Positions 1 to 64,000 of a stretch of 64,000 bases of DNA are shown here, piece by piece. Source of the stretch: an uncultured Gemmatimonadota bacterium. GTDB lineage: Bacteria; JAAXHH01. The notes under the pieces are model-generated. The model saw only the letters and a program-made list of their open reading frames with translations, was not told the DNA's origin and searched no databases. Each line of letters starts with the position of its first letter. Position 1 is the first letter of the stretch. Made by a program: the position numbers and the translations under genes. The DNA lies in the NCBI GenBank assembly GCA_951812955.1, contig OX638340.1, positions 352,001 to 416,000 on the forward strand. Reading direction: 5' to 3'.

Positions 1-188
1 ACCGTGGGGCGGTGACTTCAGCCTGATGAAGGTGCTCGAACAGTGCAGCGAGGACCTGGACGGGATACCGGGTGCTTGATCGACTGGATTTTCAGATCGG
101 CACTGGATAATTGCATGGGGCAATCACGCATACAGTTACGCGGAATCAGCGCAGGCCGTGTATCTTCAATTCGATAAATTCGAGCTAA

Positions 189-1148
189 ATGAGCTATCAC
201 TGGACGCAGGTTACCGATCGTGCCCCCTTTGCACCCCGCGACGGTGCCGGTGCACTGGTATTCGATGGGGCCATGTGGCTGATCGGTGGCTGGAATCCAC
301 GCGACGAGGTCCATTTCCCCCGGGTCTGCAGCAATGATGTCTGGCGGTCCACCGACGGGCGTGACTGGTCGCTGGTCAAGCCCAACACGTACGTGGACGA
401 CACCTTTGATACGAAGCAGGACTGGGCGGGGAGGCATACTGGCGGATACGCCTTGCACGACGGCGCCATGTGGCTGGTCGGAGGCGATGCAAACCAGGGC
501 TATCACCAGGGTGACGTCTGGATGTCCGCTGACGGTCGTAACTGGCGCTGCGTGCTCGAAGAAGCGCCTTGGGCGCCCCGTGTGTTGCACGGTACGGTGT
601 CCTGGATGGGCAAACTCTGGATATGGGGCGGCCAGACCATGCCCGGGTTCGCCGGCGGAGCTGACCGCTTCTACGACGATGCGTGGGTGTCGTCAGACGG
701 AATAGCGTGGACGCCGCTCGAGCCGAAGGAACCCCGATGGACTCCCCGGGGGATGGTGGGCGGCAGCGTCGTTCACGACGGACGCCTGTGGATCCTCGGC
801 GGCGGAACGTACGAGACTCCAAATACCCCCGGCCGAACGTTCCATAACGACGTGTGGAGCACCTCCGATGGGATCCATTGGAAATGCCACACCCGCAATG
901 CCCCTTGGTCTCCGCGACAGTATCATGATACGGTGGTTTTCGACGGAAGGATGTGGGTGCTGGCCGGATGGAACAGCCGGAACCTGAATGACGTCTGGTT
1001 TTCGTCGGACGGCATTGCCTGGCGCGAAGTGCCGGACACACCCTGGCCTGCCCGTCACGCGGCCAGCGTTTACGTTTACGACGATGCAATCTGGGTTGTA
1101 GCGGGCAGTCACATGGTCTCGGACGTGTGGAAGCTGGAGCGGGATTGA
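189..1148 (+). CDS. Kelch-repeat / galactose-oxidase-type beta-propeller protein
   Basis: 319-aa ORF with ~6 recurring blades built on 'NDVW-S-DG--W' / 'GG' motifs every ~50 aa (NDVWRSTDGRDW, GDVWMSADGRNW, DDAWVSSDGIAW, NDVWSTSDGIHW, NDVWFSSDGIAW). Confidence 0.55.
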   Translation: MSYHWTQVTDRAPFAPRDGAGALVFDGAMWLIGGWNPRDEVHFPRVCSNDVWRSTDGRDWSLVKPNTYVDDTFDTKQDWAGRHTGGYALHDGAMWLVGGDANQGYHQGDVWMSADGRNWRCVLEEAPWAPRVLHGTVSWMGKLWIWGGQTMPGFAGGADRFYDDAWVSSDGIAWTPLEPKEPRWTPRGMVGGSVVHDGRLWILGGGTYETPNTPGRTFHNDVWSTSDGIHWKCHTRNAPWSPRQYHDTVVFDGRMWVLAGWNSRNLNDVWFSSDGIAWREVPDTPWPARHAASVYVYDDAIWVVAGSHMVSDVWKLERD

Positions 1149-1198
1149 AGCGCAGCAAGCGCATCGGCAGTGTGAAGCCGAGGGCCGGAGGAGATGGA

Positions 1199-2035
1199 AT
1201 GGCGGAAGAGCAACCGGTGTCCCTGCTGACGCCTGAGGAGAAGTGGCACTTCGAACTGCAGGGTTACCTGCTGTTGTGCGGTGTCGTTCCGGAAAACGAC
1301 CTGGCCGAGATGCGTCCGGTCCTGGACCGCTGGCTGACCGCGGACGAGAATGATCTGCCCGCTCCGGTCAAGCGCGGCCGACAGGAGCCGAACAAGACCC
1401 ATATCGGCCATATCCACTATGGGCACGAAGTATTCCAGCGGCTCAACATGAACCCGGAGATCATCCGCGTGGTGGCCGGGCTGACCTGGGGATGCCCCCG
1501 GCTGATGCACTGCGTCTTCACCCACATGGTCAAGGGACCGGAAGAACTTCGTTTCCACCGGGATGACGACGGGGTCAAAGTCTCCCACGGATTCCGGAAT
1601 CCCAACAACGATTTCCAGGTGGCGGATGGCGAGATCTACTGCAGCCATCTGGCCACGTGGATCGCCCTGGCCGACGTGCCGCCGGGGACGGGATTCTGCC
1701 TGGTGCCTGGCAGCCACAAAACCACGGTCCCCGAACCGGATGGCCTGACCGTCGTACACGATCCGCCCGTGTCCATCACCATCCCAATGAAGGCGGGGGA
1801 CGTGATCATCTTTTCCACTCGCCTACTGCACAACGCCAGTCCGTGGACCGAGGACTATCCCCGCCTGAACATATTCCAGCGATACGTCTTCAGCTGGTTC
1901 TTCGATCTGCCCCATCTTTATCCGCTGGAAGACCACCGCGACAAGCTTTCGGACGACATGTACGAACTGGAGAAAATGACCCGCGAAGAGAAACAGGTCG
2001 TCCGACGGGTGCGGGAGATGCTGGTCGACTCGTAG
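1199..2035 (+). CDS. PhyH-family Fe(II)/2-oxoglutarate-dependent dioxygenase
   Basis: ORF 1127..2035; ATG at 1199 lies 7 nt after a GGAGGA Shine-Dalgarno sequence. 'HRDDD' H-x-D metal motif, 'GFCLVPGSHK' and distal His region typical of phytanoyl-CoA dioxygenase-like proteins. Confidence 0.7.
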   Translation: MAEEQPVSLLTPEEKWHFELQGYLLLCGVVPENDLAEMRPVLDRWLTADENDLPAPVKRGRQEPNKTHIGHIHYGHEVFQRLNMNPEIIRVVAGLTWGCPRLMHCVFTHMVKGPEELRFHRDDDGVKVSHGFRNPNNDFQVADGEIYCSHLATWIALADVPPGTGFCLVPGSHKTTVPEPDGLTVVHDPPVSITIPMKAGDVIIFSTRLLHNASPWTEDYPRLNIFQRYVFSWFFDLPHLYPLEDHRDKLSDDMYELEKMTREEKQVVRRVREMLVDS

Positions 2036-2201
2036 CGAAGCAGATTACCCGTAACCGTGGCTGTGTTTACGCCTTCTCGCCGACTATTTTTCATACCGCG
2101 CATACGGGCGCGATCATGCCTCTAGTCTTGCTGCGCTTTTGAGTGCGATCGGTCTCCCTGTCCTGCTACACTTCGAACACGATCGCGCTCTTGTAATACT
2201 A

Positions 2202-3359
2202 CTACGCCTCGTGGACGATCGTGTCGACATGATGCGCTTCGATATAGTCCCGGTCGATTTCGGCGCCAAGGCCTGGTCCGCGAGGTACGGGCACACATCC
2301 GTGCTGATCGATGTTTTCGAGCTCGTCCGTGAACTCAGGTGCGTAGACGGGCGGCTTGGTTTTCTTGATTCCGGGATGTACGAGACCCAGTTCGTAGTAG
2401 TTACTGTTGCGGATTGAGGCCATGATGTGCCGATGGGCGAGACCGCCGCCGTGGAGCTCCACGTCCAGTCCGAATCCCTCGGCCGCGTGGGCGATCTTCA
2501 TCACACCGGTGATGCCGCCGTCCTCGTAGACACCCGATCGTACGAAATCCGTTCCACCGTTGACGATGAAATCGACGTGCTGTTCGAGGCCGAAGATATG
2601 CTCGGTCTGCAGGATCGGCGTGGCGATGTGTTCGCGCAGTTTCTTGTGGCCGAAAATGGACACGCCACCGTCCTTGTAGGGATCTTCCAGCCAGAAGAAA
2701 CCGGCTTCGTCGCAGGCCCGGCCCACCTTCAGCGCGTCGGCCCAGGTATTGTATTCGCACGCGGGATCGATCATGAGATCCATGTCGTCGCCGACTCGCT
2801 TGCCCGTGACTTTTACGTTGGCGACCTCGCGCTCGATGGGTGCGTTGCCCCAGCCGTGGATCTTGAACGCACGGTATCCCATGTCCCTGCACTGTTCGGC
2901 GAAATCCGCGAAGGCCTCCGGCGTATGCAGACCGCCGTTCTCGTCGCCGTGGTAAGTGCTGGCGTAAGCGGGCAGGGAAGTCCTGTATCCGCCCAGCAAC
3001 TGACAGACCGGCGCGTTGTAGTACTTGCCCGCGAAATCCCAGAGCGCCACGTCTATCGCGCCGATCTGGGTCCGATCGGTGTGCCGCAGGCCACGCTTCA
3101 GGTCGTTGTAGATCTTCTCTCGCTCGAAGGGATTGCTGCCCAGCAGATATTCGACCGCGACCCCCGACGGTGACGGACCACCCATGTATTCACCGACGAT
3201 GCCCACGTTGGTGTGTATGCGCAGCAAACTCCCACGCAGTTTACGCCTGCCGCCCTTCTCGTACACCAGGTTGAATCCATTGTAATCCACGCCCATGTTT
3301 TCGACGATATATTCGAAGACGACGGTTTCCAGTTTCGTGATCGCGGGTTTCATGTTCAA
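2202..3359 (-). CDS. Enolase-superfamily enzyme, mandelate racemase / muconate lactonizing enzyme (acid-sugar dehydratase-like) family
   Basis: 385-aa ORF with N-terminal capping domain and 'KIHGWG' barrel start, plus the Asp/Glu/Asp metal ligand series ('MIDPACEY', 'FWLEDP') characteristic of the MR/MLE family. Confidence 0.75.
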   Translation of the reverse strand: MNMKPAITKLETVVFEYIVENMGVDYNGFNLVYEKGGRRKLRGSLLRIHTNVGIVGEYMGGPSPSGVAVEYLLGSNPFEREKIYNDLKRGLRHTDRTQIGAIDVALWDFAGKYYNAPVCQLLGGYRTSLPAYASTYHGDENGGLHTPEAFADFAEQCRDMGYRAFKIHGWGNAPIEREVANVKVTGKRVGDDMDLMIDPACEYNTWADALKVGRACDEAGFFWLEDPYKDGGVSIFGHKKLREHIATPILQTEHIFGLEQHVDFIVNGGTDFVRSGVYEDGGITGVMKIAHAAEGFGLDVELHGGGLAHRHIMASIRNSNYYELGLVHPGIKKTKPPVYAPEFTDELENIDQHGCVPVPRGPGLGAEIDRDYIEAHHVDTIVHEA

Positions 3360-3639
3360 CAGCCTCCGTCTCCCTGTACTCTGTTCATACGAATCGTACT
3401 ATTGTCCAGTTACACCATTCACCATGCCATCCTCCGTTCCTCCCATCCTTCTCCTTTCCTCCTCCCAGGTCGGTCTGGTTTCTTCATTCCCTCTATTTTC
3501 ATCCGAGGTCACTTTAGTATTATTAGTAATAGTAATTTTAATGTTAAACCTAATATTTATAGTTCTAATCGTACTAAAATCAGTCGATCTACTGAAAGTG
3601 AACAGACATTCGCCCTAGAGATGGACGTTGAAGCCGTGA

Positions 3640-4866
3640 TCACCGTACCTTCCTGATGTCCCGAATGGCCCCATAGGGAACCCCGGTAATGTCCACCATT
3701 TCTTCGGCGCGGCGCACCGTTTCCGCGACCTCGTCTTTCAGGTCGTCCGGATAATACACCTGTCCGGCACGCACGGTCAGGTGCGGCGTGATCATTCGTT
3801 CACCGGATTCCTGCTGGCCGTGGGCGTCGGTGAAGTGAAAATGGCCCTCTTCCAGGTTGAAAACGGCGATATCGGCGACGCTTCCCTCCTTCAGTGTTCC
3901 GATTTCATCCGACCGGTTCAAAACGCCCGCGGGATTTACGGTCGTCTGGCGGACGATCTCATGGAAATCCAGTCCCATGTTCAGCAGTTTCGACGCCGTT
4001 TCAGGGAGGCTGTGCACCGGTGACTTCAGACTGTAGACGTGAAGGTCCGTACTGATTACGTCCGACAGAAAACCCAGTTCGACGGCCCGTTTCGCAATCC
4101 CGTAATGAAAGCTCCCGGCGCCGTGGCCCAGGTCGAAGAAAACGCCGCGCTTCCTTGCGTCGTACACTTCCGGGATCACCCGATCGTCGTCGCCGAGGAT
4201 ATGATCTCCCTTGCCCTGGTAGCAGTGGGTCACGATATCTCCCGGGCGAAGCAGTTCCAGCACACTTGGCAGGGAGACCCCCTTGTCGATATGGACCATG
4301 ACGCGTGTGTCCGCCATTTCGGCAGCTTCGACGGCCCGCCTGAGCGGTTCCACGCCGTGGCTTCCCACCTGGAATACGCCTTGCCGGACCTTCACGCCTA
4401 CGCAATGATGCGGCCACATGGATATAACCCGGGCCGTGTGCTCGGGATCGGCGTTTTTGATGTCCTCCATCTCGCCGCGCATGGCGTTCAGGAGTCCGAT
4501 GCTGCTGATATGGACGAAGGTGAGCACTTCGGTCCGGGACGGTTCGATAATGTACTCGAGGAAACCGCGCAGATTGGTCCATCCCGGGCTCCCTGCGTCC
4601 ACGATGGTCGTTACCCCCGTGGCCAGGCAGAGGGCGTCGGCCTTGATGCCGAAGGTCGTGGCGCCCGCGTAAACGTGGGCGTGAAGATCTATCCAGCCCG
4701 GTGTCAGGTATTTCCCCGATACGTCGATGGTCGTCTTCGATTCGCCTTCAAGGTGATCGGAAACCGCGGCTATTTTACCGTTTCTGATCCCGAGGTCACC
4801 TGTTTCATTCTTCCGTTGGGACGGATCGATGATCGTCGCACCCGATAGAACCAGGTCGAATTGCAT
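3640..4866 (-). CDS. Amidohydrolase-superfamily metallohydrolase (deacetylase/dihydroorotase-like)
   Basis: 408-aa ORF; N-terminal 'GWIDLHAHVY' H-x-H metal motif after a beta-sandwich lead-in; later His/Asp ligands ('MVHID', 'HCY', 'ISTDLH'). Confidence 0.7.
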   Translation of the reverse strand: MQFDLVLSGATIIDPSQRKNETGDLGIRNGKIAAVSDHLEGESKTTIDVSGKYLTPGWIDLHAHVYAGATTFGIKADALCLATGVTTIVDAGSPGWTNLRGFLEYIIEPSRTEVLTFVHISSIGLLNAMRGEMEDIKNADPEHTARVISMWPHHCVGVKVRQGVFQVGSHGVEPLRRAVEAAEMADTRVMVHIDKGVSLPSVLELLRPGDIVTHCYQGKGDHILGDDDRVIPEVYDARKRGVFFDLGHGAGSFHYGIAKRAVELGFLSDVISTDLHVYSLKSPVHSLPETASKLLNMGLDFHEIVRQTTVNPAGVLNRSDEIGTLKEGSVADIAVFNLEEGHFHFTDAHGQQESGERMITPHLTVRAGQVYYPDDLKDEVAETVRRAEEMVDITGVPYGAIRDIRKVR

Positions 4867-5012
4867 AGAAATCCTCCGAATTTAATCCTATTTGTACGCC
4901 TCGACCATGATGCCCTTCTGAACGCGAGTCATTGACATTTGCAAAGTATAATCATATCGTTTTGTCGCATCAATGGACTTAGTCTGGTCCAGCCACCTTA
5001 AGGACTCGCGCC

Positions 5013-5858
5013 ATGGCGACCGGTTTGACCGAACACCAGATCAGTCAGTATCTCGAAGACGGTTTCCTTCCCATCGAAAGGCTGTTCGATCCCGATTCCC
5101 TCGATCCCCTGATCGCGGAGCTGAACGGGGTCGTCGATGCATGGGCGGAGCGCTACCACGCGGAGGGCAGACTGGCGGATCTGTACGCGGACGAGCCCTT
5201 TGAACACAGGCTGTACCGGATCCACCAGGCCATGGACGGTCGCTGCGGAGAAATGCTGGAGGCCGTGTTAGGAAAGCGGAAGACCGCGGGCATGTTTCAC
5301 GTCATGACCCTGCCCGGGATACTCGACGTCGTCGAATCCCTCATTGGCCCGGAGATCCTCGTCCATCCCCAGTTCAACTCCCGGGCCAAGCTTCCGGACA
5401 AGACCTCCGTCGTGGACTGGCACCAGGACATCGGTTTCCTGGATCCGGACGTGATGCGGACCTTCATGGTCAATTTCTGGCTGCCGATGGTGGATACAGA
5501 TGAACACAACGGCTGCCTGGAGGTGATCCGAGGCAGTCACCGCAGTGAACGCCTGCCCTTTGAGAATTCACCCGAGAACATCGACCCTGAAGCCCTGCCC
5601 GACGGCGACCGGGTGTCCTGCCCCATCCCCAGGGGCGGCGTGCTCCTGTTGCAGCACACCACGGTGCACCGGTCCGCGCCGAATTACTCCGATCATATTC
5701 GCTGGAGCCTGGATATCCGGTACAGCGACTGGCGAGCGCCCACGGGAAGGGACGATGTGCCCGGCTTCATCGCCCGCAGCCGGTCGCATCCGGAGAAGAT
5801 CGCAACCGGGCACGAAGAATGGCGGCGCTTGTTCGAGACGAGCGGGGCGCCGGAGTAA
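5013..5858 (+). CDS. PhyH-family Fe(II)/2OG dioxygenase
   Basis: 281-aa ORF; 'WHQDIGFLD' H-x-D motif, 'GCLEVIRGSH', distal 'HRSAPN'. Second PhyH paralogue in the window. Confidence 0.75.
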   Translation: MATGLTEHQISQYLEDGFLPIERLFDPDSLDPLIAELNGVVDAWAERYHAEGRLADLYADEPFEHRLYRIHQAMDGRCGEMLEAVLGKRKTAGMFHVMTLPGILDVVESLIGPEILVHPQFNSRAKLPDKTSVVDWHQDIGFLDPDVMRTFMVNFWLPMVDTDEHNGCLEVIRGSHRSERLPFENSPENIDPEALPDGDRVSCPIPRGGVLLLQHTTVHRSAPNYSDHIRWSLDIRYSDWRAPTGRDDVPGFIARSRSHPEKIATGHEEWRRLFETSGAPE

Positions 5859-5914
5859 TTTCCTGGAGATGATCGAACCGCCCTCGTATATGCTTCGTTG
5901 CCAGCGAGGATTCC

Positions 5915-7426
5915 GTGGTCGCCAAAATAAACCTCGGGACGTACGTCGGATACGGACTGGACCGAATGGGCAGTCCCGTACATGCCCTGCCTGTCGACCT
6001 CTTCAGGATACTGGCGGGACTGTTGAGTTGCGCCTATTTCGCAGCGGCCTTCGGCGAAGTAAACGACATAAGCGGACCCGGTGGTCTGGTCGATCATCGA
6101 CTCTCGCTGGAGCTGTTTCCCTACACGAAATGGAGCCTGCTTCAGGGTGAAGTTCCCACCGTTCTGCTCCGGGCCGTCTTTGCGGGAGCCATCCTGGTTT
6201 CCGGCATACTCGCGGCTGGATATCGGCCAACGCTTTGTGCGGCGGTGCTGTATATACTGGCGGTATCGGCCTATCGACTGAATTTCCTGGTACTCTACGT
6301 CGATGATGCCGTATTTCACTGGATGCTCCTGTGGCTGATCCTTTTGCCCACGGGGAGCACGTTGACGTGGAAGGACGTCCGGTGCGACGGCAAGGCGGCC
6401 ATGGATCGCTGGCGCAGCCGGACCGTGCCGGGACTGGCCGTACGATGTTTCCTGGTCAATCTGGCCCTGCTTTATGCCTTTTCAGGTCTTTGGAAACTGA
6501 CCAGTCCCATGTGGTTGGAAGGGACGGCCCTGTACGTCATCCTGAAACTGCCCATTGCATGGTTTCCTGATCTGTGGGATGCCGGATCACTGCCGTGGAT
6601 GAAGATCGCCGGCTATGCGGCGTTGGCGTCGGAACCCCTGTTCGTTTTGCTGCTGTTTCTCAAGCCGGGACGACCGGCCAGGTGGATGATCATTGCCCTG
6701 CTGATCGCCTTTCACGCGGGTATAGTCGCGACCCTGAAGATCCCCTTCGCCAACGTCGCCTGCCTGGCGGGGGTAGTACTCTGGTGCCGCCACGAAATCA
6801 TGAACGCGATGGGGAGGAAGACCGTCCCGGAAGGAAGGGGAAAGGTTACCTGGCGCGGCGCGGCGGCCGTGGTGGTCACGGGCATGCTGGGTTTGCAGGC
6901 CGTCCTGGATTTCGCAAAGCCGCAGTGGCGTTACGACGACTGGGAAGTGGGCAGGCCCGTCCCGGCGCAGCAGAAATGGCTGGACGGTCTTCACCTTGCC
7001 GTGTACGGTGCGCTGTGGGCGGGTGGACTGGCGCAGAGCTACCGCCTGCTCGACTGGGTCGACAGCCGCAACTATACGCTTGATTACCGGGTAAGGGAAA
7101 GACGGCCCGAAGGACCTTGGAACGAAGTAGAACCGGAAACCCTCTTTCCCTCTTCCATGCGGGGAATCCTGCTTCAATCCTATCTGCATGGCGTGGTCTG
7201 GCGCAAGTTTCCCCCGGTGAAGGAAGCCGAATTGCGGGCGGGGTTGCGGCAGCGCTTCGCCGCTCGCTATTGCAGAGGGCGGCCAGGCACCGATCTGGTG
7301 GTAGACGTGGAAGTACGGATCGACCGTGTGCTTCCTGACACGCCGCGGCCGGAAAGCGGTGTTTACACTCCCCTCATGCGTTTTGCCTGCGGGAAAGGCG
7401 GGGCGCAACTTCTGGAGATCGAGTAA
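5915..7426 (+). CDS. Large polytopic membrane protein (8-10 predicted TM helices, ~150-aa soluble C-terminal domain); possibly HTTM/vitamin-K-carboxylase-like fold
   Basis: 503-aa ORF with repeated hydrophobic segments (LLSCAYFAAAF, AVFAGAILVSGILAAGY, LYILAVSAY, WMLLWLILLP, LALLYAFSGLW, LLLFLKP, IIALLIAFHAGIVATL), then a hydrophilic C-terminus. Its stop overlaps the start of the next gene (TAATG at 7424-7428). Confidence 0.5.
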   Translation: MVAKINLGTYVGYGLDRMGSPVHALPVDLFRILAGLLSCAYFAAAFGEVNDISGPGGLVDHRLSLELFPYTKWSLLQGEVPTVLLRAVFAGAILVSGILAAGYRPTLCAAVLYILAVSAYRLNFLVLYVDDAVFHWMLLWLILLPTGSTLTWKDVRCDGKAAMDRWRSRTVPGLAVRCFLVNLALLYAFSGLWKLTSPMWLEGTALYVILKLPIAWFPDLWDAGSLPWMKIAGYAALASEPLFVLLLFLKPGRPARWMIIALLIAFHAGIVATLKIPFANVACLAGVVLWCRHEIMNAMGRKTVPEGRGKVTWRGAAAVVVTGMLGLQAVLDFAKPQWRYDDWEVGRPVPAQQKWLDGLHLAVYGALWAGGLAQSYRLLDWVDSRNYTLDYRVRERRPEGPWNEVEPETLFPSSMRGILLQSYLHGVVWRKFPPVKEAELRAGLRQRFAARYCRGRPGTDLVVDVEVRIDRVLPDTPRPESGVYTPLMRFACGKGGAQLLEIE

Positions 7427-9324
7427 TGTGCGGCCTGGCAGCCATCATGAGCCGGGGCGGCGCCTGGTCTCGAGCGGCGCTCGAGCGCGCCACGGATACG
7501 CTCCGGCATCGCGGTCCGGACGGCAGGGGGACCTGGGCCGGACCGGGAGGAAACATCGGCCTGGGACACACCAGGCTGAGTGTGGTCGGCCTGGATAACG
7601 GCGCCCAGCCCATCGCCAGCGAAGATAGCCGGCTTCACCTGGCGGCCAACGGCGAATTCTACGATTTCGAGTCGATCAGGCGGGATCTCGAAAGCCGGGG
7701 TCATGTATTCTCCACGAGATCCGACAGCGAAATCGCCCTCCATCTCTACGAAGAGTCGGGCCGTGCCTGTGTCGAAGATCTCCGCGGCGAGTTCGCTTTC
7801 GTCCTGTGGGATGAGGACCTGCAGATGTTGTGGGCGGTCCGCGACCGATTCGGCATCAAGCCGCTTTACTATGCGGAGGAGGGCGGGGTGCTGTACCTGG
7901 CCTCGGAAGTGAAGGCGCTGCTGGCCGCAGGATTGCCTTCGGCCTGGGACGAGGAGACGGTCTTCCAGCAGATGTTCGCCTGCTTCGACGCGAACCGGAC
8001 GCTCTTCAAAGGTGTCCGGCAGGTACCGCCCGGGCACGGCCTGATCGCCCGGAAAGGAGAGCTCCGCCTTGAGCGGTACTGGGATGTCACGTATCCGCGA
8101 GGGGCGTCCGGAAGTGAGTGGGAGCCAGCGGCTTGTGCCGACGAAGTCCGCCATCTCCTCCACGAGTCGGTCCGCCTCCGAATGCGTGCCGACGTTCCCG
8201 TGGGTTGTCTCCTGAGCGGGGGAATGGACTCTTCGGCATTACTCGGGATCGCCGCCCGGGGCGCGTCTACCCCTAAAGCCTTCACCATCGCCTTCGATCA
8301 CGCCGACTACGACGAAGAACCCGTTGCCCGCCGCACGGCCCGCCATGTGGGGGCCGACTACGAGGTCGTGCAGGCAACCCAGGCGGACTGCGCCGACTAT
8401 TTCGCAGACGCGGTGTGGCACGCCGAGGCGATCCAGGCCAACGCGCACGGAGTGGCCCGGTTCGTACTGAGCCGCGCGGTGCGCCAAGCTGGATTCAAGA
8501 CCGTTCTGGCGGGTGAAGGCGCAGACGAACTCTTCGCCGGCTACGAATTCTGCAGGCCCGCTTTGCATCGGGGCCCGCGTCGCCCTTTCATCGACCTGTT
8601 TCGAATCGCCCGAGCGGTGATCGGCGCACACAGCCCCGCGGAAAGAAAGGTGGCTCTGGTCTCGCCCTGGCTGGTACGGGTAAGCCGCGTACTAGGCCTG
8701 TCGAAGGAGGTCATGGAAGCACTTGCCGGACAGCAGGGCGTCCTGCGCAGTCTGCTGGCGGCGGATTTCCATGAAAGACATAGAGGCCGCGATCCCTACA
8801 GAGTCTTCTTCGACCAGTTCGATTATCGTACGCAACTGGCCGGCCGCGAACCGGTGAAGCAGGTGCTCTACCTGTGGCTGAAATCCCTCTTCCCGGGCTA
8901 CAACCTGGCTGCCGAGCGTGTAGACATGGCCCACGGAGTGGAAGTCCGTCTCCCGTACCTGGACCACCGCCTGTTCGAATACGGCAGCAGGATCCCGGCC
9001 GCGCTTTTGTTCCGGGATGGACAGGAAAAACATCCGCTGCGCGAAGCGGCCCGGCCGTACCTGACGGACGAAGTGTACGCGGGTCCGAAGAAACCGTTTC
9101 TCGCGCCTCCCGCGACGGCCCGGGTGGGAAATAGGCTTTACGAGATGTGCCAGGATACCCTGCGAGGTCCGGGTATGCGGGATCTGCCCTTCTTCGATCC
9201 GGCGTCCGTTGCCCTTCTGCTTGACGGACTGCCGCGCATGGAAGACAGGGCGCGGGCCACGCTGGATCCGTTGATCATGGCCCTGACCTCCCTTTGCGTG
9301 ATCCAGGAGCGATACGGTATGTGA
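7426..9324 (+). CDS. Asparagine synthetase (glutamine-hydrolysing) family amidotransferase, AsnB-like
   Basis: 632-aa ORF starting 'MCGLAAI' (class-II glutamine amidotransferase catalytic Cys2), 'SGGMDSS' PP-loop ATP-pyrophosphatase motif, and AsnB-like C-terminal domain. Confidence 0.85.
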   Translation: MCGLAAIMSRGGAWSRAALERATDTLRHRGPDGRGTWAGPGGNIGLGHTRLSVVGLDNGAQPIASEDSRLHLAANGEFYDFESIRRDLESRGHVFSTRSDSEIALHLYEESGRACVEDLRGEFAFVLWDEDLQMLWAVRDRFGIKPLYYAEEGGVLYLASEVKALLAAGLPSAWDEETVFQQMFACFDANRTLFKGVRQVPPGHGLIARKGELRLERYWDVTYPRGASGSEWEPAACADEVRHLLHESVRLRMRADVPVGCLLSGGMDSSALLGIAARGASTPKAFTIAFDHADYDEEPVARRTARHVGADYEVVQATQADCADYFADAVWHAEAIQANAHGVARFVLSRAVRQAGFKTVLAGEGADELFAGYEFCRPALHRGPRRPFIDLFRIARAVIGAHSPAERKVALVSPWLVRVSRVLGLSKEVMEALAGQQGVLRSLLAADFHERHRGRDPYRVFFDQFDYRTQLAGREPVKQVLYLWLKSLFPGYNLAAERVDMAHGVEVRLPYLDHRLFEYGSRIPAALLFRDGQEKHPLREAARPYLTDEVYAGPKKPFLAPPATARVGNRLYEMCQDTLRGPGMRDLPFFDPASVALLLDGLPRMEDRARATLDPLIMALTSLCVIQERYGM

Positions 9325-9524
9325 CCGAGCCGGAAGTCTTTTGCCGGCCTCGGCCTGTGGGGATCGACCGCCGAATCCGCGCCGAATCCCGTCTTTCCCG
9401 CGCGCGCTCGTAACGATCGGGAGGCGCGGGTGTCGGAATCCCTTGACCCGGTGGCGTGTCCCGTTACTTTCATTATCCTTAAAAGATTGAACCAAAACTT
9501 CCAAGCAGCAACCATCCCGAACTC

Positions 9525-11312
9525 TTGAAAGAAGCCGACTCGTATATGAACAGGGATAAAACAGACCGTCAGTCAAGTGTCCGCTACGAAGCGAACGAGC
9601 GTCCACCGCTCCTCTTGGCCATCGGGCTCGGCCTGCAGATCGCCCTGCTCACGATCGGAGGTGTGGTCCTGACCGTAGCCATCGTGGGCCGGGCCGGCGG
9701 CGCGACCGAGAGCTACCTGACCTGGGGTGTTTTCGCTGCCGCGGCAATTAGCGGAACGACTACCATCATACAGGCGCTGCGTATCGGGCGCCTGGGAGCA
9801 GGCTACGTCCTCATGATGGGAACTTCCGGCAGCTTTATCGCGATCTGCATTTCGGCACTCGCGCAGGGCGGTCCGGCACTGATGGCGACGCTCATCATCA
9901 TTTCTTCGCTATTCCAGTTTTTATTGTCAGCCCGTCTCTCCCTGCTCCGGAGAATACTGACGCCAGCGGTTTCAGGTACGGTCATCATGCTGATATCGGT
10001 CACGGTGATGCCCATAGCGTTCAACATGCTGGGAGCGGTCGACGAAGGGATGTCGACTTCAGCCGCACCGGTCACGGCAATGGCCACCGTGCTGGTTACC
10101 ATCGGAATCGCGTTGAAGGCGAGATCATCCGTGCGCCTCTGGGCGCCCGTGATCGGCGTGGCCGCGGGATCCATGGTGGGGGGTTACTTCGGCCTGTATG
10201 ACACGGACCGCGTGCTGGCTGCTTCGTGGGTCGGACTTCCGGAAGGCTACTGGCCGGGAATTGATATCTCTTTTGGTCCGGCGTTCTGGGCACTGCTGCC
10301 CGCCTTCATGTTCGTAACGCTGGTCGGCGCAGTTGAAACGATTGGTGATTCGGTCGCGATCCAGCGCGTATCATGGCGCCGGCCGCAGGCAGTGGATTAC
10401 CGGGCCGTGCAGGGCGCGGTGGCTGCGGACGGGCTGGGTAATCTCCTATCCGGCCTGATGGGCACGGTACCCAATACGACTTATTCCACGAGTATCGCGG
10501 TGACCGAGTTGACCGGTGTGGCATCCCGCATGGTGGGTGCGGTCGTGGGGATGGCATTCATCCTGGTCGCGTTTATGCCCAAGTTTCTGGCGGTAGTCCT
10601 CGCCATTCCCGATCCCGTTGCCGGAGGATTCCTGCTGGTCTTGCTTTCCATGCTCTTCGTCATAGGTATGAAGCTGGTCGTGCAGGATGGCATCGACTTC
10701 AGGAAGGGACTTGTAGTGGGTGTAGGGTTCTGGATCGGCGTGGGGTTTCAGAATGACGCGATATTTCCCGCGATGCTCTCCGACTTCGCAGGTGGACTGC
10801 TGCGGAACGGAATGACCGCAGGCGGATTGGCGGCAATTTTGATGACCCTCTTCCTGGAGTTGACTTCACCCCGCCGTCATCGCATGGAGACCGACTTCGA
10901 TCTGGCGGCGCTTACGAAGATACGGGCGTTTTTGGAAGCTTTCGCCTCAAGGCAGGGATGGGATCGTGAAACGGCGGACCGGCTCATAGCTGCCAGCGAA
11001 GAAACACTGTTGACACTGATTCCACAGGATGACGAAACCAGTCAGCGGCGGCGGTTGCTTATGGTCGCTCACCGCGAAGGCGAATGCGCGATCCTCGAAC
11101 TTGTCGCGGCGACCGGAGAGGGAAACCTGCAGGACAGGATCGAGCTGCTTGGCGACGAAAGAGCGGTGGAAACACCCGAGGAAATGGAAGTTTCGCTGCG
11201 TCTCTTGAGGCACTTTGCTTCGTCGGTACACCACCAGCAGTACCACGACACCGACATCATCACCCTTCAGGTGGACGTCCCTAAATCCACCCAAGCGACC
11301 GAAGCGGATTAA
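9525..11312 (+). CDS. NCS2 (xanthine/uracil/purine) family permease with ~150-aa C-terminal cytoplasmic extension
   Basis: 595-aa ORF; about 12 TM segments with NCS2-like motifs ('GVFAAAAISGTTTIIQA', 'TTYSTSIAVTELTG'), followed by a hydrophilic tail (aa ~440-595) unlike canonical NCS2 proteins. Confidence 0.65.
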   Translation: MKEADSYMNRDKTDRQSSVRYEANERPPLLLAIGLGLQIALLTIGGVVLTVAIVGRAGGATESYLTWGVFAAAAISGTTTIIQALRIGRLGAGYVLMMGTSGSFIAICISALAQGGPALMATLIIISSLFQFLLSARLSLLRRILTPAVSGTVIMLISVTVMPIAFNMLGAVDEGMSTSAAPVTAMATVLVTIGIALKARSSVRLWAPVIGVAAGSMVGGYFGLYDTDRVLAASWVGLPEGYWPGIDISFGPAFWALLPAFMFVTLVGAVETIGDSVAIQRVSWRRPQAVDYRAVQGAVAADGLGNLLSGLMGTVPNTTYSTSIAVTELTGVASRMVGAVVGMAFILVAFMPKFLAVVLAIPDPVAGGFLLVLLSMLFVIGMKLVVQDGIDFRKGLVVGVGFWIGVGFQNDAIFPAMLSDFAGGLLRNGMTAGGLAAILMTLFLELTSPRRHRMETDFDLAALTKIRAFLEAFASRQGWDRETADRLIAASEETLLTLIPQDDETSQRRRLLMVAHREGECAILELVAATGEGNLQDRIELLGDERAVETPEEMEVSLRLLRHFASSVHHQQYHDTDIITLQVDVPKSTQATEAD

Positions 11313-11400
11313 GCTCCCGCCTGCCCCGGCTGCCTACCTGGCCAGATTCTCCGCGCCTTACGACCTAAGCCGATTAAGCTCCCGCCTGCCCCGACTGCCT
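11296..11400. repeat. Two ~37-bp direct repeats (gattaagctcccgcctgcccc[g/a]gctgcctacctggcc) about 30 bp apart in a convergent intergenic region
   Basis: Copy 1 at 11296-11333 and copy 2 at 11364-11400, one mismatch; lies between the 3' ends of the permease (+) and PhyH (-) genes. Confidence 0.7.
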
Positions 11401-11418
11401 ACCTGGCCGGACGGCTGC

Positions 11419-12201
11419 CTAGCCAGCTGGAGACTCCGCTCCTTCTCCTGCCACGATTACTTCGGGTCTGAAGGACTTGAACGGACTGTTTTTCGAAGAT
11501 CTGCAGTGCGTGGAAGCGTAATGGTACTGCAGCGCCCTGCGGCGCCGATCGCTTTTGTTCGGCGGCGTGTAGTGGTAGGTTTCTCCGTGAAATACGAGGG
11601 CGTCGCCGGCCTTCATGTTGCAGGCGATCGCGTTGTTCTGCGCAGGTGCCGATGACAATCCGTAATCGTCTGCCACGCCACCGTGTTCCCCGATGCCTTC
11701 TCGGTGCGAACCGGGTATGACATGCATGCATCCGTTTTCGACATCGGTATCGTCGAGAGCGATCCAGAACCCGAAGACGTCGTTGGGCTCCAATCGGAAA
11801 TATGCGTTGTCCTGGTGCCAGACTTTCTGACCGCCGAACCGGGGCGGCTTCATCAAAAGCATGCTTTGAAACAGGGCGACATCCTGGCCAATCAGTTCGA
11901 CGGCGATACCCACCATGACGGGATGGTGGGCCAGGGACCGGAACAACTCGTTGTGCAAGGTCATCCTGAAGAGCTTCCTCACGCCGAGTTCCACGCTTTC
12001 TGGCTCTACCGACCCCCGTCGGACGGCGGGTTCGATCTGCACCAGTTCCTCCGGTACGTCCGGGTACCGGTCCACGATCGCGGTGATCTCCCGCTGTATG
12101 GACTTGACTTCGTCGGCTGAAAGAAACTCCTCCGCGACGAAGTACCCGTCTCGTTCAAATGCGGCTTTATGTGTTTCTGACAACACCGTCCCTGTAGTCA
12201 T
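11419..12201 (-). CDS. PhyH-family Fe(II)/2OG dioxygenase
   Basis: 260-aa ORF; 'WHQDNAYF' H-x-D, 'GCMHVIPGSH', C-terminal 'HGETYHYTPPN'. Third PhyH paralogue. Confidence 0.75.
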   Translation of the reverse strand: MTTGTVLSETHKAAFERDGYFVAEEFLSADEVKSIQREITAIVDRYPDVPEELVQIEPAVRRGSVEPESVELGVRKLFRMTLHNELFRSLAHHPVMVGIAVELIGQDVALFQSMLLMKPPRFGGQKVWHQDNAYFRLEPNDVFGFWIALDDTDVENGCMHVIPGSHREGIGEHGGVADDYGLSSAPAQNNAIACNMKAGDALVFHGETYHYTPPNKSDRRRRALQYHYASTHCRSSKNSPFKSFRPEVIVAGEGAESPAG

Positions 12202-12204
12202 CTC

Positions 12205-13218
12205 TCAGTCCTTCCAGTTGAATACGACCCCCATCATGTTCTTCTCCCGCCGGAATATCATCTCGTAGGCTTCGTTGATGCGGGTAAAGTGCATTCTATG
12301 GGTTACCAGGCGTTTCGGTTCCAGTTTGCCGCCGCGCATGAGGTCCAGCGTGTAGCGGCACATGTTCGTCCATCCCCTCCGGTCGCCCCGTTCCGATGGG
12401 TACAGGTAACCGGTCCGCCCGTTTATGGCAATCAGGGAGATCCCCTTGAAATAGAACCATTCCATGTCCAGCGGGTTGAAATCCAGCGGCGGCTCGCCCC
12501 GTCCCGGCAGGGCCACGATCCCTACCCGCCCGTTGTCGCGCACGATCTGGCACGAAGCGCGAAGGGCGGGCCATGGGTTGGCTGTGAGAATGACCAGGTC
12601 GATCCCCTCGCCACCGGTGAAGTCGTCCAGCTTCTCGTCGAGATCGGGATCGTTGTACAGGAAGGTCGCGTCCGCTCCCATGCGCTTGGCCATTTCCATG
12701 CGGACCGGGCTGTTCGCGATGCCGATCGTGCGGGCGCCGAGGCAGGGCCCGAGTCCTACGGCGCCGAGTCCGAGAACGCCGAGGCCGACAACGGCCACGT
12801 TCTCGCCAGGCTGGAACTGCGACTTGTAATAGCACTGGGCGCTCAATGTGTACAGGTGGCCGTATACGGCGTCCTCGTCATGCACGCCGTCAGGTACCTT
12901 CACGAGTACCTCGTCGTCCCTTGCGATGAACTCGGACTGGTGGGGGTAACGGGATATCACCCGGTCGCCCACGGCGAAATCCGTCACCGCCTCTCCCACG
13001 CCCCGGATGACGCCCAGATTGCTGTCTCCCACCCATCGCGGAAAATCGGGTGCGCCCGGGACCTGCTCCGCGCCCTCATAGTTTCCCCGGTCCGTACCGA
13101 TCTTGAGGGCGGAAATCACCGTTTCGACCCATAGTTCGTGGGGTCCCAGGTTATCCGTGTCCAGCGGATGTTCTTCGATACGAAGATCCCGCGGACCATG
13201 CAGCACGGCGATTTTCAT
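12205..13218 (-). CDS. Zinc-dependent alcohol dehydrogenase (MDR superfamily; threonine/sorbitol-dehydrogenase-like)
   Basis: ORF 12205..13275; start set at internal ATG 13218 ('MKIAVLHG') with GGAG upstream. 'GVLGLGAVGLG' Rossmann glycine motif and MDR catalytic domain. Confidence 0.75.
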   Translation of the reverse strand: MKIAVLHGPRDLRIEEHPLDTDNLGPHELWVETVISALKIGTDRGNYEGAEQVPGAPDFPRWVGDSNLGVIRGVGEAVTDFAVGDRVISRYPHQSEFIARDDEVLVKVPDGVHDEDAVYGHLYTLSAQCYYKSQFQPGENVAVVGLGVLGLGAVGLGPCLGARTIGIANSPVRMEMAKRMGADATFLYNDPDLDEKLDDFTGGEGIDLVILTANPWPALRASCQIVRDNGRVGIVALPGRGEPPLDFNPLDMEWFYFKGISLIAINGRTGYLYPSERGDRRGWTNMCRYTLDLMRGGKLEPKRLVTHRMHFTRINEAYEMIFRREKNMMGVVFNWKD

Positions 13219-13316
13219 GGATTCGGCTCCGGTTTTTTCGTGCGTGTGAGTTCTATCTTCTTCTTGTCCGATCAATTCCGATCAGGTCCTGCGTTTCACA
13301 AAAGTACCGGACCGCG

Positions 13317-14534
13317 TCAGGCCGACAGGGCGGAAAGGCAGCGGTCGTAGACTTCGAACCGCTCGCCTTCGGTTTCCTCCGGGTCTACCATCTTAAGCCA
13401 CATAGCACTGCCGGGCTTTGCCGAGCTGTAGGAACGATGGCTTCCGATGACGGAGGGATCCTCGCCGTGCCAGGCGATCTCTCCCTCCTGCATGTAGATG
13501 AATTTCCCCCGGTACCGGTCCACGATGTCCTTTCTGTGGTCGCGGTAGAACAGGCCCTGCTCGCAGGCCGTGCGCCTCAGGGTATGAATCAGTTCGGGCG
13601 CTTCGTCGATGTCCGAGTCGAAGTGCGCAACCGGCGCCTGAACGTCGCTTACGAAGTCGATTTCATCCAGGTCAACCGTACCGAAACCCCTCTGCGCGGC
13701 CACCAGCAGGTGATTGCGGTCGCGGCGGAAGGGCGGTGAGGGCCAGTCGGATGCGGGGTCGTGGCCCATCAGGAAAGCGCCGCAGGCGTCGGTGGCCGTG
13801 ATCTGGTCTCCCGCGATCAGCACGTCGCCAACGCGGCCTTCGCCACCCCATTCCCTGCCCTTCTGCCCCACGAGCCCATCGATGATATTCAGGCAGGGAT
13901 CCGTAATCATCGCGAGGTCGGGGAGGACGTAGGAAAGCCTTATGGCGTGGTGGAAGTAGGTGCGTACCCGTCCCTCCGGGCGAACGATGGGTGGTAGCCC
14001 GAAGAGGTTCTTCATGCAGAGCGTGATGCCCATGAAAAGGTGATTCTTCATCTTCGCCACGGAGATCACCTCGTCCGCGTCCTCGAACACGCCGCTCAGG
14101 ACATACCGGTCGAACATGTTTCCGCCACCGGGCACCTCGTATACAGCCCAGGGCGGACGGTTGGAATCATCGTACCTCACGTTGAACTCGCGGAGGTGAT
14201 GGACGTAATTGAACTCGTCCGGCGTGAGTTTATCCGTGGCGTAGGGATTGGTGTCCGTCGCGTAGATTTCCGCATCGGTATGTTCCCGAAGCAACTGAAG
14301 CACGGCCCTGCAGACCGCGTCGTCCACCAGTTCCTGTCGGCGGCCCTTGAACCGGACGACGCTGTCCATGGGCTTCATCATGTTGAACTTGATGACGATC
14401 TTCCTGGCCTTTTCTATGCGCGCCCAGGACTCCTTTAGCGGTTCGGTGATGCGTCTCAGCGTCTCGTAGACGCCCTGATAGTCCGTCTGATGGTCGCAGG
14501 ACGTTGCACGAACGGAGTATTGCTTTACCGGCAT
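13317..14534 (-). CDS. DUF362-family protein
   Basis: 405-aa ORF with the 'KMKNHLFMGITLCMKNLFG' core typical of DUF362 proteins. Confidence 0.5.
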   Translation of the reverse strand: MPVKQYSVRATSCDHQTDYQGVYETLRRITEPLKESWARIEKARKIVIKFNMMKPMDSVVRFKGRRQELVDDAVCRAVLQLLREHTDAEIYATDTNPYATDKLTPDEFNYVHHLREFNVRYDDSNRPPWAVYEVPGGGNMFDRYVLSGVFEDADEVISVAKMKNHLFMGITLCMKNLFGLPPIVRPEGRVRTYFHHAIRLSYVLPDLAMITDPCLNIIDGLVGQKGREWGGEGRVGDVLIAGDQITATDACGAFLMGHDPASDWPSPPFRRDRNHLLVAAQRGFGTVDLDEIDFVSDVQAPVAHFDSDIDEAPELIHTLRRTACEQGLFYRDHRKDIVDRYRGKFIYMQEGEIAWHGEDPSVIGSHRSYSSAKPGSAMWLKMVDPEETEGERFEVYDRCLSALSA

Positions 14535-14826
14535 GTCGAGGTCTCCGGAATGACAGTGAAGGCAAAGGAACAGGGAACCTGATGCAATATATAACCGGCG
14601 GCATCAGCCACAAGTGTAAACACCGGGCCGATCCGTGCGCCGAAACAACCGCAGCGGTCGAATTCGAATGTGTCGGTTATTTTGGTTGTCTAATTTCAAT
14701 TGAAAGGTCATATTGAACGACCCCTTTATCCTGTGATTCCCTTTCGGCGAATCCGATACGCTACCGGCAACGCGCCGCAACCGCGGTAAAACGACGGGCC
14801 TGGCCGAGTGCCGAGGCACCAGGAAA

Positions 14827-15414
14827 GTGAATGCGGACTTGAACGTTCTTCGGAAATTCATACGGTTCGTGGACGCGCTCAACGAACGTGTCGGCACGAT
14901 CGTTTCCTGGTTCACGACCTTGCTCGTGTTAACAGTCTGTCTCGACGTTTTTACCCGGTATTTCCTGCGCAGCAGCAGCGTGGCGGTGCAGGAACTGGAG
15001 TGGCATTTCTTCGCGGTGATCTTCCTGCTTGCCTCGGCCTGGGCCCTCAAGCACAACAAGCACGTCCGCGTAGACGTGCTTTACATGAATTTCACGCCCA
15101 GAAACCAGGCCCTCGTCAACCTGATCGGCAGCTTGCTGTTTCTGCTTCCCTTCGCGGTAATCGCCATCTGGAGTTCCCAGAATTTCGTCCTGAATTCCTT
15201 CCGGATAGGGGAGGTTTCACCCGATCCAGGGGGACTGCCTGCCCGCTATATACTGAAAGCCATGATCCCCATAGGATTTTCGCTGATACTCCTGCAGGGG
15301 CTGGCCATGGCGGCACGTTCCTTCGACCGGTTCATTCACGACGGAGAAGACCCCATGGGCGAAAGCGATGAATCTCCCCCTAAGGGCCTTTCAGCCAGGG
15401 AGGACACGGTTTGA
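14827..15414 (+). CDS. dctQ: TRAP transporter small permease subunit (DctQ family)
   Basis: 195-aa ORF with 4 TM helices in the DctQ pattern; its stop overlaps the start of the large subunit gene (TTGA). Confidence 0.75.
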   Translation: MNADLNVLRKFIRFVDALNERVGTIVSWFTTLLVLTVCLDVFTRYFLRSSSVAVQELEWHFFAVIFLLASAWALKHNKHVRVDVLYMNFTPRNQALVNLIGSLLFLLPFAVIAIWSSQNFVLNSFRIGEVSPDPGGLPARYILKAMIPIGFSLILLQGLAMAARSFDRFIHDGEDPMGESDESPPKGLSAREDTV

Positions 15415-16724
15415 CCGAAGCGATGCCGCTCATCCTCTTTGCGGTCCTGTTCCTGCTGCTCCTGATGGGGTATCCCGTCGCCTTCACCCTCGGCGGCGTG
15501 TCCGTATTGCTCGGACTGATGACCTTCGGCGCGGATTTCTTCAACCTGCTGCCCCTACGCATCTGGGGAGTGATGACGAATTACGTGCTCCTCGCCGTTC
15601 CCCTGTTCGTCTATATGGGCGTCATGCTGGAAAAATCAGGCCTCGCGGAGGACATGCTGGAGACCATGGCCCTGCTATTCGGCCGCCTGCGCGGCGGTCT
15701 TGCCGTAGCGGTCGTGGTCGTTGGCGCGCTGCTGGGCGCATCGACGGGTATTGTGGGAGCGACGGTCGTGACCATGGGCCTTCTCAGCCTGCCTACCATG
15801 CTGAGGAGGGGTTACAGTCCACCCGTGGCCACGGGGACGATCGCCGCGTCGGGTACGCTCGGCCAGATCATCCCGCCCAGCGTGGTGCTCGTGCTGCTCG
15901 GAAGCATCCTCAACGTGTCGGTCGGAGATATGTTCATCGGCGCCGTCATTCCTGGCGCGATTCTCGTGGGCATGTACCTGGTATGGCTTGCCATCGTGGC
16001 CATATTCAAACCGGAGGAAGCCCCGGCCATGCCGTCCGAGGAACTGGCCGCGTTCCGGGAAAAGGGGATGTTCAGAAAGATCATCCGGGCATTTCTCCTT
16101 CCCCTGGGCCTGATGACCGTCGTGCTGGGATCCATCTTTGCGGGCGTCACCTCGCCGACGGAAGCGGCTGCCGTGGGCGCGCTAGGCGCGACGCTCCTCA
16201 CCGTCTTCCAGGGCAAGTTCTCCTATGAAACACTGAAGGCGGTCATGAAGGAGTGCACGCATATCACGTGCATGGTTTTCTTCGTACTCGTAGGCGCCGA
16301 AGCCTTCGGACTGGTTTTTCGGGGAATGAGAGGCGATGCGTTCATGACCGCGCTGATCCTGGACGCGAACCTGAGTACCTACGCCTTCATGGCGCTGGTC
16401 CTGGTCATGATCTTCATTGCCGGTTTCTTCATCGATTTCATCCAGATCACCTACATCATCGTCCCGGTCGTCACGCCTATCTTCATCGTTTTGGGGGTCG
16501 ACCTGCTCTGGCTCGGCATCCTGATCGCGGTGAACCTGCAGACGTCCTTTCTCACGCCACCTTTTGGATTCTCCCTATTCTACCTGAAAGGCGTGGCGCC
16601 GCCCGAAGTGCAGACCCGGCATATCTACAGTGGTATTCTACCCTTTGTCGTGATACAACTCATCTGCCTGGGTTTGCTGGTCTACACCCCCGCGCTCGCA
16701 ACGTGGCTGCCCAGCCTGCGCTAG
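15411..16724 (+). CDS. dctM: TRAP transporter large permease subunit (DctM family)
   Basis: 437-aa ORF, ~12 TM helices, strong DctM-like sequence ('GYPVAFTLGGVSVLLGL', 'GQIIPPSVVLVLLG'). TTG at 15411 or ATG at 15420 are both possible starts. Confidence 0.85.
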   Translation: MTEAMPLILFAVLFLLLLMGYPVAFTLGGVSVLLGLMTFGADFFNLLPLRIWGVMTNYVLLAVPLFVYMGVMLEKSGLAEDMLETMALLFGRLRGGLAVAVVVVGALLGASTGIVGATVVTMGLLSLPTMLRRGYSPPVATGTIAASGTLGQIIPPSVVLVLLGSILNVSVGDMFIGAVIPGAILVGMYLVWLAIVAIFKPEEAPAMPSEELAAFREKGMFRKIIRAFLLPLGLMTVVLGSIFAGVTSPTEAAAVGALGATLLTVFQGKFSYETLKAVMKECTHITCMVFFVLVGAEAFGLVFRGMRGDAFMTALILDANLSTYAFMALVLVMIFIAGFFIDFIQITYIIVPVVTPIFIVLGVDLLWLGILIAVNLQTSFLTPPFGFSLFYLKGVAPPEVQTRHIYSGILPFVVIQLICLGLLVYTPALATWLPSLR

Positions 16725-16730
16725 ATGAGG

Positions 16731-18374
16731 TTAATACCCGATCGCGCAACCGTCCTTACGAGGTTCCGACGCGCCGTGCAGCTTGCCTGTTTCCGGGTCG
16801 ATCCGGATCGCCTGGTAACCGCCGTACCCGTGGGAAGACCGGGATATTCGATGGCCCTTCTCCACAAGCCCGCGGAAGGCGTCCTCGCCGATGCCTTCTT
16901 CCACGTTGACCCGGCCTCCACCAGCCTCCATGGGCGTACCCGTAGGTTCGGCCGAACCGAAGTGTTGAAAACGTGGCGCGTCACCCGCCTCCTGCACGTC
17001 CATACCGAAATCGATCATGTTGCAGAGTACCTGAACATGTCCCTGCGGCTGCATGGCGCCGCCCATCAAGCCGAAGGTAAGCCAGGGCTTCCCGTTCCGG
17101 GTAACCATGGCCGGGATGATGGTATGGAAGGGGCGCTTGTGTGGAACAAGGGCGTTGCGGTGCGCGGGATCGAGCGAGAAGAGCTGACCCCGGTTCTGAA
17201 TCGGAAACCCCGTACGCTCCGGAACGATGCCTGATCCGAATCCGTGAAAAATGCTCTGGATGAAAGAGACGGCGTTGCGGTCTTTGTCTACGACCGTCAT
17301 GTAGGCCGTATCCCCGTGCTGCAGCACGGGATCTCCGGCCGGTACGTCGATCGCCGCGCGGCGGGGATCGATGCGTTCGCGCTGCCTGTCGGCGTAGGCC
17401 TTTGATAGCAGGGCCTCGACGGGAACATCCGCGAAGGATGGGTCGGCATAGTACTCCGCCCGGTCCGCATAGGCGAGTTTCTTGGCCTCGATCTGCAGGT
17501 GCAGTGTGTCCGCCGTTAGGCATCCCGTTTCGGCGAGGTCGTAACCTTCCAGCATATTGAGCATCTGCAGGGCCGCAATACCCTGCCCGCTCGGCGGCAG
17601 TTCCCAGACGGTGTGCCCCCGGTATTCGGCGCACACGGGATCGTCCCAGGTCGACGCGTGATCCCTGAAGTCATCGAGGCTGAACAGTCCTCCGACGGTC
17701 TTTGAACAGGCCACGATGGCTTCGGCGATTTCGCCGTGGTAGAACGCGTCGCGACCTCCTTCGGCCAGGATGCGGTAGGATCGTCCCAGGTCCGGGTTCC
17801 TGAAATCGGCGCCGGGTTCGGGCGCCTTTCCTCCGGGCAGGTAGACCCTTGCGGACTCGGGCCAGGGGCTCAGCAGTGGCATGGATCCAGTCCAGTCCCG
17901 CGCGATGATGTCCGAAACCGGGAACCCGTTCTCCGCGTACCAGATAGCAGGTTCCAGTACCTGTCCGAGGGACATCGTGCCGAAGCGATCGAGGAGGCAG
18001 TTCCAGCCGTCTACGCAACCGGGTACGGACCAGCTCAGCGGCCCGGAACCCGGGATGTATTCGTGTCCCTGGCCCCGGTAGTATGCGATCGACGCCCCGT
18101 AGGGCGCCCTGCCGCTCGCGTTGAGTCCGGTCAACCTGTCGCTTCCCGCCTCGCTGACAATGGCGAATAGATCGCCGCCGATGCCGCAGGACATGGGTTC
18201 CACCACACCGAGTACCGCGTTGACGGCGATGGCGGCATCTATGGCGTTGCCGCCCGCTTTGAGGATGTCAATGCCCGCCTGGGCCGCCAGCGGCTGGCTC
18301 GTGGCCACCATGCCTCTGGGCGCTATGACGACCGAGCGTCGCGAGGCTCGGTATTCGTAGGGATCATATCGCAT
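16731..18374 (-). CDS. ggt: Gamma-glutamyltranspeptidase
   Basis: 547-aa ORF; autoprocessing nucleophile region 'GDTAYMTVVDKDRNAVSF' and C-terminal 'GGAMQPQ' small-subunit signature. Confidence 0.85.
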   Translation of the reverse strand: MRYDPYEYRASRRSVVIAPRGMVATSQPLAAQAGIDILKAGGNAIDAAIAVNAVLGVVEPMSCGIGGDLFAIVSEAGSDRLTGLNASGRAPYGASIAYYRGQGHEYIPGSGPLSWSVPGCVDGWNCLLDRFGTMSLGQVLEPAIWYAENGFPVSDIIARDWTGSMPLLSPWPESARVYLPGGKAPEPGADFRNPDLGRSYRILAEGGRDAFYHGEIAEAIVACSKTVGGLFSLDDFRDHASTWDDPVCAEYRGHTVWELPPSGQGIAALQMLNMLEGYDLAETGCLTADTLHLQIEAKKLAYADRAEYYADPSFADVPVEALLSKAYADRQRERIDPRRAAIDVPAGDPVLQHGDTAYMTVVDKDRNAVSFIQSIFHGFGSGIVPERTGFPIQNRGQLFSLDPAHRNALVPHKRPFHTIIPAMVTRNGKPWLTFGLMGGAMQPQGHVQVLCNMIDFGMDVQEAGDAPRFQHFGSAEPTGTPMEAGGGRVNVEEGIGEDAFRGLVEKGHRISRSSHGYGGYQAIRIDPETGKLHGASEPRKDGCAIGY

Positions 18375-18379
18375 GGTCT

Positions 18380-19192
18380 CTATGCTCTCCGGTCGGTTGA
18401 TCGGTGGAAGCAGGACTCGGCGTTGTGCCGGGGCGCGTAGCCGATCTCTTCCTTCGGGGTCTCAATGTCGAAGATGTTGTAGGTGTTGTCCGAAATGACG
18501 AAGTAATGCCGCGCGGGGGGCAAGCTGCCGTTGCGATGGGCCGTATACGCCGCGTGCACCATGGACGCCGCGTCCCGCTGGTGACACCATACCGCGAAGT
18601 ACCCGCGTTCTTCCATGATGGGCGTATTCCCGGGGTTTACACCTCCCCAGCGCGTCGCCAGCGCGCCACAACCCCGGTCAGACGCCCGTTTCACCCAGGA
18701 CTCGACGTAGGCCTTCTCCCGGCCGTAGTCGTTTATCGGACAGGGCGGCGTATGCGCGGAGAGCGGCGGGGGCCAGTCTACGATCTCATCGAACTTCCGC
18801 TCGGCGATCAACGCGTACGTGCCCGACTCGAAAAAGCGGTAAGCGTCGTCTACCGCGTGCACGGAGCTCGAACCCACGATCATCGGACTGCGGTCCAGGG
18901 CCAGCACCGATTCAAACACCAGGTCCGTCATATGGTTCATGACGGCGAGATCGCCCTTCCGGGCCAGGTAGACGACGAGATCGAAACCGGGCAGCAGATC
19001 CCTGAACCGGTCCGGTTCTTCGGTGATGTCCATATAGATGAACCGGCCTTCAGCGCGGCCCTCGGCCCTGTCGGGGGCTCCGGGCAGGTCGATGGAACAG
19101 AATCGGTATCTTTCGTCCATCTCCGGCAGGTACCGGCGAAGTCCGGATCCGATCGTCCCCCTGCCGCCGATGAGCAACGTATTAAAAGCCAT
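18380..19192 (-). CDS. NAD-dependent epimerase/dehydratase family protein (extended SDR)
   Basis: ORF 18380..19252; start at internal ATG 19192 ('MAFNTLLIGGRGTIGSGL' Rossmann motif), 10 nt downstream of the Fe-ADH stop codon. Confidence 0.7.
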   Translation of the reverse strand: MAFNTLLIGGRGTIGSGLRRYLPEMDERYRFCSIDLPGAPDRAEGRAEGRFIYMDITEEPDRFRDLLPGFDLVVYLARKGDLAVMNHMTDLVFESVLALDRSPMIVGSSSVHAVDDAYRFFESGTYALIAERKFDEIVDWPPPLSAHTPPCPINDYGREKAYVESWVKRASDRGCGALATRWGGVNPGNTPIMEERGYFAVWCHQRDAASMVHAAYTAHRNGSLPPARHYFVISDNTYNIFDIETPKEEIGYAPRHNAESCFHRSTDRRA

Positions 19193-19202
19193 ACGATTCC
19201 CC

Positions 19203-20372
19203 TCAATAGGCTTCCATATAGAGCGATTTGATTTCGTTCGCCGTGGGAACACGCGGGTTGTTCTGCGGACTTCCCGATAAGAGCGCGTCCTCGGCCATCT
19301 TGTCCAGCGCGCCGGTCAGGGCCTCTTCAGATATGCCACAGTCCCGCAGTCCAGGGATTTCGACGGTATCATTGAGTTTCTGCAGACCGTCGACAAGCAA
19401 ATCGCAGGCTTCGGACGCATTGTGTTCTTCCCCCGCCCACCCGAGCTTCCGGGCCAGGATGGCGTAGCGTTCGGGCGCCGAGGATACGCTGAACCGGGTG
19501 ACGGCCGGCAGGAGGACCGAGTTGCTCAGGCCGTGGGGAAGATGAAATACCGCTCCGAGCGGCCTGCTCATGCCGTGCACGAGACAGACGGAGCTGTTGG
19601 CGAAGGCCATTCCGCCCAGGGAGGCCGCTTCCATCATGCCCTTACGGGCGGCGTGATCGCCGGGTTGGCGCCAGGCCCGCTCGAGGTGCCTGCCGACGAG
19701 GTCGACGCAGGCAAGGGCGAGCGGGTCCGTCATCGTGCCCGCCTTGCGGGAGACGAACGCTTCGATTCCGTGCGTCAGGGTATCCACGCCCACATTGGCC
19801 GTGAGCGGCGGGGGCATGGACAGGGTCAGTGTGTAGTCGACGAAGGCCGCGGTAGGCAGAAGGTGCGCATCCAGCATCATCATCTTCACGTTTCGAATCG
19901 TATCCGTAATGACGGTCACGCGGGTCATTTCGCTCCCGGTACCTGCGGTAGTGGGGATAGCGAAAAGCGGTACGCCGGGCCGGGGTATGCGGTGATAGCC
20001 GGCGTATCCGGACAGGGGTCCGTCATTCGTCGCCATGACAGCGATGCCCTTGCCGGCGTCGATGCTGCTTCCGCCGCCCACCGCGATGACGGCGTCGCAG
20101 CCGTTTGACCGGAATACCGCCAATCCTTCTTCCACGTTCACATCCGTGGGTTCCGTCGTCACGCCCCCGTATACATGGGCATCAAGGTCCGCCTGGCGGC
20201 ATTGTTCCACGATTCGCGCGGGCAGGCCCTGTTCGACCAAATAGGGATCGGAGACCAGCAGGACGTTCTTAAGTCCGCTGCGTCTGGCCTGTGGGACGGC
20301 TTCATCGAATGCCCCGGCGCCGGTGAAAATAATGGAAGGTATATTGATCTGAACGGGGCCGGACATCCTCAC
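19203..20372 (-). CDS. Iron-containing (group III) alcohol dehydrogenase
   Basis: 389-aa ORF; 'GGGSSIDAGK' NAD-binding motif and His-rich metal site ('HGMSRPLGAVFHLPHG'). Confidence 0.85.
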   Translation of the reverse strand: MRMSGPVQINIPSIIFTGAGAFDEAVPQARRSGLKNVLLVSDPYLVEQGLPARIVEQCRQADLDAHVYGGVTTEPTDVNVEEGLAVFRSNGCDAVIAVGGGSSIDAGKGIAVMATNDGPLSGYAGYHRIPRPGVPLFAIPTTAGTGSEMTRVTVITDTIRNVKMMMLDAHLLPTAAFVDYTLTLSMPPPLTANVGVDTLTHGIEAFVSRKAGTMTDPLALACVDLVGRHLERAWRQPGDHAARKGMMEAASLGGMAFANSSVCLVHGMSRPLGAVFHLPHGLSNSVLLPAVTRFSVSSAPERYAILARKLGWAGEEHNASEACDLLVDGLQKLNDTVEIPGLRDCGISEEALTGALDKMAEDALLSGSPQNNPRVPTANEIKSLYMEAY

Positions 20373-21691
20373 GTCACTCCCTCGATCACGTCGCTGTATT
20401 GCCTGAAGGAGCCGGAGGTCACGACCTCGGCCAGCGCCTGCACGGCGTTGTTCAATTCCTCGTAAGTCGTGTAAAGCGGCGCGATGCCCAGTCTGATGTT
20501 GTCCGGCATTCGGAAATCTGAAATGACCTTTTTCTCTTCCCGGATGGCCTGGTCGATGCGGTAACCCTCGTCATGGCCGAATGAGACGTGCGATCCCCTG
20601 CGGTCGCCGTTCCGCGGAGAGTTCAGTCTGAACCCGAGTGGCATCAGCACGGATTCCCAGAGGGATACCAGGTATTCCGACTGATCGATCGACTTGGTAC
20701 GAATGGGACCAATGCCGGCTTCGAGCGTGAGATCCACACCGGGTTCAATCATGGCAAGCGACAGGACGGACGGCGTGCCCGTGAGATAGCGGTCTATGCC
20801 CGCCGCCGGTTCGAATTCGGTATCGAAATAGAATTGTTTCCGGTGGCCGAACCAGCCTGAAACCGGGTTGATCAGCCGGGACTGCAGGTCGTCCCGGACA
20901 TAAAGAAACGCCGGTGCGCCCGGGCCGCCGTTCAGGTACTTGTACGTGGAACCCACCGCCAGGTCGATACCCAGGTCGTGACATGCCATGGGTACGACGC
21001 CGGCGGAATGGCTCAGGTCCCAAAGGATCATCGCGTCCCGCCTATGGGCGATTTCGGTTATCCGCGCAAGGTCGTACATGTAACTGGACTTGTACATGAC
21101 GTGAGAAAGGAGCACCAGGGCGGTATCGTCGTCGATGGCCCGTTCCAGGGTCTCATCGGATACGGCAAAGCCGTTGTCCACCGGGAGAACAACCAGTTCG
21201 TACGCGGGATCGAGCAGGTCCGCCACGGCCTTCAGGATATAGATGTCGGATGGGAAATTAACGCGGTCGGTCACGATTTTACGCCGTCCCTGCCGCTCCT
21301 TGAGCGCGCCGGCAATCAGCTTGAACAGGTTGACCGAAGTGGAGTCGGCGATGATTACTTCGTCCGGCAAAGCGCCGATCAGTCCGGCCAGCTTGGCGCC
21401 GATACGCCTGGAAAGCCCCATCCATTCGTCATTCCAGGCCCGGATCAGGCGGTTTCCCCACTGATGCCGGACCAGCCGGTCCATCAGGGCGACGGAGTCT
21501 TTCGGAACCCGTCCAAGGGAATTGCCATCCAGGTATATCAGGCCGGGGTCGTCAATCAGGAAGCGTTCCCGGAACCTGCCTAACTGGTCACGACGGTCCA
21601 ATGCTCGTGCCTGTTCGAGCGACGTGTCGAAGTCCAAACACACACCTCCACGTTTCATTCCGTGGCGGGAATGGGAGTCGAAGGGACGCAA
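20369..21691 (-). CDS. kynU: Kynureninase-like PLP-dependent hydrolase
   Basis: 440-aa ORF; 'IYLDGNSLG' N-terminal signature, class-V aminotransferase fold with 'GSTYKYLNGGPG' PLP-lysine region. Stop/start overlap with the Fe-ADH gene (ATGA). Confidence 0.8.
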   Translation of the reverse strand: MRPFDSHSRHGMKRGGVCLDFDTSLEQARALDRRDQLGRFRERFLIDDPGLIYLDGNSLGRVPKDSVALMDRLVRHQWGNRLIRAWNDEWMGLSRRIGAKLAGLIGALPDEVIIADSTSVNLFKLIAGALKERQGRRKIVTDRVNFPSDIYILKAVADLLDPAYELVVLPVDNGFAVSDETLERAIDDDTALVLLSHVMYKSSYMYDLARITEIAHRRDAMILWDLSHSAGVVPMACHDLGIDLAVGSTYKYLNGGPGAPAFLYVRDDLQSRLINPVSGWFGHRKQFYFDTEFEPAAGIDRYLTGTPSVLSLAMIEPGVDLTLEAGIGPIRTKSIDQSEYLVSLWESVLMPLGFRLNSPRNGDRRGSHVSFGHDEGYRIDQAIREEKKVISDFRMPDNIRLGIAPLYTTYEELNNAVQALAEVVTSGSFRQYSDVIEGVT

Positions 21692-21764
21692 AAAAGAAAA
21701 TCGAAATGTATACGTGGAGGGAGGTCAGGACAAGTGGAATGTCGGCATCACGCCGGGCGTCGAG

Positions 21765-21818
21765 GTCACATCGCGCTTCGGGGTCACGTCGCGCTTCGGG
21801 GTCACGTCGTGCGGCCGA
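21765..21818. repeat. 18-bp tandem repeat (gtcac[a/g]tcgcgcttcggg), ~2.5 copies
   Basis: Direct tandem copies at 21765-21782 and 21783-21800, and a degenerate copy at 21801-21818, in the intergenic region between kynU and the DUF218 gene. Confidence 0.7.
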
Positions 21819-21821
21819 TGC

Positions 21822-22484
21822 TCATCTGCTCGCCCGTTCTCCAGGTTCCATGGAACGCGGCTGGGTATCGAGGATGTTCAGGTCGGCGAATGCCATTACC
21901 CTGGCCAGCGTTTCGCGTCCACGCATCAGCAGGGAACTGGAGTGAGGAGTGTCTTCAGCGCAGAAACCCGTCGCGGCGAGACCGACGCCGTCCGCGAGGT
22001 ATAGCGCCCGTTCGCAGTGAAACTGCTGCGAAACGACCGTGACGCGGTCAAGGCCGAATACCTGCTTCGCCCGGAACACGGAGTCCAGGGTCCTGACCCC
22101 GGCATAGTCGAGCAGGATGTAGTCTTCCGGCACGCCCAGTTCGATCAGGTCAAGCTGCATGGTCGTCGTCTCGTCATAGTACTTCGTGGATGCGTCGCCG
22201 CTGACGAGGATGGCGCGGACCCGGCCGGCGTGAAACAGTTCGGCGGCGGCCTCGATGCGCGTGCGGTAGTATCGATTGACGTTCCCCTCGGCGTACTTGG
22301 AGGTGCCCAGTACGAGCGCCACCTGGCACTCGGGTGTTTCGTCGGCCAGGTAGTACAACCGGGCGGATGCGTTTCGGGTGATGGAGAGGTCGTTCAACAG
22401 GGTTGCGAAGAGACCGATCGCGGCCAGCGCCGCAATACATTTGGTCAAAGACAGCAGATGGCGATAAGCAGGTTTGCTTCGCAT
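21822..22484 (-). CDS. SanA/YdcF (DUF218) family membrane-anchored protein
   Basis: 220-aa ORF; N-terminal TM anchor and DUF218 core ('ILVSGDAST', 'VTVVSQQFHCERAL'). Confidence 0.65.
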   Translation of the reverse strand: MRSKPAYRHLLSLTKCIAALAAIGLFATLLNDLSITRNASARLYYLADETPECQVALVLGTSKYAEGNVNRYYRTRIEAAAELFHAGRVRAILVSGDASTKYYDETTTMQLDLIELGVPEDYILLDYAGVRTLDSVFRAKQVFGLDRVTVVSQQFHCERALYLADGVGLAATGFCAEDTPHSSSLLMRGRETLARVMAFADLNILDTQPRSMEPGERASR

Positions 22485-22723
22485 CGAATCAGACGTTTTG
22501 GCGGGAAATGGTCTTTTTGGAATGAAGGACTGGGGTTATACTAATATACTACCTGTGCGGGGGGTATGCCGTCAAGCGATTAACCCTGGTTTTGTGTCAT
22601 TTCCCACAGGTTTTTTAAAAAGAGGACGTCCCACCCAGGGATACCATGGTCTTGCACAGGATGTGTACGTGAGTTTAACCGCAAAGCACGTCGTTGTCTA
22701 ATTGATACTGGAGTGATTCCACC

Positions 22724-23365
22724 ATGCTTATACCCCTGCTGATATGGCTGCTTCCCATCGCGTCGCCTGACTCTTTCCAGGATCCGGTAAACGGCCGTCC
22801 TCACATGACCGTACTGTTTTATGGAGACAGCCTGACGACGGGCTTCGGGATCGATCCGGACAAGGCGTATCCCCAGGTAATCCAGGAGAAGATCGACCAA
22901 CTCGGCTGGCCATTCCGGGTGATTAACGGAGGGGTGGGGGGCGAGACCACAGCGGGTGGACTGAGCCGAATCGACTGGGTACTGCAGAACAGGATGGACG
23001 TGTTTGTACTGGAACTCGGCGGCAACGATGGCCTGAGGGGCGTCGACCCTCGTGTCACGCGGCGGAATCTGCGGGCGATCATCCGCCGTGTAAGAGACCG
23101 TTATCCCGATACGAAGATCGTTCTCGCAGGCATGCAGGCGCCGCCGAACATGGGTACTGCATTCACTTCGGCCTTCAAGGCGATCTATCCTGAACTGGCC
23201 GAATCGGAAAACACCCCGCTGATTCCCTTCCTGCTCCAGGGCGTCGGCGGCATAGCTGAACTGAATCTGCCCGACGGTATCCACCCGACGGCCGAAGGGC
23301 ACGCGATTCTGGCGGAGAACGTGTGGAAGGTGCTCAAGCCAGTCCTGGAGGACCTGAGTCCGTAA
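22724..23365 (+). CDS. tesA: SGNH/GDSL hydrolase, TesA-like arylesterase / lysophospholipase L1
   Basis: 213-aa ORF; 'FYGDSLTTG' block I with the catalytic Ser, 'GGND' block and 'DGIHP' catalytic Asp/His block; N-terminal signal peptide. Confidence 0.8.
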   Translation: MLIPLLIWLLPIASPDSFQDPVNGRPHMTVLFYGDSLTTGFGIDPDKAYPQVIQEKIDQLGWPFRVINGGVGGETTAGGLSRIDWVLQNRMDVFVLELGGNDGLRGVDPRVTRRNLRAIIRRVRDRYPDTKIVLAGMQAPPNMGTAFTSAFKAIYPELAESENTPLIPFLLQGVGGIAELNLPDGIHPTAEGHAILAENVWKVLKPVLEDLSP

Positions 23366-23369
23366 GTCG

Positions 23370-25937
23370 CTAGATCTCGGAGCGAAGCACTTCCAGCGGG
23401 GACTGACGGTAGATTCCGGTGCTGGCCAGCATGCCCACCGTGATGGTGATCGCCGATATCCCGCCGATCACGGCCACTACGGGGATGAATGCCGGTATGA
23501 AGGAGATATTGAAGACGAATGTGGCAAGAATCCATGTCGCGGCATAGGCCAGCACAACGCCCGTAACGGCGCCGATCGCCCCAAGGAACAGGTACTCGAT
23601 CGACATGATCTTGAGTATCTGATTTCGGGATCCTCCCAGCGTTTTCAGGAGCACGCTCTCCTGCATTCGCTGCAGCCGGCTGTTCGTTACGACACCCACC
23701 AGCACGATTACGCCGGTGAATACGCTGAACAGCGCCATGAAACGGACGATGAGGGAGACTTTCCCGAGGATGTCGTTCAAGGTGCCCAGGATGAGGCTGA
23801 GGTCGATCATGGATACATTGGGGAACCTGCTTACTGTTTCCTGCTGAAAGCGGGCAGAAACCTGCGGATCGTCGATACGCGTCACGATCACGTGGAACTG
23901 GGGCGCTTCTTCCAGCACACCCTCGGGAAAGACAATAAAAAAGTTCGGTTGAACGCGCTGCCAGTCGACGGCCCTCAGGCTGCCCACGGTGGTCTTGACC
24001 GGAATGCCCTGCACATCGAACACGATCTCGTCCCCGATACCCACTCCGAGCCGGTCCGCTATGCTTTTTTCAACGGAAACCAGCACCGTCTCGTGCTCTC
24101 CGTCGACGCGGGGCTGCAACGTGCCTTCCAGGAGCGTTTCCGCATCCTCCAGATGGCCCCGATAGGTAGACCGGTATTCCCGCCGCATCGCCCACCGGGG
24201 CGACCGGTCCGTGGAATCCTGCATGATTTCGGCAGTGGTGCGTCCATTCAAACCGGCCAGGCGCATGCTGACGACGGGCGTTTGTTGCATGACCGGGAGC
24301 CCGTTGCGTTCAAGCGACTCGACGATTTCATCCCGCTGATCCGGCTGGATATCGAACAGGACCATGTTCGACTGCCTCTCCCCTCCGACCTGGGAAATAT
24401 GCCCGACCAGGGAAAACTGAAGCAGGTAGAGGGTCGTCAGCAGGAAAGCCCCCAGCCCGAGGGCCACCACCATCGTAACGGTCTGGTTATCCGGCCTGAA
24501 GAGATTGGCCATGCCCTGCCGCCATACGTACGGCCAGCGCGCGGGCAACAGGCGGCGAGCCATCGCTATGAGGCCGCGGGCGACGAAGCTCAACAGGGCG
24601 AAGGCGACAATCAGCCCCGCCGCGAATCCCACGCCCTGATACCATTGGCGGGACTGTGTGACAGAGAAAAGCACGATCCCGGTGACAAGCACGGCAATCA
24701 GCGCCAGGCGCCACGGATCACGGGCGCCCCGGGATGGCGTTTCGACCGATGAACGGAGCGTAAGCAACGGTGAGATGTCTCTTACCGCGATGAGTGGGAG
24801 GAGGGCGAAAAGCAGGGCCATGAGCAGACCGAGGCCCATGCCCTGCAGGACGGGCAGGTATGAGTAGTGGATATCCAGTTCGAATGGAACGAAGTCCTGT
24901 ATCAGCGCCGGCAGGACCCCGAGTACGAGAAACCCCGCGACCGCGCCGATCGACGAGCCGATTACACCGATGGATACGGCCTGGATGACGTAAATGGTGA
25001 CGGTATGCCGCCCTTCCGCGCCCAGACAGCGCAGTACGGCGATGGTGCCCCGCTTCCGTCTCACGTAGGTATGAATGGCGCTCGCAACGCCTACGCTCCC
25101 GAGGATCAGGGCAATGAAACCGCTCAGGTTCAGAAACCGGTACAGATTGCCCAGGGATCGTTCCAGGCCCGCCTGCCGGTCGGCCACGGTATCCCAGTCC
25201 ATGCCCCACCGCGCCGCCGTATCCGTGCCGTGGGATTCCACCAGTGCCTGCACGTTTACGCTATCGTCGAATCTGAAAAGCGCCCGGTAGGTCGCTCTGC
25301 TTCCGGGCTGGATCAATGCCGTGGACTCCAGATCCGCCAGGGGTATGTAGACGCGGGGACCGATGGTGCTCATGGCCGCCGTTTCGCCCGGAATGGCAAT
25401 CAGCCGTCCCTCGATCTCGAAGGTCCTCAGGCCGACGCGTATGGAGTCGCCGACCTCCGCGCCGTGCTGGATCATCAGGTTGTCGTCCACGAGTGCCGAA
25501 CCCTGGGTCCTGAAGCGTTGTGCGGCGTCCGGAGGGGCCGTCTCCAGCTCGCCGTAGTAGGGGAAATCACCCTCGAGGGCACGGACCTGTACGAGGCGCG
25601 ACGAAGCGGATCGGGGGAAGGCGACCATGGAAGCAAAACTGGTCTGGCGGGACTGCACTCCGCCCAGGCTCTGGAGGAAGACTTCGGCCGAATCGGAGAA
25701 CGCCCGGCGGGTGTTTATGTCTAGGTCGGCGCCTAACAGCGCCTTGGATTCCTGGTTGACCGCGGTCCGCATGCTGTCGCCGAGGGTCCTGATCGAAACG
25801 AGCGCCGCCGTGCCCAGGATAATGGACGACATGTAAAGCAGCAGGCGGCGCCGGTAGGTCCGGCTGTCCCGCCAGGCCATATTGAGCAGCCACTTCAGGT
25901 GCAAAGGTGCGTGTTCACTCGGAGAAGGTGAAGACAT
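23370..25937 (-). CDS. ABC transporter permease, FtsX-like with duplicated permease domains (YbbP family)
   Basis: 855-aa ORF with two FtsX/MacB-type 4-TM modules, each preceded by a large periplasmic loop. Confidence 0.8.
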   Translation of the reverse strand: MSSPSPSEHAPLHLKWLLNMAWRDSRTYRRRLLLYMSSIILGTAALVSIRTLGDSMRTAVNQESKALLGADLDINTRRAFSDSAEVFLQSLGGVQSRQTSFASMVAFPRSASSRLVQVRALEGDFPYYGELETAPPDAAQRFRTQGSALVDDNLMIQHGAEVGDSIRVGLRTFEIEGRLIAIPGETAAMSTIGPRVYIPLADLESTALIQPGSRATYRALFRFDDSVNVQALVESHGTDTAARWGMDWDTVADRQAGLERSLGNLYRFLNLSGFIALILGSVGVASAIHTYVRRKRGTIAVLRCLGAEGRHTVTIYVIQAVSIGVIGSSIGAVAGFLVLGVLPALIQDFVPFELDIHYSYLPVLQGMGLGLLMALLFALLPLIAVRDISPLLTLRSSVETPSRGARDPWRLALIAVLVTGIVLFSVTQSRQWYQGVGFAAGLIVAFALLSFVARGLIAMARRLLPARWPYVWRQGMANLFRPDNQTVTMVVALGLGAFLLTTLYLLQFSLVGHISQVGGERQSNMVLFDIQPDQRDEIVESLERNGLPVMQQTPVVSMRLAGLNGRTTAEIMQDSTDRSPRWAMRREYRSTYRGHLEDAETLLEGTLQPRVDGEHETVLVSVEKSIADRLGVGIGDEIVFDVQGIPVKTTVGSLRAVDWQRVQPNFFIVFPEGVLEEAPQFHVIVTRIDDPQVSARFQQETVSRFPNVSMIDLSLILGTLNDILGKVSLIVRFMALFSVFTGVIVLVGVVTNSRLQRMQESVLLKTLGGSRNQILKIMSIEYLFLGAIGAVTGVVLAYAATWILATFVFNISFIPAFIPVVAVIGGISAITITVGMLASTGIYRQSPLEVLRSEI

Positions 25938-25939
25938 GT

Positions 25940-26678
25940 CTAGGTTTCTGGGGTGAGAGACAGGGGGTGGATTTCAGGATAACCCGCGTTTTCCGTGTGG
26001 TAATCTTCGACGATACGGCCGCCGTTCAACCGGATGATCCGCTGCGATCTGCGCGCCAGATCGGGGTTGTGGGTCACCGTCACGAGGGTCGTTCCCGTTT
26101 CTTCGTTCAAATCGAATAGCAGGTCTTCTACCCGCGCGCTCGTTTCCGCGTCCAGATTGCCCGTCGGCTCGTCCACGAAAAGCAGGGAAGGCCGGTTGAT
26201 GAACGCCCTGGCCAGGGCGACGCGCTGTTGTTCGCCGCCGGACAGTTGCACCGGATAGTGTGAGGAGCGATCGGACAGCGCCACACGATCGAGCAGTTCC
26301 ATGGCCCGGCCGTCAACGCCCTTTTCGCCGCGCAGTTCCGCAGGGACCATGACGTTCTCGAGGGCCGTGAGCGTGGGAATGAGCTGGAAATTCTGGAAGA
26401 CGAAGCCCACGCTTCGGTTCCGCACGCGAGCCCTTTCGTCCTCGTCAAGGTCGTCCATGACAATCCCGTTCAGCGATACCGAACCGGTCGTCGCACGGTC
26501 CAGTCCGGCACAGAGACCGAGCAACGTGGTCTTGCCGCTGCCCGATGGGCCGATGATCGCCAGGGACGCCCCCGGCATCAGCTCGAAATCGACATCGCGC
26601 AACACGTGCAGCATCCCGCCGCCGCTCGCATAGGTCTTGCACAGTCCACGGACTGCCAGAATGGGCTGTTCAATCATG
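25940..26678 (-). CDS. ABC transporter ATP-binding protein (YbbA/LolD-like)
   Basis: Walker A 'GPSGSGKTT', signature 'LSGGEQQRVALARA', Walker B 'LLFVDEPTGNLD'. Start set at ATG 26678 ('MIEQPILAV'), which overlaps the upstream gene's stop (ATGA); the 51-aa Arg-rich N-terminal extension of the raw ORF is rejected. Confidence 0.85.
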
Positions 26679-27618
26679 ATCCGGTCGGCTCCTCGCTGGT
26701 CTGGTTCCCCTCTGGCTGCCCGGGGCCTCTTCCCAGCAGTCTCAGGAGACGGTCCGGATAATCCGTGATGATGCCGTCTACACCGTGTTCGATTAGGCGT
26801 TTCATGTCTGCTTCCTCGTTGATGGTCCACACGTACACGTCCACGTTGTGCCGGTGAGCGCCCGAAACGAACCGTTCGTTCACCATGGGCAGATCCCTGA
26901 AGCTGGGTGGCACCTGCATCGTTTCACCCTCGGGCACAAAGGCAAATCCGAGCCGCGCGGTATTCAACACCCAGAACAAGAGCACTTCTCCGGCCGTGGA
27001 CGACGTGGCGATTCCCGGGTTGTTGTCCCGGATGTATTTGACACTCTCGCCCTGAAACGACGCGATGACCTTGCGTTCCGGATTCGGACTCGCTCCGATG
27101 ACATTCGAGAAGCGTTCCCTTGCGGCGTTGGATACGGCCTTCAGTTCGATGATCATTCTTGCATCAGGGAGCGTGGAAAGCACTTCGGCGAGTGAAGACA
27201 CTTTCAATCCCATGCCCCGGTAGGGAAAGCTCGCGCCGTCGTCCGGCGTCCAGTGGTATCCCGCGTCGAGATCCTGCAATGCCGCCCAGGTCATCCCGTC
27301 GACGCGGCCCGATCCGTCGGTCGTGCGGTCCACCGTGGCATCGTGTATGACGACCAGTTTGCCGTCGCTGGTGGCATGCACGTCGAATTCTAGGGCGTCC
27401 GCACCGGATTCAATGGCGTTTCTGAAGGCGTACAGGGTGTTTTCCGGCCACTGTGCGGCGCCTCCGCGGTGCGCGATGACCAGGGGACGGTCCGTCTGTG
27501 TGAATGAATGCTCGGGCATGGGACGATTTGTCACCGTGGCGTATGACAGGATCACGACGAGAATGGCCGCAACGGCGACCGACAACCGAACGAACCACTT
27601 CCAGATGAATCTGATCAT
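26674..27618 (-). CDS. Glycerophosphodiester phosphodiesterase (GlpQ/UgpQ family)
   Basis: 314-aa ORF; N-terminal signal/TM anchor, 'VIAHRGG' and 'EFDVHATSDGKLVVIHD' GDPD catalytic motifs. Confidence 0.85.
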   Translation of the reverse strand: MIRFIWKWFVRLSVAVAAILVVILSYATVTNRPMPEHSFTQTDRPLVIAHRGGAAQWPENTLYAFRNAIESGADALEFDVHATSDGKLVVIHDATVDRTTDGSGRVDGMTWAALQDLDAGYHWTPDDGASFPYRGMGLKVSSLAEVLSTLPDARMIIELKAVSNAARERFSNVIGASPNPERKVIASFQGESVKYIRDNNPGIATSSTAGEVLLFWVLNTARLGFAFVPEGETMQVPPSFRDLPMVNERFVSGAHRHNVDVYVWTINEEADMKRLIEHGVDGIITDYPDRLLRLLGRGPGQPEGNQTSEEPTGS

Positions 27619-27637
27619 TTACAAGCCGCGGTTGGGG

Positions 27638-28063
27638 TTACAAGGGCCAGTCGTGCAATATGCGCTCCACCTCTTCGGCGTGACCGCTTTCGTCGCGAAT
27701 CATGTCTTCCAACTGGATCATGAGTCCGTAATCTCCGTACGCTTCCGCCTCTGCACGCCGCTGAACGTACCGCTTGACGATCGTGAGCTCGTCTTCGAGC
27801 ATCGTCTCCAGGTTGGCCCGGTTCGAGTCGCTGACCTTGATAGGCCTTGGTACGGTCGTGGGCTCGCCGCCCAGCACCACGATCTTATTGGCGAGATACT
27901 GCGCGTGAAGCTGTTCGTCCGGTACCTCGTCGAGGAAAAACTTCGACAGTTCGGGACGGTAGGGTCCGCTGGCCTTGGCCGCGTAAATGGTAAACTGTAT
28001 GATCGCGCCCAGTTCGGCGGCCAGGTCTCCGTTCAGATTGTCAATCAGGGTCTGCTTGTCCAT
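27638..28063 (-). CDS. Bacterioferritin-like ferritin-family protein
   Basis: 141-aa four-helix-bundle pattern: 'LNGDLAAELGAIIQF', 'E..H' pairs and 'DESGH' near the C-terminus, resembling Bfr di-iron ligands. Confidence 0.6.
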   Translation of the reverse strand: MDKQTLIDNLNGDLAAELGAIIQFTIYAAKASGPYRPELSKFFLDEVPDEQLHAQYLANKIVVLGGEPTTVPRPIKVSDSNRANLETMLEDELTIVKRYVQRRAEAEAYGDYGLMIQLEDMIRDESGHAEEVERILHDWPL

Positions 28064-28217
28064 GGTGCTTCTCCTTTATCTTCGAATGTTTCTTTGACAA
28101 ACGACGGCGTCCTATCCTTCGCCCGTTTTCATGATACGTAATCCGGCGTTCATAAACAAAGCGATAGTTCGCGCCCAGTCTTCAGGCAGTTGGAACTGTA
28201 TAAATCCTATGCCGGGA

Positions 28218-29237
28218 TCAAGCCATTTCGAGTACGGCCTTGACCACGCCGTTGTCGGGGTCGAGCCACGTGGGGAAATCTGCCAGCATGCGTTCCGGGC
28301 CGGCCGTATGGGTAATCCAGGGCGAAGTGTCGACCCGGCCGGACTCGATATGGTCGATGACCCGCTGCAGGTCTGACGCACGGGCGTTCCGGCTGCTGAG
28401 CAGGGTCATCTCCCGCCGGTGAAAACCGGGTCCGTCGAACGAGATCTCCGACCCGGTGATGCCGACGTAGACCAGTCGCCCGCCGTTGGATACATACTCG
28501 TGGGCTCGCATCATGGACCCGGCGTGGCCGGTGGCGTCGAAGACGGCCGTGGGCAGTTCGCCGCCCAGCACCCGGTACAGCTTCGACTCCACGTCGGCGG
28601 TGCTGGTAATCACCTCGAAGAGGTCGTAACGCCGCTTGCAGAATTCGATGCGCCGCGGGCTGATCTCAAGCAGGATCACCCGCGCTCCGGCCAGCAGCGC
28701 GAAGGTCAGCACGGATAGGCCGATGGGTCCGGCGCCGATGAGCAGGACGGTTTCTCCCTCCTCGATCGCGGCCCGGTCCACGGCGTGGGCGCCGATGCTC
28801 AGCGTCTCCACCAGGGCCAGCTGTTCCAGGGACAGGACATCCGATCGCAGCAGCTTCGCGGCGGGGAGCGTCAGGACGTCCCGCATGCCGCCGTCCACGT
28901 GGACGCCCAGGACGTCAAGGTTCGTACAGCAGTTCGTCTTGCCCATGCGGCACGGCACGCAATCACCGCAATCCATGTAGGGTACGACGGCGCAGTGGTC
29001 GCCGGGACGGACCAGGGACGCGTCCGGGCCCGTCGCGAGGACCTCCACGCCCAGTTCGTGCCCCAGGATGCGGGGATAGTCGAAGAAGGGTTGCGTTCCC
29101 TCGAAGGCATGGAGGTCCGTCCCGCAGATCCCGACCCGCCTGATGCGCACCAGGGCTTCGCCGCGACCCGGAGGCGTGGGCTCGGGGGTATGCTCAAGGA
29201 CAAAACGGCCGGGTTCTTCGAGTACGATGGTCGGCAT
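28218..29237 (-). CDS. Zinc-dependent alcohol dehydrogenase (MDR family)
   Basis: 339-aa ORF; 'GICGTDLH' catalytic Zn motif, structural Zn cysteines ('CGDCVPCRMGKTNCC'), 'LLIGAGPIGL' Rossmann motif. Confidence 0.8.
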   Translation of the reverse strand: MPTIVLEEPGRFVLEHTPEPTPPGRGEALVRIRRVGICGTDLHAFEGTQPFFDYPRILGHELGVEVLATGPDASLVRPGDHCAVVPYMDCGDCVPCRMGKTNCCTNLDVLGVHVDGGMRDVLTLPAAKLLRSDVLSLEQLALVETLSIGAHAVDRAAIEEGETVLLIGAGPIGLSVLTFALLAGARVILLEISPRRIEFCKRRYDLFEVITSTADVESKLYRVLGGELPTAVFDATGHAGSMMRAHEYVSNGGRLVYVGITGSEISFDGPGFHRREMTLLSSRNARASDLQRVIDHIESGRVDTSPWITHTAGPERMLADFPTWLDPDNGVVKAVLEMA

Positions 29238-29255
29238 GTGGCCTGGACTCGCTTT

Positions 29256-30365
29256 TCAGGTGAGCAGGGCGGACAGCAGCGGCGGTTTGCGCTGGAACTT
29301 GTCGACGTATGCTTCGAAGGTCGGCAATAGCCGCAGTTTCACCTTGGTTTCATGGTCAATGGCGATAGATTCGAGCCGGTGGTCGAGGAATGGGTTTCGG
29401 AACCGTTCGATGCAGTCTTCCGCGAAGGCGCGGGCGTCTTCCACCTCGTCCGGCAGCGACGGCACGATTTCCTCGAGCATCAGTTCCCGCAGCCAGGGTC
29501 CCGTCTCCACGTGATCCACCGCCTCCCGGACGGTCCGTATGCCCAGCGGCACGGCCCGGCACACCAGCGCCGTGTGGGCGCCGTTGAGCACCCTCACCTT
29601 GCGCAACGCGTAGGGACGGACGTCACGGGTCCGCACCAGTGCCGGATGCTCGATGAACGGGGCGGCGTCCGGCCGGTCCTCCAGGGCCCAGAACGCGAAG
29701 GGTTCGGTCAGCGCCAGAAGCCCGTCGCCGTGGGGATTGGGAAAATCCGTGGGCGGTTCGACAGTGATCCGGTCCACGAGCGTATGCAGCCAGACCACAC
29801 GCCCGTCCATCCAGTCCAGGAAACCGTCCCCGAGCTTCCATTCGCGTCCCAGCGTCCGGACAAGCCGGCGCAGGACCCCTGCGTTTTCGTCGATCAGCTC
29901 GCAGGGGATGACGGTCACCGGCGCGCCGCCGTTCTCGTAGCGCTCCTTGAGGACCCGCAGCAACTTGCCGGGGAAGGAATCCGGCGGCGAACCGTCCGGC
30001 CGTTCCGATTCCGGTACGTCATATCCTGTCTCCGAAGTGTTGGAGAGGATATACTCTGTGGAAGGATCGCGACCCACGGCCAACACGGCTTCCCAGTCGT
30101 CCCTGGCGCTCAGGGCCCTCGAGACGCTGTCCACCTCGATGGTTTCATCGATCCGCCTGCCGTCGCGGATTCCCCGCACGCGGATGTGGTAACGGCCGTC
30201 CTGTTCATTGAATAACCTGGAACGACCGCTTCCTGTGGACTGGACGACGACTACCCGGCCTATGGACTGGCCGCACTGCCTGGCCTCGTGGATGAAGAGG
30301 TCGGCGAAAGCACGGAGGAACCGGCCGCTTCCGAACTGGAGAACCGATTCAGCCGGCGCCATCAT
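29256..30365 (-). CDS. Mannitol dehydrogenase family oxidoreductase (UxaB/UxuB/MtlD-like)
   Basis: 369-aa ORF; 'VLQFGSGRFLRAF' N-terminal Rossmann signature of the mannitol-DH family. Confidence 0.65.
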   Translation of the reverse strand: MMAPAESVLQFGSGRFLRAFADLFIHEARQCGQSIGRVVVVQSTGSGRSRLFNEQDGRYHIRVRGIRDGRRIDETIEVDSVSRALSARDDWEAVLAVGRDPSTEYILSNTSETGYDVPESERPDGSPPDSFPGKLLRVLKERYENGGAPVTVIPCELIDENAGVLRRLVRTLGREWKLGDGFLDWMDGRVVWLHTLVDRITVEPPTDFPNPHGDGLLALTEPFAFWALEDRPDAAPFIEHPALVRTRDVRPYALRKVRVLNGAHTALVCRAVPLGIRTVREAVDHVETGPWLRELMLEEIVPSLPDEVEDARAFAEDCIERFRNPFLDHRLESIAIDHETKVKLRLLPTFEAYVDKFQRKPPLLSALLT

Positions 30366-31146
30366 CCGATTCCCTTCGCTTGGCTTCGTCCCATAGCGCG
30401 TCCAGTTCCCCGAAGGTGGCCCGCTCCAGGCTATCTCCCTTGAGTTCGAGGGCGGCCTCGATGTACCGGAAACGCCGGATGAACTTGTCGTTGCTCCTTC
30501 TGAGAGCGTCTTCCGGCGGCACGTTCAGGTGACGGGACAGGTTCACAAGGGAGAACAGCAGGTCTCCAATCTCCTCCTCGATTTTCGTCCTTTCCCCCTT
30601 CTCCAGGGCGCGTCGCACCTCGTCGATTTCTTCGACTACCTTCTCAAGCACCTCCTTCACGTCGTCCCAATCGAAGTTGACCCGGGCGACCTTTTCCTGG
30701 ATGCGGTAGGCTCGGAGCAGGGCCGGCATGCCCGCCGGAAGACCGTCGAGCACCGACTTCCGGTCTTCGCTCCCTTTCTCTTCCCGCTTGATCTTCTCCC
30801 AGTTTGTCAGTACCTCGTCGGCCGTGTCTGCCCGCGTGTCTCCGAAAACGTGGGGATGGCGACGCACGAGCTTTTCATTAATCGCCCGGGCCACGTCGTG
30901 GACGTCGAACCGCCGCTCCTCGGCGGCGATTTGCGCATGGAATACGACCTGGAGGAGCAGGTCGCCCAGTTCGTCCCGGAAGTCGCCGTCACCGCCGTTG
31001 TCCAGCGCGTCCAGCACCTCGTAAGCTTCCTCGATCAGGTACGGCCGCAGGGTCTGGTGGGTCTGTTCCCTGTCCCAGGGACATCCCCCGTCCGACCTGA
31101 GTTTCGCCATGATTTCCACGAGTTCTTCGAATGGGGTAAGTTGCAT
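30349..31146 (-). CDS. mazG: Nucleoside triphosphate pyrophosphohydrolase MazG
   Basis: Tandem MazG domains ('EEAYEVLDA', 'ELGDLLLQVVFHA', second 'EEIGDLLFSLVNLSRH'). Start set at internal ATG 31146 ('MQLTPFEEL'). Confidence 0.85.
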   Translation of the reverse strand: MQLTPFEELVEIMAKLRSDGGCPWDREQTHQTLRPYLIEEAYEVLDALDNGGDGDFRDELGDLLLQVVFHAQIAAEERRFDVHDVARAINEKLVRRHPHVFGDTRADTADEVLTNWEKIKREEKGSEDRKSVLDGLPAGMPALLRAYRIQEKVARVNFDWDDVKEVLEKVVEEIDEVRRALEKGERTKIEEEIGDLLFSLVNLSRHLNVPPEDALRRSNDKFIRRFRYIEAALELKGDSLERATFGELDALWDEAKRRESDDGAG

Positions 31147-31166
31147 TTCCAGGCATCCATTGATTG

Positions 31167-31230
31167 CGCGACATCGGAGCTTGCGCGGCATCTGAGCTTG
31201 TCCGGCATCTGAGCTTGCGCGACATCGGAT
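31167..31230. repeat. ~17-bp tandem repeat (gcatctgagcttg[c/t][c/g]cg), ~3-4 copies, upstream of mazG
   Basis: Seen directly: ...gcgacatcggagcttgcgcg gcatctgagcttgtccg gcatctgagcttgcgcg acatcggatcc... Confidence 0.65.
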
Positions 31231-31538
31231 CCCTTCTGCCCAGGTGGTTCCGGCGGCAGATTCGCGCTTCGGCGGAAGGTTCGCTCACCGGCGGCCGGAT
31301 CAGGTTCCGGCGGCGGGTTAATCTACAATAATCGGTCCTGTTCGGCAAGCGAGGTGTGATTCTGAGTCGGATCGATGCGAAATGGCCGTATCTCCGGTTA
31401 CTTCCGCCCCTCGTCCACACCAAGAAAACTATTGACGTAAGCCCTTGAAAAACCTACATTGTTTAGGTTTAACGGGAATCGATCCCGTAACCGTTTCAGG
31501 ATCACTGCGCAAGGGAGGAACAAGGGGTCCGGAAAGGC

Positions 31539-32087
31539 GTGCAAGGCATGGTAAGCGAGCATGTCCTCGTTCTGAACCAGAACTACGAGCCCTTGAGTGT
31601 TTGCACGGCAAGGCGGGCGGTAATCCTCGTGTTTCTGCGCAAGGCGGAGATCATTGACAAATACGCGGAACCGGTGCGTGGCGTGTACACGATGTTCGAC
31701 CGGCCCAGTATCGTCCGGCTGGTGAACTTCGTACGCATTCCCAGCAAGGGTATCATGCTGTCCCGCAAGAACATCCTCAAGCGGGACGGCCACCAGTGCC
31801 AGTATTGCAGCACAACGCGGGGCCCACTGACCGTGGATCATGTCCTGCCCAGGTACCTGGGAGGATCGGACAGCTGGGAGAACATGGTCTGCGCCTGCCA
31901 GCGGTGCAACAACAAAAAAGGGGACAGGCTCCCAGAAGAAGCGAACATGGAGCTCAGACGCAAGCCCAAGGCGCCCAGCAGGATTCACTTTATCCGGGAT
32001 TTCATAGGAATTCACCATCAATCCTGGCGCCCCTACATGTTTCTCAAGAACGACCGGCCGGAAGAAATACTATGGCCTACCAGGTAA
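31539..32087 (+). CDS. HNH endonuclease family protein
   Basis: 182-aa ORF; 'CQYC...LTVDHVLP...WENMVCACQRCNNKKGD' HNH/zinc-finger motif. Confidence 0.7.
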   Translation: MQGMVSEHVLVLNQNYEPLSVCTARRAVILVFLRKAEIIDKYAEPVRGVYTMFDRPSIVRLVNFVRIPSKGIMLSRKNILKRDGHQCQYCSTTRGPLTVDHVLPRYLGGSDSWENMVCACQRCNNKKGDRLPEEANMELRRKPKAPSRIHFIRDFIGIHHQSWRPYMFLKNDRPEEILWPTR

Positions 32088-32818
32088 GGCTCGAACACTT
32101 CGAAGGGCCGCTGGACCTGTTGCTGTACCTGATCAGGGAACACGAGGTGGATATCTACGACATCCCCATCTCGCTGGTCACGCAGCAGTACCTTCAGTAC
32201 CTCGAGCTGCTCAAATTACTCGATCTCGAAGTGGGCAGCGAGTACCTGCTCATGGCGGCGACGCTGTTGCGCATCAAGTCGAAGATGCTCCTGCCCCGCA
32301 GGTCCGAAGAGGAGGAAGACGAGGCCGTCGACCCCCGGGAAGAACTCGTGCAGCGATTGCTGGAATACCGGCAGTTCAAGGAAGCGGCCGGTGTGCTAAA
32401 CGCGCATCAGGACCGTAGTGCCGATGTGTTCTACCATCCGCCGGCGGAGAACGTGGACGAAGACCTGAACGGAGTGGAAACGCTCGATACCCGTCTGGTC
32501 GGCAACCTGAATCTCTGGGACCTGCTCCAGGCTTTCAAATTCACGCTCGACCGTGCAAGAGACGATTTCGACCGCACGGTAGAGCGGGAGACCTTATCGA
32601 TCGAGGACCGAATGGACGATATCCTGGACAATCTGAAGAAACAGAAGAACCTCTTTTTCAGTTCGCTGTTCCAGGAAGACCTCTCCCGCTCCTTTCTGAT
32701 CGTTACATTCCTGGCCCTGCTGGAACTGATCCGGCAGAACAGGGTGGTTTTCGAGCAGACCGATACGCTTGGGGAGATCTGGCTGACCCTGTCCGATTCG
32801 GTTAATCCATCGACGTGA
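32072..32818 (+). CDS. scpA: Segregation and condensation protein A
   Basis: ORF 31796..32818 with real start at ATG 32072 ('MAYQVRLEHFEGPLDLLLYLIREHEVDIYDIPI', canonical ScpA N-terminus); overlaps the HNH gene stop. Confidence 0.85.
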   Translation: MAYQVRLEHFEGPLDLLLYLIREHEVDIYDIPISLVTQQYLQYLELLKLLDLEVGSEYLLMAATLLRIKSKMLLPRRSEEEEDEAVDPREELVQRLLEYRQFKEAAGVLNAHQDRSADVFYHPPAENVDEDLNGVETLDTRLVGNLNLWDLLQAFKFTLDRARDDFDRTVERETLSIEDRMDDILDNLKKQKNLFFSSLFQEDLSRSFLIVTFLALLELIRQNRVVFEQTDTLGEIWLTLSDSVNPST

Positions 32819-32831
32819 GGAAACAGTCCGG

Positions 32832-33506
32832 ATGCAGAAGAAACTGATCATGGACCAGGCGCAGCTCGACGAATACCGCGCGATCACGGAAGCCGTGCTT
32901 TTCGCGAGTGACGCGCCGCTTAGCCTGAATGAACTCAGCCGCATCATGGACGATGTGGGCGAGGAAATGATCGGAAATTGCATCGAAGCCCTGAACGAGC
33001 GGTATGCGCAGGGCGGCCACGGTTTCGAAATCCGGCTCGTGGCCAACGGTTACCAGTTCAGCAGCAAGGTGGCTTACGCAAAGTGGATACGCCGGCTCTA
33101 CCGGGGCAGGATTCCATCCCGCCTGACACAGGCGGCCCTGGAATGTCTGTCGATCGTCGCGTATAAGCAACCCATCAGCCGATCCGAGGTGGAGGCGATA
33201 AGGGGTGTGAATGTCGACGGCGTATTGCGTACGCTGCTGGACCGCAACCTCATTCGTATCGCTGGCCGTGGGGAAGGCGTCGGCCGGCCGATTCTCTATG
33301 CGACAACGAGTGATTTTCTCAGGTATTTCGGGCTGAACAAGCTTTCGGACCTGCCCAAGCTGGACGAATTGAACGAATTGTTGAAGGAACAGGATATCGT
33401 GCTGGACGAAGATGACGAAGAGCCCGACCCGTCGCTGTTCCCGGGACCTGGGATAACGGCTGGCGAAACGGATGGGAAGATTGTATCCAGAGATGAGACT
33501 GAATAG
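32832..33506 (+). CDS. scpB: Segregation and condensation protein B
   Basis: 224-aa ORF; 'AITEAVLFASDAPLSLNEL' winged-helix ScpB signature. Confidence 0.85.
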   Translation: MQKKLIMDQAQLDEYRAITEAVLFASDAPLSLNELSRIMDDVGEEMIGNCIEALNERYAQGGHGFEIRLVANGYQFSSKVAYAKWIRRLYRGRIPSRLTQAALECLSIVAYKQPISRSEVEAIRGVNVDGVLRTLLDRNLIRIAGRGEGVGRPILYATTSDFLRYFGLNKLSDLPKLDELNELLKEQDIVLDEDDEEPDPSLFPGPGITAGETDGKIVSRDETE

Positions 33507-34206
33507 ATACATGGCCCGGGCGGGCGTCGCCTCCCGGAGACACAGCGAATCGATGATCGTGGCCGGCCGGGTTAAACTGAACGGAGAGAAGGTAGTTTCC
33601 CTGGCCACGCGGGTTCAGCCCGATTCCGATGTCGTGACAGTCGATGACAGGCCGTTGAAGGCGTCGGAAACCCGGAGATGTTATCTGCTCAACAAGCCGG
33701 CGGGATACCTGACCACTTTGCGCGATCCTTTCAACCGGCCGACAGTCGCCTCGTTGATCCGGGACATCCCGGAGCGCGTCTTTCCCGTTGGCCGGCTGGA
33801 CCGCGACACGGAGGGTCTTCTGCTCTTAACCAACGACGGTTCTTTGAGTTACAGGCTGATGCATCCCCGATTCGGTTTTGAAAAGGAATACCACGTACTG
33901 GTAAAGGGCGTGCCGGGTGAAGGCACGCTGCGAAGGCTGAGAGAAGGTATCGAGATCGACGGCCGGACCACGGCGAGTGCGGGCGTGGCGGTGCTTCGGT
34001 GCACGAAGCACTGCACCTGGCTCTCGATCGTGCTGCATGAGGGACGCAAGCGTCAGGTTCGAAGAATGTTCGACCGTGTGGGGCATCCCGTGAAGCGGTT
34101 GATCAGGGTGCGCCTGGGCGGACTGGCCGACCGGGATCTGCCGGCCGGGAAATGGCGCGTGCTTACGCCAGGAGAAATCGAGGATCTGGAGCCGGTGGCC
34201 GTATGA
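33493..34206 (+). CDS. rluB: RluB/RsuA-family pseudouridine synthase
   Basis: Start at ATG 33493 ('MRLNRYMARAGVASRR' S4 domain); catalytic 'GRLDRDTEGLLLLTNDG'. Confidence 0.85.
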   Translation: MRLNRYMARAGVASRRHSESMIVAGRVKLNGEKVVSLATRVQPDSDVVTVDDRPLKASETRRCYLLNKPAGYLTTLRDPFNRPTVASLIRDIPERVFPVGRLDRDTEGLLLLTNDGSLSYRLMHPRFGFEKEYHVLVKGVPGEGTLRRLREGIEIDGRTTASAGVAVLRCTKHCTWLSIVLHEGRKRQVRRMFDRVGHPVKRLIRVRLGGLADRDLPAGKWRVLTPGEIEDLEPVAV

Positions 34207-34289
34207 CCGGTTGAAAGACTGTTTTTGTTCGGGCGGACCTGCCCCGGCGTGACGGCGGTCCGTGTTTTAATTCATCAAGGAGGATTGAC

Positions 34290-36233
34290 ATGCCAGAGGA
34301 CACACCGAAGACATCCGAGGTCGAGGAGACCGAGGAGTCTTCTTCACCCGTCCAGTCCGCGGAGGCGGCTAAAGAGGTATCCACGGAACCACCTGTGCCG
34401 GAAGCGGAGGCCGATGCGGCAGCGGAGTCACCCGTCGAATCGGAGACTGCCGTCGCGACTGAGACTGCCGTCGAAACGGAGCCCGTTCCCCCGAAGCGGC
34501 CCTTCAGGCTGCCCAAGTGGGTGGATGAGCAGGACCTGAATCAACAAGAACTCGAAGAATACGAGCAGATGTTCCAGATGTACGACGAGACCCTGAAGGA
34601 TATCGTGGAAGGCGAGATCGTTCCCGGCCACGTAATCGCTGTTGAGAACGGTGAAGTCATTATCGACGTAGGGTTCAAGTCGGAAGGCGCGATCTCGCTG
34701 TCCGAGTTCACCGACCCGGACGAGCTCGAAGTCGGCCAGAACATCGAGGTCTTCCTGGAGGATATCGAAGCCCAGGAAGGGCAGGTCGTACTGTCGAAAC
34801 AAAAAGCCGATTTCATGAAGGTGTGGGACAAGATCAAGGACGCCCACGAAGAAGGCGCCGTGGTGGAAGGTCAGATTCTGAGGCGCATCAAGGGCGGCCT
34901 GGTGGTCGATCTGTTCGGTGTGGACGCCTTCCTGCCCGGTTCCCAGGTGGCCCTGAAGCAGACGCCGAACCTGGACCAGTTTATCGGAGAAAAGCTTCCG
35001 TTCAAGATCATCAAGCTGAACAAGAGCCGCAGGAATATCGTAGTGTCGCGCCGCGTGGTGCTCGAGGTGGAGAAGGAGCGCCAGAAACAGGCCATCATCG
35101 CCGAACTGGACCGCGGACAGGTACGCAAGGGTGTGGTCAAAAACATCACGGATTTCGGCGCTTTCGTGGATTTGGGCGGCATCGACGGACTGCTGCACAT
35201 CACGGATATCTCGTGGGGACGCATCGGCCACCCTTCCGAACTGGTGACGATCGGCAGCGAGATTACCGTGGCCATCCTGGAATTCGACCGTGAACGGGAG
35301 CGCATCTCGCTCGGCCTCAAGCAGCTCGAGCCTTACCCGTGGGCGAACGTCGAGGAGAAATATCCTGTTGGTTCGAGAATCACCGGGCGGGTCGTCAGCA
35401 TCACCGACTACGGCGCCTTCGTGGAGCTCGAACGGGGCGTCGAGGGACTGATACACATCTCGGAAATGTCATGGACGAAGCACGTGACCCATCCGTCGAA
35501 GATGGTAACAGTCAACGAGAACGTGGACGCCGTCGTCCTCAAGGTGGATCAGCAGAACGAGAAGATCTCCCTGGGCATGAAACAGACCCAGCCGGACCCG
35601 TGGCAGTCACTCAACGACCGGTACACCGTGAATACCATGATCCGGGGGCGCGTGCGCAACATCACCGCGTTCGGCGCTTTCGTGGAAATCGAGGAGGGCA
35701 TCGACGGGTTGGTCCATATCTCCGACATGTCCTGGACGCGACGCATCAAACACCCGAGTGAAGTCGTCAAGAAGGGTGAGGAGATCGACGTCATGGTCCT
35801 CAACATCGATCCCGATGCCCGGCGCGTATCCCTCGGCATCAAGCAGGTCACCGAGGATCCCTGGCTTTCGCTTGCCGAGGTATACCCGGTAAACACCGAG
35901 ACGACGGGCGTCATCATCCGCCTGCTCGAACGGGGTGTGGTCGTGGAGCTTTCGCACGAAGTGGAGGGATTCGTCCCCATTTCGCAGCTCAATCATCCGG
36001 AAATCAAGCGACCGGGCGACGCTTTCAAGGAAGGCGAGGAGATTCCGCTTAAGGTCATCGAATTCGATGGGAAGAACCGCCGGGTCGTGCTGAGTGTCAA
36101 GGCTTACTTCCGCGATCGGGAGCGGGCCGAAATCGACGACTATCTGAGCAAACACCCCGTTGCGAGCACCGTGATCGGCGATGTGGTGGCGGTGGAAGAA
36201 AGCGCCGTGAGCTCGGAAGAGACGGACGGTTGA
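34290..36233 (+). CDS. rpsA: 30S ribosomal protein S1 with acidic N-terminal extension
   Basis: 647-aa ORF; six S1 domains, each with a 'GxVxxIxxFGAFV' motif; AAGGAGGA Shine-Dalgarno sequence upstream; ~80-aa Glu/Ala/Pro-rich N-terminal extension. Confidence 0.9.
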   Translation: MPEDTPKTSEVEETEESSSPVQSAEAAKEVSTEPPVPEAEADAAAESPVESETAVATETAVETEPVPPKRPFRLPKWVDEQDLNQQELEEYEQMFQMYDETLKDIVEGEIVPGHVIAVENGEVIIDVGFKSEGAISLSEFTDPDELEVGQNIEVFLEDIEAQEGQVVLSKQKADFMKVWDKIKDAHEEGAVVEGQILRRIKGGLVVDLFGVDAFLPGSQVALKQTPNLDQFIGEKLPFKIIKLNKSRRNIVVSRRVVLEVEKERQKQAIIAELDRGQVRKGVVKNITDFGAFVDLGGIDGLLHITDISWGRIGHPSELVTIGSEITVAILEFDRERERISLGLKQLEPYPWANVEEKYPVGSRITGRVVSITDYGAFVELERGVEGLIHISEMSWTKHVTHPSKMVTVNENVDAVVLKVDQQNEKISLGMKQTQPDPWQSLNDRYTVNTMIRGRVRNITAFGAFVEIEEGIDGLVHISDMSWTRRIKHPSEVVKKGEEIDVMVLNIDPDARRVSLGIKQVTEDPWLSLAEVYPVNTETTGVIIRLLERGVVVELSHEVEGFVPISQLNHPEIKRPGDAFKEGEEIPLKVIEFDGKNRRVVLSVKAYFRDRERAEIDDYLSKHPVASTVIGDVVAVEESAVSSEETDG

Positions 36234-36243
36234 TCGCCGGCGC

Positions 36244-37731
36244 ATGACCCACGGGACAGAGGTTTCAGTGGCTCATCCGGCCGTGGCCTTGGCGGATGCT
36301 TCTCCGACGGTGGCCCTGCATACGCTCGGCTGCCGTCTGAATCAGTACGAGACCGAGGCCATTCGCGAACAGTTTGTTTCCCGGGGCTTTCGCGTCGTGC
36401 CCTTCAACGGTCCCGCGGATGTCTACGTCGTCAATACCTGCACGGTGACGAACCAGGCCGACGCGCGGGCCCGGCAGACGCTTCGCCGGGCCGTGCGTCG
36501 CCGGTCCGAGTCCATCGTCGTAGCGACGGGCTGTTACGCCCAGACTCATCCAGAACAGCTTCTGGCAATCGAAGGCGTTGACCTCGTCCTCGGCAACGCG
36601 GAGAAGGGCGGGCTCGTCGACCGCGTGCTGAGTTTGCGCGCGGACGATCCGCCTGTTTCCCAGGTGACGCGGCGGGCGGAGATGTCGCGATTCGACGAGC
36701 GTCTCGACGTTTTCGCCTTCGAGGACCGAACACGGGCTATGCTGAAGCTCCAGGATGGTTGCGACCAGTTCTGCTCGTTCTGCATCATACCCTGGGCCCG
36801 CGGCCGTCACCGCAGCCTGCCTCCGGACACCGCGCTGCGCCAGGTCCATTCCCTGATAGACAGAGGTTACGCCGAAATCGTACTCACTGGCGTTCACCTC
36901 GGTGAATACGGTACCGATCTGCCCACGCCCGTCACGCTAAATTCGGTCGTCCGTCAGATCCTGGAGCAGACCGGACTGCCCCGCCTGAGGTTGAGTTCTA
37001 TCTGGCCCACGGCGGTGAACCGGGAATTGATCGATCTGCTCGGGAACCACGCGCCGAGACTGTGCCGTTACACGCACCTGGCCGTGCAACATGGCGACGA
37101 CAGCCTGCTGCACGCCATGCGCAGGACGTATACGGCCGGTCAGGCCGAGGACGTGGTCTGCCGGCTCGTGGACGCGGTGCCCGATATCTGTATCGGCGCT
37201 GACATCATGGTCGGGTTCCCGGGGGAGACCGACGCCTCCTTCCAACGTATGTACGACTGGTTGGACCACCTTCCCTTCGCCTATTTCCACGTGTTTTCCT
37301 ATTCCAGGCGGGACCATACCCGGGCGGCACGCATGCCGGACCAGGTGCCCCCTTCGACGGCACGGGAACGCAGCCAGTTGCTTCGGACGTTGAGCGATCG
37401 GAAATCAGCGGCCTACCACAGCCGTTTCAGGGGCAGGGTCCTGCCCGTACTGGTCGAGGATGAATACAGTGGACCGCCTGGTCCGCCTGGTCCGCCTGGC
37501 CCGGACGGCCAGGTCGGCGCGCACAGTCCGGACGACCTGTCTGGCCCGCACAGTCCGACTGGCCCGCACGATCGGGGCATGACGGGGAGAACGGACCACG
37601 GTCTCAGATGCTGGTTCGATGGGCGGGCAGAGCAGGTGAACACCTTCGTCGAAATGGAAGTGTTGTCGACCGACGCCCGGGGTGCGGCCGGCAGGCTTAC
37701 GGAACCCGTCGACAACCCTGAAATGGATTGA
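36244..37731 (+). CDS. mtaB: MiaB-like tRNA methylthiotransferase (MtaB-type) carrying a low-complexity PPG-repeat insertion
   Basis: N-terminal MTTase domain, radical-SAM 'CDQFCSFC' motif, C-terminal TRAM region; ~50-aa insertion 'SGPPGPPGPPGPDGQVGAHSPDDLSGPHSPTGPH' encoded by tandem 9-nt repeats (cctggtccg x3). Confidence 0.8.
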   Translation: MTHGTEVSVAHPAVALADASPTVALHTLGCRLNQYETEAIREQFVSRGFRVVPFNGPADVYVVNTCTVTNQADARARQTLRRAVRRRSESIVVATGCYAQTHPEQLLAIEGVDLVLGNAEKGGLVDRVLSLRADDPPVSQVTRRAEMSRFDERLDVFAFEDRTRAMLKLQDGCDQFCSFCIIPWARGRHRSLPPDTALRQVHSLIDRGYAEIVLTGVHLGEYGTDLPTPVTLNSVVRQILEQTGLPRLRLSSIWPTAVNRELIDLLGNHAPRLCRYTHLAVQHGDDSLLHAMRRTYTAGQAEDVVCRLVDAVPDICIGADIMVGFPGETDASFQRMYDWLDHLPFAYFHVFSYSRRDHTRAARMPDQVPPSTARERSQLLRTLSDRKSAAYHSRFRGRVLPVLVEDEYSGPPGPPGPPGPDGQVGAHSPDDLSGPHSPTGPHDRGMTGRTDHGLRCWFDGRAEQVNTFVEMEVLSTDARGAAGRLTEPVDNPEMD

Positions 37732-37773
37732 CAGGGCTCCTCATCGCCCGTTATATTGCCGCATGAAAAGCTT

Positions 37774-37847
37774 GCGCCAGTAGCTCAGCTGGATAGAGCG
37801 ACGGCCTCCGGAGCCGTAGGTCAGAGGTTCGAATCCTCTCTGGCGTA
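37774..37847 (+). tRNA. tRNA-Arg (anticodon CCG)
   Basis: Cloverleaf folded by hand: acceptor GCGCCAG/CTGGCGT (G1-U72 wobble), D arm GCTC...GAGC, anticodon stem ACGGC/GCCGT with loop CTCCGGA (anticodon CCG), T arm AGAGG-TTCGAAT-CCTCT; no encoded CCA. Confidence 0.8.
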
Positions 37848-37896
37848 TAACCCCCGCGGATCAGCCTTCTCTGGCGTATATCCCCGCGGATCAGCC
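37837..37896. repeat. 30-bp tandem direct duplication of the tRNA-Arg 3' end plus flank (att-like scar)
   Basis: tctctggcgtataacccccgcggatcagcc (37837-37866) followed by tctctggcgtatatccccgcggatcagcc (37868-37896); the first copy includes the last ~11 nt of the tRNA. Confidence 0.7.
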
Positions 37897-38640
37897 CCGC
37901 CCTCCTGCCTGGTCATCATCGTCTTCTTCGCCAAGGTAAAGTTCGTTTTTCAGCAGATAACTTACCGTGGATGCATACCAACGGGTTTCCCTTGAAACCG
38001 CCGATGCACGTTTGGTGGGCACCTTCTGCTCATTGAGTTCATCCGCGATCTTGCGCAGGCTCCTGCCCTCGGCCCGCCAGTGCTTCACCTGCCTGATGAT
38101 CTCCTGCTCCCTTGAGTTGGGCACCAGCTGATTGCCGGACAGGTCGTATCCGTAAGGGATCGCGCCGTAAACGAACCGGTTGTTCTTTTTTTTCCGTATC
38201 CAGTTCTTCGTCCGCTCGGCGGGCAGGTCGCGGGCCAAACCGGCCAGCACGTTGAGCGTGCTCAGCACCACCTTCCCCTGTTCCTGATCGGTGCGGATGG
38301 ACATGCCATCGAGATCCAGCACGTGGCATATGATGCCTGCGCCGGACCAGGCCCCGAGGCAACCCGACATTTCGGCCGCTGACCTGAACAGCCGGTCGAG
38401 TCGCCAGATAACGATATGCTGGATGCCCTTCGATTCAACCGTGTTGGCCAGGTCCCGGCCACCCAGCCGATCCTCGAGCGGGATGAACGCCTCGACTCGG
38501 ATGTCGGGAATCACCAGCATGATGTCGAGGTCGTTTTCCGCGCAGTAGGACCTGAGCCGCTTCTCCTGGTCGGCCCTTCGAAAGGGATGCTTCCGGGTCT
38601 CCATCGGACCGACCCTGATATAGCATACCGCCTTTTTCAT
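37891..38640 (-). pseudogene. Truncated / probably inactive serine recombinase (resolvase-type N-terminus plus the start of a large-serine-recombinase 'recombinase' domain)
   Basis: 249-aa ORF. 'AVCYIRVGP' sits where 'Y-x-R-V-S' is expected (catalytic Ser replaced by Gly); conserved 'IVIWRLDRLFRS'; 'RFVYGAIPYGYDL...WYASTVSYLLKNELYLG' matches the start of the large-serine-recombinase recombinase domain, but the protein ends ~250 aa short, at the tRNA att-like repeat. Confidence 0.5.
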
Positions 38641-38887
38641 CTGGCGTCTCCCGGACCGTCTGGACCATGCCTTTTTGATGTCTCTTTAATTACTAAACAT
38701 ATTTTGTGTCTTTTCCCGATCCAAGGACTTTTTCGAAGCCGGCAGTGAAGGGGTCGGGAATCGACGTAAAACTTTTTGCTTGCTTGGTTTAATATGCCCC
38801 CATATATTAGAGCGGTGCTGCAGAAGTGGGCGAAGTAGTGCCCGCTTTTTTTTATGTGTTTTTCGTGCTGAAACTCGAAAATGCGCG

Positions 38888-39370
38888 ATGGAAACTGACC
38901 GTGATTCAATCCTTCGGAACGTCTCGTCACTCGCCAGGCCGATCGTCGACGAAGCCGGGTTCGAATGGGTGGAAATGGAACTGGCGGGTAGGCAGGGCAG
39001 TTTCGTCCTCAGGCTGCTGATCGATAAGCCGGGTGGCGTCACGATAGACGACTGTGTGGCAATCAATCGCGAATTGTCCAGCCTGCTCGATCAGGAAGAT
39101 CCCATTCCATCCCGCTATACGCTCGAAGTCTCTTCACCTGGCCTGGACCGGCCGTTCAAGACGGAAAGAGACTACCGGAAAGCCGTCGGTAAACGGGTAA
39201 AGGTCGTAACCGTGGACGACGACGGCGGGCAGGTCACCCGGATAGGGTGGCTCGAAGGCATTGAGGACGGCACGGTTGAAATCGTCTGTGGCGACGTAAA
39301 ACATCGTATTTCCGTCGCAAGCATCAGGAAAGCCCACCGGGAACTGGATCATGGATGGGAGAACGGTTAG
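38888..39370 (+). CDS. rimP: Ribosome maturation factor RimP
   Basis: Start at ATG 38888; 'YTLEVSSPGLDRP' RimP signature; immediately upstream of nusA. Confidence 0.8.
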   Translation: METDRDSILRNVSSLARPIVDEAGFEWVEMELAGRQGSFVLRLLIDKPGGVTIDDCVAINRELSSLLDQEDPIPSRYTLEVSSPGLDRPFKTERDYRKAVGKRVKVVTVDDDGGQVTRIGWLEGIEDGTVEIVCGDVKHRISVASIRKAHRELDHGWENG

Positions 39371-39388
39371 GAGAGGGAGTCACTGGTA

Positions 39389-40648
39389 ATGAATTACGAG
39401 GTCATCGAGGCGCTGGCACAGATCATCCGTGAAAAGAACGTGGAGCGCGAAGTGGTCTGGGACACGGTGAAGACCGGCCTGATCACGGCGGCGAAGAAGC
39501 GATTCGGCACGGGCGACGACAACGTCGATGTGCGGATCGACGAAAAACTGGGAACGATCGAGATGGCTGCGGTCTGGGAGGTTGTGGACGAGGTGGAGGA
39601 TCCCGAGACGCAGATCAGCCTCTTAACGGCGAAGGGAATGGATCCGGAGGCGGAAATCGGGGGAAGAGTCGAACAGGCCCTGGCCTTCGAAGAGTTCGGC
39701 CGCAACGCGATACAGGCGGTGAAACAGGTCGTCGTGCAGCGCGTCCGGGAGGCGGAGCGGGAAAACGTCTATGAGATGTACAAAGACCGGGTCAACGAAA
39801 TCATAATCGGCAGCGTCCAGCAGGTGGACAGGGGCAATATCATCGTCAAGATAGAGCGCACCGAGGCGTTGCTTCCGTGGCGCGAGCAGATTCGGCGGGA
39901 AAGGTACCGGCAGGGTGAGACCATACGCGCCTATATTCTGGACGTGCAGAACGACATAAAGGGTCCCCAGGTCATTCTTTCGCGAAGCTGCGAGGCTTTC
40001 CTCGAACTCCTGTTCAGGATGGAAGTGCCGGAAATACACGAGGGCATTGTGGAAATCAAGGCATCTGCCCGGGAGCCCGGCGACCGGTCCAAGATCGCCG
40101 TCCTCTCACACGATGACCGGGTCGACGCGGTCGGGGCGTGCGTGGGTATGAAAGGCACCAGGGTACAGGCGGTCGTCCGAGAACTCAACAACGAACGTAT
40201 CGACATCGTGCCCTGGAGTAACGATCCGTCCTCCTTCGTGACCCAGGCGCTGCGTCCCGCCGAAGTAGCACAGGTCCAGATCCTGGACATCGAGAAAAAG
40301 GACATGCGCGTGGTCGTCGAGGATGACCAACTCTCGCTGGCCATAGGGAAGGCGGGCCAGAATGCCCGGCTCGCAGTAAAACTCACCGGATGGAATATCG
40401 ATCTGATCAAGCGTTCGGACCTCGAGAAGCAGCTCATCTCCGAGACATTCGGCTCGGATGACTCCGAATCGGAAGAAGCCGGATCGATTGCCGAAGTCGA
40501 CGGCATCTCGGAGAAGCTGGCTCAGAAGCTGGAAGACGCCGGCTACACGACGGTGGAGTCCCTTCAGCAAGCGACGGCCGACGAACTTCAGGCCATTTCA
40601 GGGATCGGCGGCGTGACGGCCGTCAAGATCATGACCGCGGTGCAGTAA
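39389..40648 (+). CDS. nusA: Transcription termination/antitermination factor NusA
   Basis: 419-aa ORF; N-terminal domain, S1 and two KH domains in NusA order; rimP-nusA-infB synteny. Confidence 0.9.
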   Translation: MNYEVIEALAQIIREKNVEREVVWDTVKTGLITAAKKRFGTGDDNVDVRIDEKLGTIEMAAVWEVVDEVEDPETQISLLTAKGMDPEAEIGGRVEQALAFEEFGRNAIQAVKQVVVQRVREAERENVYEMYKDRVNEIIIGSVQQVDRGNIIVKIERTEALLPWREQIRRERYRQGETIRAYILDVQNDIKGPQVILSRSCEAFLELLFRMEVPEIHEGIVEIKASAREPGDRSKIAVLSHDDRVDAVGACVGMKGTRVQAVVRELNNERIDIVPWSNDPSSFVTQALRPAEVAQVQILDIEKKDMRVVVEDDQLSLAIGKAGQNARLAVKLTGWNIDLIKRSDLEKQLISETFGSDDSESEEAGSIAEVDGISEKLAQKLEDAGYTTVESLQQATADELQAISGIGGVTAVKIMTAVQ

Positions 40649-40667
40649 ACGTAAAGGACCTGCAGTC

Positions 40668-40985
40668 TTGCAGAAAAGCGATAATCCATCCGTAACCGGT
40701 CTGCTGGGCCTTGCCGTACGCGCCGGACAGGTAAAGGGCGGCGCCGAAGCGGTTAAGAAGTCTATTCATGGCGGCAAGTCCCGGCTTGTCATCCTGGCCG
40801 CGGATGCCTCCGAGGGAACGAAACGCTCGTTCAGGAGACTGGCGGGTACACGGGGCGTACCCGTGCTCGAATGTCATACCAGTCTGGAACTGGGCGCGTG
40901 TCTGAATCGGGCGCCCAAAGCGGTGATTTCCATATCAGACCGGCATTTCGCGAGCGGAATGCTGAAGAAGGCATCTCCAGCATGA
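40668..40985 (+). CDS. ylxQ: L7Ae-family RNA-binding protein YlxQ
   Basis: 105-aa ORF (TTG start) between nusA and infB; 'LLGLAVRAGQVKGGAEAV...RLVILAADAS' L7Ae-like pattern. Confidence 0.6.
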   Translation: MQKSDNPSVTGLLGLAVRAGQVKGGAEAVKKSIHGGKSRLVILAADASEGTKRSFRRLAGTRGVPVLECHTSLELGACLNRAPKAVISISDRHFASGMLKKASPA

Positions 40986-41031
40986 GCCCCGGCCGGAACG
41001 ACCGGCACGTACAGAGGAAACTTTTACGCAT

Positions 41032-43299
41032 ATGGCGTCTAAAAGAATATACGAAGTAGCCAAACAGTACAATATATCCAGCAACGCGCTCGTCCAGATG
41101 CTTCGTGACCTGGACCACACGGTGAAGAGCCATATGAGCATCATGGACGAGAAGATGGTCCTCGATGTCAATATGCGGTTCGAGCAGGAGAAACTGGCGG
41201 CGCGTAAGGAACAGGACCGCAAGAAGAAAATGGCCGCGTCGGAGACGTCCACCAAGCAGAAGGCGGTGAAGGACGCCCCGCGCGGGAGCAAGCCGAAGAC
41301 CGAAGCGGAACCGGCGGCCAAGAAGAAGGAACAGTCCTCCACGGCCAAGGTGGCAAAGGGGGATGGAGACGCCCGCGGGCGGCGACGCCGATCCAAGAAG
41401 AAGAAGGCGAAGGTCGACCAGAAGGAAGTGGAAGCCAGCGTGCGCCGGACCATCGCGCAGATGGACAGCACCCGGACCCGCCGCCGCCGCCGCAGGGGCG
41501 AAAGGGAAGAAGACGAACCCGGCGACGAAGCGCAGCCCGTCATACGGGTTCCGGAGTTTATTTCCGCTGGTGAACTGGCCGAGCACCTTTCCGTTTCACC
41601 AACGGAAATCGTCTCGAAATGCCTGCAACTCGGACTGATGATTACGATCAACCAGCGGCTGGACATGGATACCCTGATGACCGTCGCTTCCGAGTTTGGT
41701 TTCGACGTTGAGAAGCAGTCCGAATACGGTCTGGAGTATATCGAAGAAGTCGAGGAAGAAGAGGAAGATGAAGGCGCCCTGGAGCCCCGCCCCCCCGTAG
41801 TTACTATCATGGGGCACGTGGACCACGGCAAGACTTCGCTCCTCGATTACATCCGGGAAAGTAACGTGATCGCCGGAGAGGCCGGGGGCATAACCCAGCA
41901 TATCGGCGCCTACGAAGTCGAACTCGAAAGCGGGCAGATCACGTTTCTGGACACGCCGGGACACGAGGCGTTTTCCGCCATGCGCGCCCGGGGAACGCAG
42001 GTGACCGACATCGTCATACTCGTGGTGGCGGCCGACGAAGAAGTCATGCCCCAGACCATCGAGGCCATCGATCACGCCAAGGCCGCCGAAGTCCCCATCA
42101 TCATCGCGCTGAACAAGATGGATCTCGAAACGGCTCGCCCCGACCGCATCAAGGAACAGCTGAGCCAGCGCGGACTTCTCGTGGAGGACTGGGGCGGCGA
42201 CGTCATTGCCTGCGAAGTATCGGCCATATCCGGACAGGGCATGGACCACATCCTGGAAATGGTGCTGCTTCAGTCCGAGATGCTCGATTTGAAGGCGAAC
42301 CCCAACAGGCGGGCGCAGGGCGTAGTCGTGGAAGCCGAACTGGACAAGGGCCGTGGCACGCTCGCCACCGTCCTCATCCAGCAGGGCACGCTACGGGTCG
42401 GTGACCCGTTCGTGGCTGGCCAGTTCAGCGGTCGCGTCAGGGCACTGCTCAACGAAAGAGGCTCGCGGGTTGAATCGGCGGGTCCATCGGCGCCCGTTCA
42501 GATCATGGGATTCTCGGGCATGCCCCAGGTCGGCGACTCCTACGCGGTCGTTGAATCGGAGTCCCTGGCGCGGGAAATCGGTTCCCGGCGCCGCCAGATG
42601 CGCAGGGAGCACGAGTTCCGTCAGTCCAAGCCCGTTACCCTCGAAGACATTTACGACCAGATCAAGGAAGGCGAGATCCAGGAACTCCCCGTCATCGTCA
42701 AGGGCGACGTGGGAGGTTCCGTGGAGGCATTGAGCGATTCGTTGCTGCGCCTTGAGAACGACGAAGTTAAAATCAGGATCATCCATACGGGCATCGGGGC
42801 CATCAATGAATCCGACGTCCTGCTCGCTACGGCTTCGAACGCCATCATTATCGGATTTCACGTGCGGCCCAACGCCCAGGCGAGAGCCTTGGCCGAGCGC
42901 GAGAAAGTCGACATTCGTCTATATGATATCATCTACCGGGTCATTCAGGACGTTACCGATGCCCTGGAAGGCATGTTGAAACCGGATATCGAAGAAGACG
43001 TGGTGGGCGTAGTGGAAGTGAGAGAGATTTTCAAGGCGCCGCGCGTTGGAACGATCGCAGGCTGCTACGTCCAGTCCGGCAACGTGACCCGAAACGCCAA
43101 CATCCGTCTCATTCGCGACGGGATCGTAGTCTATGAGAGCACGGTCGGATCGTTGCGAAGGTTCAAAGAGGATGTTCGCGAGGTGCAGTCCGGGTTCGAA
43201 TGCGGACTGACCGTCGACGGGTTTCAGGATGTCAAGCAGGACGATACCATCGAGGTTTACGAGACGCGGGAAGTCGCAAGGCAACTCGAGACGCGTTAA
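41032..43299 (+). CDS. infB: Translation initiation factor IF-2
   Basis: 755-aa ORF; G domain '[12 protein letters not shown]', 'DTPGHEAF', 'NKMD'; Lys/Arg/Glu-rich N-terminal region. Confidence 0.95.
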
Positions 43300-43306
43300 A
43301 CAAATC

Positions 43307-43588
43307 ATGATCGTAGGGCTGTGCCGAATCGACTTGTTTCTACCCGAAAGCCGCTCGCTGAAGGCCAAGAGACAGGTGATCAAGGGACTTAAGGACCGGA
43401 TCCGAAATCGATTCAACGTGTCCGTCGCCGAAGTGGAACACCAGTCACTCTGGCAACGGGCTACCCTCGGACTCGCGATGGTTTCCGAAGAGAGAGGATA
43501 CATCGACCGGACCCTGCAGCAGGTTCTGAATCTTGTTCAGGCGGAACCCAGGCTGCTGGTACTGGATCATGCTTTCGAGTGGTACTAG
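43307..43588 (+). CDS. DUF503-family protein (YlxP-like)
   Basis: Start at ATG 43307 ('MIVGLCRIDLFLPESRSLKAKR'); conserved infB-DUF503-rbfA arrangement. Confidence 0.6.
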   Translation: MIVGLCRIDLFLPESRSLKAKRQVIKGLKDRIRNRFNVSVAEVEHQSLWQRATLGLAMVSEERGYIDRTLQQVLNLVQAEPRLLVLDHAFEWY

Positions 43589-43597
43589 GAGCGATAA

Positions 43598-44002
43598 ATG
43601 GCCCACCGGCGAACGGAACGGGTGGCTGATCTGGTCAAACAGGAGGTCAGCCAGATCATTCAGCAAGAGATGAAGGACCCCCGTATCGGATTCGTGACGG
43701 TGACGTCCGTGGAGGTATCCGTCGACCTGAGGCACGCGCGGGTCTATTTCAGCGTACTCGGATCGCAGGCGGATCAGAAAGCGAGTCTGGAGGGACTCGA
43801 AAGGGCAACGGGATTCATCAGGTCGCAGCTCGGCCGGAGGATCAAACTGAGGCACATTCCGGAACTGCTCTTTCGATACGACGAGTCCTTCGACTACGCA
43901 CAACGCATTTCGAATGTCATGCGGAGCATTGAAACGACGGAAAACGAAACCGATCGCCAGGCGGACCAGGTTCCGGCGGACAAAGGAGACGACGAAGGTT
44001 GA
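43598..44002 (+). CDS. rbfA: Ribosome-binding factor A
   Basis: 134-aa ORF; 'RVADLVKQEVSQII...DPRIGFVTVTSVEVSVDLRHARVY' RbfA KH-like signature. Confidence 0.85.
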   Translation: MAHRRTERVADLVKQEVSQIIQQEMKDPRIGFVTVTSVEVSVDLRHARVYFSVLGSQADQKASLEGLERATGFIRSQLGRRIKLRHIPELLFRYDESFDYAQRISNVMRSIETTENETDRQADQVPADKGDDEG

Positions 44003-44931
44003 TGCCGGTCCTTCGCTCCGTTGAGGAAGCCGCAAGCCGCTTTCCCAGGGCCGTGATAGCCGTCGGAAACTTCGACGGGGTCCACAGGGGACACGGCGCG
44101 ATTATCGAGTGTGCTATCGATCGGTCGCTGGCCTTGAGTGCACCTTGCCTGGTCGTCACTTTCGATCCGCATCCGCAACTGGTCGTCGGCAGAAAGCCGT
44201 CTTTGCCGATACTGACGCCGACGGACCAGAAACTGGAGTTACTGTCGAAATATGAGATCGATGCTGTGCTCGTTATTCCCTTCACGGGCGGGTTTGCCCG
44301 GATCGAGCCGGAAGCCTTCGTCAAAACGACGTACGTCGACGCGCTGGATATAAGGGAGATCATCGTAGGCTACAGCCATAATTTCGGTAGATACGGACGG
44401 GGAGACCGGATGTTGCTGCAGCGGCTTAGCGCGCAATACGGTTTCGGAATCCAGGTCGTAATGCCTATACAGATGGAAGGGAGCCCGGTAAACAGCAGCC
44501 ATATCCGAGCCGTCCTTTCCGCGGGAGAAATCAACGACGCCGAACTTCTGCTCGGCCACCCTTACGCGATCACGGGCAACGTGGTCCGAGGTGACGGACG
44601 GGGAAGCACGTTGCGGTTTCCCACCGCTAACCTGGAGACACACGATCCGGACGCCCTGATTCCTAAACGGGGGGTTTATGCGGTACGGGTCGGCCTGGGC
44701 GAAAGGATGCTCAACGGCGTGATGAACATCGGCGTACGGCCCACGTTCGGCCAGGACGTCGAACACTGCGAGGTACATATACTGGATTTTGAAGGGGACC
44801 TCTATAACCAGTCCATCCGGGTGGAATTCGTCGAGCGTATCCGGGACGAGAAAAGGTTCGCGACCGTCGAAGCGCTCAAAGACCAGATTTCAAAGGACGT
44901 ATATACGACGTACAACATGTTGAAAGCGTGA
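43999..44931 (+). CDS. ribF: Bifunctional riboflavin kinase / FMN adenylyltransferase
   Basis: 310-aa ORF; 'GNFDGVHRGH' nucleotidyltransferase motif, C-terminal riboflavin kinase domain ('PTANL', 'GDGRGSTLRFPT'). Stop/start overlap with rbfA (ATGA). Confidence 0.85.
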   Translation: MMPVLRSVEEAASRFPRAVIAVGNFDGVHRGHGAIIECAIDRSLALSAPCLVVTFDPHPQLVVGRKPSLPILTPTDQKLELLSKYEIDAVLVIPFTGGFARIEPEAFVKTTYVDALDIREIIVGYSHNFGRYGRGDRMLLQRLSAQYGFGIQVVMPIQMEGSPVNSSHIRAVLSAGEINDAELLLGHPYAITGNVVRGDGRGSTLRFPTANLETHDPDALIPKRGVYAVRVGLGERMLNGVMNIGVRPTFGQDVEHCEVHILDFEGDLYNQSIRVEFVERIRDEKRFATVEALKDQISKDVYTTYNMLKA

Positions 44932-45004
44932 TCGAAGCAGGCGGTACCCCTTCGGTACCCGCCGGAATCCCGGTCACAGTCAATTCATTTAAGGAGATCG
45001 TTTA

Positions 45005-45274
45005 GTGAGCATAGAGAAAGAACAGAAAGAGCAGATCCTGGGCGAATTCGGCCGGCACGAGAAGGATACCGGGTCTTCCGAAGCGCAAATCGCCCTTATG
45101 TCCGCAAGGATTACCGAACTGACGGAACATTTCAAGGTCCATAAGAAGGACCATCATTCGTTGCGAGGACTACTCAAGATCGTAGGCCGCCGCCGCCGTT
45201 TGCTTTCGTACCTGCGCAGGCACGACATCGAACGGTATCGTACATTGATCAAGTCACTGGGAATACGCGGATAG
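45005..45274 (+). CDS. rpsO: 30S ribosomal protein S15
   Basis: 89-aa ORF; '[35 protein letters not shown]' S15 signature. Confidence 0.9.
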
Positions 45275-45287
45275 GCGGCCCGGTTAA

Positions 45288-45307
45288 GGACGGCAAAAGC
45301 GCCGTCC
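45288..45307 (+). promoter_or_regulatory. rpsO-pnp intergenic stem-loop (GGACGGC-aaaagc-GCCGTCC)
   Basis: Perfect 7-bp GC-rich stem with a 6-nt loop, 14 nt after the rpsO stop. No downstream U-tract, so more like the known RNase III-processed / partial-terminator hairpin of rpsO-pnp leaders than a full terminator. Confidence 0.45.
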
Positions 45308-45337
45308 GTATAAGCTTCAAGGAGAAAAACCCGTATT

Positions 45338-47422
45338 ATGGCACATCGTGTAGAGCTAGAACTGGCTGGAAGAACGCTGTCTCTCGAAACCGGCAAGGTC
45401 GCCAAGCAGGCGGATTCGTCGGTCTGGGTTCAGTATGGGGAGAGCGTCATTCTCGCCAATGTCGTATCAGAGTACAAGTATGTGGAAGGCAGAGATTACC
45501 TTCCGTTGATGGTTGATTATCGTGAGCGGATGTACGCGGCGGGACGTATTCCCGGCGCAAGGCTTCGGAGAGAAGGGCCTCCGTCAGAAAAGGAAATCCT
45601 GAGCGGGCGCCAGGTCGATCACGCTATACGGCCTTTGTTTCCCAAGGATTATTTCTACGAGACGCAGGTATCCATCCTCGTGCTTTCCACGGACATGGAA
45701 AACGATCATGACGTGCTGGGCGTAATCGGCGCCGCCGCCGCCCTGCATATCTCGGACATTCCCTTCAAGGCGCCGCTGGCCGCTGTCCGCATGGGGCGTG
45801 TGGACGACGAGTTTGTGGTCAATCCGATGTATAGCGACCTGGAGGAGAGTGACCTGGATTTCGTGGTGACCGGCACGCCGGATCACATCATGTCGCTCGA
45901 AGGCAGCGCGCACGAGATCTCGGAAGAAGACCTGACAGACGCGATTTTGCTCTGTCATGAGAACATCAAGGCGATCATCGGCAAAATCGAGGAACTGCGC
46001 CAGATGACCGGTGCGCCCGAACGGCGGTCGTATGATTCGCCCAAGACGGATTCCGTGCTCACCGACAAAGTGCGCGAGATTGCCCTTCCTCTGGTGCAAG
46101 AGGGCAACCGGACCCGGGAGAAGCAGGCCCGGGGCGACTGTTTCAGCCGGGCCGCCGACCTTGCGGTCGAGCAACTGGCGGAGGAGTACCCGGACAACGA
46201 GAATATCATCCGGGACCTGGTGCGGGACGTACAGAGCACCGATATGCACGACATGATCAAGAACGAAGGCGTGCGTGTCGACGGACGGGGCATGGACGAT
46301 ATACGTCCCATCTGGTCGGAAGTCGGGGTGTTGCCCCGGACCCACGGTTCGGCGCTCTTCACCCGGGGTGAAACGCAAAGCCTGACCGTGACGACACTGG
46401 GATCCAAGATGGACGAGATGAAGCAGGACGATCTCGAAGGCGATTCCCTTAAGTCCTTCATGTTGCATTACAATTTCCCGGCGTTCAGCGTCGGTGAAGT
46501 TCGCATGGCCCGGGGACCCCGGCCGAGGGATATCGGACACGGTTCGCTGGCGGAGCACGCCATCGCGCCGGTGATCCCGTCGGAGGATGCATTCCCCTAT
46601 ACCATCCGCATCGTTTCTGAGATACTTGAATCCAACAGTTCTTCGTCCATGGCCACCGTCTGCGGCGCGACCCTGTCCCTGATGGACGCGGGCGTGCCCA
46701 TTAAAAGCGCCGTTGCCGGGGTGAATATCGGCCTGATTCCGGATGATCCCAAGCCACAGTACCTGGTGGATATCCAGGGCGTGGAGGATCACCTGGGCGG
46801 AATGGATTTCAAGGTCGCCGGCACGCGGGAAGGGATCACTTCTGTGCAGCTCGACGTCAAGGTCATGGAAGTCAACGAGGAGATCCTCCGCGAGTCCTTC
46901 GCCCGTGCGAAGAAGGCGCGGCTGTTCATCCTGGACAAGATGGCCGAGACCATTGCCGAATCACGTACGGAAATGTCCGAGTACGCGCCGCGCATCCTGA
47001 CCGTACAGGTCAAGCAGGATCAGATCGGTTCCGTGATCGGTCCCGGAGGCAAGGTGATACGCGGCATCCAGGAGGAAACGGGCGCGCAGATCAATATCGA
47101 TAACGACGGTGTAGTAACGATCGCCGCCGTCGACGCGGCTGCCGGTGAAAAGGCGAAGCAGATTATCGAAAGCATGACGGAGGAGCCCGAGATCGGGAAG
47201 GTCTACCAGGGTACGGTGAAACGTATCGTCGATTTCGGTGCCTTTGTCGAGATCCTACCGGGCAAAGACGGCCTGGTGCATATTTCGGAATGGGAGAACC
47301 ACAGGACCAATTCCATGCGGGATGTGACCAACGAAGGCGACGAGGTGACTGTCAAGATCATCAATATCGATGATCAAGGCAAAGTCAAGCTGAGTCGAAA
47401 ACAAGTGCTCGCCGCGAACTAA
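45338..47422 (+). CDS. pnp: Polyribonucleotide nucleotidyltransferase (PNPase)
   Basis: 694-aa ORF; two RNase PH domains, KH and C-terminal S1 ('GKVYQGTVKRIVDFGAFVEI'). Confidence 0.95.
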   Translation: MAHRVELELAGRTLSLETGKVAKQADSSVWVQYGESVILANVVSEYKYVEGRDYLPLMVDYRERMYAAGRIPGARLRREGPPSEKEILSGRQVDHAIRPLFPKDYFYETQVSILVLSTDMENDHDVLGVIGAAAALHISDIPFKAPLAAVRMGRVDDEFVVNPMYSDLEESDLDFVVTGTPDHIMSLEGSAHEISEEDLTDAILLCHENIKAIIGKIEELRQMTGAPERRSYDSPKTDSVLTDKVREIALPLVQEGNRTREKQARGDCFSRAADLAVEQLAEEYPDNENIIRDLVRDVQSTDMHDMIKNEGVRVDGRGMDDIRPIWSEVGVLPRTHGSALFTRGETQSLTVTTLGSKMDEMKQDDLEGDSLKSFMLHYNFPAFSVGEVRMARGPRPRDIGHGSLAEHAIAPVIPSEDAFPYTIRIVSEILESNSSSSMATVCGATLSLMDAGVPIKSAVAGVNIGLIPDDPKPQYLVDIQGVEDHLGGMDFKVAGTREGITSVQLDVKVMEVNEEILRESFARAKKARLFILDKMAETIAESRTEMSEYAPRILTVQVKQDQIGSVIGPGGKVIRGIQEETGAQINIDNDGVVTIAAVDAAAGEKAKQIIESMTEEPEIGKVYQGTVKRIVDFGAFVEILPGKDGLVHISEWENHRTNSMRDVTNEGDEVTVKIINIDDQGKVKLSRKQVLAAN

Positions 47423-47507
47423 CCTCGGCGAACGATCCGAACGTCGTCGCCATGGGTAATCGCCCATCCGGGCGCCATGGCGGCGATCTATCCTGTACGG
47501 CCCCCTC

Positions 47508-48770
47508 TTGCCAGAATCTACCGAAGGTTACAGAAAGACCGTACTCCCTAACGGCATCCGGGTGGTAACGGTGCGCATGCCGCACGTCCGGTCGGTAACG
47601 ATGGGCGTATGGGTGTGGTCCGGTACGCGGTTCGAACCTTCCGGATCCCCCGGGATCGCACACTTTCTCGAACACGCGGTATTTAAGGGTACCGAAAAGC
47701 GCAACGCATACCAGATCGCGCTGAGCATCGAGAGCCTGGGCGGATACCTCAACGCGTTCACCGGCCGGGAACTCAACTGCTACGTTGCCCGCGTGATGGA
47801 CAGTCACCTGCCCGTGGCCGTGGACGTTATCGGCGATCTGCTCCAGTCCTCGCGGTTCGATCCCCGGGAGATAGAGAAAGAAAAGACGGTGGTCATCGAG
47901 GAGATTCACGGGCTCGAAGACAATCCGGAAGACCTGGTCAACGAACTCTACGCCAACCTGGTCTGGCAGCCCCATCCTCTGAGCCGCCCGATCCTCGGCA
48001 ACACGGCCTCCGTCTCGTCCTTCACGCGGAGCGATCTGGTAGCCTATCTGGCGGACCGTTATCGCAACGACCGGATTCACATCATAGCGGCGGGTTGCGT
48101 GGATCACGACGGCCTGGTCGATCTCATACGGGACCAGTACGATTTCCCCGGTGATAGCCGGGAAGCCGGCCCGGATGACCAACCGGATTCCAACGGGGCG
48201 CGCAAGCGCGTACTGAGCAAGGACGTGTCCCAGGTGCATCTCTGTCTGGGTGGCATCGGACTGCCCTATTCCCATCCGTCGAAATACGCCCTGTTCCTAT
48301 TGAACGCCGTCCTGGGCGGAGGAATGACATCGCGGCTGTTCCAGAAAGTCCGCGAGGAGGCAGGACTGGCATATTCTATTTACTCGGATCTGGAGTTCTG
48401 CCGGGATACCGGCCAGATCTGCATCAGCGCGGGCGTGGACCCGAAGGATGCGCAGCGCACGATCGACTTGATCCGCCATGAGTGCCGGGTGCTGTGCGAG
48501 CAACCCGTTCCGGAGGATGAACTCCGCGACACGCGGTCTCAATTGGTCGGCGGCCTGTACCTCTCGCTGGAAGAAACCGGCAGCGTGATGAACCGCCTCG
48601 CCAGGGCGGAAATTTACGAAAACGCATATGCCTCGGTGGACGAGACCGTCCGGAAGCTGGAAGAAGTGACCGCTTCGGACATTTCCGATATGGCCAATAT
48701 CCTGTTCACGCCGGAAAACACGTACCTGACGGCCGTCGGGCCCGTATCCGACGGCGATATCACGCTTTGA
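47508..48770 (+). CDS. M16-family zinc metallopeptidase (pitrilysin/PqqL-like)
   Basis: 420-aa ORF (TTG start); inverted zinc motif 'HFLEHAVFKGT' and downstream 'E'; M16 active domain plus inactive C-terminal domain. Confidence 0.8.
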   Translation: MPESTEGYRKTVLPNGIRVVTVRMPHVRSVTMGVWVWSGTRFEPSGSPGIAHFLEHAVFKGTEKRNAYQIALSIESLGGYLNAFTGRELNCYVARVMDSHLPVAVDVIGDLLQSSRFDPREIEKEKTVVIEEIHGLEDNPEDLVNELYANLVWQPHPLSRPILGNTASVSSFTRSDLVAYLADRYRNDRIHIIAAGCVDHDGLVDLIRDQYDFPGDSREAGPDDQPDSNGARKRVLSKDVSQVHLCLGGIGLPYSHPSKYALFLLNAVLGGGMTSRLFQKVREEAGLAYSIYSDLEFCRDTGQICISAGVDPKDAQRTIDLIRHECRVLCEQPVPEDELRDTRSQLVGGLYLSLEETGSVMNRLARAEIYENAYASVDETVRKLEEVTASDISDMANILFTPENTYLTAVGPVSDGDITL

Positions 48771-48777
48771 GCGGCCT

Positions 48778-49230
48778 ATGAGCACGCCCGTCGTCATACC
48801 CATTACGTCGACACGTCCCGGCCGGTCCCATCCCATGCCGCGCCGGATGACCCCCGGGTCGACCGGGTTGGATCTGTACGCCTGTGTCGACGAGCCGTTG
48901 GAAATCCCGCCGAAGCAACTCGAGCTCATCGGGACGGGATACGCCATCGCGCTGCCTCCTGGATACGAAGGACAGGTGCGTCCCCGAAGCGGGCTGGCGC
49001 TGAAACACAAGATCGGCGTGCTCAACAGTCCGGGCACGATCGATTCGGACTACCGCGGGGAAATAAAGGTGATTCTGTTCAATTTCGGCGATCAGCCATA
49101 CCGGGTTCTTGACCGGGAGCGGATCGCCCAACTCGTAATCGGCGCCGTGCCTTCCGTAGTCTTCGAAGAGGTAGAGTGCCTGGACGATACGGACCGAGGC
49201 GCGGGCGGATACGGCCACACGGGACGATAA
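48778..49230 (+). CDS. dut: dUTP diphosphatase
   Basis: 150-aa ORF; 'RSGLALKHKIGVLNSPGTIDSDYRGEI' dUTPase motifs 2-4, C-terminal 'GAGGYGHTGR'. Confidence 0.9.
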   Translation: MSTPVVIPITSTRPGRSHPMPRRMTPGSTGLDLYACVDEPLEIPPKQLELIGTGYAIALPPGYEGQVRPRSGLALKHKIGVLNSPGTIDSDYRGEIKVILFNFGDQPYRVLDRERIAQLVIGAVPSVVFEEVECLDDTDRGAGGYGHTGR

Positions 49231-49232
49231 CC

Positions 49233-49571
49233 ATGCTGCTTCGACTGATCCTTACGACCCTGGCCATACTCCTGGTTACCAAAGTGTACGGCGGCATCCA
49301 GGTCGATTCCGTCACCACCGCGGTCATCGCGGCCGTCGTACTGGGCCTCATCAACATGATCGTGCGGCCCGTCATCGTACTCCTTACCCTGCCCATCAGC
49401 ATGCTCACCCTGGGCCTGTTTCTGCTGGTCATCAACGCCGGGATGCTTTCCCTGGCCGCGTGGCTGGTCAACGGATTCGAGGTAGGCGGTTTCTGGGATG
49501 CCCTGATCGCGTCGTTCATTATTTCGGTCGTCGTGGCCCTGTTGAACGGGTTGGTCAGGAGCAGGAGCTGA
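49233..49571 (+). CDS. DUF360 / phage-holin-IV-like small membrane protein
   Basis: ORF 49176..49571, start at ATG 49233 ('MLLRLILTTLAILLV'); 4 short TM segments with 'IVRPVIVLLTLPISMLTLGLFLLVINA' pattern. Confidence 0.55.
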   Translation: MLLRLILTTLAILLVTKVYGGIQVDSVTTAVIAAVVLGLINMIVRPVIVLLTLPISMLTLGLFLLVINAGMLSLAAWLVNGFEVGGFWDALIASFIISVVVALLNGLVRSRS

Positions 49572-49682
49572 AATCCCGGCGGCGCGTTCTCGGAACCGGC
49601 ATGCGGCGCCTGTTCGCACGGGCGCTTCAAACGTTACGATATTAACGGTTTTTCAAACATAGTTGCATACCAGGCAGGATAC

Positions 49683-51131
49683 ATGATCCAGATCAAAGAA
49701 ATCGACCTCCGCATCCAGAACATGCGCACCCGCATGCCCTTCAAATTTGGCATATCGACCATGACGGCCGTGCCGCACCTGGTGCTTCGCATGGAACTGG
49801 AAGTGAACGGACGCACCGGCAGCGGATATTCCGCGGATCACCTGCCGCCGAAGTGGTTCACGAAGAACCCGGAGACGTCCCTCGAGGACGAAGTAGGGGA
49901 CATGATCTCCGTTATCCGCCACGCAAGCGACGCCGCGCTGGCCCTGGGACCCGCGCCCGATCTGTTCACCCTCTGGCTCGAACTCTACCAGGCCCAGAAG
50001 ATCTGGGGCAACGGGAGAGGTTTTGCGCCACTCCTGTGGGGCCTGGGAAACAGCCTGGTGGAAAGGGCCATGATCGAGGCTTTCTGCCGCATACAGGGCA
50101 CGGATTTCGGTAAAGCCGTGCGATCAAACGCCTTCGGCATTCGTTTCGATGCGTTCAATAGCCGTTTGAAGGGCCTGGCGCCCGCCGATGTGTTGCCCGG
50201 CTCCCCGATCACAGTCACCAACGTGCGCCATACCGTAGGGCTGGGAGACCCCCTGACCACGCAGGATATACCGCCGGAGGAGCTTTGCAACGACGGGCTG
50301 CCCCAGTCGCTGGACGAAGTCATCGACACCTATGGCATAACGTACTTCAAGATCAAGCTGTTCGGGGATGTAGCACGGGATATAGATCGCCTGAAGCAGA
50401 CGGCCAGTATCATCGACGGGCGATTGAACCAGTATGCGTTCACGCTGGACGGCAATGAAAACTACGGAGACATGGAAACGTTCCGGTCCTTCTGGGAATC
50501 ACTGCGGGCCGACCGTAATCTGGCAGGATTCCTCGGGCGGCTAATCTGCATCGAGCAGCCATTGCATCGCGATATAGCGCTGGATAAAGCACTCAGTGAG
50601 CATTTCGAGGCATGGCCTGACAGGCCACCATTCATTATCGACGAATCCGATGGGGACATCGGCGACCTGGAACGGGCCGTCGATATCGGTTACGCGGGTA
50701 CAAGTTACAAGAACTGTAAAGGAGTGTTCAAAGGGCTGTCCAACGCAGCTTATCTCGAGTACCTGGCAAGACAGCATCCGGACCGCCGGTACGTACTGAC
50801 GAGCGAAGACCTGTCCAACATCGGGCCGATCGCTCTTGCGCAGGACCTCGCAGTATTGGCCACATTAGGGGTTGACCACACAGAGCGGAACAGCCACCAT
50901 TACTTCAGAGGATTGACGACCTGGCCCCGCAAGATCCAGGAACAGATGCGATTATGTCATCCGGATCTGTTCAGTGTGCACGAAGAAGGTTTCACATGCA
51001 TGCACATCGAACAGGGTCGGATCAGTCTGGAGAGCGTAACGAAAAGTCCCTTCGGGGTAGGATTCGAATTCGACAGTTCAAAGCTTACCCCGCTGGATGA
51101 CTGGGAATATGCTACGCTGGATGTTGAATAA
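49683..51131 (+). CDS. Atypical long enolase-superfamily-like protein (MR subgroup KxK motif)
   Basis: 482-aa ORF; N-terminal 'IKEIDLRIQNMRTRMPFKFGIS...RMELEVNGRTGSGYS' capping-domain pattern, 'ITYFKIKLFGD' (K-x-K), 'LDGNENY', 'ICIEQP', 'IIDESDGD' in positions consistent with barrel-strand metal ligands. Not a standard family member; assigned by motif logic only. Confidence 0.4.
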   Translation: MIQIKEIDLRIQNMRTRMPFKFGISTMTAVPHLVLRMELEVNGRTGSGYSADHLPPKWFTKNPETSLEDEVGDMISVIRHASDAALALGPAPDLFTLWLELYQAQKIWGNGRGFAPLLWGLGNSLVERAMIEAFCRIQGTDFGKAVRSNAFGIRFDAFNSRLKGLAPADVLPGSPITVTNVRHTVGLGDPLTTQDIPPEELCNDGLPQSLDEVIDTYGITYFKIKLFGDVARDIDRLKQTASIIDGRLNQYAFTLDGNENYGDMETFRSFWESLRADRNLAGFLGRLICIEQPLHRDIALDKALSEHFEAWPDRPPFIIDESDGDIGDLERAVDIGYAGTSYKNCKGVFKGLSNAAYLEYLARQHPDRRYVLTSEDLSNIGPIALAQDLAVLATLGVDHTERNSHHYFRGLTTWPRKIQEQMRLCHPDLFSVHEEGFTCMHIEQGRISLESVTKSPFGVGFEFDSSKLTPLDDWEYATLDVE

Positions 51132-51926
51132 CAAGCGTGTGAGTGATGTTCGACATTTTGGAATTTTCATCGCGCGGAGAATTTACACCGAACCGGACGT
51201 ACAAATAGAAAGTAAATTGTACGCTTTCTGGAGCAAAACATACAGACAGAGTATTCATTGTACATTTGAAGCAGACCGATGTACAAATCATATAACAATT
51301 GTACAAATATACAGAAACGCTATGAAAGCACGCGAAATGAGCCTTCGGGCAGAGATCGATAAGAAAATCCGGCCGGTCACGATGAGCTCGCGGCATCAAT
51401 TAGTACGTTTCGGAACCGAAAATCGGGATTTCGAGGGTAGTTTCGACCCACCCCCTGACCCTCCAGGGACCGGATCAGAGCACATATAGATTTACATAAT
51501 ATCTATTATGCGAAGTAGGGATTTAGAGGGGTATACGAGGGATTTTGGGTCCGGAGACTATAAATCAGCTCAGAATAGACTTTCGAGAGGTAATGTACAA
51601 AAGAAAGATTATTTGTACGAACGCGGTAAATCTGAATACAAAAGAGGTAATGTTTGTACGAATGGGTGAATAGCATGTACAGAGATAGATAGAATAGTAC
51701 AGTGATACTAGTACAAATATAAAGATGGTTGTACAAGTTTGTTGAGATATCGTACTAAGAATAGATGTATTGTACGCAGGGTTATCTTAATAAAAATCTT
51801 AATTTGTATTTTTCGTGGCATGACAAATTAAAATCGAAAGATGTAAATGAAACAAACCTCGTTTCTTCAGAATGCAACCTCCCGTTCAATCCAGCATTCC
51901 AATCACCAATTTCCAGAGTAAATTCC
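51131..51926. repeat. ~800-bp low-GC island densely populated with TGTAC(A/G) motifs and longer imperfect direct repeats
   Basis: At least 14 copies of tgtaca/tgtacg/agtaca (e.g. cattgtacattt, cgatgtacaaatc, caattgtacaaatat, taatgtacaaaag, atttgtacgaacg, gtttgtacgaatg, catgtacagag, actagtacaaatat, ggttgtacaagtt, attgtacgcagg). 'agaggtaatgt' recurs ~55 bp apart. GC visibly ~35% against ~62% for the flanks. Confidence 0.75.
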
Positions 51927-52919
51927 TTGCGGTCACAACGACTGGTCAACACTGATTTCCGAAAGATAATACTGGAAGAGTATGAGATTCCTTCCGTGCC
52001 GGATGACAGTGTACTCGTACAAAACGAATATACTGCTGTCAGCGTAGGCACTGAAGTCTACAATTATATACATGGGTGTGAACCGGGCGGTGAGCCTCGA
52101 TTCCCCAGGAACACGGGCTATTGCAACGCAGGTGTAGCGCTGAAGGTTGGTAGGGACGTGCAGGGGATTGTACCGGGGGATCGTGTCGCCGGCCAGGGAA
52201 ACCACGCAAGTCATTCCATAATGTCGGGCTTGATCAGCAAGGTGCCGGCGAACGTATCGTCCAGGGCGGCGGCGTTCATGGTGATGTGTGCGACCTCATT
52301 GCATGGTCACCGCGTTGCCCGTCCCGAGCTGGGCGAGGCCGTCGTAGTGACCGGCATGGGCATCGTCGGTCAATTGGCTGCATCCTTTGCCCGGCTGAGC
52401 GGCGCTGTACCCGTCATTGGCGTGGATTTGGACGACTTTCGCCTTCAAAAAGCCCGTGAACGCGGGGTCGACGTGTGTATCAACCCGGAAAAGGAACCTG
52501 ATGTGGCTGAGGCGGTGCGCCGGTACTGTGCGGCAGACGGTGCTGACTTGGTCATCGAAGCGACCGGGGTACCCTCCGTGTATCCAATGGCACTGACCCT
52601 GCCGAGACTCGGCGGCCGTTTGCTCGCCCTCGGTTCGCCGCGCGGATCGGTGGAAGTGAGCTTTTTCGCCGAGGTCCATCTGCGCGAGGTCACGATCCTG
52701 GGCGCCCACCAGCCCAAAACACCTGATGAGGCTGACCTGTACTATCCCTGGAGCAAGCGAAGGGACCGCGACCTGGTCCTCCGGCTCATGGGTGAAGGAA
52801 AACTGCCGATCGAAGACCTGATTACTCACGAAGCAAATCCCGCCGATTGCCAGTCCGTTTACGACATGCTTGCGGATCGTCCCAGGGATGTGCTTGGGGT
52901 GGTGTTCAGGTGGGTGTGA
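51927..52919 (+). CDS. Zinc-dependent alcohol dehydrogenase (MDR family); 5' end uncertain
   Basis: ORF 51765..52919, but its first ~55 codons are low-GC junk. Recognisable MDR sequence starts near 'KIILEEYEIPSVPDDSVLVQNEYTAVSVGTEVYNY'; in-frame TTG at 51927 proposed as start. 'VTGMGIVGQLAA' Rossmann motif. Confidence 0.65.
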   Translation: MRSQRLVNTDFRKIILEEYEIPSVPDDSVLVQNEYTAVSVGTEVYNYIHGCEPGGEPRFPRNTGYCNAGVALKVGRDVQGIVPGDRVAGQGNHASHSIMSGLISKVPANVSSRAAAFMVMCATSLHGHRVARPELGEAVVVTGMGIVGQLAASFARLSGAVPVIGVDLDDFRLQKARERGVDVCINPEKEPDVAEAVRRYCAADGADLVIEATGVPSVYPMALTLPRLGGRLLALGSPRGSVEVSFFAEVHLREVTILGAHQPKTPDEADLYYPWSKRRDRDLVLRLMGEGKLPIEDLITHEANPADCQSVYDMLADRPRDVLGVVFRWV

Positions 52920-53065
52920 TCCCATACGATTTTCTCCTTGACTTGAACCCTGATTTTGCCGTTATGTTAACGGTCGGGTTTCACCATTGTACCGGTGAAT
53001 CCCGGTATGCGTAACCATTTGCAAGACAAGCATTTACCAATTGTATGAAATCGAGAGGAAGTTCC

Positions 53066-53308
53066 ATGACCGTATCCATCAAGCTCTTTGCCACCCTGCG
53101 GAAATTCCTGCCCGAAAACGCGGTCAACAAAACCGCGACGCTTGAACTCGGAGACCAGGCCACGGCGAGCGATATCATCAAGCAATTGGACATCCCCGAT
53201 GGCCACATACACCTGATTCTGATCGACGGCAAGCACTCGGCTGAAGACACCCCCCTTACCGACGGCGCGGTGGTCAGCTTTTTTCCACCGATTGCCGGCG
53301 GGGCGTAG
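53066..53308 (+). CDS. MoaD/ThiS-family ubiquitin-like sulfur-carrier-type protein ending ...IAGGA
   Basis: Start at ATG 53066 with GAGAGGAAG Shine-Dalgarno sequence; 'MTVSIKLFATLRKF...LELGDQATASDIIKQL...DGAVVSFFPPIAGGA' beta-grasp pattern with a Gly-Gly followed by one extra Ala before the stop. Confidence 0.55.
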   Translation: MTVSIKLFATLRKFLPENAVNKTATLELGDQATASDIIKQLDIPDGHIHLILIDGKHSAEDTPLTDGAVVSFFPPIAGGA

Positions 53309-53313
53309 GGTCG

Positions 53314-53607
53314 GTGTCCCACCATACCTTCTACGGATTCAAGCTGGAAGACGCCGTACGGGGACTGAAACGGGCGCTGCGGGACGAACAGATCCCCGTC
53401 GTATCGATCAGCGAGGATGAAAACAAGGTAGTCTTCGCAGTTCGGATCTCATCTGAAACAGGCAAAATCAGCCTGGTCGCCCATACCACCAATGCCCATC
53501 CCCTGGCCAGGCTCGGTGATATACCCGCGATCGAAGTCGCGGTCGACGATCATCTCCCCGATGTTAGGTCCGTGCTCACCATGGCATTTCTGAGAGGCGG
53601 AGGCTGA
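53314..53607 (+). CDS. Hypothetical small protein (97 aa) ending ...RGGG
   Basis: ORF 6 nt downstream of the MoaD-like gene; no family recognised by eye; C-terminus 'AFLRGGG'. Confidence 0.35.
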   Translation: MSHHTFYGFKLEDAVRGLKRALRDEQIPVVSISEDENKVVFAVRISSETGKISLVAHTTNAHPLARLGDIPAIEVAVDDHLPDVRSVLTMAFLRGGG

Positions 53608-53611
53608 CAAT

Positions 53612-55153
53612 ATGCGCGTCCGATTCCAGGCTCCCCTGGGTTTTTCGGTTTTACTGTGCATTTCCCTTCTCCTGGCAATAACGCTTCCGTTATCGGCCCA
53701 GGTCTCCGGAAACGGCAATCCGGCGGGGCGGATCGCCGTGGCCACGTCCGTCCTGAATCAGCTTTCCGATCTCGACGCCGGATTCCTGATCCCCAAAACC
53801 TTCGAGAAGGTCAGCGAGGCTTACGAACGGTATACCGGTGTAGTCCGGGAAGGCGAATCGATCCGCGATATCGAGCGGGCCTATTCGGAATTCGACGCCG
53901 CCGTGATCCAGGCGCGGGAACGACTGACGCGCGTGAACGAGATGTTGATGGTACCGCTGGGAAAACGGGCTGCGGCGCGGCGGGCGAATGCACCCGCGAT
54001 GGTTCCGGATGCCTACGAGGCGGCCGAAAAACGCCTCGAACGGGCTATTTCCAGGCTGGAAGACGACCGGGTCTCCGACGCCTTCTCGCTGGGACAGGAA
54101 GCGGCCGGTCTCTACGATGACGCCAGGTCGTCGGTGATCGAGATGTCGCTCATCGGGACGGCCAGGATCGGACTGTCGGAAGCAGAGAAGAAGGACTGGG
54201 ACCGGCTCGCTCCGGCCTCATTCGAACAAGCCCGCCGGTTGATGGACGAAGTGACCGGCGCCCTGGACCGCGGAGAACTCCTTACCGCCGCGCTGCGTAA
54301 CAAGGCCCAGGCCGCCGATTACGCGGTAAGACGGGCGATCGGGCTCGCGGCGAGGATCGACTCGCTAAGGCGCGATCCCGGGAACTGGGAGCGCATGTTG
54401 TTGTCGCGGCAGGATCTCGCACGGCAGGCGGCCGACGTGGCGGGGATCGCCGCCGATTTTCTGGCGGATGAACCACAGGCGATTATAAAGGAAAGCCTGC
54501 GTACGCTTTCCGCGAAACAGGACTCGCTCGTCCTCCTGCTCCAGCGGGCCGATGCTAACGCCGCAGCATCCAGCGCGGAAGCCGATTCCCTGCGTCAGGC
54601 GATCGAGCAGCAGCAGATCCGCCTGTCGTCCATGGTGGAGGAGTTCCAGCTGGACCTTCAGCGAAGAAAGGAAGCGCTGGACCGGGAACGCCGCGAACTC
54701 AGGGAATACCTGTACGAAAAGACCCAGCTGGATGCGGCTGCGCAGGCCAGGGAGCGTTTTGCGGACAGCGAATCGATCGTGACGCGTGAGTCCGGCCGTC
54801 TCATCCTGCGGCTTATAGGGATTTCGTTCCGGGCTGGAAGAACGGAACTACCCGCGGACGCCCACGGACTGCTCGCGAGGCTCGGGGAATTTCTCGCGCT
54901 ATATCCCCAGACCCGTGTTGCCGTGGAGGGACATACCGATGCCACGGGAAAAGAAGACAAGAACATCGAACTTTCCAAAGCGCGCGCCGAAGCGGTCATG
55001 GGGTCTCTTGCGGACCAGTCCGGTGTCTCGACCGAACGCATGACGTCCTCGGGACTTGGCAGTGCTCAGCCCATCGCCAGCAACAATACGCGTAGTGGCA
55101 GGGAGCAGAACCGAAGGATCGACGTAGTGCTGACCTTCAGTAGAGATCCCTAA
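53612..55153 (+). CDS. OmpA-family outer-membrane/periplasmic protein with coiled-coil middle region
   Basis: Signal peptide 'MRVRFQAPLGFSVLLCISLLLAITLPLSAQ'; C-terminal OmpA-like domain ('VAVEGHTDATGKEDKNIELSKARAEAV...NRRIDVVL'). Confidence 0.8.
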   Translation: MRVRFQAPLGFSVLLCISLLLAITLPLSAQVSGNGNPAGRIAVATSVLNQLSDLDAGFLIPKTFEKVSEAYERYTGVVREGESIRDIERAYSEFDAAVIQARERLTRVNEMLMVPLGKRAAARRANAPAMVPDAYEAAEKRLERAISRLEDDRVSDAFSLGQEAAGLYDDARSSVIEMSLIGTARIGLSEAEKKDWDRLAPASFEQARRLMDEVTGALDRGELLTAALRNKAQAADYAVRRAIGLAARIDSLRRDPGNWERMLLSRQDLARQAADVAGIAADFLADEPQAIIKESLRTLSAKQDSLVLLLQRADANAAASSAEADSLRQAIEQQQIRLSSMVEEFQLDLQRRKEALDRERRELREYLYEKTQLDAAAQARERFADSESIVTRESGRLILRLIGISFRAGRTELPADAHGLLARLGEFLALYPQTRVAVEGHTDATGKEDKNIELSKARAEAVMGSLADQSGVSTERMTSSGLGSAQPIASNNTRSGREQNRRIDVVLTFSRDP

Positions 55154-55177
55154 CACACCTGCGAGGAGAACGCGAAA

Positions 55178-55843
55178 TTGAGCAAAGAAACAGGCAACGA
55201 ACCCTTCGAAGAGATGAGAAGGCTGCTTTTCTCATCGGTAATCGCCGATGCGCTGGATGCCTGCGGATATCGTGACCAGATCCTGCGACACGACATCCGG
55301 CCCCTGTATCCCGATGCGGTCGTGGTGGGCCGGGCGCTGACCGTACTTTCGGTCGACGTATACGAGATTCCCGAAGAGCCCTACAAGCTCGAGTTGGAAG
55401 CCGTGGATGCCCTGAAGCCGGGCGATGTGCTCGTCGCGCAGACCAACGGTACGACGCGAAGCAGTCTCTGGGGCGAGCTGCTTTCAACGGCCGCGGAAGT
55501 CCGCGGTGCGCGTGGCGCCGTGATCGATGGCTTTACGCGGGATACACAGGCCATTTGCGCCATGGGGTTCCCGGTTTTCGTCCGCGGCATCGCGCCATAC
55601 GATTCGAAGGGACGAAGCGACGTGATCGCATACGATGTGCCCATTGAGTGCGGCGGCGTCAAGGTGTGTCCGGGAGATCTCGTCTTCGGAGATTACGACG
55701 GGGTTGTGGCGATTCCCCGGGCCGCCGAAGAGCAGGTATTGAAAGCGGCGTTCGAAAAGGCTGCCGGAGAAAAAGAAGTGAAGGAAGCGCTGGAAAACGG
55801 CATGTCCGCCACCGCTGCCTTTCAAAAATACGGCATTCTCTGA
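55178..55843 (+). CDS. RraA-family protein (RraA / 4-hydroxy-4-methyl-2-oxoglutarate aldolase-like)
   Basis: 221-aa ORF; 'SSVIADALDACGYRDQ', 'GDVLVAQTNGTTRSSLWGELLSTAA', 'GAVIDGFTRD' RraA-fold signatures. Confidence 0.75.
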   Translation: MSKETGNEPFEEMRRLLFSSVIADALDACGYRDQILRHDIRPLYPDAVVVGRALTVLSVDVYEIPEEPYKLELEAVDALKPGDVLVAQTNGTTRSSLWGELLSTAAEVRGARGAVIDGFTRDTQAICAMGFPVFVRGIAPYDSKGRSDVIAYDVPIECGGVKVCPGDLVFGDYDGVVAIPRAAEEQVLKAAFEKAAGEKEVKEALENGMSATAAFQKYGIL

Positions 55844-56748
55844 TGAAACCCCTGGTCGAATGCGTGCCCAATTTCAGCGAAGGGCGCGATTCCGGGATTG
55901 TCGAGGCTATCGCAGCCAGTATTGCGGCCTCCGATGGGGTCCACCTTGCCGGTATGGAAATGGACGCGGACCACAACCGCTCCGTGATCACCTTCATGGG
56001 CTCGCCCGAGGACGCGGCGGCGGCCGCCTATGAAGCCTGCAAGACAGCACGTTCGTTGATCGACCTGAGGCGTCACCGGGGCGTTCATCCACGCATCGGC
56101 GCTACGGACGTCCTGCCATTTGTCCCCCTTTCCGCCTGTTCCCTTTCCGAATGTATATCCCTCGCGCGGATCGTTGGTCGGCGGATCGGACAAACCCTCG
56201 ATATCCCGGTGTTCTTCTACGGCGACGCATCCACGGATTCGCGGCGCGGTACGCTTCACGCGATCCGCCGGGGAGGTTTCGAACGGCTGGTCCGGGAGAT
56301 GGGAACGGATCCGGATCTCTCACCCGACGTGGGACCCGATGTGGTCCATGTTTCCGCCGGCGCCACGGCGGTAGGCGTCCGCGATATTCTTGTCGCCTTC
56401 AACGTAAACCTGGATACCGATGACGTGCACGCCGCCCAGGCGATCGCGCGGGAGATCCGGGAGAAGAACGACGGTCTGCCCGGCGTCCGGGCACTGGGAC
56501 TCTTGCTGCCTTTTAAGGGCCGCGCACAGGTATCCATGAACCTGACCGACTATCGCAAGACGGATATGGCCCAGGCTTTCCGCGTGGTCGCTCGCCTCGC
56601 GGAAGCCCGGGGCGTAGGCGTCCTTGAGAGCGAGCTGATCGGACTCGCGCCCCGCGCGGCCATGGGCGGCGCGGAACCGGATGAATTACGTATTCGGCCC
56701 CTCGAGCCGTCCCGGTATCTTGAATACCACACGAGCCAATTCGACTGA
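55843..56748 (+). CDS. Glutamate formimidoyltransferase (FtcD N-terminal domain-like)
   Basis: Start at ATG 55843 ('MKPLVECVPNFSEGRD', canonical formiminotransferase N-terminus), overlapping the rraA-like stop (TGATG). The upstream Arg-rich part of the raw ORF is rejected. Confidence 0.8.
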   Translation: MKPLVECVPNFSEGRDSGIVEAIAASIAASDGVHLAGMEMDADHNRSVITFMGSPEDAAAAAYEACKTARSLIDLRRHRGVHPRIGATDVLPFVPLSACSLSECISLARIVGRRIGQTLDIPVFFYGDASTDSRRGTLHAIRRGGFERLVREMGTDPDLSPDVGPDVVHVSAGATAVGVRDILVAFNVNLDTDDVHAAQAIAREIREKNDGLPGVRALGLLLPFKGRAQVSMNLTDYRKTDMAQAFRVVARLAEARGVGVLESELIGLAPRAAMGGAEPDELRIRPLEPSRYLEYHTSQFD

Positions 56749-56874
56749 CGGCCTTCCTCATTCCAGGTACCTTGACGGCGTACCGACGTCTCTAAATTAC
56801 TTGACTACCTCCCTCCCCCTTCATATCATGTTGACTAAATTAGTAAACTAACGCCTGATGGCGAGGGAGGACGC

Positions 56875-57315
56875 ATGCGGGTATCGGCCAAGGCGGAGTA
56901 TGCTTGCAGGGCCGTGCTGGAGTTGACAAGGTACCATGAGAAGGCGGAAGTCATCCATATCGGCGACATTGCCGTCCGCCAGTCCATACCGGAGAAGTAC
57001 CTCGTTCAGATCCTGCTGCAGTTGCAGCGCGCCGGGCTGGTCAAGAGCAAACGCGGGGCGACAGGCGGATATGCGCTCGCCCGCGCACCGGGAGAGATCT
57101 CGCTGGGTGATGTGATCCGGGCGATGGACGGCGCGCTGATCGCCGTCGAGAGCCTGTCCGACGATACGAATGTGTCCGATCAAATGAGCGGCCAGCATGT
57201 ATTGAAGAACGTCTGGATGGATGTGCAGGATAGACTCGGCGAAATCATGGACGGGATCACTTTCGATGAAATCTCGCGACAGGCGCAAAAAAGCCTTTCC
57301 ATGTACTACATATAA
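56875..57315 (+). CDS. Rrf2-family transcriptional regulator (CymR/IscR-like)
   Basis: 146-aa ORF; 'MRVSAKAEYACRAVLEL' and 'KSKRGATGGYALARAP' Rrf2 helix-turn-helix signature; sits directly upstream of a cysteine-synthase gene. Confidence 0.85.
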   Translation: MRVSAKAEYACRAVLELTRYHEKAEVIHIGDIAVRQSIPEKYLVQILLQLQRAGLVKSKRGATGGYALARAPGEISLGDVIRAMDGALIAVESLSDDTNVSDQMSGQHVLKNVWMDVQDRLGEIMDGITFDEISRQAQKSLSMYYI

Positions 57316-57325
57316 GGGATAGAAC

Positions 57326-58273
57326 TTGGCGTCCGGAACTGGAATAATCGACAGCGCACTCGATCTGATCGGGCATACCCCGCTCATTCGCCTTGGACGA
57401 ATAAATGAAAGTCCAGGCGTCCAAGTACTCGGCAAGCTCGAATCGGAAAACCCGGGCGGCAGCGTGAAGGACCGCGTTGGCCTGAGCATGATCCTGGACG
57501 CCGAACGAAGAGGCCTGCTCAGCCCGGGCGGTACGATCGTGGAGCCTACGAGCGGAAACACCGGGCTCGGCCTGAGCATGGTGGCCGCGGTGAAGGGCTA
57601 CAAGGTCATACTTGTCATGCCGGACAACATGAGTTCGGAGCGGCGGGTATTGCTGACCTCCTACGGTGCTGAACTGGTCCTGACGCCGGGTATGCTCGGC
57701 ATGGCCGGCGCTGTGCAGAAGGCGGAGGAGATTCTTCGGGAACATCCCGGTTATTTCATGCCCCAGCAGTTCAAGAATCCCGCCAACGTGGAGATACACC
57801 GCAAGACCACCGCGGAGGAGATCTGGGAAGCGACCGGCGGGAAAATCGACGCCTTTGTGGCAGCCGTGGGCACGGGGGGTACGTTGACGGGCGTGGGACA
57901 GTTTCTGAAGGAAAAGGACGAACGAATCCGCGTCATCGCGGTGGAACCATCATTGTCCCCGGTGATATCGGGCAAGCCAGTGGAGAGCCTGGTGCATGCC
58001 ATCCAGGGGATCGGCGCCGGGTTCATACCGGACATCCTGGATACGTCGATTATCGATGAAGTGATACTGATCGACGACGAGGACGCGTACCAGTCGGCCC
58101 GCCGTCTGGGCATGGAGGAAGGGCTCCTGGTGGGCATTTCGGCCGGCGCCAACGTATGCGCCAGCCTGAAGGTGGCAGAGAATATGGGAGAAGGGACGAT
58201 CGTGACCATCCTGTGCGATACCGGCGAAAGATACCTGAGCATCCGGGAATACTTTGAAGGACAGGGAGATTAA
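57326..58273 (+). CDS. cysM: Cysteine synthase family PLP enzyme (CysK/CysM-like, fold type II)
   Basis: 315-aa ORF; 'NPGGSVKDRVGLSMI' PLP-lysine motif and 'TSGNTGLGL'; Gly-rich 'GTGGT' PLP-phosphate loop. Confidence 0.85.
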   Translation: MASGTGIIDSALDLIGHTPLIRLGRINESPGVQVLGKLESENPGGSVKDRVGLSMILDAERRGLLSPGGTIVEPTSGNTGLGLSMVAAVKGYKVILVMPDNMSSERRVLLTSYGAELVLTPGMLGMAGAVQKAEEILREHPGYFMPQQFKNPANVEIHRKTTAEEIWEATGGKIDAFVAAVGTGGTLTGVGQFLKEKDERIRVIAVEPSLSPVISGKPVESLVHAIQGIGAGFIPDILDTSIIDEVILIDDEDAYQSARRLGMEEGLLVGISAGANVCASLKVAENMGEGTIVTILCDTGERYLSIREYFEGQGD

Positions 58274-58289
58274 CAGGAGGAACCGTTTG

Positions 58290-58661
58290 ATGTCCGTTAC
58301 CGTACGAATTCCAACCCCGCTGCGCAAGTTGACCGGCAACCAGTCCGTAATCGAAATCGACGGCGATACCGTCGAATCGCTGATCGGGAACATGGAAGCA
58401 TCCTACCCCGGAATCAAGGATCGCATCTGCGACGAGTCCGGGAAAGTGCGGCGGTTCATCAACATCTACATCAACGAAGAAGATATCCGGTTTCTGGATG
58501 GCACCGGTACCACGGTGAAAACAGGAGACCGGATCTCCATCGTCCCCGCCATCGCCGGCGGTCTGGGCGACCTGGGCGGTCCAGGTGGTCAAGGCGGTCC
58601 CGTCAGTTCCGCCAATCCTGACGGTCCCGTCTGTCCTGTCGGTTCGCGGGACATTGGCTGA
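58290..58661 (+). CDS. cysO: CysO-like ubiquitin-fold sulfur carrier with 32-aa C-terminal extension beyond the Gly-Gly
   Basis: ATG 58290 with CAGGAGGA Shine-Dalgarno sequence. 'MSVTVRIPTPLRKLTGNQSVIEIDGDTVESLIGNMEASYPGIKDRI...RRFINIYINEEDIRF...ISIVPAIAGG' closely resembles (from memory) mycobacterial CysO; continues 'LGDLGGPGGQGGPVSSANPDGPVCPVGSRDIG' and its stop overlaps the thrB ATG (TGATG). Confidence 0.75.
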   Translation: MSVTVRIPTPLRKLTGNQSVIEIDGDTVESLIGNMEASYPGIKDRICDESGKVRRFINIYINEEDIRFLDGTGTTVKTGDRISIVPAIAGGLGDLGGPGGQGGPVSSANPDGPVCPVGSRDIG

Positions 58662-59566
58662 TGTCCTCCGTGCGGGTGCGCGTACCCGCGACGACCGGCA
58701 ACCTGGGTTCCGGCTACGACTGCGCCGGCATGGCCCTCGGCCTGTATAACACCATCGAGTTCGCCGAAACGGAATCCGGACTGGACGTGACCATGGAGGG
58801 CGAAGGCGCCGACGCGGTACCGCTCGATGAAGGCAACCTGTGCATCGTCTCCGCACGGGCCGTCTTCGATGCCGCGGACTGGCGACCCCCCGGTCTCCTG
58901 GCACGCATGCGCCACGCGATTCCTGTGTCACGGGGCCTGGGCAGCAGCGGAGTCGCCATCGTGGCGGGCGCCGTTGCGGCCAATGAACTCGCGGGAAGGC
59001 CGCTGGACAAGTCCGAACTCCTACGCATCTGTTCCGAACTGGAAGGCCATCCGGACAACGTCGTACCTTCCCTGCTCGGTGGCCTCTCCGTGAGCGGCGA
59101 GCGGTCGGGAGCGATCGTATACCAGACCTTCAGGGTTCCCGACGACATCAAGGCCATCGTGGCCATTCCCGAATTTACGCTCGACACGAAGGTTGCCCGC
59201 GGCGTCCTGCCTGAATCCGTATCCATGGAGGACGCGGTCTACAATCTTTGTAGCGTGGGACTGCTCATCGGCGGCATGATTACGGGTAATTACGCCTTGC
59301 TCAGGGAGGGCATGGCCGATCGCCTGCACCAGCCCTACCGGCAGCACCTGGTTCCTGGCCTGGCGGAGGTCACCGGAGACGCCCTGGATGCCGGTGCCCA
59401 CGGCGCAGCCCTCAGCGGCGCCGGACCGACGGCCATCGCCCTGGCGACGGAAGATCACGAGGGGATCGGGCAAGCCATGGTCGAAGCCTTCGCCCGGCAC
59501 GGCGTTTCCGGACAGTTCCGGATCCTCCCGATAGACAACGACGGATGCCAGGTGCTGCAGGACTGA
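58661..59566 (+). CDS. thrB: Homoserine kinase (GHMP kinase)
   Basis: 301-aa ORF; 'PATTGNLGSGYDCAGMAL' and 'PVSRGLGSSGVAIVAGAVAA' GHMP motifs. Confidence 0.85.
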   Translation: MSSVRVRVPATTGNLGSGYDCAGMALGLYNTIEFAETESGLDVTMEGEGADAVPLDEGNLCIVSARAVFDAADWRPPGLLARMRHAIPVSRGLGSSGVAIVAGAVAANELAGRPLDKSELLRICSELEGHPDNVVPSLLGGLSVSGERSGAIVYQTFRVPDDIKAIVAIPEFTLDTKVARGVLPESVSMEDAVYNLCSVGLLIGGMITGNYALLREGMADRLHQPYRQHLVPGLAEVTGDALDAGAHGAALSGAGPTAIALATEDHEGIGQAMVEAFARHGVSGQFRILPIDNDGCQVLQD

Positions 59567-59611
59567 ATCCGCGCGAACCAGGCACACAACAACCTTACAG
59601 GTACCAACGTC

Positions 59612-60796
59612 ATGGGCGCACTCAAGGACATTCGCGTCATCGACCTCACCCGGGTGCTCGCGGGTCCATTCACGACCATGACCCTGGGCGACCTGGGCGC
59701 CGATATCATCAAGGTCGAACCCTTCGGCGGGGACGAGGCGCGGGGATTCGGTCCCTTCAAAGAGGGCGTAAGCGGCTACTTCGAGAATGTCAACCGGGGC
59801 AAGCAGAGCATCGCCATCGATCTGAAGCATCCTGACGGACGCTACCTGCTCCTCGAATTGATCGCGAAGTCGGACGTGCTGGTGGAGAACTTCAGGCCGG
59901 GCGTGATGAAGAAACTCGGACTGGACTACGAGACTTTGCAGGAGCGGTTCCCGGGGCTGATCTACGCGGCCTGTTCCGGATTCGGACAGACCGGACCCTA
60001 CGCCCGGCGCGGGGCCTACGACATGATCATCCAGGGTATGGGCGGTATCGTCAGCATAACGGGCGAACCTGACCGCCCTCCTGTACGGGTGGGCGTATCC
60101 ATCGGGGATATCGCCGCCGCGCTATATTCCTGTATCGGCATTCTCACGGCACTATTCACCAGGACGCAGACGGGCAGGGGACAGATGGTGGACATCGGCA
60201 TGCTGGACTGCCAGGTCGCTCTCCTCGAGAACGCCATCGCCCGTTACGACATGACGGGCACCGTTCCGGAACCGCTCGGGGCCAGGCATCCATCCATCAC
60301 GCCCTTTCAGGCTGTCGAGACCCGGGACGGATGGATCATGATCGCGGCGGGGAACAACGTGCTCTGGCGCCGGCTGTGCGAAGTCGTTGAACGTGAGGAC
60401 CTGGCCGACGACGCACGCTTCAGGGACAACAACCTGCGCACCGAAAACAACGCCGACCTGCACACGATCCTGAGCGATGTATTCCGAGAAAGTACGACGG
60501 AAGACTGGCTGAGACGATTGGATGCAGCTGAGATACCTTGCGGGCCCATCCAGAATGTCCGGCAGGTCGTGGAAGATCCCCAGGTACTTGCCCGCGACAT
60601 GATCGTGAATCTCCTGCACCCTATCGCCGGCTCCCTGCGTGTAGCCGGTTCTCCAATAAAACTCTCAGAAACCCCGCCGGAAGTCACCCGGCACGCCCCC
60701 GCCCTGGGTGAACATACCGATCAGGTGCTGAAGTCGCTGCTCCAGGCGACCGGGGACGACCTGGCGCGCTGGCGCGAATCGGGTGCAATTCGTTAG
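59612..60796 (+). CDS. Family III CoA-transferase (CaiB/BaiF-like)
   Basis: 394-aa ORF; 'LKDIRVIDLTRVLAGPFTTMTLGDLGADIIKVEP' canonical N-terminus; catalytic Asp region 'GTGRGQMVDIGMLD'. Confidence 0.85.
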   Translation: MGALKDIRVIDLTRVLAGPFTTMTLGDLGADIIKVEPFGGDEARGFGPFKEGVSGYFENVNRGKQSIAIDLKHPDGRYLLLELIAKSDVLVENFRPGVMKKLGLDYETLQERFPGLIYAACSGFGQTGPYARRGAYDMIIQGMGGIVSITGEPDRPPVRVGVSIGDIAAALYSCIGILTALFTRTQTGRGQMVDIGMLDCQVALLENAIARYDMTGTVPEPLGARHPSITPFQAVETRDGWIMIAAGNNVLWRRLCEVVEREDLADDARFRDNNLRTENNADLHTILSDVFRESTTEDWLRRLDAAEIPCGPIQNVRQVVEDPQVLARDMIVNLLHPIAGSLRVAGSPIKLSETPPEVTRHAPALGEHTDQVLKSLLQATGDDLARWRESGAIR

Positions 60797-61079
60797 AAAG
60801 AGGGTACTATGCGATAGCGGAGCTGGGATTTAACGGGAACTCGAAAGAAAGAACATCCTCAACATGCTCATTACGAAAGTTACCGGTATTTTCCCTAAGT
60901 AGTGTTTAATCCCTCGGTTTCGTATCCATACTTAAATCACACGTCAAATCCACTGTCCCAATAAAAAGCCCTCCGGAGACCGAAGGGCTGATTCATGCTG
61001 CGCGTACCAATTCGATTTTAAACAATCAGATTATCGAAGTTGCGTTCCAGCAATTGTGCGTCACGCCAGTTAACGTGGG

Positions 61080-62132
61080 TCAGCCAACCGCCTCCGCAAC
61101 CATGTCGCCGATCTCGCTGGTGCCGTAGCCCATCCGGCCGGCGTCCATGCTCTTCATCTTGTTACTTACGACGTCGATGATGGCCCGCTCCACGAAGTCG
61201 GCGGCCTGCGCTTCACCCAGCTGGGCAAGCATCATCTGGCAGGAGGCGATGGCCGCGATCGGATTGATGACGTTCTGGTCCGTGTATTTCGGCGCCGAAC
61301 CCCCGATGGGCTCGAACATGGAAGTTCCCTCGGGATTGATGTTGCCCCCCGCGGCGATGCCCATGCCGCCCTGGATCATGGCGCCCAGGTCGGTGATGAT
61401 ATCGCCGAACATGTTGGTCGTCACGATGACGTCGAACCATTCGGGGTTTTTGACCATCCACATGCAGGTCGCGTCCACGTGGGCGTAGTCGGCGGTGATG
61501 CCCGGATATTCCTCGGCGACTTCGTAGAACACCCGCTCCCAGAGATCGTGGGCGTAGGTCAGCACGTTGGTCTTGGCGCAGAGGGTCACCTTGTTCTGCC
61601 GGTCTCGGGCCTTCGCCGTCTCGAAAGCGAATCGGACGCAACGCTCCACGCCCTTGCGGGTATTGATAGACTCCTGCACCGCGACCTCGTCGGTCGTACC
61701 CTTCTTGTACACGCCGCCGGCGCCGACGTACAGGTCCTCCGTGTTCTCACGGACCACGACGAAGTCGATATCCTCGGGCCCCTTGTCCTTGAGCGGACAG
61801 TCCACGCCCGGATACAGCTTGACGGGACGCAGGTTGATATAGAGGTCCAGTTCGAACCGGATGGTCAGGAGGATGCCCTTCTCCAGCAGTCCCGGCGGGC
61901 AGTCCGGGTGACCGATGGCGCCGAGGTAAATGGCGTCGTAGTGGCCCAGTTCCTGCAGCCCCTCTCGCGGAAGAATCTCTCCCGTCCTCAGGTACCTCTC
62001 TCCGCCGAAATCGTATTCCGTGAGTTCATATTCGAATGAAAACTTCTTCGAGGCCGCCTCGAGCACTTTCAGCCCCTCGCGCACGACCTCCGGACCGGTA
62101 CCGTCGCCCGGAATGACCGCGATATTGTACAA
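61080..62132 (-). CDS. leuB: 3-isopropylmalate dehydrogenase (isocitrate/isopropylmalate DH family)
   Basis: 350-aa ORF; 'IAVIPGDGTGPEV', 'NLRP', 'GSAPKY...NPIAAI' family motifs; adjacent to leuA. Confidence 0.75.
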   Translation of the reverse strand: MYNIAVIPGDGTGPEVVREGLKVLEAASKKFSFEYELTEYDFGGERYLRTGEILPREGLQELGHYDAIYLGAIGHPDCPPGLLEKGILLTIRFELDLYINLRPVKLYPGVDCPLKDKGPEDIDFVVVRENTEDLYVGAGGVYKKGTTDEVAVQESINTRKGVERCVRFAFETAKARDRQNKVTLCAKTNVLTYAHDLWERVFYEVAEEYPGITADYAHVDATCMWMVKNPEWFDVIVTTNMFGDIITDLGAMIQGGMGIAAGGNINPEGTSMFEPIGGSAPKYTDQNVINPIAAIASCQMMLAQLGEAQAADFVERAIIDVVSNKMKSMDAGRMGYGTSEIGDMVAEAVG

Positions 62133-62167
62133 GTGTTCCTCCTGCGTAATGGGAATGTAGGGTAAGG

Positions 62168-63694
62168 TTACTCGACGATCAGCCCGCCGTGCCGGGCGAC
62201 GAGTTGATTGAGGGAATGCAGGTAAGCCTGGATGCTTGCTTTCACCACGTCGGTATCCGAGGCGTGGCTGTTGAAGGACTGGTCGTGGAAACCCACGCTG
62301 AGCTGGACGTGGTGGGCGCCGTCCCGACCGTTCGACGAGGTCTGGATATCCTTGACGTAGGTCGGCAGCTTGGTGATCCGGTCGACGGCGTTCAGGGCGG
62401 CCAGAATCTGGTTGTCGCCCACGCCCCCTTCTTCGATCGTCTCGCCGCTTACGTGAAGCCTTACGCTCGCATCGGCCTGTCCGGAATGCGAAGAAGTCAC
62501 CCTGAAGTCCTCGAGCAGGTACTGTTCGGGCACTTCCACGGGCATGTCGGTGACGATCCGGTGGAGGTCCTCGTCCGCCACTTCTTTTTGCCGGTCCGCC
62601 ACGTTCAGAAAGCGTACATGGACCTTTTCGAATTCATCTTTCTGGTTTTCGTCGTATGTATAACCCAGCAATTCGAGCCGATGCCGCAGGGCATGCCTGC
62701 CGGATCTTGCCGTCAACACGATGTCGCTCTTCTCGATGCCCACGTCAGACGGGCTCATGATCTCGTAGTTTTCCCTGTGCTTGAGGAATCCATCCTGGTG
62801 TATTCCCGAGGAATGGGCGAAGGCGTTGCTGCCCACGATGGCCTTGTTGCGCTGCACGGGCATGTGCATCAGGTCGCGCACCAGCAGGCTCGTGGTATAG
62901 ATCTGCGTGGTCTCAATGCCGGTGCGCGCGTCGTAGAAATCTCCGCGCATCTTGACCGCCATGACGATCTCTTCCAGGGAAGCGTTGCCTGCCCGTTCGC
63001 CCACGCCGTTTATGGTGCATTCAATCTGGGTTGCGCCTGCCTTGATCGCAGCCAGGGAATTGGCGGTAGCCATCCCCAGGTCGTTGTGGCAGTGCACGCT
63101 GACCTTGGCTTTTCCGATGTTCGGCACGGTGGCGATGAGCCGGGAGATCAGGTTGCCCCACTGCTCCGGCACGGCGTATCCGACCGTATCTGGTATATTC
63201 ACCACTGTTGCGCCGGCGTCGATGACCGCCTCAACGGTCTCGCACAGGTAGTCGAAATCGCTCCGGGAGGCATCCTCGGTCGAGTACTCGATGTCTTCGC
63301 AAAGGTCCTTGGCAAACTTTACGGCGTCCACGCCCATGTCCATGATCTGCTGGCGGGACTTGCGGAATTTGTGCTTCAGGTGGGTGTCCGACGTGCCCAG
63401 AACGATGTGTATCCGGGGGCGTTTGGCCGGTTTTACGGCCTCGGCCACGGCCACGATGTCCGATTCCACCGCCCGTGCGAGGGCTGTGATTACCGGGCCT
63501 TCGACCTGCTCGGCGATGTTCTTAACCGCGGCGAAGTCGCCGGGCGAAGACGCGGCGAAACCGGCTTCGATCACGTCAACGCCGAGTTCGGCGAGCTGGT
63601 GCGCGACCTGGATCTTCTCGTCCCGGTTCAGCGAAGCGCCGGGGACCTGTTCACCGTCACGCAGGGTGGTGTCGAAGATGTCCACTTTTCGCAT
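62168..63694 (-). CDS. leuA: 2-isopropylmalate synthase
   Basis: 508-aa ORF; 'FDTTLRDGEQ' DRE-TIM metallolyase motif, 'HCHNDLGMATANSLAA', C-terminal LeuA dimerisation/regulatory domain. Confidence 0.9.
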   Translation of the reverse strand: MRKVDIFDTTLRDGEQVPGASLNRDEKIQVAHQLAELGVDVIEAGFAASSPGDFAAVKNIAEQVEGPVITALARAVESDIVAVAEAVKPAKRPRIHIVLGTSDTHLKHKFRKSRQQIMDMGVDAVKFAKDLCEDIEYSTEDASRSDFDYLCETVEAVIDAGATVVNIPDTVGYAVPEQWGNLISRLIATVPNIGKAKVSVHCHNDLGMATANSLAAIKAGATQIECTINGVGERAGNASLEEIVMAVKMRGDFYDARTGIETTQIYTTSLLVRDLMHMPVQRNKAIVGSNAFAHSSGIHQDGFLKHRENYEIMSPSDVGIEKSDIVLTARSGRHALRHRLELLGYTYDENQKDEFEKVHVRFLNVADRQKEVADEDLHRIVTDMPVEVPEQYLLEDFRVTSSHSGQADASVRLHVSGETIEEGGVGDNQILAALNAVDRITKLPTYVKDIQTSSNGRDGAHHVQLSVGFHDQSFNSHASDTDVVKASIQAYLHSLNQLVARHGGLIVE

Positions 63695-63822
63695 CGCCGC
63701 GTGCTCCTGTTAACGGTCTGCGCCCGGTCGGCCTGGATGCCTGACCGGTTTACTTCGAGGCTGGGACGCACTGCCTTGATCGTTACGCTGCTTCTGTTTG
63801 AGGCAGTGACGCTTACTTCTTC

Positions 63823-64000
63823 TCTTCGATCCAGCTCATCATGCTGCGCAATTGACGTCCGACCTCCACGATCTTCTTCTCCGACGCATTGCGTCTGAGC
63901 GCGTGCATGACCGGGGCGTTGGCCTGGTTCTCGAGCATCCATTCCCGGGCGAAGGCGCCGGACTGGATCTCGGCGAGAATGCGTTTCATCTCGGCGCGGG
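63823..64000 (-). CDS. ilvC: Ketol-acid reductoisomerase, C-terminal fragment (gene continues past the window edge)
   Basis: Minus-strand translation of the last ~60 codons gives '...[60 protein letters not shown]', matching the conserved IlvC C-terminus. Confidence 0.75.

What the first reader, a model, noticed from the sequence alone, without database searches (positions are those of the whole stretch)
53045..53607. Orphan pair of small proteins ending in GGA and GGG (MoaD/ThiS-like plus unknown)
A MoaD/ThiS-type beta-grasp protein ends '...PPIAGGA' (one residue past the diglycine). It is followed 6 nt later by a 97-aa protein of unrecognised family ending '...RGGG'. There is no adjacent E1-like adenylyltransferase, JAMM protease or molybdopterin/thiamine genes. 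Together with the extended CysO 5 kb away, this genome seems to use several C-terminally masked ubiquitin-like carriers, which implies a dedicated processing protease.
Basis: partly seen in the sequence, partly recalled or inferred. Interest (0 to 1): 0.5.

Follow-up and report, generated by a model that had tools for sequence, protein, structure and literature searches.

The report
MoaD-like carrier with RGGG-tailed partner
Two tiny, tightly coupled genes encode a MoaD-type sulfur-carrier (ubiquitin-like) protein and a partner of a different fold that always ends in Arg-Gly-Gly-Gly; they look like the split form of an uncharacterised Thermus fusion protein of known structure (PDB 1V8C), so the pair is real and unusual but its chemistry is untested.

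Summary
Both ORFs are real, conserved and under purifying selection. ORF1 (true start 53066, 80 aa) is a MoaD/ThiS beta-grasp protein ending FPPIAGG+A. The extra residue is specific to this clade and varies (A/V/K/E/L); distant orthologs stop at GG. ORF2 (53314-53607, 97 aa) is not beta-grasp. Its AlphaFold model (pLDDT 88.6) has a TBP-like beta-alpha-beta4-alpha fold. The family is tiny, with no Pfam or NCBIfam hit, and ends invariably in FLR-x-GG, uncapped.

Every related locus with enough sequence shows ORF1-ORF2 followed by an OmpA-like gene, while both flanks vary. No E1, JAMM, MoaE or ThiG gene lies in the 64 kb.

Best reading: a split MoaD~DUF1952 sulfur-carrier module served in trans. 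Function is untested.

The parts
52938..53038 (+). Conserved upstream region: promoter-like TTGACT (52938-52943) ... TATGTT (52963-52968, 19-nt spacer), followed by a conserved leader block (about 53009-53038).
   Evidence: This stretch is conserved in most of 13 aligned loci even where the upstream genes differ (A5). The simple promoter scan did not call it because the spacer exceeds 18 nt. No Rfam family matches. The promoter function is inferred.
53053..53059 (+). Shine-Dalgarno sequence GAGAGGA of ORF1.
   Evidence: Nearly invariant in A5 and 6 nt upstream of ATG 53066.
53066..53308 (+). ORF1: 80-aa MoaD/ThiS-family beta-grasp carrier ending FFPPIAGG-A.
53314..53607 (+). ORF2: 97-aa protein with a TBP-like fold and an invariant free C-terminus FLRGGG. 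It is the DUF1952-like partner.
53599..53603 (+). GGAGG Shine-Dalgarno sequence for the OmpA-like gene, embedded in the Gly-Gly codons of ORF2.
   Evidence: Read directly from the sequence. In distant loci the Gly codons differ and contain no GGAGG, yet GGG is kept, so the motif is selected at the protein level.
53612..55153 (+). Third gene of the unit: 513-aa secreted OmpA-family protein with a signal peptide, a long helical region and a C-terminal OmpA peptidoglycan-binding domain.
   Evidence: Pfam OmpA 2.2e-18 at residues 406-501. It follows ORF2 in nearly every locus with enough sequence; the partial downstream ORFs in L012 and L036-L038 were not matched to it or not compared. Its role in the module is not shown.
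58290..58661 (+). Second carrier in the neighbourhood: a CysO/SAMP1-like protein with a 32-aa Gly/Pro-rich extension after AIAGG. It lies between a CysM-like PLP enzyme gene and thrB.
   Evidence: Pfam ThiS 3.7e-15; NCBIfam SAMP1 56.9 bits. The extension is present but varies in length in relatives. It is context for the 'masked carrier' idea, not part of the operon.

Best explanation
ORF1 and ORF2 form a two-protein module that corresponds to a single Thermus polypeptide, the MoaD~DUF1952 protein of PDB 1V8C.

ORF1 is a MoaD-type beta-grasp sulfur carrier. An E1-type adenylyltransferase encoded elsewhere in the genome would adenylate its Gly-Gly terminus and convert it to a thiocarboxylate. 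In this clade a peptidase would first have to remove the single capping residue; it could be the same one that must uncap the neighbouring CysO-like carrier.

ORF2 is ORF1's dedicated partner. It has a small TBP-like fold, and its own free Arg-Gly-Gly-Gly end is essential to the function. It would play the role that MoaE or ThiG play for MoaD and ThiS, namely docking the carrier and using its sulfur. Its tail may be a second activated terminus.

The module most likely descends from the MoaD genes linked to aldehyde:ferredoxin oxidoreductase (AOR), which are thought to serve pterin (W/Mo) cofactor sulfuration. In this lineage it has lost the AOR neighbour and is co-transcribed with an OmpA-like envelope gene.

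Shown: the folds, the conserved termini, the gene coupling, the conserved three-gene order, the Thermus fusion and its AOR context.
Inferred: homology of ORF2 to DUF1952, activation by an E1, uncapping, sulfur transfer and the substrate.
For: 1. ORF1 is a MoaD-like beta-grasp protein with the canonical FPP[IV]AGG end.
2. 1V8C was recovered from loci L039-L045 and is 167/168 identical to the PDB chain. It reads MoaD domain ...DLFPPVAGG(87)-G-DUF1952 ...IAFAASRGGG-stop.
4. In a free MAFFT alignment the Thermus domain is 25% identical to ORF2. It shares R20, L22, P63, L64, G68, R94, G96 and G97; all but G68 (nearly invariant) are invariant in the ORF2 family.
5. The RGGG end is kept across that divergence, with synonymous Gly codons, including in loci where it cannot be serving as a ribosome-binding site.
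6. ORF2 never occurs without ORF1 directly upstream wherever upstream sequence exists. Spacers are 5-30 nt across more than 30 loci, while both flanks of the unit vary.
7. The Thermus gene lies directly downstream of an AOR gene. ORF1's nearest relative outside the three-gene unit (54% identity) is also next to an AOR. This is the AOR-linked MoaD group of Iyer et al. 2006 (PMC1779556).
8. In the distant loci ORF1 is as conserved as core enzymes (63-72%), whereas ORF2 (33-43%) and the OmpA-like protein (about 36%) evolve faster.
Against: - Sequence-only support for ORF2-DUF1952 homology is weak. The Pfam DUF1952 model does not hit the ORF2 members tested. hhalign gives E 0.019 over 34 columns. 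The ORF2-family HMM scores the Thermus domain 0.0 bits, a score reached by 129 of 10,000 plain shuffles and by 606 of 10,000 shuffles that keep RGGG fixed.
- No E1, JAMM, MoaE, AOR or other cofactor gene lies in the 64 kb or in the annotated flanks of the related loci examined, so no enzyme is tied to the module here.
- The OmpA-like partner is periplasmic and has no evident link to cytoplasmic sulfur transfer.
- In the model, ORF2's last helix runs to residue 94. That leaves only three tail residues, which is short for insertion into an E1 active site.
Confidence: 0.5

Rival explanations
1. Two-carrier system. ORF2 (and the DUF1952 domain) is itself an E1 substrate. It would be a non-beta-grasp protein whose free Gly-Gly end is adenylated and thiocarboxylated, or conjugated, alongside ORF1. 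For example, the pair could deliver the two sulfurs of a dithiolene.
For: - The terminal GG of ORF2 is invariant and never capped, whereas ORF1 tolerates 0-2 extra residues.
- RGGG is shared with the Thermus domain despite loss of detectable sequence similarity.
- Model confidence drops at the tail (mean pLDDT 66 for residues 91-97), which fits a flexible end.
- From my own knowledge: E1-type enzymes do act on non-ubiquitin folds (MccB on MccA; Cap2 on CD-NTase C-termini).
Against: - No E1 is linked to the pair.
- The tail beyond the last helix is only three residues.
- No thiocarboxylated or conjugated TBP-fold protein is known.
- ORF2 has no Cys and no other catalytic signature.
Confidence: 0.2
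2. Ordinary explanation. ORF1 is simply this organism's housekeeping MoaD, sitting away from moaE. ORF2 is an unrelated small protein. The gene order persists only because the genomes are related.
For: - The best structural matches of ORF1 are true MoaD proteins (1fm0_D, 6jc0, 1vjk).
- MoaD is rarely adjacent to MoeB (PMC1779556).
- Much of the wider neighbourhood (RraA-FTCD-Rrf2-CysM-CysO-ThrB) is also syntenic.
Against: - ORF1 scores 24 bits against the MoaD equivalog model TIGR01682, whose cut-off is 66.
- The three genes stay contiguous while insertions of 0.15-5.4 kb occur on the upstream side and further genes are inserted on the downstream side.
- ORF1 and ORF2 are 5-30 nt apart in all lineages, including ones with only about 30-37% ORF2 identity.
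- The Thermus protein fuses both modules in one chain.
Confidence: 0.12
3. Protein-tagging system. ORF1, and perhaps ORF2, is conjugated to lysines of target proteins, as archaeal SAMPs and Thermus TtuB are. The E1 and the JAMM isopeptidase would be encoded elsewhere.
For: - The best NCBIfam hit for ORF1 is SAMP1, though below the cut-off.
- NCBI names the Thermus fusion 'ubiquitin-like small modifier protein 1'.
- Capped termini imply a JAMM-type peptidase.
- From my own knowledge: TtuB is conjugated to proteins in Thermus.
Against: - No E1, E2 or JAB gene is nearby.
- No PADLOC defence-system model hits ORF1 or ORF2.
- The database names are automatic labels.
- Nothing identifies a target.
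Confidence: 0.1
4. Envelope-related, non-enzymatic role. The two small proteins regulate or chaperone the co-transcribed OmpA-like protein, and the Gly-rich ends are structural.
For: - The OmpA-like gene follows ORF2 in nearly every locus with enough sequence, and its ribosome-binding site lies inside ORF2's last codons.
Against: - ORF1 and ORF2 have no signal peptides, while the OmpA-like protein is secreted (read from the sequences).
- The Thermus counterpart has no OmpA neighbour; it sits after AOR.
- The canonical FPPxAGG end of ORF1 is invariant.
Confidence: 0.08

Closest known systems
Thermus thermophilus 'MoaD related protein', PDB 1V8C (BAD69974.1): ThiS/MoaD domain plus Pfam DUF1952
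   Different: In Thermus it is one polypeptide, so the first diglycine is internal. Here there are two genes 5 nt apart and ORF1 carries a one-residue cap. The DUF1952 model does not detect the ORF2 members tested, and sequence statistics are weak. The Thermus gene follows an AOR gene and has no OmpA neighbour. The function of 1V8C is itself unknown; no paper in the searched library mentions DUF1952.
AOR-linked MoaD genes (Iyer, Burroughs and Aravind 2006, PMC1779556)
   Same: ORF1's nearest relative outside the three-gene unit (P0061, 54% identity) and the Thermus fusion both lie next to an aldehyde:ferredoxin oxidoreductase gene. That paper proposes these MoaD genes make molybdopterin for the tungsten cofactor.
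   Different: No AOR, MoeB, MoaE or tungstate-transporter gene is in the window or in the annotated flanks of related loci. The AOR-linked locus L005 has a second beta-grasp gene rather than an ORF2-like gene.
MoaD-MoaE and ThiS-ThiG pairs and their fusions
   Same: A sulfur-carrier gene is adjacent or fused to the gene of the protein that uses its thiocarboxylate. Fusion implies functional partnership, and a JAB peptidase may free the diglycine (PMC1779556).
   Different: ORF2 has neither the MoaE nor the ThiG fold or family. It carries its own terminal Gly-Gly, which MoaE and ThiG do not (the last point is from my own knowledge).
Capped sulfur carriers processed by JAMM peptidases (HcyS-Ala/HcyD of Wolinella, QbsE/QbsD; CysO-Mec+). 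This comparison rests on my own knowledge and was not checked in the library.
   Same: One or a few residues follow the diglycine and must be removed before adenylation. ORF1 (GG+A) and the CysO-like protein (GG+32 aa) fit this pattern.
   Different: In those systems the JAMM and E1 genes lie in the same cluster. Here neither is within 64 kb.
E1-type activation of non-ubiquitin folds (MccB-MccA; CBASS Cap2-CD-NTase). This comparison rests on my own knowledge.
   Same: These are precedents for a flexible C-terminal tail on a non-beta-grasp protein being adenylated by an E1-like enzyme. That is what the two-carrier reading of ORF2 requires.
   Different: No E1-like gene is linked to ORF2. No PADLOC hit was found. 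The reading is purely conceptual.

Membership tests
MoaD/ThiS family (Pfam PF02597), tested for ORF1 | The profile HMM scores above the curated threshold. | tested here: met
   41.9 bits against a cut-off of 22.5; also Ub-Mut7C at 36.6 against 23.
MoaD/ThiS family (Pfam PF02597), tested for ORF1 | Beta-grasp fold. | tested here: met
MoaD/ThiS family (Pfam PF02597), tested for ORF1 | Free C-terminal Gly-Gly. | tested here: inconclusive
   AGG is invariant, but in this clade one residue (A/V/K/E/L) follows it. Distant orthologs end at GG. Whether the residue is removed is unknown.
MoaD/ThiS family (Pfam PF02597), tested for ORF1 | Adenylation and thiocarboxylation by an E1-like enzyme. | not testable with these tools
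   No ThiF-family gene is in the window. The rest of the genome is not available.
Canonical molybdopterin synthase small subunit MoaD (NCBIfam TIGR01682 / NF008347 equivalogs), tested for ORF1 | The equivalog model scores above its cut-off, and the gene is linked to moaE. | tested here: not met
   24.0 bits against 66.15, and 20.0 against 94. No MoaE was found in the window.
DUF1952 (Pfam PF09189; C-terminal domain of 1V8C), tested for ORF2 | The profile HMM matches. | tested here: not met
   No DUF1952 hit for ORF2 at E <= 0.1, nor for two distant members at E <= 1. hhalign gives E 0.019 over 34 columns. In the shuffle test, 606 of 10,000 RGGG-fixed shuffles reach the real score.
DUF1952 (Pfam PF09189; C-terminal domain of 1V8C), tested for ORF2 | TBP-like beta-alpha-beta4-alpha fold that superposes on the 1V8C C-terminal domain. 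| tested here: met
DUF1952 (Pfam PF09189; C-terminal domain of 1V8C), tested for ORF2 | It directly follows a MoaD-like module that ends FPPxAGG. | tested here: met
   In Thermus it is fused after residue 87. Here it is a separate gene 5 nt downstream, as in every locus with upstream sequence.
DUF1952 (Pfam PF09189; C-terminal domain of 1V8C), tested for ORF2 | C-terminus ...RGGG. | tested here: met
   Thermus ends IAFAASRGGG. The ORF2 family ends FLRGGG, with one member ending FLRTGG.
E2/UBC-like, considered for ORF2 because of the invariant HPL motif | UBC fold with an HPN motif and a catalytic Cys. | tested here: not met
Bacterial ubiquitin-like conjugation or defence operons (Bil, Bub, CBASS-Cap2 type) | E1, E2 and JAB genes clustered with the Ubl gene. 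| tested here: not met
   ORF1 and ORF2 have no PADLOC hits. No ThiF, UBC or JAB domains are in the window or the annotated flanks.

The most novel reading that the evidence does not exclude
ORF2, and with it DUF1952, may define a second, structurally unrelated class of carrier activated at a C-terminal glycine. It would be a TBP-fold protein whose free Arg-Gly-Gly-Gly end is adenylated and thiocarboxylated (or conjugated) by an E1, and it would always work in tandem with a MoaD-type beta-grasp carrier. That would be a 'two-headed' sulfur relay conserved from Thermus to Gemmatimonadota-like bacteria.
Probability: 0.2. Interest if true: 0.75.

Novelty: new variant of a known kind. Interest (0 to 1): 0.5.

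Why it matters
Sulfur-carrier and ubiquitin-like systems are defined by a beta-grasp protein with a free Gly-Gly end. Here a protein of a different fold keeps an invariant RGGG end. It is always fused or coupled to a MoaD-like carrier, in two bacterial lineages too distant for sequence similarity to survive.

This does three things. It links a 2004 structural-genomics orphan (1V8C/DUF1952) to a previously unannotated family. It supplies a natural split/fused pair, which argues that the two modules work together. It yields a simple test: is the second Gly-Gly end activated?

If the answer is yes, the set of E1 substrates in sulfur metabolism widens. If no, DUF1952-like proteins are a new kind of MoaD partner, possibly in tungsten or molybdenum cofactor synthesis.

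Tried and rejected
- **Riboswitch or other RNA element upstream of ORF1.** No Rfam match at E <= 1 in 51000-59700.
- **Defence-system membership.** ORF1 and ORF2 have no PADLOC hits. The ZorB/MotB hits of the third gene only reflect its OmpA domain.
- **Is RGGG conserved only because it encodes the downstream ribosome-binding site?** Rejected. The Gly codons vary synonymously, and distant loci with 34-136 nt gaps keep GGG.
- **E2-like reading of the HPL motif.** Rejected: no Cys and no UBC-fold hits.
- **Zn-ADH upstream of ORF1 as a remnant of the Thermus ADH-AOR-MoaD order.** Rejected. The two ADHs share only 28% identity over 142 aa, and the ADH is absent from distant loci.
- **E1 or JAMM hidden in the variable island upstream of ORF1 in relatives.** Only a HicB-like gene, weak trypsin-like and nucleoside deoxyribosyltransferase-like hits, and unknowns were found.
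- **Literature.** Searches for '1V8C', 'MoaD-related protein' and 'DUF1952' gave no functional study. The 'HcyS' search returned only homocysteine papers.
- **Sequence-only proof of ORF2-DUF1952 homology.** Not achieved.

Full report
**1. The observation**

The window encodes, on the + strand, an ORF ending ...FFPPIAGGA (stop at 53306-53308). Five bases later, a 97-codon ORF (GTG 53314 to 53607) ends ...MAFLRGGG. Both are real genes. Across 17 close orthologous loci the variable sites fall mainly on third codon positions: 18/6/66 for ORF1 and 40/27/83 for ORF2. Synonymous codon differences outnumber non-synonymous ones, 2939/984 and 3263/2200. The long antisense ORF 52981-53325 carries internal stops in 16 of 16 orthologs.

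The start of ORF1 needs correcting. All homologs are 79-83 aa. A nearly invariant GAGAGGA sequence lies 6 nt before ATG 53066. ORF1 is therefore 53066-53308, 80 aa.

**2. ORF1**

In the family alignment A77, G78 and G79 are invariant, but what follows GG is not. The more distant orthologs have nothing after GG. Members of and near the window's clade have A, V, K, E, L or two residues. The cap is thus a recent and sequence-unconstrained feature.

**3. ORF2**

No Pfam, NCBIfam or PADLOC model matches ORF2. The family is very small. The word-indexed search found 32 proteins. An exhaustive profile search of 1.84 billion representatives found 10 clusters, all standalone proteins of 97-104 aa.

Invariant positions are R20 A21 L22, H62 P63 L64, F92 L93 R94 and G96 G97. 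One member ends FLRTGG, so the strictly conserved feature is a terminal, uncapped Gly-Gly.

In the close clade the Gly codons contain the GGAGG ribosome-binding site of the next gene. In distant loci the Gly codons differ (GGC GGC GGG, GGT GGC GGA, GGG GGT GGG) and the next gene lies 34-136 nt away. The motif is therefore selected at the protein level.

**4. The link to a solved structure**

A peptide search showed that residues 69-87 of 1V8C read STPLSPGATLDLFPPVAGG. A degenerate DNA pattern for that peptide recovered the gene from seven metagenome contigs. The translation is 167/168 identical to the PDB chain.

The protein consists of a MoaD domain ending FPPVAGG, one Gly, and then an 81-residue domain that Pfam calls DUF1952 (7e-42). 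That domain ends ...ERIAFAASRGGG-stop. The Thermus protein is thus a fusion of an ORF1-like module and an ORF2-like module, and its second module carries the same RGGG terminus.

In an unconstrained MAFFT alignment the Thermus domain is 25% identical to ORF2. It shares R20, L22, P63, L64, G68, R94, G96 and G97, all of them invariant or nearly invariant in the ORF2 family.

There is a caveat. By sequence statistics alone the relationship is not established.
- The DUF1952 model does not hit the ORF2 members tested.
- hhalign gives E 0.019 over 34 columns.
- An ORF2-family HMM scores the Thermus domain 0.0 bits. That score is reached by 1.3% of plain shuffles and 6% of shuffles that keep RGGG fixed.

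The case rests on four concordant lines: fold, terminal motif, shared conserved positions, and the identical partner in the identical position.

**5. Genomic context**

Every locus that holds an ORF2 homolog and has upstream sequence shows an ORF1 homolog 5-30 nt upstream. Nearly every locus with enough downstream sequence shows a homolog of the 513-aa OmpA-family protein next; in L012 the partial downstream ORF gave no match, and those in L036-L038 were not compared. That protein has a signal peptide, a long helical region and a C-terminal OmpA domain.

The flanks vary.
- Between the Zn-ADH-like gene and ORF1 there are 0.15 to 5.4 kb of accessory genes, including a HicB-like gene and others with weak or no Pfam hits.
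- Distant loci have entirely different upstream genes.
- Extra genes lie between the OmpA-like gene and the RraA-like gene in L003, L030 and L035.

A stretch of about 125 nt upstream of ORF1, with a TTGACT...TATGTT promoter-like pair, is conserved in most aligned loci whatever lies further upstream. The three genes therefore behave as one unit with its own control region.

In the distant loci ORF1 is 63-72% identical, ORF2 33-43% and the OmpA-like protein about 36%.

Record titles name the hosts as Gemmatimonadota or Candidatus Latescibacterota MAGs.

No ThiF/E1, JAB/JAMM, MoaE, ThiG, AOR or other cofactor gene was found among the scanned ORFs of the 64 kb. None appears in the annotated flanks of related loci.

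**6. Ancestry**

The Thermus fusion gene lies immediately downstream of an aldehyde:ferredoxin oxidoreductase (AFOR_N/AFOR_C) gene, which itself follows a Zn-ADH gene. ORF1's closest relative outside the three-gene unit (P0061, 54% identity) also lies next to an AOR gene, together with a second beta-grasp gene and an ABC permease gene.

This is the 'AOR-linked MoaD' group that Iyer, Burroughs and Aravind described. They proposed that it makes molybdopterin for the tungsten cofactor, and they list Thermus among the organisms (PMC1779556). [quoted passage not shown]

The Zn-ADH upstream of ORF1 is not an ortholog of the Thermus ADH: 28% identity over 142 aa.

**7. How it most likely works**

Shown: two folds, two conserved Gly-Gly ends, tight gene coupling, a fused counterpart and an AOR-linked ancestry.

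Inferred: ORF1 is adenylated and thiocarboxylated by an E1 encoded elsewhere, after removal of its one-residue cap in this clade. ORF2 is its obligatory partner, in the way MoaE or ThiG partner their carriers. ORF2's free RGGG end takes part in the reaction, either by docking or as a second activated terminus.

The neighbouring CysO-like carrier is capped in every relative. In the window's clade the cap has the form L + 4-60 Gly/Pro-rich residues, usually ending [RQG]D-x-G. Distant relatives have GGSR or GGK. A C-terminal trimming peptidase is therefore probably present in these genomes and could also serve ORF1.

I put 0.5 on this module-level reading. I put about 0.25 on the specific claim that the chemistry is pterin-cofactor sulfuration, because nothing in this genome fragment ties the module to AOR or to molybdenum-cofactor genes.

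**8. Rivals**

- A true two-carrier system, with ORF2 itself an E1 substrate (0.2).
- Housekeeping MoaD plus an unrelated neighbour (0.12). This is contradicted by the equivalog scores, the stability of the unit and the Thermus fusion.
- SAMP/TtuB-like protein tagging (0.1).
- An envelope-related, non-enzymatic role with the OmpA-like protein (0.08).

The role of the OmpA-like gene is unexplained. One distant homolog of its N-terminal region lies convergent to a molybdenum-cofactor operon, but that is a single case.

**9. Verdict**

The finding is a new variant of a known kind. It is the split form of the uncharacterised MoaD~DUF1952 architecture, detached from AOR and joined to an OmpA-like gene. 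Its second component is a previously unannotated family. Interest is moderate (0.5). The conserved RGGG end on a non-ubiquitin fold is the surprising part and is directly testable.

Noticed in passing
window 58563-58658 (tail of the CysO-like gene 58290-58661); the same gene in L016-L035: The CysO/SAMP1-like carrier between the CysM-like gene and thrB has a Gly/Pro-rich extension after VPAIAGG. Its length varies greatly between close relatives, from about 5 to 60 residues. In most it starts with Leu and ends in a conserved [RQG]-D-x-G. Distant relatives have only GGSR or GGK. Every version is capped, which implies C-terminal processing.
   Followed up: partly
window 53593-53611: The codons for R-G-G-G of ORF2 (AGA GGC GGA GGC) contain the GGAGG ribosome-binding site of the OmpA-like gene, 8 nt before its ATG. 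In the close clade these codons are nearly fixed at the nucleotide level as well.
   Followed up: yes
L016 5365-9750, L034 4306-9750, L018, L024 and L032; the equivalent window position is 52920-53065: The gap between the Zn-ADH-like gene and ORF1 is a variable insertion site holding 0.15-5.4 kb. It contains a HicB-like antitoxin gene, ORFs with weak trypsin-like peptidase and nucleoside 2-deoxyribosyltransferase-like hits, and several ORFs without Pfam hits. It looks like an accessory or defence islet.
   Followed up: partly
window 51097-51760: A stretch between the enolase-superfamily gene and the Zn-ADH-like gene has unusually low third-position GC (0.42-0.45, against about 0.7-0.8 elsewhere). 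Its ORFs have no family hit. It may be a remnant of foreign DNA.
   Followed up: no
JGI 3300048101 contig holding P0128 (no DNA held): A distant homolog (28% identity) of the N-terminal region of the OmpA-like protein lies convergent to a molybdenum-cofactor operon. That operon encodes a MoaE-ThiF-rhodanese fusion, a MobA-ThiS(MoaD) fusion, MoaC, MoaA and MoeA. This is a single case and may be coincidence.
   Followed up: no
L042 547-3457 and L041 1992-4424 (Thermus): In Thermus the gene order is Zn-ADH, then AOR, then MoaD~DUF1952. A Zn-ADH-like gene also precedes ORF1 in the window, but the two ADHs are not orthologous.
   Followed up: yes
L005 2852-3157: In the AOR-linked marine locus a second Ub-Mut7C-type beta-grasp protein (101 aa) precedes the ORF1-like gene. 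It lacks the terminal diglycine and ends in a charged tail (...FPPEAAFNMYVALYFREDLVGDQALSKKK).
   Followed up: no
window 53009-53038: A leader block (consensus CATAACCATCTGTAAAACAAGCATTTACC) between the promoter-like site and the ORF1 ribosome-binding site is conserved in most of the aligned loci. It has no Rfam match. It may be an operator or an RNA element.
   Followed up: partly
window 37891-38640 (- strand): A serine recombinase gene (Resolvase plus Recombinase domains) lies between a radical-SAM methylthiotransferase-like gene and the rimP-nusA-infB cluster.
   Followed up: no

What the first reader, a model, noticed from the sequence alone, without database searches (positions are those of the whole stretch)
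56875..59566. Rrf2-cysM-cysO-thrB operon: C-terminally extended CysO sulfur carrier translationally coupled to homoserine kinase
A CymR-like Rrf2 regulator precedes a CysK/CysM-family PLP enzyme. A CysO-like ubiquitin-fold sulfur carrier follows whose GG terminus carries a 32-aa Gly/Pro-rich tail, so a JAMM-type protease or other processing is needed before thiocarboxylation. Its stop overlaps the ATG of homoserine kinase. In mycobacteria CysM uses O-phosphoserine plus CysO-thiocarboxylate. A kinase that makes O-phosphohomoserine, physically coupled to a protein-thiocarboxylate system, raises the possibility that this PLP enzyme makes homocysteine from O-phosphohomoserine (MetM/MetO-like protein-thiocarboxylate methionine route) rather than, or as well as, cysteine. 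No E1-like (MoeZ/ThiF) or JAMM gene is present in the window.
Basis: partly seen in the sequence, partly recalled or inferred. Interest (0 to 1): 0.65.

Follow-up and report, generated by a model that had tools for sequence, protein, structure and literature searches.

The report
Cysteine-synthase operon with tailed sulfur carrier
This is a conserved operon for making cysteine with a small sulfur-carrier protein; the carrier has a real but fast-changing glycine-rich tail, and the homoserine kinase gene behind it is most likely a housekeeping gene translated in tandem, not part of a new methionine pathway.

Summary
Rrf2 (56875-57315), a PLP cysteine synthase (57326-58273), a CysO-like carrier (58290-58661) and thrB (58661-59566) lie where stated. 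The carrier stop and the thrB ATG share one base (TGATG). No E1 or JAMM gene is in the window.

The tail is real. It occurs in 40 related sequences, 11-56 aa long. It is an (X-Gly-Gly)n repeat encoded by an unstable 9-nt minisatellite, and it is predicted to be disordered. About 70% of CysO-family representatives carry residues after GG, so synthesis as a precursor is common in this family.

The methionine reading is not supported. The PLP enzyme is CysK-type: it passes the NCBIfam cysK cut-off, is 39% identical to M. tuberculosis CysM, and has Gln where CysM has Arg220. It is not threonine-synthase-like as MetM is. Orthologous Rrf2-CysK-CysO modules in other phyla carry PAPS reductase, a Mec+-like JAMM protease and a NIL protein instead of thrB. 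In outgroups thrB sits in unrelated contexts.

Best reading: an autoregulated cysteine module that uses a protein thiocarboxylate. Its carrier must be trimmed by a protease encoded elsewhere, and housekeeping thrB is translationally coupled to it. This is a new variant of a known kind, of moderate-to-low interest.

The parts
56801..56829 (+). Sigma-70-like promoter, TTGACT-17-TATCAT, upstream of Rrf2
   Evidence: Found by the consensus scan, matching 10 of 12 positions. The -35 box, the -10 box and their spacing are conserved in 8 related loci, including distant short-tail relatives.
56830..56851 (+). Conserved element GTTGACTAAATTAGTAAACTAA, with core palindrome ACTAA-A-TTAGT, just after the -10 box. 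Candidate Rrf2 operator for autoregulation.
   Evidence: Nearly invariant in 8 loci whose flanking intergenic DNA has diverged. Its role as an operator is inferred, not tested.
56875..57315 (+). Rrf2-family regulator, 146 aa, with a single Cys and so no Fe-S ligand triad (CymR-like)
   Evidence: Pfam Rrf2, 7.6e-34. NCBIfam rrf2_super scores 115 bits against a cut-off of 73. The CymR model scores 91 bits, below its cut-off of 195. The same family precedes the PLP gene in L001, L005-L008, L090-L092.
57326..58273 (+). CysK-type cysteine synthase (O-acetylserine sulfhydrylase A-like), 315 aa, TTG start
   Evidence: TIGR01139 cysK scores 426.6 bits against a cut-off of 351. The cysM model scores 317, below its cut-off of 394. 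Best solved-structure matches are 2egu (361 bits) and M. tuberculosis CysK1 2q3b (342 bits). It is 39% identical to M. tuberculosis CysM, with Gln at the position of Arg220. The PLP lysine (SVKDR) and the TSGNTG loop are conserved.
58290..58562 (+). CysO-type sulfur-carrier core, 91 aa, ubiquitin-like beta-grasp fold, ending in AIAGG
   Evidence: Pfam ThiS, 3.7e-15. Matches M. tuberculosis CysO 3dwg_C at 9.6e-25 over residues 1-91. AlphaFold2 confidence (pLDDT) is about 81-93 across the core. dN/dS is 0.09-0.16 against relatives. The GG pair is invariant in 48 aligned homologs.
58563..58661 (+). 32-aa tail after GG plus the stop codon: an (X-G-G)n low-complexity stretch encoded by a 9-nt minisatellite. 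It ends in RDIG-TGA, overlapping the thrB ATG.
   Evidence: Tandem Repeats Finder gives period 9 here (2.9 copies), 10.6 copies in L010 and 8.7 in L011. 40 relatives have tails of 11-56 aa, and 34 of 40 lengths equal 11+3k. Gly makes up 35% of residues, with a 3-residue periodicity. Indels between near-identical strains are 9, 9 and 72 nt. pLDDT is below 50 for residues 91-123.
58661..59566 (+). Homoserine kinase (thrB), 301 aa, translationally coupled to the carrier ORF through TGATG
   Evidence: TIGR00191 scores 267 bits against a cut-off of 168. All solved-structure matches are homoserine kinases; the best is 5wat at 5e-53. The junction GGCTGATGTCCTCCGTGCGGGTGCGCGT is invariant in six loci whose carrier core has dS up to 0.37. 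The same carrier-thrB abutment is found in short-tail relatives.
59612..60796 (+). Family III CoA-transferase. A conserved downstream neighbour, possibly in the same transcription unit. No role in the module is evident.
   Evidence: Pfam CoA_transf_3, 1.6e-136. It follows thrB in every related locus. The simple consensus scan found no terminator between Rrf2 and its end on the + strand.

Best explanation
This is an Rrf2-regulated operon for cysteine synthesis. It pairs a CysK-type PLP cysteine synthase with a CysO-type sulfur-carrier protein.

Inferred steps:
1. The carrier is made as a precursor. Its disordered (X-Gly-Gly)n tail is removed by a Mec+/JAMM-type protease encoded elsewhere in the genome.
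2. The exposed Gly-Gly end is adenylated and thiocarboxylated by a MoeZ-like E1, also encoded elsewhere.
3. The thiocarboxylate attacks the aminoacrylate on the PLP enzyme, which most likely forms from O-acetylserine. The result is cysteine.

Shown:
- The tail is a translated, hypermutable 9-nt minisatellite. Its length drifts in 3-codon steps.
- It always stays in frame, so the carrier ORF always ends on the thrB start (TGATG).

Most likely reading of thrB: it is the lineage's housekeeping homoserine kinase. It sits in the slot that a JAMM gene occupies in sister lineages, and it is expressed by translational coupling. It is not a supplier of substrate to the PLP enzyme.
For: Identities:
- Pfam and NCBIfam assignments.
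- The carrier matches M. tuberculosis CysO at 9.6e-25.
- The enzyme passes the cysK equivalog cut-off and ranks with OASS-A structures.
- thrB passes its equivalog cut-off and matches only homoserine kinase structures.

Module conservation:
- Rrf2-PALP-ThiS-thrB-CoA transferase is found in L001, L005-L008, L010-L013, L090 and L092.
- The sister arrangement (Rrf2)-PALP-PAPS reductase-ThiS-Prok-JAB-NIL is found in L002-L004 and L091.
- The sister PALP is 55% identical to the window enzyme and also passes the cysK cut-off.
- One JAB homolog is labelled by JGI as '[CysO sulfur-carrier protein]-S-L-cysteine hydrolase'.

The carrier is functional:
- Core dN/dS is 0.09-0.16 and GG is invariant.

Tail:
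- Period-9 tandem repeats.
- Indels of 9, 9 and 72 nt between strains whose core dS is 0.03-0.06.
- 34 of 40 tail lengths equal 11+3k, and Gly shows 3-residue periodicity.
- AlphaFold2 pLDDT is below 50 in the tail.
- All 40 tails end in xDxG at the thrB start.
- 30 nt around the junction are invariant.

Precursor synthesis is the norm in this family:
- 91 of 128 CysO-family representatives have residues after GG. These include fusions to NIL, E1, rhodanese and CysK.

An unlinked E1 has a precedent:
- M. tuberculosis MoeZR serves CysO and also acts in molybdenum cofactor synthesis (PMC3227635, seen). That it is encoded away from the cysO operon is from my own knowledge.

thrB position:
- In a Poribacteria genome and in another Latescibacterota MAG, thrB lies in unrelated contexts, not next to thrC or hom.
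Against: - No JAMM protease or E1 was found in the window or within 6-10 kb in nine related loci.
- A database search with the Poribacteria JAB gave no hit I could tie to this lineage's contigs. The processing and activating enzymes therefore remain hypothetical here.
- No CysK-type enzyme has been shown to accept a protein thiocarboxylate. The characterised CysO partner is the distinct actinobacterial CysM (PMC9547175). The pairing rests on gene neighbourhood only.
- The acceptor substrate (O-acetylserine) is inferred from family membership and from the absence of the Arg220 equivalent. It was not tested.
- The carrier-thrB abutment is conserved over deep divergence (CysK 71-79% identical). 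That conservation could reflect a functional link I cannot see.
- I could not establish whether thrB is the only copy (one search kept only the best 80 of more than 586 matches).
Confidence: 0.6

Rival explanations
1. ThrB supplies O-phosphohomoserine. The PLP enzyme condenses it with carrier thiocarboxylate to give homocysteine, a functional analogue of MetM/MetO built on a CysK fold.
For: - The carrier and thrB are translationally coupled, and the abutment is conserved across the lineage.
- A thiocarboxylate route from O-phosphohomoserine to homocysteine does exist in Streptomyces: MetM, MetO, Mec and MoeZ (Hasebe et al. 2024, as summarised in bioRxiv 10.1101/2024.10.14.618325).
Against: - MetM is a threonine synthase homolog. 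This enzyme is CysK-type. It passes TIGR01139, and the threonine synthase models score about 50-55 bits against cut-offs of 266-421.
- It lacks the equivalent of the phosphate-binding Arg220 of M. tuberculosis CysM.
- From my own knowledge, CysK-fold enzymes carry out beta-replacement, not the gamma-replacement that homoserine esters require.
- The orthologous enzyme-carrier pair in other phyla sits with PAPS reductase, JAB and NIL, and without thrB.
- thrB occupies unrelated positions in outgroups.
Confidence: 0.05
2. There is a functional link, but an indirect one. Cysteine from CysK/CysO and O-phosphohomoserine from ThrB are co-regulated because both feed one downstream step. An example would be a plant-type cystathionine gamma-synthase that uses O-phosphohomoserine and cysteine. 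In that case the Rrf2 operon balances the two substrates for methionine.
For: - Operon membership and coupling are conserved over deep divergence.
- One promoter with a conserved operator-like element serves all the genes.
Against: - No methionine gene is in the window or in the related loci.
- The neighbourhood is a general amino-acid biosynthesis region with leuA, leuB and ilvBNC.
- The same cysteine module exists without thrB in other phyla.
Confidence: 0.15
3. The carrier no longer acts as a thiocarboxylate donor to CysK in this lineage. CysK uses free sulfide. The tailed carrier is either used by another pathway or kept mainly as a translated leader that delivers ribosomes to thrB.
For: - The JAB, NIL and PAPS reductase genes of the sister arrangement are missing locally.
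- The enzyme is an ordinary CysK by sequence.
- The tail sequence itself appears unconstrained.
Against: - The 91-aa core is under strong purifying selection (dN/dS 0.09-0.16), and the GG pair is invariant. A mere leader would not show this.
- The carrier is always next to the PLP gene.
- Short tails after GG are normal in functional members of the family.
Confidence: 0.15
4. The tail is an artefact. It would be a missed stop codon, a sequencing error, or untranslated spacer that happens to be open because the DNA is GC-rich.
For: - The tail DNA is 68-82% GC and has few stops in any frame.
Against: - 40 independent sequences have a tail in the same frame, and all terminate on the thrB ATG.
- None has a stop after GG.
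- All indels are multiples of 9 nt.
- Short-tail relatives also read through GG by 1-10 codons.
Confidence: 0.03

Closest known systems
Mycobacterium tuberculosis mec+-cysO-cysM (Rv1334-Rv1336) with unlinked MoeZR
   Same: - The carrier is a clear CysO homolog: 3dwg_C at 9.6e-25 over the full 91-aa core.
- It lies next to a fold-type II PLP cysteine synthase.
- The E1 is not in the locus, as in M. tuberculosis (PMC3227635 for MoeZR's role; its unlinked position is from my own knowledge).
   Different: - The PLP enzyme is CysK-type, not CysM-type. It is 39% identical, has Gln in place of Arg220, keeps the CysK loop that CysM lacks, and passes the cysK equivalog cut-off.
- There is no mec+ gene in the locus.
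- M. tuberculosis CysO ends at GG; this carrier has 32 more residues.
- The regulator is Rrf2.
- thrB is coupled downstream.
Uncharacterised (Rrf2)-cysK-cysH-cysO-JAB-NIL clusters of Poribacteria and one other lineage (found here: L002-L004, L091)
   Same: - The Rrf2, CysK-type enzyme (55% identical) and carrier (about 70% identical) are orthologous.
- The gene order regulator-enzyme-carrier is the same.
- The carrier has residues after GG.
- The end of the carrier gene overlaps or abuts the next gene.
   Different: - Those clusters add PAPS reductase between enzyme and carrier, and JAB and NIL after the carrier.
- The window's lineage has none of these locally. thrB sits in the slot after the carrier.
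- Tails there are 3-7 aa, against 11-56 aa here.
Streptomyces MetM/MetO thiocarboxylate route from O-phosphohomoserine to homocysteine (Hasebe et al. 2024)
   Same: - Both use a ubiquitin-like sulfur carrier that needs Mec-type trimming and MoeZ activation.
- Homoserine kinase product is the acceptor in that pathway.
   Different: - MetM is a threonine synthase homolog. The enzyme here is a CysK equivalog.
- No Mec or MoeZ gene is in the locus.
Wolinella succinogenes HcyS/HcyD/HcyF/MetY and Pseudomonas QbsE/QbsD (from my own knowledge)
   Same: The sulfur carrier is made with extra residues after GG, and a JAMM metalloprotease removes them before adenylation.
   Different: - Known extensions are 1-2 residues. 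Here the tail is 11-56 residues and hypervariable.
- The partner enzymes are different.
- The protease gene lies next to the carrier in those systems and is absent here.
Bacillus subtilis and Staphylococcus CymR-CysK regulation (from my own knowledge)
   Same: A cluster-less Rrf2 regulator of cysteine metabolism is associated with a CysK-type enzyme.
   Different: - The regulator scores below the CymR equivalog cut-off (91 bits against 195).
- Physical CymR-CysK complex formation was not tested.
- The Firmicute systems contain no carrier protein.

Membership tests
CysO-type sulfur carrier (ThiS/MoaD superfamily) | Ubiquitin-like beta-grasp fold | tested here: met
   Pfam ThiS, 3.7e-15. In the AlphaFold2 model the core has pLDDT about 81-93 and a mixed beta/alpha topology.
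CysO-type sulfur carrier (ThiS/MoaD superfamily) | Specific sequence similarity to characterised CysO | tested here: met
   The best solved-structure match is M. tuberculosis CysO 3dwg_C, at 9.6e-25 over residues 1-91. The next is the Amycolatopsis CysO-like 4n6e_B, at 3.6e-21.
CysO-type sulfur carrier (ThiS/MoaD superfamily) | Free C-terminal Gly-Gly available for adenylation | tested here: not met
   GG is invariant. In the primary product, however, 32 residues follow it. The feature is met only if the tail is cleaved, which was not shown.
CysO-type sulfur carrier (ThiS/MoaD superfamily) | Gene adjacent to a PLP cysteine synthase | tested here: met
   There is a 16-nt gap after the PLP gene in the window. 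The same adjacency holds in all related loci.
CysO-type sulfur carrier (ThiS/MoaD superfamily) | Thiocarboxylate formation by a MoeZ-type E1, and release of cysteine by Mec+ | not testable with these tools
   No E1 or JAB gene is in the window or in nine related loci. Whole genomes could not be scanned.
M. tuberculosis-type CysM (O-phosphoserine sulfhydrylase) | Arg220, which I recall binds the phosphate of O-phosphoserine (Agren et al. 2008) | tested here: not met
   Arg220 in ...YALRNMDEG... aligns with Gln in ...HAIQGIGAG.... I verified the M. tuberculosis sequence against 3dwg_A.
M. tuberculosis-type CysM (O-phosphoserine sulfhydrylase) | Closer in sequence to CysM than to CysK | tested here: not met
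   It is 39% identical to M. tuberculosis CysM, with 179 BLAST bits. M. tuberculosis CysM is absent from the top 60 solved-structure matches, while CysK1 2q3b scores 342 bits. NCBIfam cysM scores 317, below its cut-off of 394.
CysK / O-acetylserine sulfhydrylase A (TIGR01139) | Score above the curated equivalog cut-off | tested here: met
   426.6 bits against a cut-off of 350.95.
CysK / O-acetylserine sulfhydrylase A (TIGR01139) | PLP lysine and the substrate (Asn) loop TSGNTG | tested here: met
   K48 in GGSVKDR and T75-G80 (TSGNTG) are conserved in alignment A1.
CysK / O-acetylserine sulfhydrylase A (TIGR01139) | Use of O-acetylserine as acceptor | not testable with these tools
   Inferred from family membership only.
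MetM/MetO thiocarboxylate homocysteine pathway | The PLP enzyme is a threonine synthase homolog (MetM) | tested here: not met
   Threonine synthase models score about 50-55 bits against cut-offs of 266-421. The best model is cysK.
MetM/MetO thiocarboxylate homocysteine pathway | Mec and MoeZ are present for carrier maturation | tested here: inconclusive
   Both are absent from the window and from related loci. The rest of the genome was not searched.
Homoserine kinase ThrB (GHMP, TIGR00191) | Score above the equivalog cut-off, and similarity to solved homoserine kinases only | tested here: met
   267 bits against a cut-off of 168. All seven solved-structure matches are homoserine kinases.
CymR (Rrf2-family cysteine regulator) | Score above the equivalog cut-off | tested here: not met
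   NF047409 scores 91.3 bits against a cut-off of 195. It is still the top specific model, ahead of IscR at 82 bits.
CymR (Rrf2-family cysteine regulator) | No Fe-S cluster ligand triad | tested here: met
   The sequence has a single Cys, at position 11.

The most novel reading that the evidence does not exclude
A CysK-fold enzyme has been recruited to condense carrier thiocarboxylate with O-phosphohomoserine supplied by the coupled ThrB, giving homocysteine. This would be a second, independently evolved thiocarboxylate route to methionine. The hypervariable tail would gate carrier maturation.
Probability: 0.04. Interest if true: 0.8.

Novelty: new variant of a known kind. Interest (0 to 1): 0.35.

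Why it matters
CysO-dependent cysteine synthesis is described in a review as peculiar to actinobacteria and tied to the special CysM enzyme (PMC9547175).

Here the same carrier family is consistently paired with an ordinary-looking CysK-type enzyme and an Rrf2 regulator. This holds in at least three uncultured lineages: MAGs labelled Gemmatimonadetes or Latescibacterota, Poribacteria, and one unnamed lineage. If biochemistry confirmed the pairing, thiocarboxylate-dependent cysteine synthesis would be broader than now described. It would also not depend on O-phosphoserine.

The tail is a clean natural example of a coding minisatellite that sits on a protein whose C-terminus must be exact. It is tolerated because the family is trimmed anyway. 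It is kept in frame, apparently because translation has to reach the start of the next gene.

None of this overturns current understanding, and the more exciting methionine hypothesis is unlikely.

Tried and rejected
1. **Looking for the missing JAMM protease and E1.**
   - Pfam scans of about 48 window ORFs found none.
   - Six-frame motif scans for HxHx(6-9)SxxD and the ThiF signature found none in a real ORF.
   - tblastn with the Poribacteria JAB and NIL proteins and a MoeB sequence recalled from memory gave nothing better than E = 0.18. This covered the window and nine related loci.
   - A database search with the Poribacteria JAB returned mostly Poribacteria-like proteins.
2. **Exact-sequence look-up of the window's thrB.** It is not on record.
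3. **Second thrB copy.** The genome-contig scan with thrB gave one locus in each of four close MAGs. It kept only the best 80 of more than 586 matches, so a divergent second copy cannot be excluded.
4. **RNA hairpin hiding the thrB ribosome-binding site and ATG.** The single-sequence fold pairs GGGACAUU with GAUGUCC (z = -2.1). The alignment fold prefers a different pairing for GGAC, and the relevant bases never vary. I keep this only as a possibility.
5. **Tail as a chance open frame.** Rejected.
6. **ThrB as a serine kinase feeding an O-phosphoserine-dependent enzyme.** I considered this and rejected it. thrB is a clear equivalog, and the PLP enzyme lacks the O-phosphoserine Arg.
7. **Literature.** I searched for CysO partnered with a CysK-type enzyme, and for Arg220. 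No open-access text in the library covers either. The role of Arg220 rests on my own knowledge.

Full report
**1. Observation**

- 56875-57315 is an Rrf2-family regulator (Pfam 7.6e-34).
- 57326-58273 (TTG start) is a fold-type II PLP enzyme (PALP 9.6e-78).
- The ThiS-family ORF opens at 58254. Its likely start is the ATG at 58290, seven bases after an AGGAGG. That gives 123 aa.
- 58661-59566 is homoserine kinase (TIGR00191, 267 bits against a cut-off of 168).

The carrier's 91-aa core ends in AIAGG. It is followed by LGDLGGPGGQGGPVSSANPDGPVCPVGSRDIG, which is 32 aa. Its TGA shares its A with the thrB ATG (GGC TGA TG).

The gaps are small: 10 nt between Rrf2 and the PLP gene, 16 nt between the PLP gene and the carrier, and 45 nt between thrB and a family III CoA-transferase (59612-60796). 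The simple consensus scan found no terminator on the + strand across this stretch.

The window holds no E1-like or JAMM gene. I checked this three ways:
- Pfam scans of about 48 ORFs.
- A motif scan.
- tblastn.

**2. The carrier and its tail**

The core is a CysO homolog. Its best solved-structure match is M. tuberculosis CysO (3dwg_C, 9.6e-25, residues 1-91 aligned to 1-93).

A database search returned about 8000 homologs. The 37 closest carry tails of 11-47 aa after an invariant AIAGG. The few that carry names are labelled Gemmatimonadetes or Gemmatimonadota. Three further loci from GTDB genomes carry tails of 11, 26 and 56 aa. More distant members almost always carry 1-10 residues after GG. 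Those with names are labelled Poribacteria, Latescibacteria or Gemmatimonadota. An example is SSDDERD in the Poribacteria-type group.

The tails are 35% Gly. Gly falls in two of every three positions, giving an X-G-G pattern. 34 of 40 tail lengths equal 11+3k.

At the DNA level the tail is a 9-nt tandem repeat:
- 2.9 copies in the window.
- 10.6 copies of CTGGGCGAC in L010.
- 8.7 copies in L011.

The window and two very close relatives have a carrier-core dS of 0.03 and 0.06. Yet their tails differ by indels of exactly 9, 9 and 72 nt. The core is under strong purifying selection (dN/dS 0.09-0.16). AlphaFold2 gives pLDDT of about 81-93 for the core and below 50 for residues 91-123.

All 40 tails end in xDxG followed by TGATG. 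The 30 nt around the junction are identical in six loci whose carrier core has dS up to 0.37. The tail is therefore translated, disordered, hypermutable and unconstrained in sequence. It is always in frame with the stop that sits on the thrB start.

A scan of 1.84 billion representative proteins puts this in context. Of 128 CysO-family representatives with a recognisable GG motif:
- 37 end at GG.
- 55 have 1-10 extra residues.
- 21 have 11-60 extra residues.
- 15 are fused to NIL, E1-like, rhodanese, CysK or a second CysO domain.

Synthesis as a precursor is the rule in this family. The long repeat tail is a lineage-specific exaggeration of that rule.

**3. The PLP enzyme**

The enzyme passes the curated cysK equivalog cut-off (426.6 against 351) and fails the cysM one (317 against 394).

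Its best solved-structure matches are OASS-A enzymes:

| Structure | Bits |
|---|---|
| 2egu | 361 |
| M. tuberculosis CysK1 (2q3b) | 342 |
| Salmonella CysK | 309 |
| E. coli CysM | about 250 |
| M. tuberculosis CysM | not in the top 60 |

I recalled the M. tuberculosis CysM sequence from memory. I confirmed it as identical to 3dwg_A. The window enzyme is 39% identical to it. It keeps the CysK-type loop that CysM lacks. It has Gln where CysM has Arg220. From my own knowledge (Agren et al. 2008), Arg220 binds the phosphate of O-phosphoserine. The PLP lysine and the TSGNTG loop are intact. Threonine synthase models score only about 50-55 bits.

**4. Context in other genomes**

The order Rrf2-PALP-ThiS-thrB-CoA transferase recurs in every related locus I fetched: L001, L005-L008, L010-L013, L090 and L092. 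This includes relatives whose carriers have only 1-5 residues after GG. In those, the carrier stop also overlaps or abuts the thrB ATG.

Two other lineages carry the orthologous carrier in a different arrangement:
- PALP-PAPS reductase-ThiS-Prok-JAB-NIL in Poribacteria.
- Rrf2-PALP-PAPS reductase-ThiS-Prok-JAB-NIL in L091.

The Poribacteria PALP is 55% identical to the window enzyme and also passes the cysK cut-off. Its neighbour passes a PAPS reductase equivalog. One JAB homolog is labelled by JGI as '[CysO sulfur-carrier protein]-S-L-cysteine hydrolase'.

So a conserved core of Rrf2, a CysK-type enzyme and CysO exists in several phyla. It is tied to sulfate assimilation. In the window's lineage, thrB sits in the slot after the carrier that a JAMM gene occupies elsewhere.

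In a Poribacteria chromosome and in another Latescibacterota MAG, thrB is a lone gene among unrelated neighbours. Those neighbours are an aminotransferase and a P-type ATPase in one case, and a Mur ligase in the other. The position of thrB is therefore not informative in these groups.

In the window's lineage the operon lies beside leuB, leuA and ilvC. The near-identical locus L001 extends this to ilvN and ilvB. This is a general amino-acid biosynthesis neighbourhood.

**5. Regulation**

Upstream of Rrf2 lies a TTGACT-17-TATCAT promoter. It is followed at once by GTTGACTAAATTAGTAAACTAA. Both are conserved in eight loci whose surrounding spacer has diverged.

The regulator has one Cys and so no Fe-S ligand triad. 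CymR is its best specific NCBIfam model, though below cut-off. Autoregulation through this element is an inference.

**6. Mechanism**

*Shown:*
- The gene identities.
- The conserved module.
- The tail as a translated 9-nt minisatellite.
- The fixed termination of the carrier ORF on the thrB start.

*Inferred:*
- The carrier precursor is trimmed at GG by a Mec+/JAMM-type protease encoded elsewhere.
- It is then thiocarboxylated by a MoeZ-type E1 encoded elsewhere. M. tuberculosis is the precedent (PMC3227635 for MoeZR's role with CysO; its unlinked position is from my own knowledge).
- It donates sulfur to the aminoacrylate on the CysK-type enzyme, most likely formed from O-acetylserine.
- thrB is the housekeeping homoserine kinase and is expressed by translational coupling.
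- The need to deliver ribosomes to the thrB ATG would explain two things. One is why the tail never acquires a stop or a frameshift. The other is why its last codons, which contain a GGGA-like Shine-Dalgarno sequence, are the only conserved part.

An RNA hairpin that hides the thrB start is possible. It is not supported by covariation.

**7.

A thiocarboxylate route from O-phosphohomoserine to homocysteine exists in Streptomyces (MetM/MetO). But MetM is a threonine synthase homolog. The enzyme here differs in three ways:
- It is a CysK equivalog.
- It lacks the known phosphate-binding Arg.
- Its orthologs work in a thrB-free, sulfate-assimilation context.

I put this reading at about 5%.

An indirect link cannot be excluded. 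For example, cysteine and O-phosphohomoserine could be co-regulated for a plant-type cystathionine gamma-synthase. I put that at about 15%.

**8. Limits**

- I could not scan whole genomes of the lineage. The protease, the E1, cysE, the methionine genes and a possible second thrB are all unresolved.
- No CysK-type enzyme has been shown to accept a protein thiocarboxylate. A review calls the CysO-dependent CysM unique to actinobacteria (PMC9547175). The pairing rests on gene neighbourhood.

**9. Verdict**

The interesting metabolic idea is unlikely. What remains is a non-actinobacterial, CysK-type version of the CysO system, with a hypervariable minisatellite tail and a coupled thrB. It is a new variant of a known kind. 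Interest: 0.35.

Noticed in passing
[not shown]
   Followed up: partly
window 51140-51900: An AT-rich (GC about 0.41), gene-free island of about 0.75 kb. It holds two arrays of a roughly 27-nt box, GTACAAA-N13-TTGTAC, spaced 41 nt apart (three and four copies), flanking about 290 bp. TGTACR occurs 65 times in the window against 27.5 +/- 6.6 expected, and 12 of those fall here. There is no Rfam match. The same interval is gene-free in L001.
   Followed up: partly
window 37773-37848 (+) and 37891-38640 (-): A tRNA-Arg(CCG) gene is followed directly by a serine recombinase (Resolvase plus Recombinase domains) on the opposite strand. This could be the edge of an integrated element.
   Followed up: no
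proteins P0273-P0422 (CysO-family representatives): The CysO family includes natural fusions after the GG motif:
- CysO-NIL (for example P0276, P0356, P0373, P0414).
- CysO with an E1-like domain (P0324, P0374, P0377).
- CysO-rhodanese (P0305).
- CysO with a CysK-type enzyme (P0364).
- Tandem CysO (P0273, P0318).
All of these would need cleavage at GG.
   Followed up: partly
window 58656-58685, and the same stretch in L001 and L010-L013: 30 nt spanning the end of the carrier ORF and the first 8-9 thrB codons are identical at every position, synonymous sites included. This holds in six loci whose carrier core has dS up to 0.37. It suggests a constraint at the RNA level on the coupled initiation site.
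   Followed up: partly
window 1127-2035, 5013-5858, 11419-12201: Three separate PhyH-family (phytanoyl-CoA dioxygenase-like) genes lie within 12 kb. Alongside them are a Kelch-repeat protein (189-1148), TRAP transporter subunits and a gamma-glutamyltranspeptidase.
   Followed up: no
L010-L013 record titles: The closest genomes are MAGs named APA_bin_41 and IRC1_bin_16 (labelled Gemmatimonadetes) and p16x63bins.21 (labelled Latescibacterota), so NCBI phylum labels for this lineage are inconsistent. The string 'APA_bin' occurs in a paper on sponge symbionts (PMC11706023), so the lineage may be sponge-associated. The next-closest carriers are from Poribacteria.
   Followed up: no
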